A program made the position numbers and the translations under genes. This document shows positions 1 to 64,000 of a stretch of DNA of 64,000 nt, piece by piece; the stretch's first letter is position 1, and each line of letters opens with the position of its first letter. Below the pieces are notes generated by a model that ran no database searches, was not told where the DNA came from, and saw only the letters and a list, made by a program, of their open reading frames with translations. Source of the stretch: Balanoglossus misakiensis (taxonomy: Eukaryota; Animalia; Hemichordata); contig CM082589.2 of the NCBI GenBank assembly GCA_040954595.2, positions 920,690-984,689 of the forward strand. The letters are read 5' to 3'.

Positions 1-189
1 GAGAACAATGAGTGTTTTCATTCTGGTGTAAGAATGCTTTTGCAGGTGACAGAACAAATGTGGTTACATGGAAATAAGAGAAAATGCTAAAATTGCCAAT
101 AATACATTGAATATAAATGTTTTCCTAGATATCTTGGCTTTCTTTGCAATACACTTTGACTTCCAGACATTTCTGAGGTTTTATCTTTC

Positions 190-3092
190 TCAGAATCCAT
201 GTGCATCAGGTGCACCCCAATGTGGAACCTGAAATCAAACAAAAGAATTTTTTTTAATTTGTTGATTTGACATTTTGCACTTTGACAATCTGCAAGTTAT
301 TTTCTAATGGTGACAACTAAATGTTCATGTCTGAATATGCAATCATGGAGCCCTGAACATCTACTCACCGAAGATGAAGAATTTTGTGAAGAAGTCTGTT
401 GTTTCATTGCCAGTTTCTTCTCTACATTCATGGCCAACATCTGACTGCGAAACGAAAGACCTTTTGTCTTCTCAATGACTTGCTGATAAGCTGAAACTGC
501 TTGTGTTCCCATGACAACATGACCCTGATGAAAAATTCAAAAAAGTCTCAACATTAAATATTCATAAGGGTTTACATGATCACAAAAGGTTAAAGTATTT
601 TCATTTGAGTGATTATTTTCAGATACCAAGAAAAACAAGATTCATCAGCTAACCTGCTTTGAATCAATCTTCGCATCCAACCGGGCGTTGCGGATCAGAT
701 TAACAATCCACTTTTCCGCATCATCTGGTGTCATGTTCAATTTCTCTGCTAGCATGCTGAAATGATAACGTACATTTGTAATATAGGATTTAAAATCATT
801 AATGGTTAATAGATCCTGTACTTTAGGTCTAGAAAAACAGTCTCCACAATTATAAAACAAAAGTACAACTGGTGTAGCCATAGAGGGCAGTCTTACCTTA
901 TGCTAATACACTGGTGAATACGACAGAATGTCTCAAAAATAAATAATCTGGCATTTTCAATAAAGTCATCCAGACAGGCTACCAGGAAGAAGTCATTGAT
1001 CAACACCTTTAGGGAAGAAGAAAAAAAATAAACATTGAGAATCACAAACATGTCTACAAAAAGCCTATTTACACATCTTGACACGTTTTTCAGCCTCAGT
1101 GTCATCAAAATGAACTCCACACTTACTGTTTCACACTCTCGAAGCTTCCTCTGCGCGCCATCAAAATCAAAGTTGACATACAGACATTCCAGAAACTCTG
1201 TGATTGGATCTCTGTACATATAAGACTCCTGCTGTATAACTTTGACGAGATCTTTCAACACTGTCCGCCTCCTCTTGTTTGTGATGACGGCTGTGGTCAA
1301 ATATCGCAGGATGTGAGGGCACATTGTCTGTATGGCATTCAGATACCTGTTATCAACAAGAACAAATACCGTAAGTATTCATTATTCAGCCAAGCATGAT
1401 TTAAAAAATGCAAGACTTTCTAACTATCTCATAGTCCTGAAAGTGTTCCAATTTTCATGTTACTTACGGAGCTTGATAGAGAAACAAATCGATGATGGCA
1501 TCCCTGCCCTTCTGATGATTAAAAAATACAAAGAGACTCCAATGTATAAGCCAGGTCCGCTGTTGAAGCATTTGCAGAGGTGTCACAAAAACCTGGAATA
1601 AAACAAAAATAGGATATAATGGTGTTGATCAAGACCCATTTTGCAGAAAACCAGTTCAGAGCCCATTTTGCAGAAAACCAGTTCAGAGCCCCTGTTCATA
1701 TACTGAAGAATTTTATCTCATGTATTTTTTTACACTTACATTAGAATCAATGACTTCCTTGAGTCTGTTCAAATCTTCCAGCGCAGCATCCCAGTTCTGC
1801 ATGAGAATTTCTGAAGCCAGTTTTCCCCACAGTGAACTCAATGCATTCTTATCATTGGGGAGAACCTGAAAAGAAGTAGCATACAGTTAGAACTCCAATT
1901 CTTCGATACAAAGATGTCTCATTACAATCTGATCAAAGTCAGTTTCAAACAAGTAACTTACCAGAACTCTGTGGAAGTAAAGATACTCTGCTGCTCCAGA
2001 ATAGTTGCCACACTCGTATTGAAACTTAGCATACCTGTACAACGTGTCTAACATTTCAGGTAGAAACTGCAACAAAGCAAAGATACATTGTACTTATAGT
2101 TTGCTAGATTATATCATACGAACAGTGGTATTGCACAGTGCACCAAAGTCTTAAATATCCATACATGTTTAAGTTGGCAGACTAAGAAAGACCTCTTACC
2201 CCATGATTTCTGGATAAATAATCATAAAATTGTCTGCCATCTCGGGTACTCTGTATCTGTGTACTGACTTCTGGGTCTTCGAAGATCTTGACGATGGGTT
2301 CTGTGTCTGCTTGTAACTTCTTCAACTCTGCTACAACTTCAGCACGTTTGTTTTTCAGACCTTATTGAGAATATTCAGTGAGAAGATATTACAAACAGTA
2401 AATCCAACAGTAGGGGTAGTGTGGGAAGATACACAAGTCATCCAGAATGGGATTTTAGCATGGGGTGGGCGTGTGTTGCTCACAATTCTGAGTAAAAGCT
2501 CACTGGCAAATTAATCGAAAGACTGTCTCTTACTTTCAGGAACATCCTGATCTGGGTGCAGGTTTTTGTACACATCCATGGCAAAATCAACCTGCAAAAA
2601 AAAAAGATTTTGTCAAGACCCATGTATTTAACAAACAGGAAATATTGTCCATTCAGAAACGAACTACATGTAGATGGACTGTGGTGGACAGCGCCCTCTC
2701 GCCCTTTCTTACCATATTTGTTTTGCTGAGGAGGTCCAGCTTTCCTTGAAGCATTTCTTTCTCATCGTAAATCTGCAAATGAAAAAGAATGGATTAAATT
2801 TCACCAGGGTTTCGGCTTATTCTCCATTGTTAAAATCCACGGGCTGTGTTCATTACACCCAGACAACTGCAGTATGTCATATGTCACACACGTGTGGAAA
2901 CGTACATGTGTGTCTATCACATACATGTCTTCACGGCTGCATACCTGCGTACACATACCCACTTCTGATAAAGTTTCGATCAAGTATGATAGGTTCACTT
3001 ACCTCTTTGACAGAAAGGAATTCAAGAAGAGGAAAGACCAAATGTCGGTCGAGATAATTTCCTATTTTCGATGTCAAGTCGAACTCCGCCAT
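190..3092 (-). CDS. EIF3E: Eukaryotic translation initiation factor 3 subunit E (Int-6), about 12 coding exons
   Basis: ATG at 3092 gives [30 protein letters not shown] (exon 3003-3092, then GTAAG). Internal exons encode [62 protein letters not shown] and [21 protein letters not shown] (PCI domain). The last exon reads [15 protein letters not shown] (stop at 190-192). Confidence 0.97.
1635..1691. repeat. Perfect 27-bp tandem duplication in an eIF3e intron
   Basis: CCCATTTTGCAGAAAACCAGTTCAGAG at 1635-1661 and again at 1662-1688, followed by CCC. Confidence 0.95.
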
Positions 3093-3680
3093 CTTTGCGC
3101 AATGTTATCCACAATGCAATGCGGCTCGGGCAGGAAATGGATTGGCGGGGCGCACTTTTGAATGGGGGTACACTAAGATTTTAACTGCTTGAACCAAAAT
3201 GCTCTAGTTTCAATATTGAAAAGTACATTGTAAAAATAGCAGCATACAGACACTTTTAGCATATTTTGAGACTTTGAAAGACAAATACAGTTCCATTCCG
3301 GAGATTTGCTAAGAGTTCACGGCGACAGTTCACCGACCCAACTCAGGTCATCGCGCAATAACCTGAGGTCAAGTACTTGTGATGAGGTTGAAATATATAT
3401 ATTTAGGGTAAATGTAAAAAACACATTCAAATGTATAGACGATAAAGATCAGTAATTTAAATTTCTGCACATTCAGGACAACTAAATTGTAAAGACAGAG
3501 TATACATTCGACTTTACAGTCTGGAATTACATTCTTAGCGCGGTGTCATAACTCACTTGTGGCGGTGTTATGTGTCTTCCTATTAAAATCCCTATTGATG
3601 TCTATTTCTCAAAACAAGTTGTACTAGATTGTTGTTGTTTTCACTATAATTTCCATGCCCTAACCGGAAATCGAGAAATT
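3093..3680. promoter_or_regulatory. Probable bidirectional promoter EIF3E/RNF146
   Basis: The divergent ATGs are 588 bp apart. There is a CpG-rich patch with ATTGG (CCAAT) and GGCGGGGCG (GC box) at about 3141-3153, and ETS-like CAGGAA/CCGGAA motifs. Confidence 0.6.
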
Positions 3681-4936
3681 ATGGCAGAAAGAGAATCGGG
3701 AGGTTCAGATCCAGTTTCAGGTGGAGACGAGCAGTCGAAATCAAGCAGGAAGGCAAAGGGTATTAAAAAATCTGGTAAGTGTTTTAATCAAATTTAAAGT
3801 CAGCTGATTGTGATTACTGATCAAGGAAGTACATGTATCTGTAACAGTCTTCTTAAATTTGTTTATTGTTTTCAGATCCAAAGAGAGAACTTCAAGAAGA
3901 CATTGACAGAGTATCTGTCATTGATACTGATGTACCAGAATGTGCAGTCTGTTTACAAAGTTGCGTCCAAGCAGTGCAATTGCCTTGCGGCCATATTTTC
4001 TGCTTCTTATGTGTCAAGGGGGTCGCCAACCAAAGCAAGAGATGTGCTTTGTGTCGGAATGAAATCCCCATGGAGTTTCTGAACTGCCCCAATCTTGTGA
4101 AACCAGTGGAGAGAATTCCACCTGCACCTGAAGACATCAAGGAAGGCTATACGTGGTTCTACGAGGGCAGGAATGGGTGGTGGCAGTATGATGAGCGCAC
4201 AACTATAGAACTGGAGGAGGCTTACAAACAGAAGAATCGTTGCATCGAACTGTTGATTGCAGGCTTTCTGTATGTTATAGACTTTGAAAATATGATACAA
4301 ATCAGACGAAATGATCCAACGAGACGAAGAAGAATCAAACGTGATTTGTCGTCTGTCCCGATGAAAGGTGTTGCTGGGATTAAATACTTGAGCTCGGTCA
4401 CTCAAGACCAGAGACAAGGCGATGGAGGGGAACTGCAAAAAACAGACACTGCTGCAGTCAGTAAAGCAACTTCCTCATCTGCAGGTGATCAAGATGTCCA
4501 GTCAACTGCAGCTCAACTTAGTGCAATAACGATTTCAGATCAAAATGATAATGAAGATGGCGGTGCTGATGGAGAAGCTGCCAGCCCTAATGAGAGAATG
4601 GTTTCTTCTGCATGTAGTTCAAGCAGAGACCAGACCAGTGTCCACTCTGAGAGAACCAATCACCAGTCTCGTTACAAATCTCCAAACTCACTAGCAAGTA
4701 TGAGCTCCCAAGCTTTGGTGGAAGGCGTACAGAACGCATTCCCTCAAGGCTTGAGGCTGCGTAGAGGAACAAGAAGACAAAACAGAAATGTGGACAGCCC
4801 AGTCAGTAGGGAGGAATATCTCTCTGGTCAGTCAGAAAATCGAAGTGGCAGACGCTATGTGCCAAGAAGTGTAGATGACACAGCTGTACAGTCTAGATAT
4901 GATGGAGATGTTGATAGTAGCGATGATGATGACTGA
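3681..4936 (+). CDS. RNF146: E3 ubiquitin ligase RNF146/Iduna (RING + WWE, PAR-dependent), 2 coding exons
   Basis: Exon 1 is 3681-3774 (MAERESGG...KKS G|GTAAGT) and exon 2 is 3876-4936 (TTTCAG|AT CCA), in frame. The C3HC4 RING reads [27 protein letters not shown]...CALCR. The WWE domain reads [15 protein letters not shown]...[34 protein letters not shown] low-complexity tail follows. Confidence 0.95.
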
Positions 4937-5979
4937 AGAAACAAATATATAACTCGAGTCTTTCATTAGTGACCACAATTAGTAACTTATTCTGTACTTT
5001 TATTGTTCAATTTGTCTTGTCTATCTTGTGTGTAAAAAATGTTATTTATAAAAAAAGTACTATAGTAAATCTTGACATCTTGCTACTGATGTGCCCTCAG
5101 AAAAATTTGATTTTCCAAAAAATTGAATGGACTTTGGGGAATTGTAGCAGTTTCTTTGCATGTTAGGGGTACTGCAGAAGGAAATGCATGTTTCTAATCT
5201 ATACCAAAGAGTTGTGTATTTTTCCAAACCTATAATTTGTGTGCTGTCAGTTTGTTTCATGTATTTGAGAAATCCTTAGGCTATGTTTTCTGTCTTTGTG
5301 GGACTCCAAATAAAATTGACTATATCATAGATATGTCTCCTCTGCAATGCTTATTCTACACTCAACATGAAATGAGTACTGCAGCATAAATCATACTTTA
5401 TTTTTTATTTATAAAAATCATAATGTTAATCCCATTAACAAGATGCAGCACACAAAATATATGAACAAATCAAAATATATGTAAATCAAAACAACACATA
5501 AAAACGAAAAAAGCTTTCCATAAATGCATACAAATTACACACATGATATTTAGTATATTTGTTTTTCTTGACTATTTCCCATTCGTGAAAATTAACTACA
5601 TGTTTATATGGCATGGCTTTTGAGCTAACTTTTTTCCTATTAAATAATCTTATGAAATGCCAGTAAATATGCATATTAAAATATACCTTTAATTTAATCT
5701 GAAGTTGTTGATACAACTATTAGAGTCTATACAATTAAAATGTCTGTTGTGATCAAGTATAATTCTCAGCAAAAAAGTTGTGCATACATCTTTGATGCAA
5801 TTCACACAGTTTGAAAATTAGTATATTGAAGGCATCACAGAAAATTTATAACAAATATAAAATATGAAAATCAGCAGCAATGGTTATTTTTTTATTTAAA
5901 AAGAAAAGTTTTGCAGGAATTCCCTGTATAATCCTTGAGTGAGACGAATTCAAAGTTATCTTAATGCACATACAGTCAG

Positions 5980-6091
5980 AATGGATCCCAGTACCTCGAC
6001 TAATCAAAATTTCCGTTGCTTAGGTTGTTGTTAATCTCAAAATGGAGCCCAGTACCTTATCCAATCAAAATCATTGTTGCTTAGGTTGTTG
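5980..6091. repeat. Degenerate ~61-bp tandem duplication spanning the AGPAT5 stop codon and proximal 3'UTR
   Basis: AATGGATCCCAGTACCTCGACTAATCAAAATTTCCGTTGCTTAGGTTGTTG (5980-6030) versus AATGGAGCCCAGTACCTTATCCAATCAAAATCATTGTTGCTTAGGTTGTTG (6041-6091). Confidence 0.85.
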
Positions 6092-8083
6092 CTGCCATCC
6101 ACAGACATCCCCCAAGGCTTCCAAACACAAGTGTTTTCCAGTATAGCGACCGTCCTTTCTCCGTTGAAAGGAAGACCCCAAGCATGGCACAGCTAAACAT
6201 CAATGATGGCACAGTATGCAATGGACTCAGTCGTGACACTTGACCTTCACCACGGAGACGACCTTGTACCTTTGGGTCACTGGAGTAAAAATCTTCTAAC
6301 ATTCTGCAAAATGAAAAAAAAAATATTCAAATTTTGCTTATAACCTCTGGACTGCGGTGGACTTTTACTTCAGGGTTTAGCGGATAGTAAATAAGCTACC
6401 TGTCTTTGTATTCAAATGCATCATGTAACCAATGTTTACACTCTTCGTCATCTTCTGGTACATCCTCAACTTTAACCCTACGTATGTGAACATGGACTCG
6501 TGGACAGCAACCTGTCAGAAAATCTGCCAAAAGAAGAAAAATCCAATTTTATTATTTAACTCGGCTAACTGTAATGAGGTTCATTGATATAAATACTTGC
6601 ACACAGAATTTGTCATCAGATACTGTTTCACCATTTGTGCTCAATATTATAAATTGTGCTTTACCAGTCATTCCTGGCCCAGGTCGCCTGATGAAATCGT
6701 CATCTCTCCATTCATATGCGATGGTGCAGTCGTAGATGGCATCGATGTACCCCCTAAGTTCATGTAAACTAGATGCAGTTGCCTTCACTCTTGGAGTCAG
6801 GACTTGATTCAAGACAGCTAAACCTGCAAAAAAAGTTGAATACATGTATTCAAATCATGTCAGTGGCACAGAATACAATCTCAGTTAGATTGAATACTGT
6901 ACTACCGGTATATAGTACATGCACTAGCAATAAGTTGTGATTTACTCACCATTAACATTGGCAAATTCCTGGCTTTTCTGGATAACACCAGGATTTTCTG
7001 GATTATATCGAGTTCCTTCTGGAAATATGATCAACCATAGCTGGAAACAAAATTCAATAACAACACTATGACATGATCCAAAACTTCACTTAAGGTACAA
7101 CCAAAACTAGAAAGCAGCAAATATTCTAAACACAAGGTTGAAAATAATATAAAACTTACTGGTATATTGTGTTTGGGAAACTTAGCAAGTCTTTTACTGA
7201 ATACGTTTTCTTTGAACTTCCCACTTCTCTTGACATACACACCACCATGCTAAAAAAATTATAAAAGTGAAAACTGGTTACTTTATAAGGTATCAGGATC
7301 TGCATCAATCCAGCCATGGCAGGACCCAGGGGGGCAGCAGAAATGTTCCATGGGTTCCCAAAAAATTTAAGAAAGTTCTCTACCCCAAGAAAGGCATCAG
7401 CCAATTAACTTACCATTCCAAAGTATAAACCATATAAAGGAAAATACTTGAGACCATCTTTGAGAACATATCTCAGTTGACCAAGACTTCCTTGCCGGAC
7501 AGACAACATATCAGTGACAATCCAATCAATGGTGCACTGGTGGTTCGAAATGTAAATCACATTTTCCTTGCTTTTTAAACAGTCTATATCACCATACAAG
7601 ACAACCTGAAAGAAAACCACAATTTCTTAGACATTGCATTTATTTGTGTGTGTGTGTGTGTGTATGTATGAATGTATTTATCTTAATCTCGCACGTTGTC
7701 ATGGTAACCATTGTCCAGCCTCAGTGTATTTGTACACTGTCTGAGGTGGCAAAGGTCATGTTCGGTCATGTTCTCCTATCAGACCTATGGAACCATGGGA
7801 AAAAAATAAACGTGTAAACTGTTATAGTTTCTTAAAAACACTGATATTTCTGCAATAACGTTACCTCTAATCCTGTGTAGTGTTCGTAGAAGAACAACAC
7901 CAATCTTTGGTAGCAAGAATAGAACATGTCATCAACTGCATGGTACCAACGTTTTGGAAGAATAATCGAGACCGCTCGCCAAGGAAAAATCAAAGTCGAT
8001 AAGTAGGGCGGTCCCGAGCCAAGCATTACAACAGCCGGCATGGCAAACCGTAGGGCTTGAAGATACACTAGAGCTGTAAGCAT
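6081..8083 (-). CDS. AGPAT5: 1-acyl-sn-glycerol-3-phosphate acyltransferase epsilon (LPAAT5), 7 coding exons
   Basis: N-terminus MLTALVYLQALRFAMPAVVMLGSGPPY. Acyltransferase motifs NHQCTIDW, LRYVLKDGLKYFPLYG, IFPEGTRY, VLTPRVKA and YIDAIYDCTIAY are present. C-terminus GRSLYWKTLVFGSLGGCLWM. GT-AG junctions join in frame. Confidence 0.93.
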
Positions 8084-8359
8084 CTTGAAATTGGGGCGTG
8101 TGGCCTTGCAGGACCAGAGAAATGTAAGACGATTGCGAAGGGACGGACGCCCACTTTGTTACACGTGCGATCGCAGCGATTGCGTCTTCTGTAGAGGTCA
8201 TAGGTCAAAACTTGGGGGCGCACAACACAAAATGGCCGCTTACACTCTGTAACACGCGGTCCAACAAAGTTCACATTTCGTAGAGCAATTGTATGCGTAT
8301 TCATCCTCCGTTAAGCGATCGCCTGTGAATACTAGATAAAGAAGAATACAAGGAATACC
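8084..8359. promoter_or_regulatory. Very short bidirectional promoter AGPAT5/RBM34
   Basis: Only 276 bp separate the divergent start codons. The stretch is CpG-rich, with an E-box CACGTG at about 8162 and a YY1-like AAAATGGC at about 8230. Confidence 0.65.
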
Positions 8360-9601
8360 ATGAAACCAGGAAAGAGGAAAGACCGGCAAAAACAAAAAGG
8401 TAAACGCCTTCGCAGCAACAGAGGCGTTCCAGACCGTCCCAAACCTTCGCCAAAAACTTCTAGTGGTGGAGGGGCGATGCATATTCCATCGCCATTTGAC
8501 CAGTATAAGGTGGGGGGCATTGCTAGCGTTATCGGTGAAACAAAACACCAAGGAGCTACCGAACGACCGAGATCCACAAAATCAACCAAGCTGACAAAGT
8601 TATTTGGCCAATCAGAGCAGTCTTTACGGACCGTTTCAACCTCAGTGTCCAGGGAAAGTAATACCGAGTCGACTGTTGCGAAGAATGCGAAGCGCAAGAA
8701 ACCACAGACAAAAGAAAAGCGACTCAAACTTGACCAAGGAGACTCCAAACAATCAAAAGGAGCAACGCCATCGACCAAACAGAAGCCGAAGCAAAGCAAG
8801 GCGTTACTTAACCGTGAAGAAGGGCTTAGAAATGCAGAAAATACAGCTACACCAAATAAGAAGAAAAGAAAACATGATACTGATGAAACAACTAATGTTA
8901 AGAAGAAACAAAAGAAGGGAAAACCTGAGCCAAGAAATCCAGAACAGGAAAAAAGAACCGTGTTTGTTGGTAATGTACCAGTAAGTGCGGCCAAAAAGGA
9001 TTTGAAGAAGCTGTTTGGTAAATTTGGTGAGGTAGAGAGTATGCGGCTGAGATCAGCAGCACCAAGCACCCTCAGCTTACCCAAAAAAGTCATCATGATC
9101 CAGAAAGACTTCCATCCAGAGAGGAACAATATGAACGTGTATGTGGTTTTCAAGGATGAAGAATCAGCAAAGAAAGCACTTAAGGTGCATGGGAAAGAAT
9201 TCCAAGGGCATCACCTCCGTGTGGACATCGCATCAAACACTGAAAAACACAACAACAGATCTGTGTTTGTTGGGAACCTCCCATACAGTGTTCATGAAGA
9301 GATTGTCAGAGCACATTTTGGGAAGTGTGGTGATGTCGAAGATGTGAGATTAGTGCGAGATGCCACGACAGGCCTTGGTAAAGGCTTTGGATATGTTCTC
9401 TTTGCAGATCCTAGCTCTGTTGAGTTTGCACTGAAGTTTAATCAGAAACAACTACTAGGTAGACCTTTGAGAATCAAAAGAGCTGTGAAAAAGGAGAAAA
9501 CTACAGCTCAGTCTGCAGGGAAGCATCCTCATAAATTTCAGAAGATGACAGGAGCAGCATGGAGACTGGAGAAGAAAAAGAAGAGAACAAAGCAACAATA
9601 G
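8360..9601 (+). CDS. RBM34: RNA-binding protein 34 (Nop12-like, two RRMs), single-exon ORF
   Basis: 413-aa ORF with a Lys-rich N-terminus containing YKVGGIASVI. RRM1 reads RTVFVGNVP...LKKLFGKFGEVESMRLRS...NVYVVFK and RRM2 reads RSVFVGNLP...VRLVRDATTGLGKGFGYVLF. The C-terminus has GAAWRL and a basic tail. AATAAA lies at about 9782. Confidence 0.9.
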   Translation: MKPGKRKDRQKQKGKRLRSNRGVPDRPKPSPKTSSGGGAMHIPSPFDQYKVGGIASVIGETKHQGATERPRSTKSTKLTKLFGQSEQSLRTVSTSVSRESNTESTVAKNAKRKKPQTKEKRLKLDQGDSKQSKGATPSTKQKPKQSKALLNREEGLRNAENTATPNKKKRKHDTDETTNVKKKQKKGKPEPRNPEQEKRTVFVGNVPVSAAKKDLKKLFGKFGEVESMRLRSAAPSTLSLPKKVIMIQKDFHPERNNMNVYVVFKDEESAKKALKVHGKEFQGHHLRVDIASNTEKHNNRSVFVGNLPYSVHEEIVRAHFGKCGDVEDVRLVRDATTGLGKGFGYVLFADPSSVEFALKFNQKQLLGRPLRIKRAVKKEKTTAQSAGKHPHKFQKMTGAAWRLEKKKKRTKQQ

Positions 9602-10524
9602 ATTCATTGACTCTCCACACAACAAGTCAGCAAATCAAGCTAGAGATTATGATTTTTAGTGCCCAGCAGTGATGTTTAAATGAAGGCACAAGTCACACTG
9701 CTTACTTGAAAAAAAAAATATTCAGTACCAAAATTATGGCGACTCCTGTAATATCCTGTCTTAAATATTCATCTGCTTTGAAATAAATGTGTAGTTTTAT
9801 CAACCAGAGAATTGTGTGTGTGTGCGTGTGTTAACTGCACTACGGCTCGGAGGGTTACGGCCGATGTATGGGGAATCACTCGTCCACGACGCAGGCATAC
9901 TCGTTAGAAATTCGGGGGGAATTATGACCTGAAATGTTTTGTTGTCCCGGACAGGTCATCGGCAATTGATACAGATCTGTATAATTGCAAATCTGATACC
10001 ATATGAATGATGTCACCCCATGGTACAGGGTGTTTGTTTTTCTCAACACTTGAAGAAACAAAAACACGCACTGCCCTGCAAAGACCAGCTGATAGAGATA
10101 CGTGTACGTGTAAGAATTGCAAATGCGATACATGTACAATGAATGAGGTCACCCAATGATCCAAAGTACAGGTTTTGACTTAGAGAAGCAAACAACTGTT
10201 GACCTCACGTTGGCATGGTGATTGGACAATTTGCGGTGATTCACTGTCTATGAAATGATTCACTGCGATAGCATTACATTTCGATTTTCCTGGCAAACTC
10301 ACCGTTTAAATAAAAAATATCGTGTGCGTAAAATAAAAGCAATTAGTTTGTGTATCACCTAATTAAACTAGCATGGAACGTGACCATCTGGTCAGACATT
10401 GATCAGTTAAACGTGTTAATAGTTATCATTTTGTTGCGCACGCATCCGATGCCTGAAAGCGTTGTCCTTGACAGTTGGGAATCGGGTTAGGACAACCTAG
10501 TACCTGTTGATCAAGGCCCACTGA

Positions 10525-10532
10525 TATAAATA
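10525..10532 (+). promoter_or_regulatory. TATA box of P450 gene 1
   Basis: TATAAATA lies 77 bp upstream of the ATG at 10602. The paralog at 24271 has CATAAATA at a similar distance (24185). Confidence 0.55.
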
Positions 10533-10601
10533 CCATTGTACCTGCAGTGACCGCCTCTCAGAGTGATATTGGTAATTTGGGTGTAGCAAGATAGGCAAAC
10601 C

Positions 10602-13600
10602 ATGGAGCTGTTTGGTTTCGAAGTATCCGTATCGATAATTTTGGTTATAGCAGCGGTGGTTTTACTTTACATGTAAGTACATTGACTTAGTAACTTCAGT
10701 ATTCAGTTGAAATATGGCACAGAAAAGTAGGTGCTCAGCGAGTCGACCGCATCGTTTTTGCAAATAAGACATCGATCGAATTGAGGGCACACGGCAAAGA
10801 ATCGGCAGCAAACTTCTAGGCCTACATTCTGGAGAAATACACCGTGTTCACGGTTACTAGTATATGTGCCCGACGAATTACACATAGGTAGTATAGAATC
10901 CAGACTCGGTTTTTTTTTTTCGCTTTGCTCAAGTACAAAATGCGCGTCTCAGTGGATTTAAGACTAGACTTTGAAATGTATTTACCAGGTCTCGGTACAA
11001 ACAACACCAAACGGACTTTGAAGTGTGAGTATCGGGTCAAGTAGTCCTACAAAGGGCATGGTCGACCTGCCATATTAAAATGTAGGTGATTTTTTTTCAT
11101 CCCTGAAGGTATTCAACATGGACGTACTCCACTTTCAAAAAGATGGGAATTCCCGGACCGACTCCATGGCCGCATGTAGGAAACCAGTTTCAATTATACA
11201 GTCTTGTAAGTATATGACAAAAAGGAAGTTATATATATGAAGGCTAAAGACATTACTTGACAGTTGAATCTTCTTTTGCACTGGCACACAAAGTACGTAA
11301 ATCATTTGACTTCGAATGTCTTTTCGACTAGTCTAATATTTTTAATCGGTTCTGATTCTCCTAGGGTATGCACAATAGGGACGTGTTATGGTTCAAAAAG
11401 TACGGTAAAGTGTTTGGGTAAGTCACCTTTTGATAATTTAACAACACAGTCCCCGTATCAAGCGAGTCAGATACATTGGAGGGAAATGCAAAATCAAGAT
11501 CTGCTTAGAGGCATTGATTAATCACGATACTTGCTTTGCGCGTTAAACCATTTTATGCCTGGTGTATGCACGAAAGTAATTCATATTTCCATAATTCTGT
11601 TGACAAATATTTCTTTCCAGAACTTATGGAGGTCGTCAGGCTGTGTTGGTAGTCGCAGATCCAGAGATTTGCAAACAGATATGTGTGAAGAATTACACAT
11701 CATTCTACAACAGAAGGGTATGTTTGCTGTTGAATGGAATTAGTAAGAAATGCCTGCAAGGTGGCCATATGGTTTCACATTAAGACAGAAATAAATACGA
11801 ATCTGTTACAGGGCAGTACATTAATTGTATTTACAATAAGTTCGAACGGTAGGCCTTCCGGCATAGCTCTGACAAATATAAAAATGCTGCATACGCCATT
11901 TTATCTCCCACAGAAAAGTCAACTAAAGAATAAACCTCTTGATTCTGGTCTGATGATGTTAAATGATGAACATTGGAAGAACAAAAGGAATACTTTGACG
12001 CCAGCTTTTACCGGCTCCAAAATGAGAATGGTAATATTGTCTGTCACTTTAGTCACTATGGTATTTGGGTATAAACAAATAATATTCAAATTACCATAGG
12101 TAGCATAGTTTAAGAAACACAGTCATGATGACAGAACCATCGGAAGGCTATAATAGCTGAAAATATAAGTGGCATATGTATTTATTTTTTTTAGATGTCT
12201 CCACTTCTCAATAAAGCTGCAGATCCATTGGTGAGAGTTCTGCGTAAGCATTGTGAAGAAGGCACACCGATAGAATGTAAAAAGTGAGTATTAGACTGGG
12301 TCTTAATGTCGTTCTATGATAATGTACACTTATGTACTATCATTAATTCCTCACATCTCGACAGCAGAACTATTTTCGGCAGATGTCATGAACTGGTTAA
12401 TAAGTAAACTGTCTCTAAGACAAATAGTCGCTGATGACATTGGTGACATTTGCGTTTAGATTGTGACTGCCTCCTACGACAGCTACTCAATATTTTTGTT
12501 TGTTTTGACATTTCAGCGTATTCGGTGGTTACGTGTCAGATAGCCTGGCCAGTGCAGGCTTTGGCATAGATATCAATTCCCAGGAACATCCGGATCATCC
12601 ATTTGTCAAGAATGCTAAACAAGTGTTCCGATTTACCTTTTTAAACCCAATTCTGTTGATCTTGAGTGAGTAAATACCAACTACTGCTTAAATTTGCATT
12701 CATTTATTGTCCAGAATTAATGAATGACCACACCTTACTGAGATCAACATGACTTTAACACAGACAGAGACAACGGTATGCCATGACATTAGTTGAATGT
12801 TGCATATAAGACATTTGTTTCTGTTCTGACCACAGTATTTTTACCAATGTTCGTACCAATTCTCAACTGGCTGGATATTGGAATTATGCCGCAGAGGATC
12901 AAAAAATACTTCCTTGATCTCATCGAAGAAACGATTCATTTAAGAAAGACCCAAGATCAGTCAAAGAAGGTGGGGCATCATATTATCACACAAAACACCT
13001 GATAACGAAAGTCTCTTGCACAAGGTGCCACTTAGAACCATAGCACGTTACCCAATATTCAATAACCTGCATTCAGTGCTTCCAATTGTACAATAAATGT
13101 CTATTTTCTTCTCAGAGAGTAGATATTATGCAACTGATGTTAGATGCACATGAAGTCTATGAACAATGGATCACAGAAAATGAAGGAGAAGAGGACGAAA
13201 ATGGAGTAAGACTCGTCAAAGATGGTAAATCAAGCACCGGTGACTTCCACAAAGGATTCACAAATAAAGAAATACTGGGACAGGTATATAAACGATCGAG
13301 TAACCCTCATTGAAAGTCCTATTCTCTTTCCGGTTCCATGGTGCCTTGCGCTCCATGATTATGTTTACTTCCGGTCCGGGGCTTTTACCCAATGAGACGA
13401 GCGTTGTGCTGGTGTTTGGACGCAAACCAGGTTTAAATACACCTTTAAAATACAGTGTCAGTCGTCTATACGTACTGATCGATTGTTGTTTACCTTGACT
13501 ATCTATAAGAAAAAGATATGACTTACCCCAATATGTCGACATCCATATCACAACTTCACCTAAAACCCGTCGTCTGCCATTTTGATAACCGGAACTGGAT

Positions 13601-14813
13601 ATAACCCTATGACGTAAGAGGCTGTGCACCCTGGGATAACCGGAAACGAGTTGAACTGTTCGATTGAAAGTGCATATAAGTAGCTCAGGCAAAATTTTCT
13701 CAAATGATTTGATAAGCTTCCCACCCTGCTTTAGTTGTGAAATAAACCGAAGCCCTTTTTTTTCTCCAGTCTCTTTTGTTTTACGTAGCCGGATTCGAAA
13801 CAACAAGTACTTTGATTTGCTTTGTTGCTTATTCAATGGCAACAAATCCGGATATACAGGAAAAGTTGTGCGCGGAAATCGATGACGTCATGGCCAACTA
13901 TGATGAGCCCAACTACGAGGTTGTGTCTAAAATGCCATACCTGGACATGATTGTTTGTGAAACTCTCAGAATGTATCCCCCTGCTATAAGGTTTGAAGTT
14001 ATATTTATAGTTTGACCTCACATGAGGTTTCTTTTTTGTCTCCACATAGAATGGACATTAAAACCTTCTTAGTACATTTGTAACTTAATATCATAATATT
14101 AAGCAGTACGGAATGTATAATATTCTGTGTTAATGAATTCTTCATGGCATTATTGTCAGGTTTGACAGATCTTGTAATGAAGACGTCACAGTTGCTGGAA
14201 TTCATATCCCTAAGGGAATGATCATCCATGTCGCCAATTATCCCATCCACCATAACCCTGAAATCTACCCCGAGCCAGAGAAATTCATACCAGAAAGGTA
14301 GGCAATCGAAAATAATATTCTCTCAATACTTTTGAAATCAAACACTGTCAGGAAGTGTCTAACTTTGTTGAATCACATCTTGAAATTTACTTTCGTTTGA
14401 AAGGTTTACTAAGGAAGAGAAAGCAAAGCGACACCCATATGCATGGTTGCCGTTTGGAGCTGGTCCTCGTAACTGCATTGGTATGAGATTTGCTCTGTTG
14501 GAAACTAAGATTGGTCTGGTCCGTACGTTCAAGAATTTCACATTTGAACCCTGTGCAGAGACCCAGGTATGTCGAACACAATCGTCTTCATGCTGACATA
14601 TGCTAAAACAATTTAATTTTGGCGATTGTGCTATATTGCAAGTATTTATTTCATGTTTTGTCACTGGAATATGCAAGCATAAAAGTCACTGGGGGTAGAC
14701 GTGCCCTTACAAAAATATTTGTTTCGTTACAGATACCCGTTGAGCTGGGGAAATTTGGTTTCCTCTCACCTCCGAATGGAATCAAACTTAAGGTGGTCAG
14801 CAGAAAGCAATAA
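10602..14813 (+). CDS. Cytochrome P450, clan 3 (CYP3A/CYP5-like), paralog 1, 13 exons
   Basis: Membrane anchor MELFGFEVSVSIILVIAAVVLLY, then GIPGPTPWP and [12 protein letters not shown] (WxxxR). I-helix AGFETT, K-helix ETLR, PEKFIPERF and heme motif [10 protein letters not shown] are present. All 13 exons join in frame with GT-AG. TAA ends at 14813. Confidence 0.95.
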
Positions 14814-15518
14814 TTTTGGCACGACACGCCACGACACAAATTTTAACTGTTATACTTTTTTTTTTTTCAAATTACTATAACCACACTCATTGTCAATTAA
14901 CACAGACAGTGTAAGACAAATCTTATATTTCATTGTAACATGTATATCTATCTGTGTATGAATATTATACATTCACAACAACATATAAACAATTACAAGT
15001 GTAAAATCACAGACGTTAACCTTTGGAACTCGTAGTACAATAGATTCTAGCATTTCGTTGGGTATTGGTTGTATATTCTTTAAATGATTGACTTGGGATT
15101 ATTCGGTCATGGTATAAGTGTATGATTGGCATCTAGGGGACACCAGATGTAGCACTTGTAATATGCAGATTTTTGTGTGCGTAAACTGAATGGTTGAGGT
15201 TGAATCATTATCTGTTACATAGATGTGTAAAACCTAACTTAAAATGACAAACATTGAATAATTGACTGCACATAACTGTCGACTGGTATATTCTAGTTTC
15301 TGTCCATGTATTATACTGTGTCAATTGATGACGAGCGTTTAGTAAAGGTTGTTTCTGAGCAAATGGGAGCTTATGTTATATAATGCTTAAGAGTCTGCAT
15401 GCAGGAGAGTGGGTTCCATACACTCGACTCAGCGCCGGGCCAGGAGTGTGAGAATACAATGTCTTACCCTATACTTCAACCAATTGGTTCCAGCCTTCGC
15501 TCCACATGGCTAACATTT

Positions 15519-17324
15519 TTAACAATTGCTTTGTGTTTGTCCTGCCATTTCCTCCTTAATAAGATGTAAAATAAAATGACTGAAGTACTGAAAGAGCGTC
15601 TTTACTGCAAGATCAATCGCGTATCTGCCAACGTATTTGGCTTCTGACGAAGAGGCAATTTCGGCCAGCTGCAACCGGTAGTTCTCCACAGAGTAATAAA
15701 AGTCTTTATTCAATATTTTTTCCATCTCTGCAAGATAAAAATGTTAATAACATTTGTATAAATTGTTTATATTCTCGTGACCTGGGACTCCGAATCAAAG
15801 TTAAATTGAATTGAATTGAATTGAATTACCATCTTTCACCAGTTGCATCAATACAGGATTTGTAAAGCGACCGTCTTGATCCCACTGTCTGACAAGCGTT
15901 TCCATGGACTTCTTGAGTATTTTCTGAGCAACTTGGATTTGCTCCTGTTGACCCATTTCTTGAGAGTGTATCGAACTCTTTAGTTCACTCAGTATTTTAT
16001 ATACGGGTTCCTTCATTTCGTTGTGGAGATGCCGAAATGATTCTGGCCTATACCGCGTGCCACCTGTGCCAACTGATATCATGTCAGTGAGCGCGCAAGA
16101 TATCCTCGTCCTCGTGGTGACATCGTTTAGGAGGAAGTGAAGTGTCTTGAGAACGCGGTTATCTACTCCCTGAAAGAGGTCTCGTTCAGGAATGAAATAA
16201 CCAGGACAATTCTGAGCCATTAAACATGATTTAAGCTCATTCAGTAAGTACAGGACCCGATAAACAATCTTCTCTTCCGGCAACATCTCAAGACCAATTG
16301 TTTCCAATGACCTAAAGAAAATATTCTTCAAGTGATAAGATGTAATACCCCGTAAGAGAGGGTGCGTCAAGTGGAATTTTGCCAAGTCTTTGAAGAGCAT
16401 GTAACTCAGTTTATGCGCTGTAGGAAGGTCCCGCATTAAGATCTTTTCAGCCTCCCCGAAGGAAATTCGCCATTCATCTGACGAATTTCTCCCTTTAGGT
16501 GACCTTGGTAACAGTCTGCACCCGGTATTCAAAACTTTGTCTATTAGATGTTTGGATGGCCACCCGCTTTTGCGAGGGCGAGTTACCCACTCCTGGCACA
16601 TCGATGGCCATGGTGCACAAGGAATTGCCAATGCAAGATCGCACTGAGAGTAATTTTCACGTGACCCAAAGAAGACACTAACTGCGGGAGTCTTTCTGCT
16701 GATGTGAATTTGAGCCTGATTTGCATCAACCACTCCCTCTGCTTGTCTGTTATGAACCAAGGCACTGTACTCACATAACAGAAGAAAGTCATCCATTACT
16801 TCCTTTGCCGACAATACTCTCACATCGTTTTCATTGAGTGATATTTCGTGGTAACTTATCGGTGTGTTGGTTTCTGGAACTTTGACATAAACATATCCTG
16901 GCGTTGCACTGTTGATAATTTCAAAACAAAGGTTGGGAGATAGTTTCCTTGTTTCCAACCCTACGTCAGAGGAATTGTCTACAGCTGACACCGCATCCAG
17001 GCGAACATTTACATCCAGTTCACGAAATGTCTCTTGTTGTGCTCCGTACAAAACTTGAGCGTCGGATGACGAGCCTTCAAAGCTACTACCAATAGGCTCG
17101 ATTGTTATGTGTTTACTGTCGTAGAAACTGATTCTTGTGCGAAGCATTTTGATTGGTGGGCTTTTGCTTTGCCGGAATGGAAATGCCAAGAAGTGGGCTA
17201 CCCTCTGCAAGCATTTGTCGTGTCCTGTTTGCATTTCTGCGATGCGAGGGATTGAATACACTCGACGAAATGTTGGACACCATTTTATTGCTACACTCCA
17301 ATATTTCACTGGATTCCCAAACAT
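15519..17324 (-). CDS. Mab-21/cGAS-like receptor (cGLR) nucleotidyltransferase, 2 coding exons, about 567 aa
   Basis: Exon 17324-15830 splices (G|GTAATT ... TTGCAG|AG, 102-nt intron) to exon 15727-15519 in frame (...VKDE MEKILNK). Motifs are IGSSFEG...ELDV and CDLALAI (NTase triad), WP...EWVTRPRKSGWPSKHLI, EWRISFGEAEKILM, SYHLKNIFF and CPGYFIPERDLF. An upstream acceptor at about 17343 implies an unlocated 5' exon. Confidence 0.88.
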
Positions 17325-18081
17325 TCTTTCAAGGGTCTACGACTGTGGGAGAAATAAGAAAAAATCATTTAAACTGAAGTATACACATATGAATCAACGA
17401 GGAATGTTACTTTCGTTTTGTCAAAAATGTAAATAACATTCTAAAAATATCGCTAAGTCCTATATGACAAAATGCCTCGTGACTTTAATGACGCAATAAT
17501 TAATCCGGTTTTCGCGTTTGTGTGTCGCTTCACCAAATACTGGGGGCAGACCAGTCCAGGGTCGATTTATATCGAGATTTATAAGACTGCTTTCTGCGAT
17601 TTACAAAACTAACACTACTTGAGACTTAACAACCAGATGGTTGGCGCTTTATTTTGCACATAATATCAATATTTAAATCACCAACGAACGATCTGGCCTC
17701 GCATACCTGTATACACCTACGCAAAATGCTGAAAAATCGTCCTTGAGTCGTTTTGGAAAATAAATCATTTTTAGTAAGATTACAAACATATTCATAGCGA
17801 TAAAAACTTGTGTGCAAGTTAATAGATGTTTTGAGATACATGTATATAAAGAAACAGATCTTACATTTCCTGAAGAGTAAGTCTTTGTGTTGTCTTTCCA
17901 ATGTCGACTTGTACAATAGACCTCGCCCCTTTTATACGCGAGCTGTTTTTCTATTGTACTGTTGTTCAGAGGTCACTCGGGTCAGTGCCTTTAAGCCTCA
18001 CACAGTGTTACACTGACAACGTAAGGAACTGGTCAGTTTCTCCGCACGGGGGTCGGTGGAGTTGCTAAATTGGTGTCAATG

Positions 18082-18105
18082 CCCCCCCCCCCCCCCCCCC
18101 CCCCC
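18082..18105. repeat. Poly(C)24 tract
   Basis: An uninterrupted C run, i.e. a G-run on the minus strand, upstream of the cGLR gene. Confidence 0.9.
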
Positions 18106-19318
18106 ATCGAAAAATGCCAAACAAGGTAACACTCCTTCTGGCAAAATTCAAAACAAATGTGACCTACGAGTTCTCGGGTAAACATATCCAATTAGGATAT
18201 TAATATTGTTCTGCAAATTACCCATTACTCTCTAGGGAAATTCATATACGTACGGTATAGATCAAGCGAGACGCCGATAAAATTAGCTTTGCATCAACCA
18301 TGCAAAAATGCTTGAGGAAAGATCTGTCGTCAGAATGGTCGAAAAAAATTTGCCTCCATACACATTTCCTCAAGATCCCCCACCCAATCTAAAATGGGTT
18401 ACCCCTTACCTGGTTTAACAGAGTACAACCCCGCTCTGCCAGAGTTTGCTTTCCACTGAGAGTTTCAGGATCTTTGGGTGATTTTCATTTTGTGAATACA
18501 CAGCAGTTCCAGGGACTTGCGACCACAGGTATACACTAAAGGTCCGCCTAACTTACTTTGACAAACCACAAATTCTTACAGACTGTATGAATGTAGTGTT
18601 GCCACATAGTTGACTTCCTGTTGATACACCTATTGCCATGACGCACAGTGATTACTGTAGGTTGACGTGACAAACACGTGCTTTATGCCAAAGTTCATAG
18701 TAGTAAACTAGGCTAGGAGGAAGTCACGCTCAAAAAACATCGTACTGGGTACTGGGTTTAATTAACACAATCCAGAGAAAATGTAAAATTACAATAGAAC
18801 TCACTGTTCCCTGACCGTGCATGACCCGTTCTAAAGCTACACTCACGAAAGGAGTGGCTGTCATGATTGCCAAAGTATCGAGCTTTGTGATTGGTGAGTA
18901 TACTGCAATCATATGCATGGATGCCATTGGCCAAAGTATCAAGCGTTCTGATTGGTCGGTATTAGTATATATTTCTAGAATGTGATTATTCAACATTTCT
19001 AATATTGACGGACATAAATCATGTATGTAAAACAAAATATAAACGAACCTTTGATTGCAAATGTGTTGTAAACTTACATTGTTTTGCACCGTGGCAGTCG
19101 CCTTGACTTCTCGGTAATGATGTCACAAGTCGGCCATTTTGTCTACAATCTAGTTAACATTTTAGGACAACGTTCAGATTTAGCACAATTGGCCAGAGGT
19201 TAGTCCAAATTTATAGAAAGGGGAAATATGATTTGTGTTGTGCTGTGTTTTGTATCATGCTGCACTGACACCTATTACACGCTCATGAAATGCACACATT
19301 CAAAAGAAGGAAATCATG

Positions 19319-22300
19319 CTAATTTCTTCTCTTTACTTTGAGTGTTATGCCTGCAGGAGGTGCTAAGAAGACACTTGAACCAAATTTCGGTGGTATCTGA
19401 TAAAAGATAAAAACAACAGGAAAAACATAAAATCTATTTGTATATGAAGAGATGGGTAAAATTGGCCTAATGAAAGTCCAATCTAAATAAAGTACACATA
19501 AACTTGAAAAAAATGAAAACATATATCTTTATTAATTCAAATTTAAGGAAGGATTCAACTAACCTCTGTTTCAGCACAAGGTTCAAAGATAAAATCCTTG
19601 AACAGATGGACTAGTCCAATCTTGATTTTCAACAGAGCAAACCTCATTCCAATGCAATTACGAGGACCAGCTCCAAACGGCAGCCATGCATAGGGATGAC
19701 GTTTTGCTTTTTCTTCTTTTGTGAACCTAACATTCAATAATTATTTTATAGAAAATATAGATATTTTAAAGGCCTTTGTCAGTGGTGATGAGAAAATTGT
19801 ACTTGGTGTTTTAGATTAGCGTTATGTTGGCGTTCTGAATAAAAGGTAAGGGTGCAGTGGTATGTATGTATCCGCCAAGGGTCATTACAAATTGGTGTAA
19901 TGATGTAGACAATGTACTTGCCTCTCTGGTCTGAATGTGTCTGGTTCTGGATATATTTCCGGATTGTGGTGTATGGCATAGACTGACACGCTGACACACA
20001 TCCCTTTAGGTATCCGAGCTCCAGCAATAGTGATGTCCTCGTTGCATTCTCGGTCAATTCTGGAACCAGAGAGAAGAGTGGAAATGTCTGTCAGTAGCCT
20101 TACATGATCGCCTTTGCTTTCCATTTTCCACAAAACCTTCAATCGTTTCTGTATCAAAACAAGTTGTGTCATACCTACCTTACTGCTGGTGGGTACATTC
20201 TGAGTGTTTCACGAACAGCCATGTCCAAATAGGGCATCTTAGCAACGGCTTGGTAGTTAGGCTCGTCATAGTCGGCCATTACTCTATCGATTTCGTCACA
20301 TACCTTCTGCTGAATGTCAGGATGAGTAGCCATCGAGTATGCAAAGAAACTCATAGTTGCAGTTGTGGTTTCAAATCCGCCCAAGAAGAATATTAACGAC
20401 TGTTGGGGAAAAGAGGCAATTAGCATGATTGATAACTTCGCAAGTTAAATATTCCATAAACTTTTGTCACATTCCAGATGCTTTGGGTTTACTATCCAAA
20501 AAATCCAGGACAAATTTGTGGATAAGTAGATTCTGGCATAACAGACCTGTCCGAGGATATCCTCATTTGTGAAGACTTTCTGGAAATTATGTGTGTCTGA
20601 TTTCCCATCTCTTACAAGTTTGACAACGTTTTCTTCATTTTCTTCTCCTTCTTCTGCTTCTTCGTTGTCTTGGATGTAGCGTTCATAGTTCTGATGAGCA
20701 TCCATCATCTGTTGCAGAAAATCAACTCTCTACGAAATAATGGAGAAATAAATCAGACGCCAAGACAAGATATCTGATGGAATTTCTTTCCATATGACCA
20801 ATGATCAAATGTTAACACATGTACATTGATATTGAAATGATTCCTCGATCACCAACGGGCTAAGACCTTGTCCAAGATAATTCTTACCTTAACTGATGGA
20901 TCCTGACCTTCACGCAGTGCAACTGTTTGGTTAACTAAACCGATGAAGTATTTCATGATTCGCTTCGGGTTAATCTCAATATCCAACCATTCGAGAAATG
21001 GAACCAGAAACGGGAAAAAGACTGACAAGAAAAGCATGTAGTATTATTATCAACTGGTACATCTCCATCGTGAAAAATACAGGGTATGAGCTGATCCGCG
21101 CATTGATTTTGACATCAGCTGATTGCAATAGGGCAGTGGTACACTGGCAATTACTTTGCATAACAAAAGCTGCCAGACTTGGCCAATGAGCGACCGCGTC
21201 TCTGGATTGCATCATCACTGCCTCATCACTGAACTGAAAATCAAGACGCCACGATCGAAACCTCGAGACAGGCGGTAAAACGGTCCTCCTCACTAAAGGC
21301 GTGCGAAAAACCAACAACTTACATATAACAATGAAGACCGGATGAGTCACACCAAACGAGAAAGCCTCCCTGGCATTCCTGACAAATGGATGATCTGGCT
21401 CGTCCTGTGAATTAACGTCCACGCCGAACCCCGCACTGGCCATACTGTCAATCACGTAACACCCAAATATACTAGAAGAAGAAAAAAGATACGTTCAATA
21501 ATCTACGCCTTGTGTAAAGTCCACTCATTGATAAATTTACCAGTTGCTAATTTTACAAACCAACTTTAAACGAAACTGCACCACAGTTTTCCAGAGTAAC
21601 TTACTACAATTTCCCAAAAGTAAAACAAACTAAATTGAACACACGACATTATTAAGACTTACTTTCTACACTGAAGTGGGTTCCCTTCTCGAGAGTGTTT
21701 GTCCAGATTCTCGACAAGTGCATCAGCAGCCTTGTTGACAAGTGGCAACATCTGTCAATTCAAATACTGGTATTGATGATGTGGCGAGACATGCAGAAGT
21801 GGTCAAGCAGAAGCATGGTACATGGGAGGTTACAGGTCATTTAGAGAGAAATCATTTTTCGAGTCTAGGCAACAGGTCATATCTATTATATTGAATCACA
21901 AGTCTAAGCATTGCACAGGATCGCGGCCAAACTTAGTTTTTCGTCATCATTTATGGCTGAGTTATAGTAACCTACTGTTTTCATCTTGGCTGTACTGAAT
22001 GCTGGCGTCAGTGCATTTCTTTTGTTCTTCCATTTTTCATCTTTAAGCATGTTTATGCTTGTTAAGAATTCCTTGTTTATAAGGGGTATTAACTGTGGAT
22101 AGAAATAAATATGAAATTGATATGAAAAGCAACAATAATACAGGCCAGTAATGACACAGTCATCATCTCTAGATGGCATATGGTTGGAATCCATAGTCAA
22201 AAGTGTACAAACATTATAAATTATGTATAGCCGATACATACCCTTCTGTTGTAAAATGCTGTGAACTGTTTGACACATATCTGCTTGCAGATTTCTGGAT

Positions 22301-23431
22301 CAGCAGTTACTAGCATCGGTATACGCCCTTCATACATTCTGTTAAGAATAGCCACAATCAAACCACCTGTTAAAATCCATTTCTGTTTATTAACTTCATA
22401 TTTGGATATTTGTGAAGTGTTTTTATTACAGGTGTCGTTAAACTAGACAAATTTGAAGGCTGAAGAGTGCAAACAAAAATACACAGAAACCTCTATGGTT
22501 GGGCTGGACACAAAATATTGAACAGTTATTGTATTACAAATCTAGGTAGAACACGTGTCCCGAAACCTTATAACAACTGAACCACATTCTACAAGTGATA
22601 ATAAACTTGCCCGAAAAACTTGCCATACTTCTTGGACCACTCAATATCTGTGTAATACATACCCTGTTGAAAGAAAACGGTGTACATAGTCGTTGCAAGT
22701 GAGACAAAATTTGCCTTAGGTACATAATAACAGTGAAGTTAACTAGAAATCATGACGTCATGCTCTGTCATGAAGAGATCATTCTACCATCTTCGGGGAT
22801 ATAATTCTAGAACCCTGGCACCTGTTGACAACAGCTTACAGTATTTGAAATAGAAGCAATGTTGCCACACACACGAACCACTCACCGGCTTCATCTGCAA
22901 CATATTTCCAAAAACTGGCACTGGTGTTGGTCCTGGTATCCCCAGGCGATTGAAGGTCGAGAACGGCCATGTGTAATATCTGTAAGATATACACCAGTCT
23001 GGCCGTGGTTAAGTGTTCAATATAGACTTCCATGTTTACAGCAAATGCCAAGGTTAATGGAGAGGTTAAAGTTGGAAATGCCAATCAATGTATTTTTCTC
23101 ATATTCAAACCTTTATCTATGAACCTGCTTGCTAAATTTAATGTAATAAAAAGAAGTGCCGTCAAAATGGAATTTAGTATTCCAGATTACCGTTTTGTAC
23201 AGTTGTATTTTCTGAGATAAAGCAGAAGTGCTACCAGCTTAACAGATCTGTGCAAAACTCCAGTTTGACCTCCCAGAACAGAAGGGATGTATGCTATGCA
23301 AAACCAAAGTTTGACCTTATACTGTCTGCTTTGACGTGTTAACAAGAAGAAAGCACACACACTTACAGGTAGAACACAAGCAGAATAACAGCTAAACCAA
23401 GCAGTAAGGAAGACAGAGAGAAGAGTTCCAT
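19319..23431 (-). CDS. Cytochrome P450, clan 3, paralog 2, 13 exons (two GC-AG introns)
   Basis: ATG at 23431 gives [21 protein letters not shown], then [10 protein letters not shown] and [13 protein letters not shown]-helix [19 protein letters not shown] and [10 protein letters not shown] are present. Intron positions and phases match paralogs 1 and 3. Donors at 22610 and 19921 read GCAAGT. The stop is at 19319. Confidence 0.93.
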
Positions 23432-24270
23432 GTTAGTTTAGCTGGCTTGTTGCAGCTCACCAAAGAACCAGGTATAGAATTGCTGTAGCGGGAAGTGTTC
23501 TGACCAGCCACCAGCAGCTGTCCTCTCTGACCTATTGACCGCATGGCACAGTTTGCGTATAAAAAGACATCCACACGCATGCGTGCAAGCCACGGAGCAA
23601 ATATTTCACTGCGTTGTGCAATATCACATCTGTGGTATGTATATAGGCTTGTCTGCAAGACCCCACACACACCTGTCATATATCAAAACATGCTATGTTG
23701 AAACTTACACAGGAGTGCCTATAGTTAACATGACAGCCACTTTAAGCAAGTGTTAGATACTGGACTTTTGACGCCTGACAAAACCACGTACTAGTATCAG
23801 TAAAAGCATAGACCCACCTGGGTCTATGGTTAAATTCTTCCATTCAAAGCTGTAAGCCATTGTTTGACAAGTAAACCCTTTCAATAATATTCGCACTTTT
23901 ATTTCTGGAGTCAGAAATTTTGCACACGGCGCTTTGAATCGATGAGAAATTGGCCTGGTCTATTGCAAAGCATTTGCGTCACTTTGCAATACCATTCACA
24001 TATTGCCTCACCGCACAATTTTGAAATGACTCACAGATTCCAAACAATCTAGATCATGGTAGATTGGTAGCACACTAACTGTGCGCGCGCATGTAAAACA
24101 CAATTACTTTAGCAGCTTATTAGAGCATACATTAGCATGATTTAGGACAAGGGTGACCTCATCCAAGGTAAACACTACGCATAGCATAAATACGGCGTAT
24201 CGCCTGCTGTGCAACACACAGACTAGTTTCGCCACATTTTGTCGGACAGATCGGTTGGCTGAGCGCAAGT

Positions 24271-27200
24271 ATGGAACTACTTGGCTTCGAAGTATCCGTG
24301 TGGGTTCTGCTCTCTGTAGTGCTCTTGGTTCTGTTGTATTTGTAAGTATCTGTCACCATGCTCAGCTGTCAAGACGTTCATTTTGCTGTGGCGTTTTCTT
24401 TTGGCGTTAACGTTGCCACTGGAAAGGTTAACGACACACAATAGAGCTGCGCCTCCTGCAAGGCGACCTACTTTCACCGCGAACGAGAAATACTAACTTT
24501 TGCGTTTTAAAATTCTAAAAAAAAAGATCTTTCATACAGCTAAGGATAAAAGCTTTTCCCACTCATCATTATTTCGTACACCGAGGTTTTATACAGGTAT
24601 TTCATTCCCTAATATCACAGAAAGTTCAAATAATTTTTGTGACGCTCAGTTGGACTATGAACTGTGGCTATTAATCTAAATCCATTTTCACAATAGTATG
24701 CAAATTACTTTATGAGTCAAAACACAAAAACCTTTTATTTATTTTGAGTCTTCAGTGCTGAGTCATCCATGGAAATATGTGATGAAACCACGGAGTAAAG
24801 ATAATCTTGTCCAGCATCAAACTTCCATATAAGGTCCTGTCTTGAGAGAGCTTTAAAGTTGCTGAAATAACCATTGTATGCAAACGATGTGCTGAGAAAT
24901 GATACTTGACCGTATTGCGTAATGACGTCAGGAATGACCAACAAAGAAATTATGCAAGATGCCAAATGTTTTCCATTGATTCTTCTGGCCACTTCTACTA
25001 GAAATCCCATGCATAGTTCTGTTAATTTTGCTCGTTTTCGTTAATTTAATAACAGATTTGGCGAAAACTGAACTTTTCATCATGGCGTTTTCAAGTTGAT
25101 TTTCATTACAGCATTGTACAGTGACACGGACGTAGACTCGGTCGTTCATTGGCCAAGTCATGCGGCTTTTGTTATGCAAAGTGAGGTCATGTCGGGTCAG
25201 TTTGTCTGTTGACCTGGCTCACAGGTGGTGAGGTCGCGTCGCGTCGACATCTGCCGGCTAAAGCGAGACATTGCGTACATTTTTAGGTTACCAAGTATAC
25301 TGACAACTAAATATATTGTACTGCGGACGATTGATGTGAAGGATTTTAAAATGAAGTGCCAAAATGTTAAATAATCATCCCCGGTGCGCCAGCCGTAATG
25401 CTCGGCCATGTGCAATGTTTACAAGACTGGCAAGAGAAAGTAGTTCCCACTTGTTTCTATACACAACGCACTCATGAAATACGAAGTTATTTTCAGCGTA
25501 CCGTACTGACACATGAAGGAGAAAACTGTTGGTACATGTGATTTATAAATCTACTTTTTATGAGTATCGATCGTGGTGGCGAAATTTTCATTTTCACAAG
25601 CTTTCCGCAGGGACTATATTATCTCATTCGCACATCAACAGCGAATTATTAATTGACAGTACTTGCATTAATTTAATGTAAAAAAGTGTGAAATTATAGT
25701 TTTGTCACTGTTTAGTTCGGTTATTCAGAAAAATAAAACTAGCACTGCTGTAACTTGCCCATATAACTTGACTGAAATGATGATTGGAAATGTGTTTGTG
25801 TTGCATTGCAAATTTTGATGATATTTCCAACAGATATGCAATATGGCCGTTATCGACATTCAGAAAAATGGGAGTTCCCGGACCTACACCATGGCCTTTC
25901 TTTGGAAATTTGCTGCAGATGTCCAATGTGAGTTGCTAATTATTAAAACATATCAATAAACAACACAATATCTAAATCAACAGTAAATATTACCGATTAT
26001 CGATGACAGAAGTGTAAAACTGGCCGAGCATCTCTGTGAAGTCTCGCATATATGCATGCAAATCTCCCTTATGTTCTATACATTGGAAATGGCTTGGGGA
26101 AAGGGTCGTCCCCCACCTGGCATTTACTGACTAGAAACGTTGTTACAAAATCTGCATCGTTTGCTCTATTTAATATATTTTTATCATCCAGGGTATTCAA
26201 ACCAAAGAAATTGAGTGGTACAAGAAATATGGCAAAATTTTCGGGTGAGTATAAAGCTAGACAAAATTTTAATTTCTCGTTGCACAAATTCCAGAATTAA
26301 GATAAGGAATCACTGCATTTTCTTTCAGTAAAACTAATCTGGTTACATACTTAGAAAAGCATGAGTGAGCATTCATCCCAGACCATAAGCAAACGTCATG
26401 TCTATTGACTTCGTTCAATAATGGAACTATTTTCTTTCAAACTGTTACAAGATATATAGAGAGGCTCTTACAACTTTTAATATGAAGTTTCCGATTATAT
26501 ATGATTATTATGCCTCTGACAATCTTGCTAACAGAAGTAAAATGACATCCCGTTTTAAGGATTTATGAAGGTCGCCAGGCAGTGTTGGAACTAGCGGATC
26601 CCGAGTTGTGCAAACAGATCTGTGTGAAGCACTTCGCATCCTTTTATAACAGAAGGGTAACTACTTTGATATATTAGCTCAAGTAACTGTCTGCCTGTGT
26701 GTGTGTGTGTGTCTGTAAACGTGATATCTTAAGAACGATTGAACAAATTCGGTACATAGGTATGAAAAGAACTGATTAGATTTTGATTGCCAATATATTG
26801 TGATACTTTTCCGTGTTGAGAGGGTTTTAGCATAGTTCATGTAGTGAATGGTTTTAGAATATCATTGCATGTTGTGTCCAGTGCCTAACACCCTGCAGTT
26901 TAGACGTTGCGAAGTACCCGGAGTGTTAGGAAAGCGCATCTGAAAGCTATCGTTTTCCAAATGTGAACGTTTTGTACCCTCGTTTGCAGCGTTTTGATCT
27001 TGAAAGCAAACCCATGGACTCTGGTCTAACTGTTCTCGTCGATCAACACTGGAAGGATAAGAGAAATACACTAACGCCTGCATTCAGTGGATCCAAAATG
27101 AGAAAGGTAAGACCACTCTTTGATGTAAACGGTGATGAAGCTGATAGTTAGCAAACATGGAGTCTTCCAGTACTTTGTATTTGTGCATAACTAAAACACA

Positions 27201-29991
27201 CTGGTAATTTCATCTAGAAAGCTGTATATTTCAGTTTAATCGAGTTGTAATTACATTCGGCTCCTATAGATGACGCCAATTGTTAACAATGCCGCGGTTA
27301 CCATGGTAAGAATTATTGGCAAGCACAATAAGGAAAGAAAAACAGTCCAATGCAAAGAGTAAGTGCTCAATCTCGTTCCAGCTCTTTCCGAATTAATAAT
27401 GCACAACGCACACTCAGAAAATTATAATTTCAGGACTTCATTCAGTGCAACATTTACTGTTTGTTTATTTCTGGACATGTGACAACATCTTCTGTGCGAA
27501 CAGTTACATCTAGTTTCAGGAGAGGTCAGGAGTGCTATCGTATTGTGCATGGAAGCGTGTGTGTTACCAGATATATAAAAATAACTTAGTCTATCTCTGA
27601 TCTTTAGTGATATTGTCTATTTTGTTTACTCTTCAGTGTATTTGGTGCATATATCATTGACAGCATAGCCAATGCAGGCTTTGGTGTAGATATTAATTCA
27701 CAAGAACAACCCGACCACCCGTTTGTAAAGTATGCTAAGGAAGCCTTCAGTGGAGGACTCTTCAGCCCAGTGCTTATGGTCATTTGTGAGTAGTTTATAT
27801 GTCTGCCTTACTTACTTACTTACTTACTTACTTACGTCAGCCGCCAGTTTACAACTTTCGACGGGGGTTATTAAGCCGTGGGATAGTGCCTTTTTAGTAA
27901 CATCTCATTTATAGTGAAGTGGTCGTGTTGTTTCTTCGCAGTCTTTATGCCTTTCTTGGTACCTCTCCTGAATTGGCTGAAAATCGGTTTCTTCTCAAAG
28001 ACAGTCATGAGTTACTTCACAAATTTGACAGAGACAACCATCGACATAAGGAAAAAACAAGACCCATCGGAGAAGGTAACGGAATGTCTTAATTTTTTGC
28101 TGGAAATTATATCCTTTTTACTGAGTGTTATTAAAAGCGCAATTGATGTTATGCCTATCTGTACTAATTGTTCTCCCCTTCTTGCTGACTTCTGTACTAA
28201 TTCAAAGCTGAGTTTACCGAAAACTTTTCAATCTTTTCTCACATTTGAACGTGCGTTTCCATTTTACTATCAGAAAATAGACTTCCTGCAGCATATGCTT
28301 GATGCGCATGAGGTCTACGAACAATACATCAAAGAGAATGAAGCAGACGAGGACGAAAATGGAGTACGACTTGTTAAGGATGGGAAGAAAATCACAAATG
28401 ATTTCCATAAAGGATTCACAAATGACGAAATTCTGGGACAGGTAGGCATACAGCAAGCATGTTGGCAATGTACGTTTACGCATTCGCGATGTCTGGTAAC
28501 ATCAATTATCAGTGTTTCATTATGCCCCTTACATGGCAACGTCGCTAAAGACATTTTTGATCACAACAAACGCATCATAAACGGCCCAAGAGAGCAGCCA
28601 CAGTGTTGACAACTTTCAAAGGACTGAATATGTTCCAAACTTAACATACAATTTAATGCATGGTAAATTCATGTGTGTGGCAATGTTAGAATCATAAATG
28701 CAGTAGTTGATAGGTAGGATTATTAATCATTATGAGTGACAGAATGCATTATGCTTTCTTTAAAGTCATTATTGTTCTTCCTGGCTGGTTATGAGACAAC
28801 GAGTACAATGATGAGCTTGCTTGCCTACTCCCTTGCAACAAATCCGGATATCCAGGAAAAGTTGTGTGCTGAAATTGATGAAGTCATGGCCAATTATGAA
28901 GAACCCACCTATGAGGCTGTATCTAAGATGCCGTATTTGGATATGGTCATCAATGAAACTCTTAGAATGTATCCTCCTGCGATAAGGTTCGAATATAAAC
29001 AATATGCTTACCCGCAGAAATTATGAAAACATGTAATGTATCTAAGCTTTTCCAGGACACAGTGTCATGTCCCTTTGTCATGTAAGACTGTAATAGTTTG
29101 GAGAGAGAAATATGGAAACCGAACACAGAAGATGAACTCAGTGCAATCTTTGGTCTATCTTTTACATATTCGCCATTCTGTGCATTTCAGGTTTGACAGA
29201 GAGTGTAACGAAGATATCACTATTGCTGGTGTTCAGATCCCAAAAGGCATGATTGTGGCTGTACCAATCTATGTTATACATCATGATCCAGAAATCTATC
29301 CTGAACCAGATAAATTCATACCAGAAAGGTAAATAATTGCAATCATACCCATATTTTATAGTTCAAAGGTTAAATATACAAATATACAAATATACATTTC
29401 CAATGAGGTCCTATACCAGCAACCAAATACTGCTTGCTATGTCTGTCAAATGACATGTATGGCCTCTGTCGCCTTGTCTAAAGTCTGGTCCATGTAATTG
29501 GATGTAATTTTGATGAATGAAACAAATTTGTGATCTTTTAGATTTTCAAAGGAAGAGAAGGAGAAACGCCACCCCTATGCTTGGATACCCTTTGGTGCTG
29601 GTCCTCGAAACTGTATTGGAATGCGATTCGCTTTGTTGGAAGCTAAGATTGGCCTGGTCCATATCTTTAAGAACTTCACCTTTGAACCATGTGCGGAGAC
29701 TGAGGTATGATAAAGTGTCTCATCATTAAAACGATTATGCTTAAAGCATAATCAACATTGTTGGTTAACACCATGCGATCATCAACAACGATGATAATGG
29801 TGGTGGTGGTGATGTTGTTGTTGTTGTTGTTAATTGGTCATTAGAAGTAGTGATTGTGGTGGTTCATTTCAGATAAGTTTTCAGAATAATTACAGAGTTG
29901 TTGTCTTTTCCAGATACCTCCAGTTCTTGGCAAGGTCGGGTTTCTTACACCGAAAGCTGGCATAAAACTGAAATCAAACGCAAGGATGTAA
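24271..29991 (+). CDS. Cytochrome P450, clan 3, paralog 3, 13 exons
   Basis: [23 protein letters not shown], then [40 protein letters not shown] and [10 protein letters not shown]. The last exon is [28 protein letters not shown] (29989-29991). The first intron is about 1.5 kb. Confidence 0.95.
27808..27835. repeat. (TTAC)n microsatellite in a P450 intron
   Basis: TTACTTACTTAC... about 7 units. Confidence 0.85.
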
Positions 29992-31509
29992 ACAATTACG
30001 CAAAGTTTGGTAAAGCTGATGCAGAGGCTGTTTGAAGTGTTTCATCCAAATCACAACTTGCAACTAAACGGATAATGTATCACTCTTATTCTATGTATAT
30101 GATGTTTATGATTTGATTTTGTTTTTGACATCATCTATATATCACAAATGAATATATCTATATTTTTAATTATGAAATGTGAAGATTTAAACTGAAAACA
30201 ATATTTAATTGTATTAATATGAGCAGCATGACGATTTTCTGTCTTTAAGACTTAGGAGCATTTGCTCAGTTTCTCATTTGACATGTTGCTTTGTTTTCAA
30301 AAGCTCAACATAAAAATAGAAGATTTAGTCATACACTGCAGTAGAGGGGAGACATCTTGTGACAAGACTTCTTTTTTCAAAATATATAAAGGAAAATGTT
30401 ATTTTTTGTAAATTGAATTAGTGTAAGGAAATTGACAGAGACCAGGTTATGGTTCATCCAGTTTATTTCTTAGGTTACTGGTTACAATGCAGAGTTGCCA
30501 ACAGTGGTAAAGACAAGTCAAAATATCAGCACATTGATTTAATTAATCCAATACAATCATTCACAGAATTTCAATGGGTAACAATTAAATTACATAAAAA
30601 GTACTCAACTAATAATCACATGAATAGTTGCACAAATATTGCCCGATATCAACGTAGAGTATTCATTCATAAGCAAGCATTATTACTGATGTACGATTTT
30701 CATTCTGGACAACACTCCCCCTTTAAATGCCAAGCTATTGCATCCTTCTTTTGGAAAATAAGAAATTGCACTGAGAAGAAAAACAAGAACTCCAAAATAA
30801 ATATAAAAAGATACGACTTTCCCTTCCACATGTTGATAACCATTTTGACAAATTAAGGATCCAATATGTACAAATCAATATCGACTTCACTAAAATACTT
30901 CAGTTTAAAAACAATATAATCAAGGCTTATTCAAATTTTCAGAATTTTCAAGAATTGTGTAGCCATGACATTCATTTTTTTTCACATAAAGTCTTCATCT
31001 TGCTGAATATGTTTTGCCTCCAAGTTGTCTTGACAACGGCTGAAGAGCCAATGGTCCCAGAAAGCGCCCTCTAGAGAGGAAAAAACATCTCCTTAGTTAC
31101 ACTGGATAAAATGCTACAAGAATGTACTCGTTTACATTTCAGAAACACTTTGGGGTAACTTGATATAAACTATTTTTGAAAACAAACTGACTAAATACAG
31201 ACTGCGGTATATTTCTTGGAAATGTGTCACAAAACTAAAAATATTCCAAAATTATTAGATAAATGATATTCATTACATATATTCCATTTTTTTTTCAATT
31301 TTAACTTAAAAATACCATTAATTATCAATGATACATCTGTACATAATAAATAATGAAACATTTTAAACAATTGCACAACAGAAACAAAACACTGAATAAC
31401 TTAAAATGAAAACCAAATTTCTATTTTAGAGTTGCTAATGAATAGAAATGGTTCATTGATTTTAATATTACATTCAGCTTGCAAAAGATTAATAATAAAA
31501 ACTTGAGAA

Positions 31510-32505
31510 TTAGTCGTGTTTGCTGTTTGTGATTTTGAGCATCGCCTTTTTCCTCAGCCACAAAACAGTTAAGATGTTCACAAGAATAAGAACCATGGTA
31601 ATACCAAACGTACGCATAATATTCATGTTAAAATGCGACTCGATGTAGCTTCGTCTGTTTTTCAAATCAATAAACTCTGCCTGCATTTGACTGTATGTGC
31701 AGAGTGGAATGAATATATGGAACAGTTGATGTCCGTGGCCAATGATATCAAATCGACCTGGAGCTAATTTCTGTGGAAACGGCGAGGCAAAGAAGACCGC
31801 TCCCACCAAAAACCACAAAATATGTTGTTTGTGGAACTCGATAGCTTCATCTTCACAGGAATTAGACCAACAGAGAAATATGCGGTGTAATATCGGAAAA
31901 ATAATCCAAACATAGAGGCCACCCACAGAGGTAATCTGCCAGAGTTTTCTTGCGAAGGGATAAGGGCGGTCGTATTTTACTTTGGCATAACCGCAAGCAG
32001 TGCACGCAAACCAGGCCAGTGAAAGGTTGATAATGGGAAATAGCCATCCATCCCCGACAGCAGACAAATATGACTTATGGCTGCTGTAATAGTAGTGAGC
32101 TAAGCCGCTTGTGAATCCATACAAGCTAATACCAACGTAGTCAATGAAAAAGCAGGTGTAATGAACAAGCTCGGAATGGGATTGCATCAGGTGAGCAAAC
32201 GTACTCAGGAAAGTGTACACACAACATGACGCACACAAAAGAACTAACGGCCAACAGTACAAGTCGTTTGGAAAATCAATATTACCAGAAAGCGTGTATA
32301 TTTTGTAGCATAAAATCGAACATGCAATAAGATGGGTCCAAACATTGAGAAGTTCATTGTGCACTTGAAAGAGGCTTAGAATGTAGTATATGAAAGGTTG
32401 GTGAGGAGGTCTGTATCCATTGTGAACATCAGGTTCTCGGAATAGCTTTGGTACTTCTTCTGCACTTTTAGTACGAGGTAGTTTAGGTAGCTCAAGCTTG
32501 GCCAT
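31510..32505 (-). CDS. Membrane progestin receptor alpha/beta-like (PAQR class II, PAQR7/8-like), single coding exon
   Basis: 331-aa ORF with 7-8 hydrophobic helices. Motifs are VPKLFREPDVHNGYRP, HNELLNVWTH, STFAHLMQSHS, FFIDYVGIS, P.K.APGRFDIIGHGHQLFH and Q.QA. A splice acceptor at 32607 indicates 5'UTR exon(s), with donor candidates at 33824 and about 33352. Confidence 0.92.
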   Translation of the reverse strand: MAKLELPKLPRTKSAEEVPKLFREPDVHNGYRPPHQPFIYYILSLFQVHNELLNVWTHLIACSILCYKIYTLSGNIDFPNDLYCWPLVLLCASCCVYTFLSTFAHLMQSHSELVHYTCFFIDYVGISLYGFTSGLAHYYYSSHKSYLSAVGDGWLFPIINLSLAWFACTACGYAKVKYDRPYPFARKLWQITSVGGLYVWIIFPILHRIFLCWSNSCEDEAIEFHKQHILWFLVGAVFFASPFPQKLAPGRFDIIGHGHQLFHIFIPLCTYSQMQAEFIDLKNRRSYIESHFNMNIMRTFGITMVLILVNILTVLWLRKKAMLKITNSKHD

Positions 32506-33824
32506 TTCTACTGGAAATCTGCAGAGTATCCTTTTATAGTTGTCACATCAAACGTTGCGGCTGGGTTGCTATCAAAGATCTGCCTTCTCCATATTTGTAT
32601 TAAACCCTGAAATGATACAAAAATAATAGATGACCTGTTAAAGCACACACTGGATCTGCATGTGTTTGACTATTGTTAATATTTGCAATCAGGTTTGCCA
32701 TTCAAGTTTCAAATAGGTCAAGGACTATAGGTTGGCTGTACACGCACATATTGTATTGACACACTGAAGAAACACTTGAGAAAATAAAGATTCCAAATTC
32801 AATGGAAAGGTAAGTTGAGTGACAATATTAACTCAAGTAAAAATAGATTGTCAGTGTACTGTTTTCTTCAATGAATCTTTACTATTACATGTATGTCTGA
32901 AGATGTGAGTTGGTTGAAATTTACATTACCAGAGACTGTTTCAGACAATAGACATGAAGGTTAATTATCCGTGTCACTATTGTCTGCTGTCAGTCTCTGA
33001 GAATTGCAATTATCTTGTCTCTCATTACAGGGCATTGTTAATTCATAATGCTGAACAACAGTGGTAATGAACCGCTTTAGTTTTCAATTATTCAACAGCC
33101 ATTCAAGATGATAGAATAAGATAGATTATGACCAAATCCTTTAAAAATATCTTGGAATATGAATTCTGTTAAATAACTGCTTCTAGACATCTCATATTTT
33201 TGGCATATTATAAAACTTAAAATTTATTTGGGGCAATATACCTCGTCATGTATAGATTTCAGGCGAAATGTACTACCCCTAATAGTATATGTTCGGCCAT
33301 GATGTGTGTGACTTGATGATGATCCCCAAAGACCTATAAAAATTAAACTCACCGTTAACAAATAATTCTTATGAACTGTACAGTTTATGACGTCATTCCT
33401 GCAATGTGTCAATTTGATGTCGACAATGATACTAATAACACAACCAACAGCTTCGATGTCGTCAACCAACTTCTGTTTGTTGTGTATAACAACAGATTCC
33501 GGAGAAACGCTGTTGTTTACTGTATATTCACTGGACAAGTTCCTTTTCAATGATAGATCGTCAGTCCGTCCATTCGATTTCCTGTGTGCTGGATTTTACA
33601 GACGATCTAATTTTAGATTTAAACAGCAGTTGGCAGACATGTGGTGAATAATTAAAGCCGTGTTACTGATCAATCACCCGGCGTTCGAGCTGTCCTTCCA
33701 TCAAAGAATAATCACATCAGGGATTTGAGTCACGCGAAAAGCGCGTGAAACCTTTCACTTCTACGACATGCCAGTAAAATCGCACTTTCCAAAACGTATC
33801 AAGTTTCTATAAAACATCACTTAC

Positions 33825-34283
33825 CGTTGCAATCGCAGGAAATATCGCTGCAAAACCCCCACAAACTGCGCTCTGCTCTTATACGAATTCGGAAATCGAG
33901 GACACTGTCGCTTTCTCTGGTCAAAGGTGAACTAAGGCCCTTTAAGTAACCTATTTATTATACAGGGTTATGGTTAATCAACTTTACTCGACGTTTATGC
34001 AGAAAAAAAACACCAGTATCCAAAAATATCAGAGTAGTGAATGATATTAGCGTTTTGGGACATATTAGATTAGCGTGGCACCTGTTTGAGAGGTTTTCAA
34101 AGTGGATATCAACTGAGAATAAGTTAGGTGGTCTCTGCAAAGCATGATGGTTAATTTTCGCCATTTTGTAGTACGATCACTTCCTGGATTGAGCAAAACT
34201 TCTTCCTTCCTGCGACGTGAGGTCGTTCGTTATTCCGAGAATTTCCGCGATATACGTTATGGGTTGCTCCAGACCAAGATAAC
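33825..34283. promoter_or_regulatory. Probable bidirectional promoter and 5' non-coding exons of PAQR (-) and FAK (+)
   Basis: A CpG-enriched island is flanked by a minus-strand donor CG|GTAAGT (33824) and a plus-strand donor AC|GTAAGT (34284). It contains a YY1 motif CGCCATTTT (34159-34167) and an ETS motif CACTTCCTGG (34178-34187). Confidence 0.55.
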
Positions 34284-37031
34284 GTAAGTATCTTTATCGC
34301 TGTGTTTACTTCAGTTTTGAGTCGTCTTCAATGTTAAAAGTTTGGAGTTTCATATCGACGACTGTTCGACTGTGTTATGCTTTTGTGTGACTCACAGATT
34401 ATGTGATCTTAATGTTCTGCACTACACTGTTCTTCAGTTTGCTATGACTGCGATGTCAGAAAGCCGATGAGTAAATAATCAAACGTTGGGTTCAAGAAAC
34501 TTTTATTTGTTTAAGAAACCGTTATTCGGACCCACGGTACCCCTTCGTTGTAGTTCTCTTCGTGTCAAAGAAAGATGCAAGAATATATTCCAACAGCTAT
34601 AATGTATATATATGGCAAAGTGATTCTAAACAGTGACTAAAAGCCTTGTAACCTTGACTAGGTGTATCCCTACATCCGCTAAAAATGCCAATTACTAATG
34701 AAGTTTGTCACTAAAGAAGGTGAGTGTTCGACCCAGTGGATTTCCTGTTCTAACATACCAAACAAAACACAACTTTACATTCTATAATAGGATATTTATA
34801 ATTTACAATTTTTCATCATATTCACAGAACGAACTCAAAGTTTGTTTTTAATGTTTCCATACACTTTGGTAATGATGATGATGATTTAATTCAGTTTTAA
34901 TAACAGTAAGGTTGATTAATACAATTAAATACAAATTAGTGGTTTTAATTTGATGGTTGGTCTTAATTAACGATTTATGTTAGTAATAATTATCTTTGTC
35001 TGGTGAGGTCATTAACCCTATGTTCAACATCTGTCTGCATGTGACGAGTATAGCTGTATTATTTATGTGTTTATACTGTTTAATGTTACTATTTAATTGC
35101 GTTATTAAAATAACAGATCGAAATCAAGTTTTCTCCCAAGAAATATACATAAATTTGAAATGTGACAACTCACATGTTCTTGCGTGTTTTAAACAAATAC
35201 AGCGTGTTACTAATATAGAATTGCAAGCATATAAATCATAAGAATAAACGATTTATTATAGATAGTTTCAAATTTATGACCTTCGGTAATACTAAATACT
35301 AATAAATTAGTATAATAATAAAACAATACATAAAGAATTAATGTTTATTTAAAAAAAAAAACATTTTGCCAGGAATAATTAACTTCCCACGTGCATGTGG
35401 GCTGTGCGATAAATGTTGAGGTTACTGACCTAGAGAGGTTGGGTCGATCAGAATACGAAGGTTGCAGTCTGTTATTGTTATGCTAACCGAACTTAAAAAA
35501 AGCTGATTTCATGGCAGCTGGTTCAGTCAAGGTATCCATAGAAACAATGAACAATATACTAGTATAGTAACTTGTGAACAAGGACTTTTGGCAGAATGAC
35601 CTTGCTTTTCAGTTGAATAGCTGTGTCCCTAGAGAAAGCTGGAACAGAGAAAAGGTCACCATATGTCAACAACAATGAGCCGATGATGGAAAATAGGAAA
35701 ACATTGACATTAAATACTCAAAATGCATATTGTCATCATTTATTGATATTAAGACGTGCTGGTTCATGTACAGTTGCACTTCTTTGTGGATAAAAAGAAA
35801 TCTATGCACATGTATATTTCATTAAATGGCATAATGTTACATTACAGTGTACATGTACTATAATATTAATATTAAGACGTGATGGTACATGTATACCGGG
35901 TACAATATGAGTGTCTATGTGTGGCAATCCGCATACTCATAGTTCTGAGTTTAGCTGTGCGTTTTCAGAATCTGTGAAACCCAAAGCTAGGCAGTGTTGC
36001 CAGACAGTGTCTGAGGACTATAATGTAGAGTGAATACTACATGGATAGAATCAATGATTTTACATATCACAAACACCATACAATGCATTTAACAACTGGG
36101 TTCAAATCTGACCTATTTCTGTGATTCAAGTCAGATTTTCTGATCTAGAAGTCATTGTGAACATTTAATTTATAGATGGATGTTGATTTTGACGTTTGTT
36201 TACCCAGTGATACTGAGAAATAAGGTCAGGTCACTGCAAGTAAGACTTCAAGGTCATCAGGTTTGTGTTACAAAAGGACACCCATACTGTGATATTAACT
36301 ACATTTTATATTTGGACTGTCAAGCTCAACTGTGAAATTCCTGACAGCAAAATTTAGTGGTGTCACTGACATTTAACTATGCTCACAATACTTAGTATGC
36401 TGAAGTTCATCTTCATCATCTCTGTATCTCGCTTATAATTCATTGTCTTTATATCTTCATAATTTTCACGATGATGATGATGATACAGAGTGTAAAAATA
36501 CTGAAAATGTACATGTAGTTTCGAGTCTTGTCGTGAGACTTCCATGTTTGATGACTAATTTACAGATGACTTTGTCTCTCTGAGAATGACAAGACTAGAC
36601 TTTGAATTAGTATGTTTACTGCTTTGAGACTTGTCTTGAATTACAAGGAGCATGAGCAGACAACCTCATCTTCAGTCTTATATGTCATTATCATCCATGT
36701 ACATGTAGGTTATTTGGTTGAAATTTAAACTAGTGTGACATGTATATTATTTAGAGGATTTTAAATATCAAATAAAAATATTTCAAATATATTGAGAGGT
36801 GTTGTGTGTATGTGAGGAGATTTTTTACATGAATAAGTCCTTCTCAAATATCACAATTATTATGCTGCCCTGGGAATTACCAAATGAAATTTGAGTCGAA
36901 TCCCTTCTTCCAAGTCTGAATCAGTTGTATAACTGACATCTATACTTTTTAAGAGAGATTCACATTAGTTATTTTATGGTAACCCTGGACTGGTATAAAA
37001 TTACATATAAAGTTGGCTCAAAAACATTGTG

Positions 37032-37280
37032 GACATACATATACATAGTTCTATATCAGAGCAGAGCTAAGCAAAAAAAGAGTATGTCTGCCGAGGTAAG
37101 ATAGGTTGACTGAAACAGGTGCAAATCACCTATACAACCAGGGCGATGAGAAGTAAAAGGCCCTGCCATGAAATTACCATCCTCGGCCATGACTGGGTCT
37201 GGGAATTGAACCCACAACCCTCCAGAACCCACAACCTTCCAATTGTGAGCCCGGTACCCTATCCACTAGGCCACGATGAC
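37032..37280 (-). mobile_element. tRNA-derived SINE-like element in FAK intron 1
   Basis: The minus strand reads ...CGTGGCCTAGTGGATAGGGTACCGGGCTCACAATTGG...GTGGGTTCAATTCCC. This gives a Pol III A box TGGCCTAGTGG and a B box GGTTCAATTCC, followed by a non-tRNA body and a short (ATGT)n tail at about 37032-37047. Confidence 0.7.
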
Positions 37281-37968
37281 TTCTTTGCAAACATGGTTGG
37301 CCGTCGTCTCTGATGTGTAACAGAATACAGAGTGAGTCGTATTGCAATATCTTGATCAGCAGAGGCAGGCCAAACTAGGCAAATATTTTCAAATTAATAA
37401 TAAAATAGTGGTTCAAATTAATAATAAAATACTGGAGGTAGCAGATGAATTTGCATACATGTTGCTAATTAATGTAATTACATGTGACAGACATGTTTTT
37501 ACCATTTCAAACATTTGTATTTACAAACATGTAAATCCAATTAAATGTAATTGAGCTGATAATTAAACCAGCAATTATAGAGAAACTGACATCACTACAT
37601 TTGTAAATTGAGATCTCTAGCGCGTTTTTGTTGAATTATACTGCCTTTTTTCCAAAATCAATAATCATTGTCTGCAGCTGTTGACGCATGCAGCTCTAGG
37701 GATCTTGTGATAATTATAGCGTATTATGATGCCCAGTCATCCATGGAACATTTCTTGCCGTGGTTAGAATGAATGAAATGGTGTCCGAAGCCGAAGGACT
37801 TTGAATTATTTATTGGCTTTGGAGGCTGACAAATGCTTTTTAATCATTAAAAAATCTTTTGAGATTGAAACTAGGCAAAGATTACCACTATAATTTACCT
37901 GAGTTGTTTATTTGTTTTGTTTGTTTTCAGGATACTGATGGTCTTGTTTGTTTACTCTTCAAAAAGAC

Positions 37969-50142
<12,174 letters not shown>

Positions 50143-52364
50143 CTATGCATTCTGGGAGTTACAGGGATGTACTGTGAAGTGTAATATACTGTCAAAGGGT
50201 GCTATTTATACAAACACTTAAGATTTCGCAGGTTATTATAGTTTCAGTTTCAAAGTTGCTGCCTTATCTATGATTTGTTTTGTCATTGGAATAATCTGGA
50301 ATGTTCCCCGCAGCCAATCCCAGATTTTCACTTCAGTGGCCGCACACACAAAAATTGCACAACTACACGGTCATCAGAAAAGTTAAACATGCCCTAATAA
50401 CCATATATGGGCATATGGAACGAAAAGGTATTCCTTTAAAGCAAGTCAAAAGCTCAGAAATTATGTAAAATATCTTTTTTGAATAATCGCAGTCTGCTGT
50501 TAAAGTTAGAGCTATCAAAATCAAAAACATATCTGAAGTGTAAAAAAGGCCAAGTTTCGTGTCCATTCTTTTTTCTACAATTATAATTTGAATGAAGTAG
50601 TGGTAATGGAAGGAGGGGGTATATTTGTAATCCAGATAAGTCGCTCATTAAAAAATGTAAATAACAATTTAGTAAGCTCAAAACAGTCAGTTACGTAAGA
50701 AAATGTTTTGAAAAATCATAGTTCAACATTCAAATAATTCCACCAATCATGTGCAATTTCAGTTCCAATTACAATTCTCAATTAGTAAAAATCTGTTTAT
50801 TTCATTGGGACTGACGTTGAGTTTGTGTACATGATGCACTCAAGTTAAACAAACCAATGCAAAAAACAACAACAAAGTGTCAACAGTTGTCAACTTCATT
50901 TACCAGGTGTACAGTCTGTTATAACCCAGTTTTAGTAGTAATATCATTTTCTGAGAATTCCATGCTCAACGTTGTTTGTGTGTTACAGTTACACCTTTAC
51001 TTATGTGTGGCCCCCCTAAGCCTGATCATTTGAAGTGCTGCACTAACTTAGGGAGTCACGCACAAATCTATGTTCACCAAGGGGGTCCCAACCCCTTACA
51101 TAGTTTATACAAACCTAGGGAGTTCGTAACAATTTTTACATACTTAATTTTTTTTAAGGACAGATACAAACAGAATTCGTAACATGACACCTAGGTAAGT
51201 TTGTGCTTTAAATATTTGGGCAAAAGTCGCAGTTTTTTTGACAATTTCTGAATTGCCTATAAGTTTGTAATAAGTTCATTTATTAATGGGTAAAAAGTAT
51301 AACTTGACAAAGGTAAGCTCTGTGAATAAGGACTTATTTTGCTTTTGACTTTTCTTTTTGTATTTTAAACATAAAATTTGTATTCCATAGTAATTATCAT
51401 TTAATTGTGCATGTAATATTTTTTATTGAGGTTTGATTCAACTGCTGCCATTATGCCATATAAAACATGTCCATTGCAACTCATTATATTTTCTCATAGC
51501 CTTTAGGTATGATCAAAAGCAGTTCTGAAACTCTGTTGACTTTCCTTCTTGAGCAGAGCCAAAGTCATGGACAAGGCACTTCTTAGAGCAAAAGTGTTAA
51601 TTATATCCGACTCCACAAGATGTGCCTTTTCTGAGTAGCATGGTCTCAGGCTAAGTGAAGTTGCAGATGTCATTATTAGGATGGTAAAAACAATGTGAGT
51701 GATTAAGTGATTTCAGTGACTATGTTTCTAACTCTGAAAGTTTTACTTGAAACAACTTGTGACCTCAAAACTGTATTCAGTACATTATGGTAGTAGTCAG
51801 GTGTTTAGTCACATGTCCATGTTTTCAGTAAAAAAATCTTTGATACTCTAAAATTCTAAAAAAAAAAGATCAGTTGGTGTCCCATTAGTTTGTAAGATAT
51901 GCAGGTGAATGTAGTTCTGGGTCAGAGGTCAAAGGGAAGTTCCCAGAATGCACTGGGGAGTCCAAAATGGTGGCACCGATGGTCGCATGGGATGAAATGT
52001 CCTCATTGTAAAAACTCAAATTCAAATCACGTCACAGGCTACTGGAATATCCAGTTTTCATTTACTTGTTTCACTTTGACTTTGTGTGAGCAGAAATGTC
52101 AATGCAGTTTTTTTCTCTCTCGAGTTCACAGTTACACAGACATGTCTTGTGTCAAAGGTTACATTGATGTCAGGTCATACTTCCTTGAACAGCACACTTT
52201 CTGTCCTGTAGATTTTTACCATGGCAACGGACTGAAATACTGAATGAGTTTACATGGCAACAATTTTCAGTCACCTTGCAATTTCAGTGGAACTTTTCAG
52301 TAAAGCATTTCTTTTATAAATAACTTTCTTGTTTCAGGTCTTGATGTATTGCCTAGATGCCCTG

Positions 52365-52366
<2 letters not shown>

Positions 52367-52404
<38 letters not shown>
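52367..52404. repeat. (CA)n microsatellite
   Basis: About 19 CA units between the FAK and TIR gene 3' ends. Confidence 0.92.
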
Positions 52405-52406
<2 letters not shown>

Positions 52407-53707
52407 CCAGACACTTCATCCTACAAGAGTACCTTTTCCTCTTACTTGTTGACAAAGAAAGAGAAAACACCAAGCTGTAAACAGATGAAGATCTTTATTT
52501 TGACTTCTCTTATCAAACACACACATGGTTGTCATGGACACAAAAACTTCAAAGCAAAACAAACTTGCAATACTGTACATACAGAATCCGACATGTAATA
52601 AAAAGTTTCTAGAATATTTACAGGAAATTGTTTAAGAACAACATGTATAAATGGGAAGACAGGATATCGCACACATATTTGTCGATTGAGATTTTCAAAA
52701 TATAGAATCTCTAATGCTGTGTTTCTAACAACAGGTCAAGTATAACATCACATCTGCTCGAAATACTACAGGTCAGTGTTTTAATTAATGTATTAAGCAA
52801 CTCACATTGACAGTGCCAATACATAAGCAATAATATGATCTTGATTGCTATGGCAACAATCTGATGAGTTTAATTAGCAAATTTTACAAATTTTGAATCA
52901 TATTTACACATTCTGGAAAAAAAGCCACTCCATATTTTATAAAGTAAAAATGTAACAAGTTTTCATACATCATATCACATAGTGTAAATACTATTTTCTC
53001 TTTGTTTGCTAGTCATGTTTTTAATATTTGAAGTACTTAAAATCTGACACAAACATCTGCATGTTCAACACATTGGGTCTACCCCCAATAAATTATGGGG
53101 GAAGTATATTTCGCCCGTATATATTTTGCTGTCTGTTACAGCTGTACCATTATTCTATTTCAGCAGCAAACTTCTCATGGTATGCACAGATCACTTCTAT
53201 GATGTAGCAGTTATGTACAACAAGTCTTTAAAATAACTGATATGCAAGGAAACTGTAAATTCCATACTATGAACCCCTTTTGTTTGGAATATCATACATG
53301 TACTGATCCAACTAAAAGCTTTGTAATGTACACACAATCAACACAAACGTAGAAGGCAAATTTATCATTATTTGCAGGTATCAAAATTCATGTAAAAATT
53401 CTCAATCTTTTCGTGCTGTGATACAGTCCACCTACACAGGTTACCCTCTCCCTACTCTCTCAGTATTTTGACCCCATATACAAAAACCCCACAGTAACAC
53501 AATGGCAACATCATGGATGCCTACATGTACAACAGAATCCTATATAAAGATGTCCTTACAGACATATTCTGTATTGCATATGGACGGTGTAACAAGTTCT
53601 GAGTATTCCAGTTTCCCTGGTTGAAGGACGGTTTCATTTCAGTTGTGAATTCTCTTCCCTCACTATCAAACATCCACTTATTCCATGATGGACGAGTGGG
53701 ATGATAT

Positions 53708-56700
53708 TCACATCATGGGCGGTTTTTCATTCATGACTTTCCTGATTCTGTCCAGGACCTGATGGAAATTCTGTTTGTAGAGTTTGTCGTTGCTCAGATC
53801 AATCTGCACAGTCCTGGCCAGCATCTTCTTGATACTGGGCTGTGCCGTGTCTGGCGGCCATGCTACAAACCTCAGTAAGATAGGAACAATCGGTTTGTTG
53901 AGGTGATCAGCCAGCGTTAAGTCCTTAATACAGTTATCCGATTGGATGTACCGAGGTGTGATGCAGCAGATAACGACAGCAGCTGATTTCATGTTCCGTT
54001 GTATCGTCATATGCAACGTCTCGGCCGGTGGTTCGTTGTGGAGACCAGCTGATCCTCTCGCACTAATGCTGCTATGCCCCCTCTGGGCCATGGTGGGACT
54101 GATATCGGCCCAACATGGAAGTCCGTTGGCTTCAAGTACTCTTCTGATTTCCTGGACTTTCGTCTGCATATCCCACTGATAACTGATGAATACTTTCGGT
54201 TCAACTACTTCTTCATTGAAAGACAATGCTGAAACAAGAAAGAATTACACATAAATGATGCAAAATCAAAAAACTTCCAAATAATGTCATAGGTCGCCAG
54301 GAGGTCACCAGGGGTCAGAGTGCAAAGGTGAGAGTAATTCTCAGTTCAAGACTGACCTGTGGATGCAGCCAACACTTGCAGTGGTTTCAGTCCGTCTGCC
54401 ATTCTGTTGAGATAGGCTTGTTCCAAGACAACACCAGGGACTTTGCGCAGCGGTTTGATCTGATGTTCTAACACGTCCATACTCTCCGAGTACATCTTAG
54501 TTTCAAAGTCAACAGCTGGGCATTCACCTGCAATTCATAAAAAATAATGTAAGTCTGTGTTTCTTCTTCTAATCTCATATTTGACATTAGCTTCAGGCCT
54601 TTCTTGTGAAATCGAAACAAGTTTCTTCCCGAATGAGACTTCTCCTACCTAGAACAGCTTTCATGGACGGTCTGAATTTCTGCCACACATTCTTGAACAT
54701 TGCCGTGACGATCATCTTTCCCAGCCAATCAGCAAAGAGCACCTCATGGAAGACAAATGGAGATGATGATGCTGCTTCTGTCATGACGATAACCACATGT
54801 TTGACCGTTGCTATGTGCGGTCCATTGACTTGGAGAAACTCATCCTTGGATTGGCCGAGCTTCTCATGTGACAAGACCTGTGAAGAGGTAATACATTTAT
54901 TGTTTTAGATTCTGGCCATCCTATCAATAACAGAGATAACATTTGTAACATTTCTGTAAAAGGCAGTGCCCACTGTAAGCAGAAATCAAATATGACCTGA
55001 TGTTAGTTGAACATAAGCTCCTAAACATCCCATTTCTGACAAATATATTAATGCACTAATGATCAATACACCAGTAAACAAGTCCACTGCTCAATTTCCC
55101 AAAGTCACTCCATTCACGTCCACAATTCCAAATATTTTATTTCAGCGCCACACAGGTACTTCATCATTCACACTTGCACCATAAACAATTGATAGTTGTC
55201 TGAAGCCACTCATGAGAAATCTAAACAAGTCTATAACGCACACAGCGTCCATTCAGTCTTTGTTGATATTATTGATTAGGAAATACCTCTGATTGTAAAG
55301 ACGGGCATCGATCAAAGGCTGAAAGCCCACACAATTGATACTTTGTTTACGACACTATCAGTCCTTCAGAAATATTTTCTCTCCACCCAAGTCAACAGAC
55401 TTGCTAAGTTCATATCCAGTATTTTTTCATTCTGAAATATCCATGCGATATGATGGAAAGATAAGGATGTCGGAACTTGCAGCCTTGTCAGTTTATCACC
55501 ATTGCATATTAGTTTCAAATACCCAAATCCTAAAATGACGAGGAATAATATTGGGTTGAACATGGAAGCTTAGGAGCACTGTGTACAGATATTACTGACA
55601 GATGTGCAAATTTCTATTACTAATATTTTTGAGAAGCAGTGTTCTGATTCACATTGTGAACAGAGCTACCAGTTACGAGACAGAGTCCACCTTTATAGAT
55701 CCTGAGTTCATTTGTATAGGCAATGTGGTGACCTGTGTTACCTACCCAGGTGACCTGTAACCACGGTGTTGACCTCACGGTCAGCTAGTACGCTGTGGGA
55801 ATACATAGCAATGAGTCAATAGTTGATTAGTCTGGGTATGTGCAGCTAATAAATAATAAACAGTACTTAATTGTAACCTGGTTGCGTATCTTATGCCTGA
55901 TTAAGTCGTCTGCACTATACATTGTATTGTTTCTTCTTTTTTGCCTGTAACCCTACTGTAACATTCATGCTCTGCATGTTACATGTTAGTTTGTATGTGG
56001 CAGCATTGACAACTCTAAGTTGTTCATCCCTAACAAGTACATGCATGCCATTGCACTAGAAGTAGTACATGTAATTGGAGGTATCTGTGGTCTATAGTCT
56101 CTTCATAATAGAACTTCTCCACAATGAATGAAAAGGGACTGAAAGAAAACTCAATTGTACATGACATCTCCGTTCAGCCCAACCGCAATACAATCGAGAG
56201 TCACCTCAGAATACATGGCCATCAACAATCAGAAAAAGCTATCAACAAAAGTGGAATGGATGCCAAACTTGAGTTGCCTTGAACAATCTGATTGCAAACA
56301 ACAATGGTAGACACTGGACCTTTCTAGTGCCGCGTGAAAGCCAGTGATGGCGGGAGGGCAATGGCTGTAGTACCTGTACTTGTAAAAGCTGTTTACTTTA
56401 AGAAGATTTCAAAAGTGTGTACATGTACAGCAAGCAGGTTGATATGTGTGAGAGAATGAAGAACTTTGATACCATTGGCAAACCGTCTCTAAACAGTTCC
56501 TATGACAACCGTGCAAACCTTGACATTTCCTGACCATGAAAATGCACAATAGATAGAACTCATCACAAACAACTTCTGCAGACATGTATGTACCAGTAAA
56601 TGGCTTGAAATGTAACCACAGATTTCAAGCTACAGAGTCACTCAGATTGTTGTGTGCAAATATAACTGCAAACTCCAAACAGCAAATGACTCAGTCAATA

Positions 56701-59700
56701 CACCTCAAGCACCTGAACTCCCATATATTTTGAAGTTTCATTTACTCAGGAAGTAACCACTGCACAGTTGCTTGCTATCGGCAATGTTAACATGTCTCCA
56801 TGGAAACCCATCAAACAAAGTCACTCTTCAACCACCTGTTTGATTCGCCGAGCATGTCGTGTTATTTACATACTTGGTCTACCCCCTTTCCTGAGCACAC
56901 ATTGAACTGACTTCCAGTACACTAACAAAATATTTATCTTCATGAACATGTTGTTGGGTAGTCTTTATCTCAGCTGATTCTTAAAATGATGATGTCACTG
57001 ATAAATCAGATAGTAGGGATCTCAGTAACACATTAAAATACCACAGTGGATCTGTCAGATACATGTATATTTGTCTGTCAGTCTGTGTGTTGGTTTGCCT
57101 CTATCTATTTATCTGTGTCTCGGACTGTCTGTCTGTCTCTCCTGTCTGTGTCTGTCTGTCTATCTATCTGTGTCTCTGTCTGTCTGTCTCTCTCTCTAGT
57201 TCTGAAGCATGTGTTTGACTGTCATGTATGACACTTTTAATTCTGATGCTATGTACATGTACAAGTAAACATACAGACCCACAGAAAACAGACAGAGCCA
57301 GCTGTGCTATCAGTTTGTTTACAGTTAGCAAAGATTTCAGGGTTTGTGACCAACATGGACTGATCCATGGGGTCTGTACTTTCTAAACACCCATTCTGTC
57401 ACCAAATACTTACACTGAGATTGTGGTAAACATGGCTATGAGATGGAATCTATTGTTCTGTAACAATACCATTTCAATCTCAACAGAACTGGCCATTCGT
57501 ACATCCACTAGAACTGATAGTCGGCACCCAATGTGGATGTAAAAACCGTGAAATTGCAAGCAGCTCAGGAATGCAATTTATAATCTCGGATGTTAACGTT
57601 TTCAAAATATGTTAAAAGGTCTATTTTCTATCTGAATTAGACCATTACATGCATTAAAATGGCTCTAAATGGTTGCCATGACTACAGGATTACAAATGTA
57701 TCCAATGTGGTATTGTTACTGAAGAGCTGTTTGCAGGGTGCTATTGAGTTACTATGTTATTGTGTGGTATTCTGAAGTGGTCAGTTTATACACCACTGGC
57801 ATCAAACTCTAATTTTTTTTTCAAAAAGAAAGTGGGCTATGTTGCTTTACGGAATATATATCAACTTCAGTTGTTGTCAAATATCGACTGATTATTTTTT
57901 CTGGTACAATGTACATGTACCCTTTGATCTGACTGCATGATTCAGTTGTGAATCGATCTTCTGTCACCTCCAACCCGAACCATTAATCGGAGGGTCATGG
58001 CTGGGGTTTATAGGGGGATAAGGGGAGAGGCTGGCATGACTATTTCAGTCTAGACTGCCTGCCAGGCCACTCACAGTTTGCGTGACACTACATCATATTC
58101 TGCAACTAAAACGAAGTCATTAAAACTCTTTAGTTACTACGCAGCCACCCATCCATCATTCATTTCAACCATAACGGTAATAGCCTAAACGTACAAGTGA
58201 GCACTTTTCCTTTTAACTGTTGCAAAGTAATTTATAGCACACGTTTCCTTAACAATTCATAAATAACATTTTTCATCTGATGGGAACTGTAAAGGAACAA
58301 TCACTGTAACTTCCTTTTTACATGTACTGATTCTATGCATGTGTTTGGCTGAGGATTCGTTCATTATACATTAGATAAATACATGCACTGTTCCTTATAT
58401 TTCAGGTCCACCAATACTTCACTAAGAAACAATGGACAGTGTACGGTGATCGGAAACCTTGCCCTTGTATGTACAAAGCCGTTTTTATTTACATCCACAA
58501 CATATTGAAAGCCAACAGTACCCCCTCGTAGCTCATTAGCAGCAGGCAGGAGTGTTAGGTAGCCAAGGGGAGAATATACTCCTATTATAAATGTACCACC
58601 ACCCAGTGTGTACATAGCAACACAGTTATTTTGAAAGGCTGCACTGAAGTCAAGTTGGCGTATCCAGGTGAAAGATACATTTAGCAATGACCTCATGAAA
58701 AACTCTGATAGCATTGCTATTGACAAAACCCACAACTCTAATCCAATCAAAGCATGGCCACTTCCCAACACCACAGATACATACATTGGTCTGTAAATCT
58801 ACTTCAGAAAACCAGTTCAACACAGAGTGATTCTGAATGTACTTTGAAATGCAATAAAAGAACTAATTTAATTTTCTCTCAGGATTTACACAACTAATAA
58901 ATATCTGTCGTGATAATTCTATTAATTGCCGGGAGAAATTGCATTGGAAATCGTTTATTAGTTGTGCTTGAATCAATATTCAAGGCATGCTGGGAAAATC
59001 AAACACTTCCATTATGAAAGTCCAGACTGCAATTGTCACCAAAAAAGAAGCTGAACTTTGCATCTCAAATTCAAGGAGAACAAGAAACCAAGCCTAAAAG
59101 GGAGTTGATTCCCAGATCAGAAATGTTTAAAACTCATCTAAACATTTACAAACTTACTGGAGGTTTTTGGTGGTATATTTATGCATGGTAGCAACTCATG
59201 TTTCTGAATTGTGTATTTATATAAACATGTGCCATATTTGCGATTACTCAAAGACATTTCCGCATTCAAAGATTTCATTATTTTTCAAATAAAGTCACAC
59301 AGAACTATTTGCCACTGAGGCAACAAGGACTTAACACAGACTTAAACAGAAGTTTAATACAATCCTTCTCTATACACTGTAACTTAGACTTTAATATACA
59401 AGCAAGCTAACATACCACAGCCTCCGGTGGTTTCTACCCAACCAAAGCTTCAAATACAATACCTTATTTCTTTCCTTCTATTCTTCCTTCATTCAAAAGA
59501 AAAAATCTCTGAAACAGTGTATCCTTAGATCCGCAAAGCAATTTAGGTCAGGTTGGCATTTTTGGGGGGTATTTTACTGCATTACAATACAAGTCTTTTC
59601 ACCCCCAACAACATAACAAGGTTCAGTTTTGGATTTTACAAGAACATACAGGTCAGACACGCCTCCATCAATACACACACGTATAAAGCTTCCATTTGTG

Positions 59701-62280
59701 TGGCGACCTGACCTTATTAGACTACACTCGGCTGCGTTCGATCCTCGAGGGGACCATCTCTGAATCCATTCCAGGTTTCTCCCTTAATGACGTACCTGTC
59801 GCCCTAACAACACCGATTTGTCAGTTTATTTCCCATGGCCATTGCACTACCTTTTCAATCGGATAACTTTTTAAACCGCCTTCCTCAAGGCGACAAATGC
59901 ATTTACGACTTGTAATCGGTTTTATCGCTTCTTAAACATTTCCACCACATTCAACCACCGTTTCCTTTGAGACAAACTTTGAGTAATTAGGTTTATTTTG
60001 GCAGCTTTCAGTCTTTGCCCTATTGTGGTCTTCTTTGACAAGCTATACACAATGTTTACCCATTTTGTTAGAACTGAAGTTTGCCTGGTCCTAGATTGAT
60101 TGTATATGTGTATAATTTGAACAACACTATTGTGTCCCTGTATTTTACTGTATCCATGACAATATTTCTGATTAATGTTGAGTGTCTAAACTAACATTGT
60201 TTGTAATAGCTACATTATCTAATCTAAGGCCATGAGATTAACCAACAGGATATGATTATTCAATGATATGATAGCTGAGTGATAAAACATTTATTGGTTC
60301 TGCAAGGATAACCTTCACAGTTAGAACACAGACTGATGTAGCCATCACTCCACTGTTTATAAAATATAATGTATTAGTCAGATTTCTGCTTTATTGTGTG
60401 CAGATACCACAGATGTACTAAGTGTCTTGTCCAATGTACAAGTTGGTAACGTCACTCAGCAGGTGTCCCAAATATTACACACCTACGTACCAGAGCCCAC
60501 AAGACAACTTAACCCAAAGTTAATTCTGTTTCCATTACATGCCTAGAATGTCAATACTGACAGCCAGTGTCATGTCTATTTCTTTTGTGAATGTGTTTCT
60601 TTCAGTAAGAAATGTCTAAACATGAATGAACAGGAGCGTGTTGTGTTTAAGCACTTAAATCTTGGGGATCAAGCTGTATAAGAAATTCCAATCTCTATTC
60701 TCTCAGTGCTCTGGTATTTTCAGCAATGTTTGATTTACAAGCAGTGGAATGCTTCAGACTTTAACAAGTGTTGTGTAATTTTATTTCAACACCTGGTCTC
60801 TTACCTGTAGGTTTTTCTTTCTCAGATCTTGTTTCAAGTTCTGAGCCAACCTGACATCCGTTGGATCGTAGACCAAATAAACACTATCAGGTCTTGCTCG
60901 GACAGTCCTTGCTCTCAGGTGCCAGTTATCCGGCATTTTGTGTTCCCTCTCCAGAATAGACAAGATCTGTTGCAAGATTTTCTTGCGGACAACCCTGCTA
61001 TCAATGGCCAGCAGATCTTGCATATCACTATCCATAATCGACATCAACAGAAACCCATCCACTTGGTTTTCTGCAAAGCTTTGTCGGTAAAACTCTCGCA
61101 CTCCCAAGTTAAACAGCCATTCTTGTAGATCATACTGTGTCCACTGACAGATTTTTTTCTTCTTGTACTCCCCGGTGAATTCATTCGGTGAATCAACCTG
61201 GTGGAGAGGCACATTCACGTAAGCAAACTGCTCCAGCTTCTCCATCAGGTTGCCAACGACAACAGAGGTCTTCTCCGCGATGCTGGTCTTTGCGTGAGCA
61301 CCGGTCAGATCCACAAGCTCGTGCAGAAACTCATTGTACATTCTGGGTATCTCAGTTTGATTGTACAAGATCAGGAAAATGCGTGGCACGGTAGATCCCG
61401 ACCCAACCCTTTCAAGCAAACATCGACCCTCATAGATGGACACCGGACACTGAAAGTAACTTTCCGACAAGAAACAAACTGCAGCTCTACATTTCTCGAC
61501 CGCTTCCATCCTTTGAGAAAACCACGATGGACTGTCTGTGTTTTTCTCATCTTTATCAAACCAGATATCTTCGCTGAGATTATTTTCCTTCAACTGTCTC
61601 ACAGTTTCACTGACAAACTTTCTCTCAGAGAAACTCGCATCCGGGGAGTAAGAAATATAGATGCACTTCTTCATCTTTTTACCATGAGTCTTCCTCTGCG
61701 GTGCGGCAGGTGTTTTTGACTGTATCGTCTTCTCCATCTTCTTTGCTTCCTTCATCACGATCTGTTCTATATTTGCTGCTTGCACTGCATCGATGTGGTC
61801 AGTCTCTGTTGGACCTTTCTTTTTGCCAACTGTTGGATCACTTTTGCTTTTCGGGATACCGTCTCCGACAGTGTCCTTAGCTTCACCCATGTCCGTTTCA
61901 CCGGCAGTTTCTGTCCGATCGTTCTCATGGTGACCGTTTTCTCGCGTCTCCTGTGATTTTTGGCCTTCCTGGCCACTTGGGGCATCCCCTTCACCCATCT
62001 CCCCACCTTTTAATGAGCTCTGATCGTTTCGATCGCTTTCAGCTTGCTGGCGATCGCTGTCGATGTTATTTTGCTGTGGGGTTATCACAACAGGATCGAC
62101 AGGTGCACCACTTGTACTGTTATGAGCGTTCTCGTCAGCAGGTTGTTCTGCTAAAGTTGCTACCTTCTCGTCTGTCTGTTCTGTGTTGCTGTCAGCTATA
62201 TTATCGACCTTACCGTCGTTCTCATTTTCTTCTGCTTTCTGATTGTCAGTCACTTCTTGATCTTCGCCAGTTTTGCTCAT
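53708..62280 (-). CDS. Uncharacterized TIR-SAM-TIR-TIR protein (TIR_2-type domains), 4 coding exons, about 798 aa
   Basis: Exons 62280-60805, 54877-54649, 54527-54357 and 54228-53708 have GT-AG boundaries and total 2397 nt in one frame. After a disordered acidic N-terminus come TIR1 (IYISYS...IWFD...AAVCFLSESYFQCPVSIYE), SAM (WTQYDLQEWLFNLGV..YRQSFAENQVDGFLL...DMQDLLAI...RKKILQQI), TIR2 (VYLVY...VVIVMTEAASSSPFVFHEV) and TIR3 (VFISYQWD...CWAD...VICCITPRYIQSDNCIKDL...KPIVPIL). An in-frame upstream ATG at 62385 is an alternative start. Confidence 0.85.
57070..57197. repeat. Imperfect (TCTG/TCTA/TC)n microsatellite in the large intron of the TIR gene
   Basis: GTCTGTCTGTCTCTCCTGTCTGTGTCTGTCTGTCTATCTATCTGTG... 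Confidence 0.8.
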
Positions 62281-63262
62281 TTTCAGCGCGTCGATCACGC
62301 TGTCCGATTGACCGCCACCATGTAGTAATGCTGTACGCCGTACGCTTAGAAACCAAACACTGTCAAGTTGCTTATGAATATTCAATTACTTATTTTTTGC
62401 TCACTAATGACCTGATGGTACCCCAACCGTAAACAAAATACACGCAGATTAACATGAAGTAAGAAAGTGACAACATCATGAAACATAATCAGACACTCTT
62501 ATAGTTTAATTATGACATCGCATTATTTTTTATTTAATTGCTGATTGATAATGTTCAAAAAACAATGCTTTTACCCTCTCATACTCACAGCAAACGCCGG
62601 CAACAAAACGCATGAGCTCTTCCTTGTAGTATCTCACCTCCTACTGAAATGGTTACATGAAATGCTATCTCGTTTGCTCACGTGGGATTTTGCGAGACCC
62701 TGGTGATTCTATTTTTAGCAATCAATGAATCATTCAGATATGATTTTATAAACCTATATATTATCGTACGCGTGATTTCTTTCGTGAAATAGTTGTGAAA
62801 TAAAACCACACGTCTTCACATATTTACAGTATGACTGTGATCACTGTTGAAATTTGACCTATTTTGTAACTTTCACTGATTATAAATCGGCTATTCTGAT
62901 TGGCTTATAGTGGATCACCAGAGAATACAGCAATGTGATTGGGTTACATCACCGGGTGACCTGAGGTCATCTTATCGAGGTTATAGCAGTCGAAATTTCT
63001 TGACAGTGGCATAACAACCGAAGAAATGGGAATATCTACTGTGTTTTGACCCCCAAAATTGGCACATTTTGGCCTTCAGCAAGGACTTGAAGTATCATCC
63101 GAAGTCACAGGACCAACGCTGTAAAATTCAGAAGAGACGGTAGTTTTATAATCAACGCGTGACCAGACAACATTTCATAAGTCATAACTCGATATTTACA
63201 CAACTTCCTTATTTTTACGTTTTGACCAGTCTGAAACAAGTTATTTACAAAACTGCCTCAAT

Positions 63263-63361
63263 ATGTTTTCATTCATGGACCCCCAAATTGCAGCTGCAGT
63301 TTCCATATTCTTTGCTATTGGATTTTTCCTGTATGTGATATTTGGAAATCCGAAAGAAAAG
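63263..63361 (+). CDS. Candidate first coding exon encoding a single transmembrane segment
   Basis: ATG at 63263 or 63275 gives MFSFMDPQIAAAVSIFFAIGFFLYVIFGNPKEK, ending at a strong donor AAG|GTGAGT. It is divergent from the TIR gene. The downstream exon is uncertain. Confidence 0.45.
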
Positions 63362-63785
63362 GTGAGTAACTTAATTTGTTGATTTCATATTGTAAAAAAA
63401 TGTAAGTTTTTGAATAAATAATTGTATCAATATCAGTATTGTCATTGTCAAGATGAGTTATTACATATACACAATGAACAAAATCTTTTCATACTCATTT
63501 TTATTCCTCGAATGTAGCAATGATTGTCAAGACTAAATGTGGAAGTCTATACATTAGTATGTTACATCATTGATAGCACCACATTTTGACAGGTATAGCG
63601 GTTGTACATCTAAATCACCTACGCAACACGCCGACGGTGCATGGTCTTGTCACATGGATAGCTCATGACACTGGCTACTGCGTACGTGTGGTTTGGAATA
63701 TCAACTCCTATTCTGATCAAAATATATTATAAAAACTGTTGTATATATACATGTATAAGAAATGTAGCACATACACCAAATACTA

Positions 63786-63869
63786 TAGCCCTGCATACAG
63801 CCAGGTCTGTGTTTTCCCGGTATTACACATACACCGGGAACACACGGACCTAGGCCGTATGCAGGGCTA
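63786..63869. mobile_element. 84-bp near-perfect inverted repeat (MITE-like or hairpin)
   Basis: Left arm TAGCCCTGCATACAGCCAGGTCTGTGTTTTCCCGGT (63786-63821). The reverse complement of the right arm (63833-63869) is TAGCCCTGCATACGGCCTAGGTCCGTGTGTTCCCGGT. The loop is 11 nt, with TA at both ends. Confidence 0.7.
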
Positions 63870-64000
63870 CAAATAATACTGAGTAACTAACTGTATCAGT
63901 GATCTACTAACAATCGTATTGACATGTTAAAATATGGGTCAGTTGTATAAGAAGGTAATTCTTACAGATTTGTCCAACTTTTTGACTCGTACGAAAGATT

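What the first reader, a model, noticed from the sequence alone, without database searches (positions are those of the whole stretch)
53708..62280. TIR-SAM-TIR-TIR protein: a SARM1-unlike candidate self-assembling NAD+-consuming or signalling enzyme
Seen: an intact 4-exon ORF with a ~200-aa acidic disordered N-terminus, three TIR_2-like domains and one SAM, but no LRR, TM, ARM or death domain. Established: SARM1 (ARM-SAM-SAM-TIR), plant NLR TIRs and bacterial Thoeris/CBASS TIRs cleave NAD+ using a Glu in the alphaC helix (S..Y..S.WC..E), and SAM-driven oligomerisation activates SARM1. Inference: this is a cytosolic multi-TIR module that clusters through its SAM and either depletes NAD+ or makes cADPR-like messengers. 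The architecture differs from SARM1, MyD88 and the TLRs. I cannot tell from the window whether it has been described.
Basis: partly seen in the sequence, partly recalled or inferred. Interest (0 to 1): 0.8.

Follow-up and report, generated by a model that had tools for sequence, protein, structure and literature searches.

The report
Ancient triple-TIR protein, one likely enzyme
This is an intact four-exon acorn-worm-type gene for an already named but untested family of animal immune-type proteins (TIR-SAM-TIR-TIR), in which only the first of the three TIR domains keeps a near-complete NAD-cutting motif, so it likely works as a self-assembling NAD-cleaving signal enzyme that its two degenerate TIR domains would regulate.

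Summary
Four GT-AG exons on the minus strand give a 798-aa frame without stops, 92% identical over its core to a Ptychodera flava protein with the same junctions. AlphaFold2 models of orthologs show a disordered tail, TIR, SAM, TIR, TIR.

The architecture is not new. It is drawn as family ecTIR-DC 5 (PMC6321704 supplement), is probably the amphioxus 'TIR-SAM' of 2008 (PMC2575513), and sits mostly in uncharacterised Clade 13 of a 2026 TIR atlas (PMC13142454). This scan also met it earlier in sharks. I found no functional study.

The three TIRs differ. TIR1 keeps the catalytic Glu (224/226) and both BB-region acids. TIR2 keeps Glu in invertebrates but loses it in newt and paddlefish. TIR3 has Asp instead (51/51) and a disordered Ser/Thr-rich BB loop. 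The TIR1-SAM unit also occurs in green algae, fused to EF hands.

Best reading (0.45): an oligomerisation-gated TIR1 NADase with two regulatory pseudo-TIRs. Main rival (0.4): a non-enzymatic scaffold. Neither activity nor self-assembly is shown.

The parts
60805..62280 (-). Exon 1 (codons 1-492): acidic tail, basic patch, TIR1, linker, SAM, start of TIR2; phase-0 donor
   Evidence: donor position shared by 138 of 199 homologs
61696..62280 (-). Acidic, predicted disordered N-terminal tail (about aa 1-195); length varies from about 10 to 226 aa among orthologs
61666..61680 (-). Polybasic patch (aa 201-205) just before TIR1 strand A; at least 4 K/R in the last 14 residues in 43 of 43 full-length orthologs
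61225..61665 (-). TIR1 (about aa 206-352), candidate catalytic domain: S210, Y211, D242, D244, Y275, E284 (codon 61431-61429); Val at the Trp position
60943..61155 (-). SAM domain (about aa 376-446); best PDB sequence match is SARM1's first SAM
60805..60894 (-). TIR2 part 1 (aa 463-492)
54878..60804 (-). Intron 1, 5927 nt, GT-AG; orthologs show no missing coding segment
54649..54877 (-). Exon 2: TIR2 part 2, with E537 (codon 54745-54743); strand-B Asp absent
54357..54527 (-). Exon 3: end of TIR2 and conserved helical linker
53708..54228 (-). Exon 4: TIR3 (about aa 634-792) with Asp728 at the catalytic Glu position (codon 53923-53921), then the stop codon
54002..54103 (-). TIR3 BB-loop insert (aa 668-701), Ser/Thr-rich and predicted disordered, with an R-G-x-S type motif

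Best explanation
This is the hemichordate copy of an ancient, vertically inherited animal gene (ecTIR-DC 5 layout, TIR-SAM-TIR-TIR) whose protein likely cleaves NAD+ through TIR1 once SAM-mediated assembly would bring TIR1 domains together, while TIR2 and TIR3 likely act as non-catalytic regulators. Shown: the gene, the folds, the orthology and the residue pattern. Inferred: (1) TIR1 is the enzyme; (2) TIR1, SAM and TIR2 pack into one rigid body that would hold TIR1 inactive, in the role ARM plays in SARM1 and the RRS1 TIR plays for RPS4; (3) TIR3 is the input end, its Ser/Thr-rich BB loop a candidate phosphorylation or partner-binding switch; (4) the basic patch localises the protein. Whether the output is NAD+ depletion or an ADPR-derived messenger cannot be told from sequence.
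For: TIR1 site residues are near-invariant: E284 224/226, D242 223/223, S210 221/223, Y211 219/223. D244, which sits at SARM1's E596 position by spacing from the strand-B Asp, is Asp in 192/194; E596K abolishes SARM1 NADase (PMC7688312, passage). MyD88, which lacks activity (PMC7282519, passage), has Gln where TIR1 has E284. TIR1's Glu survives in newt and lungfish while TIR2's is Leu or Gln in newt and paddlefish. TIR3 is Asp in 51/51 with a 24-67 aa BB-loop insert. The TIR1-SAM unit, Glu included, recurs in green algae with EF hands or as a tandem repeat instead of TIR2-TIR3, so TIR1-SAM looks like the core and the C-terminal part like an exchangeable regulator. The SAM's best PDB match is SARM1's first SAM (E 2e-8), and its end-helix is basic (R432 223/232; K or R433 218/232). 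pTM of 0.76 for a tail-less ortholog and 0.65 for the full one exceeds what two rigid domains would give and fits at least TIR1-SAM-TIR2 being rigid (rough ceilings). Active TIRs paired with TIRs lacking the Glu or BB-loop Asp are known in plant NLR pairs (PMC13732033, passages).
Against: TIR1 lacks the conserved aromatic at the SARM1 W638 position (Val 157, Ile 23, Leu 14 of 226) and mostly lacks the BB-loop Gly (Asp 118, Gly 42 of 223). A kept Glu is not diagnostic: Dictyostelium TirD has the homologous Glu and showed no NADase activity, nor did TirB (PMC13142454, passages), and TLR TIRs keep it too (recalled). There is one SAM, not SARM1's tandem pair, and no solved structure shares the overall arrangement (Foldseek TM-score by query at most 0.16 in the listed rows). 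No member of Clades 10-13 has been characterised (PMC13142454, section 5). That Glu-to-Asp disables a TIR is recalled and chemical inference; two searches found no paper stating it.
Confidence: 0.45

Rival explanations
1. It is a non-enzymatic multivalent scaffold or negative regulator: three TIR surfaces and a SAM nucleate or cap TIR assemblies (TLR, MyD88 or other ecTIR-DC proteins), and the conserved Glu residues are structural.
For: Most animal TIRs are scaffolds, and TLR4 and MyD88 TIRs lack NADase activity (PMC7282519, PMC13142454, passages). Each TIR has at least one site defect. TIR1's closest PDB sequence match, though weak (E 0.13), is MyD88. ecTIR-DC proteins were hypothesised to be adaptors or regulators (PMC6321704, passage).
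Against: TIR1's pocket residues are more invariant than its surface, from cnidarians to amphibians and in algal relatives. The family is retained in Trichoplax, which has no true TLR (PMC6321704), so TLR adaptor duty cannot be its only role.
Confidence: 0.4
2. Catalysis sits in TIR2, in a composite site between two different TIRs of one chain, or in TIR3 with altered chemistry (Asp nucleophile, another nucleotide substrate).
For: TIR2 keeps Glu in 43/43 full-length sequences examined (no vertebrate among them), with an aromatic at the Trp position. TIR3 is the closest fold match to SARM1-TIR (Z 16.5-17.1, rmsd 2.2, 128 aligned), and its Asp never varies (51/51). TIR active sites form between two TIRs (bioRxiv 2021.10.02.462850, passages).
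Against: TIR2 lacks the strand-A Ser and strand-B Asp and loses Glu in newt and paddlefish. TIR3's BB loop is replaced by a disordered insert.
Confidence: 0.12
3. The four exons are not one gene, or the frame is a chance or dead sequence.
For: No RNA from this organism was seen.
Against: Gapless orthologs across all junctions, full-length ORFs on 2.4-3.6 kb Logan contigs (likely transcripts), a conserved intron position, and a tree that follows the species tree.
Confidence: 0.02

Closest known systems
ecTIR-DC family 5 (Gerdol et al. 2017, paper not held; seen only through PMC6321704 suppl. Fig. S1: Trichoplax TrispH2_000557, 804 aa)
   Same: Identical order TIR-SAM-TIR-TIR, similar length, no TM helix; widespread in invertebrates.
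   Different: Nothing architectural. The Trichoplax sequence could not be compared. The class was described as apparently absent from vertebrates, but newt, lungfish and paddlefish records match.
Amphioxus 'TIR-SAM' Brafl1_131196 (Zhang et al. 2008, PMC2575513 suppl. file 5; source of the 'Bf-TIR-SAM-like' labels by inference)
   Same: 714 aa, as are the B. lanceolatum ortholog P0112 and the B. floridae TIR-SAM-TIR-TIR row in the atlas. Its cDNA (454-1022 bp) would span TIR1 to SAM.
   Different: Only two domains were named and no function was tested. Identity with the ortholog rests on length and layout, not on a sequence comparison.
TIR atlas Clade 13 (PMC13142454, preprint)
   Same: Of 11 family rows found in its table, all annotated TIR-SAM-TIR-TIR, 9 are Clade 13; the Lingula row matches P0005.
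   Different: 2 of 11 rows are in no supported clade, and the table gives one clade per protein, not per TIR. The clade is described as uncharacterised.
SARM1 / TIR-1 (ARM-SAM-SAM-TIR NADase)
   Same: SAM most like SARM1's first SAM; TIR3 fold closest to SARM1-TIR; Glu kept in TIR1 and TIR2.
   Different: No ARM, one SAM, three TIRs, different atlas clade (13 against 8), different overall fold arrangement. The automatic 'SARM1' labels on orthologs are misassignments.
Plant paired TIR-NLRs RPS4/RRS1 (PMC13732033)
   Same: An active-type TIR is coupled to a TIR lacking catalytic or BB-loop residues.
   Different: Two NLR proteins there, one chain here; no NB-ARC or LRR; an analogy only.

Membership tests
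ecTIR-DC 5 | Domain order TIR-SAM-TIR-TIR | tested here: met
   (43 of 310 proteins with all four domains, none in another order)
ecTIR-DC 5 | No TM helix, LRR, ARM or death domain | tested here: met
ecTIR-DC 5 | Orthology with invertebrate proteins of this layout | tested here: met
   Tree of 37 rows recovers hemichordate, echinoderm, mollusc and lophotrochozoan groups (quick tree)
ecTIR-DC 5 | Sequence match to a protein named ecTIR-DC 5 by the authors, and the original definition | not testable with these tools
   Gerdol 2017 not held; Trichoplax sequence not in the supplements searched
SARM1 | N-terminal ARM autoinhibitory domain | tested here: not met
   Disordered tail instead
SARM1 | Two tandem SAM domains and one C-terminal TIR | tested here: not met
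   One SAM, three TIRs
SARM1 | SAM-mediated octamer | not testable with these tools
   Needs SEC-MALS or EM
Enzymatic TIR NADases | Catalytic Glu in helix C (TIR1) | tested here: met
   E284 224/226
Enzymatic TIR NADases | Catalytic Glu in helix C (TIR3) | tested here: not met
   Asp 51/51; gapless register to SARM1 E642 read
Enzymatic TIR NADases | Catalytic Glu in helix C (TIR2) | tested here: inconclusive
   Glu 53/59; 3 real losses (newt, paddlefish, one unnamed) and 3 misaligned rows. phmmer gave another register against SARM1; I use the one set by helix C and strand D in the model
Enzymatic TIR NADases | Strand-B / BB-loop Asp | tested here: met
   TIR1 D242 223/223; TIR3 Asp or Glu 51/51; absent in TIR2
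Enzymatic TIR NADases | BB-loop Gly and helix-C Trp (TIR1) | tested here: not met
   Gly 42/223; Val, Ile or Leu at the Trp position. Whether these are required in this clade is unknown
Enzymatic TIR NADases | Measured NAD+ cleavage that depends on the Glu | not testable with these tools
   Needs an assay
MyD88-type adaptors | Death domain plus single TIR | tested here: not met

The most novel reading that the evidence does not exclude
A SARM1-independent, pan-animal NAD+-cleaving enzyme that carries its own brake: one active TIR and two pseudo-TIRs in a single chain, an animal one-gene counterpart of plant sensor/executor TIR pairs. It is switched by phosphorylation of TIR3's BB loop, built on a TIR-SAM core that green algae instead couple to Ca2+-binding EF hands, kept from placozoans and cnidarians to lungfish and newts, and would be the first enzyme shown in TIR Clades 10-13.
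Probability: 0.25. Interest if true: 0.8.

Novelty: new member of a known kind. Interest (0 to 1): 0.4.

Why it matters
The gene itself is an ordinary ortholog of a named family. Its value is as a test case. Few animal TIR-type NADases are known (SARM1, and TEP1 in a 2026 preprint, 10.64898/2026.09.21.753143), and the eukaryote-only TIR Clades 10-13 have no characterised member (PMC13142454). This family is small, highly conserved, soluble and has a clear residue pattern that makes three point mutants decisive. If TIR1 is active, most animal phyla have a second NAD+-based signalling or death switch that model organisms seem to lack.

Tried and rejected
No whole genome is held for this window, so copy number in this species was not checked. 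No RNA holder was listed; this is no evidence on expression. The complex prediction of two copies of TIR1-SAM-TIR2 of P0001 with NAD gave no answer (score 0.00, alignment not used) and is not counted either way. Foldseek on the whole model returned SARM1 chains with low TM-scores and no match to the overall arrangement. The VIA searches were dominated by TIR3 and the SAM, so TIR1 and TIR2 were only lightly tested. Window TIR3 had no PDB sequence match. Paper searches: 'TIR-SAM-TIR' 0 papers; SARM1 SAM mutants 0, and not in PMC7688312, so my recollection that SARM1 L442 and I461 are octamer hot spots (the window has L411 and V430 there) is unverified and not used as support; Glu-to-Asp searches gave no direct statement; two searches showed no study of this family in their listings; 'ecTIR' returned noise. 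Gerdol 2017 and one other DOI were not held, so what they say on this family's expression, range or residues is unseen. Rejected: SARM1 orthology (automatic UniRef and Atlas labels); a recent triplication of one TIR (TIR2 and TIR3 are related, E about 1e-7 to 1e-8, but TIR1 is not detectably closer to them, E 0.01 or worse). The careful tree did not finish, and the places of long branches (newt, two Logan rows) are unsure. No amniote, teleost, insect or nematode name appeared among listed hits, but many hits are unnamed and the searches were word- and length-limited, so loss is not shown.
Full report
Observation. The minus strand carries four exons, 62280-60805, 54877-54649, 54527-54357 and 54228-53708, separated by GT-AG introns of 5927, 121 and 128 nt. 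Joined, they give 798 codons and a stop. Pfam finds TIR_2 and SAM in exon 1 and TIR_2 in exon 4, and nothing in exons 2 and 3 alone. The best homolog is Ptychodera flava P0001, 92% identical over residues 195-492 and over the whole core, followed by Glandiceps and Saccoglossus, so the window is from an acorn worm close to Ptychodera (inference). P0001 starts at the same Met and crosses all three junctions without gaps. Of 243 hits, 199 cover the SAM and reach TIR2; 138 of these stop matching at 488-497, 48 run to the end, 4 stop near the other two donors and 9 elsewhere. Several full-length homologs lie on Logan contigs of 2.4-3.6 kb, which points to spliced transcripts (inference). No RNA run for this DNA was listed.

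Structure. AlphaFold2 was run on two natural orthologs with 109-row alignments, not on the window's joined protein. P0001 gave pLDDT 79.8 and pTM 0.65, with most of residues 1-187 and 665-687 disordered. The tail-less Antedon protein P0089 gave pLDDT 91.8 and pTM 0.76. Both show three TIR folds and a SAM joined by ordered linkers. A rough ceiling calculation puts two rigid domains at 0.36-0.52, TIR1-SAM-TIR2 at 0.54-0.62 (P0001) or 0.66-0.74 (P0089), and all four at 0.67-0.75 or 0.84-0.92. So at least three domains are predicted to pack together; docking of TIR3 is uncertain. TIR3 matches SARM1-TIR (Z 16.5, rmsd 2.2, 128 aligned), Hydra TRR-2, IL-18R and MyD88 at similar levels. TIR2 matches a B. 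cereus TIR (Z 13.1) and TIR1 a prokaryotic SEFIR (Z 12.0) and IL-1RAPL2 (Z 11.4) (similar). No solved chain shares the whole arrangement. The SAM's best sequence match in the PDB is SARM1's first SAM, E 2e-8.

Range. Of 310 proteins held at that point, 43 had all four domains, always in this order. Named members cover hemichordates, echinoderms, amphioxus, molluscs, annelids, a brachiopod, a nemertean, a bryozoan and anthozoans. Partial models come from newt, lungfish and paddlefish; newt P0311 holds the end of TIR1, SAM, TIR2 and TIR3. A quick tree of 37 rows follows the species tree with strong support for hemichordates (100), echinoderms (99), molluscs (100) and lophotrochozoans (99). Green algae (Cymbomonas, Pyramimonas, Bryopsis) have TIR1-SAM relatives at 21-27% identity, fused to EF hands or repeated.

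Active-site audit. TIR1: S210 221/223, Y211 219/223, D242 223/223, E284 224/226, D244 192/194 and Y275 178/194. The Trp position is Val, Ile or Leu in most, and the BB-loop Gly position is Gly in only 42/223. TIR2: E537 in 43/43 full-length rows and 53/59 when partial rows are added; three exceptions are real (newt Leu, paddlefish Gln, one unnamed Gln) and three are misaligned. Its strand-A Ser and strand-B Asp are missing. TIR3: Asp728 in 51/51 at the Glu position, Asn at the Trp position in 49/51, and a BB loop of 24-67 residues rich in Ser/Thr, with an R-G-x-S type motif in 34 of the 38 rows parsed (5 of 43 were not parsed). A basic patch precedes TIR1 in 43/43. Register was set by motif spacing, the MyD88 alignment for TIR1 and the SARM1 sequence for TIR2 and TIR3; phmmer itself aligned TIR2 to SARM1 in another, low-scoring register.

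What is in print. [quoted passage not shown] 2017, and says the class appears absent from vertebrates with a hypothesised adaptor or regulator role. Gerdol 2017 was not seen. PMC2575513 (passages, supplement passages) lists a 714-aa amphioxus TIR-SAM model with cDNA support. PMC13142454 (sections 5 and 10, passages, supplement rows) lists 11 family rows among 16 motif hits, 9 in Clade 13, and calls Clades 10-13 uncharacterised. PMC13732033, PMC7282519, PMC8295901, PMC7688312, PMC12106052, PMC5549309, PMC6836662, bioRxiv 2021.10.02.462850 and 10.64898/2026.09.21.753143 were seen as passages only. Ten searches turned up no functional study of this family; subscription journals are mostly not covered, and bioRxiv supplements were closed. 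After I had reached the ecTIR-DC 5 assignment, the scan's index showed two earlier shark reports with the same assignment; these are not independent support.

Mechanism. The pattern fits one candidate enzyme and two degenerate partners. TIR1 keeps the Glu and both BB-region acids in nearly every lineage sampled and travels with the SAM into algae, while the C-terminal part is exchangeable. TIR NADases need TIR-TIR assembly to complete their site (bioRxiv 2021.10.02.462850), and SAMs supply that in SARM1 (PMC8295901). I therefore favour a resting, compact TIR1-SAM-TIR2 body that opens or polymerises on a signal reaching TIR3 (0.45). The scaffold reading is close behind (0.4), because a kept Glu does not prove activity (TirD, PMC13142454) and TIR1 lacks the Trp and usually the Gly. 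Every step past the residue pattern is inference.

Verdict. A real, intact gene and a new member of a named but untested family. The architecture is not novel. The per-domain division of labour and the algal TIR-SAM-EF-hand link were not found in the papers I could see. Interest 0.4.

Noticed in passing
window 15804-17336 (-): Long open frame with Mab-21 nucleotidyltransferase and Mab-21_C domains (cGLR-like), lying among what look like cytochrome P450 exons (my reading), about 36 kb from the TIR gene. No link to the TIR gene shown.
   Followed up: partly
window 62295-62321 (-): Short upstream out-of-frame ATG frame of 8 codons ending 15 nt before the main ATG, read by eye; could damp translation if it is in the mRNA.
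   Followed up: no
window about 63263-63362 (+): Small hydrophobic coding-like exon ending in a GT donor, facing away from the TIR gene about 1 kb upstream; possibly a divergent neighbour.
   Followed up: no
window 896-1378 (-), 3857-4933 (+), 8336-9598 (+), 31513-32547 (-), 49723-50139 (+): Other genes: eIF3e-like exon (recalled likeness, no Pfam hit), RING-WWE protein (RNF146-like), RRM protein, HlyIII/PAQR protein, focal adhesion targeting domain.
   Followed up: partly
P0176, P0200/P0321, P0157: Green-algal proteins with a TIR1-SAM unit related to this family, fused to EF hands or tandemly repeated; the helix-C Glu is kept.
   Followed up: partly
P0128, P0262, P0311, P0131, P0150: Newt, lungfish and paddlefish models match the family, against the statement that it is absent from vertebrates; one newt model holds a duplicated TIR1-SAM, and TIR2's Glu is lost in newt and paddlefish.
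   Followed up: partly
window about 57080-57200: TG/CTGT-type simple repeat inside intron 1.
   Followed up: no
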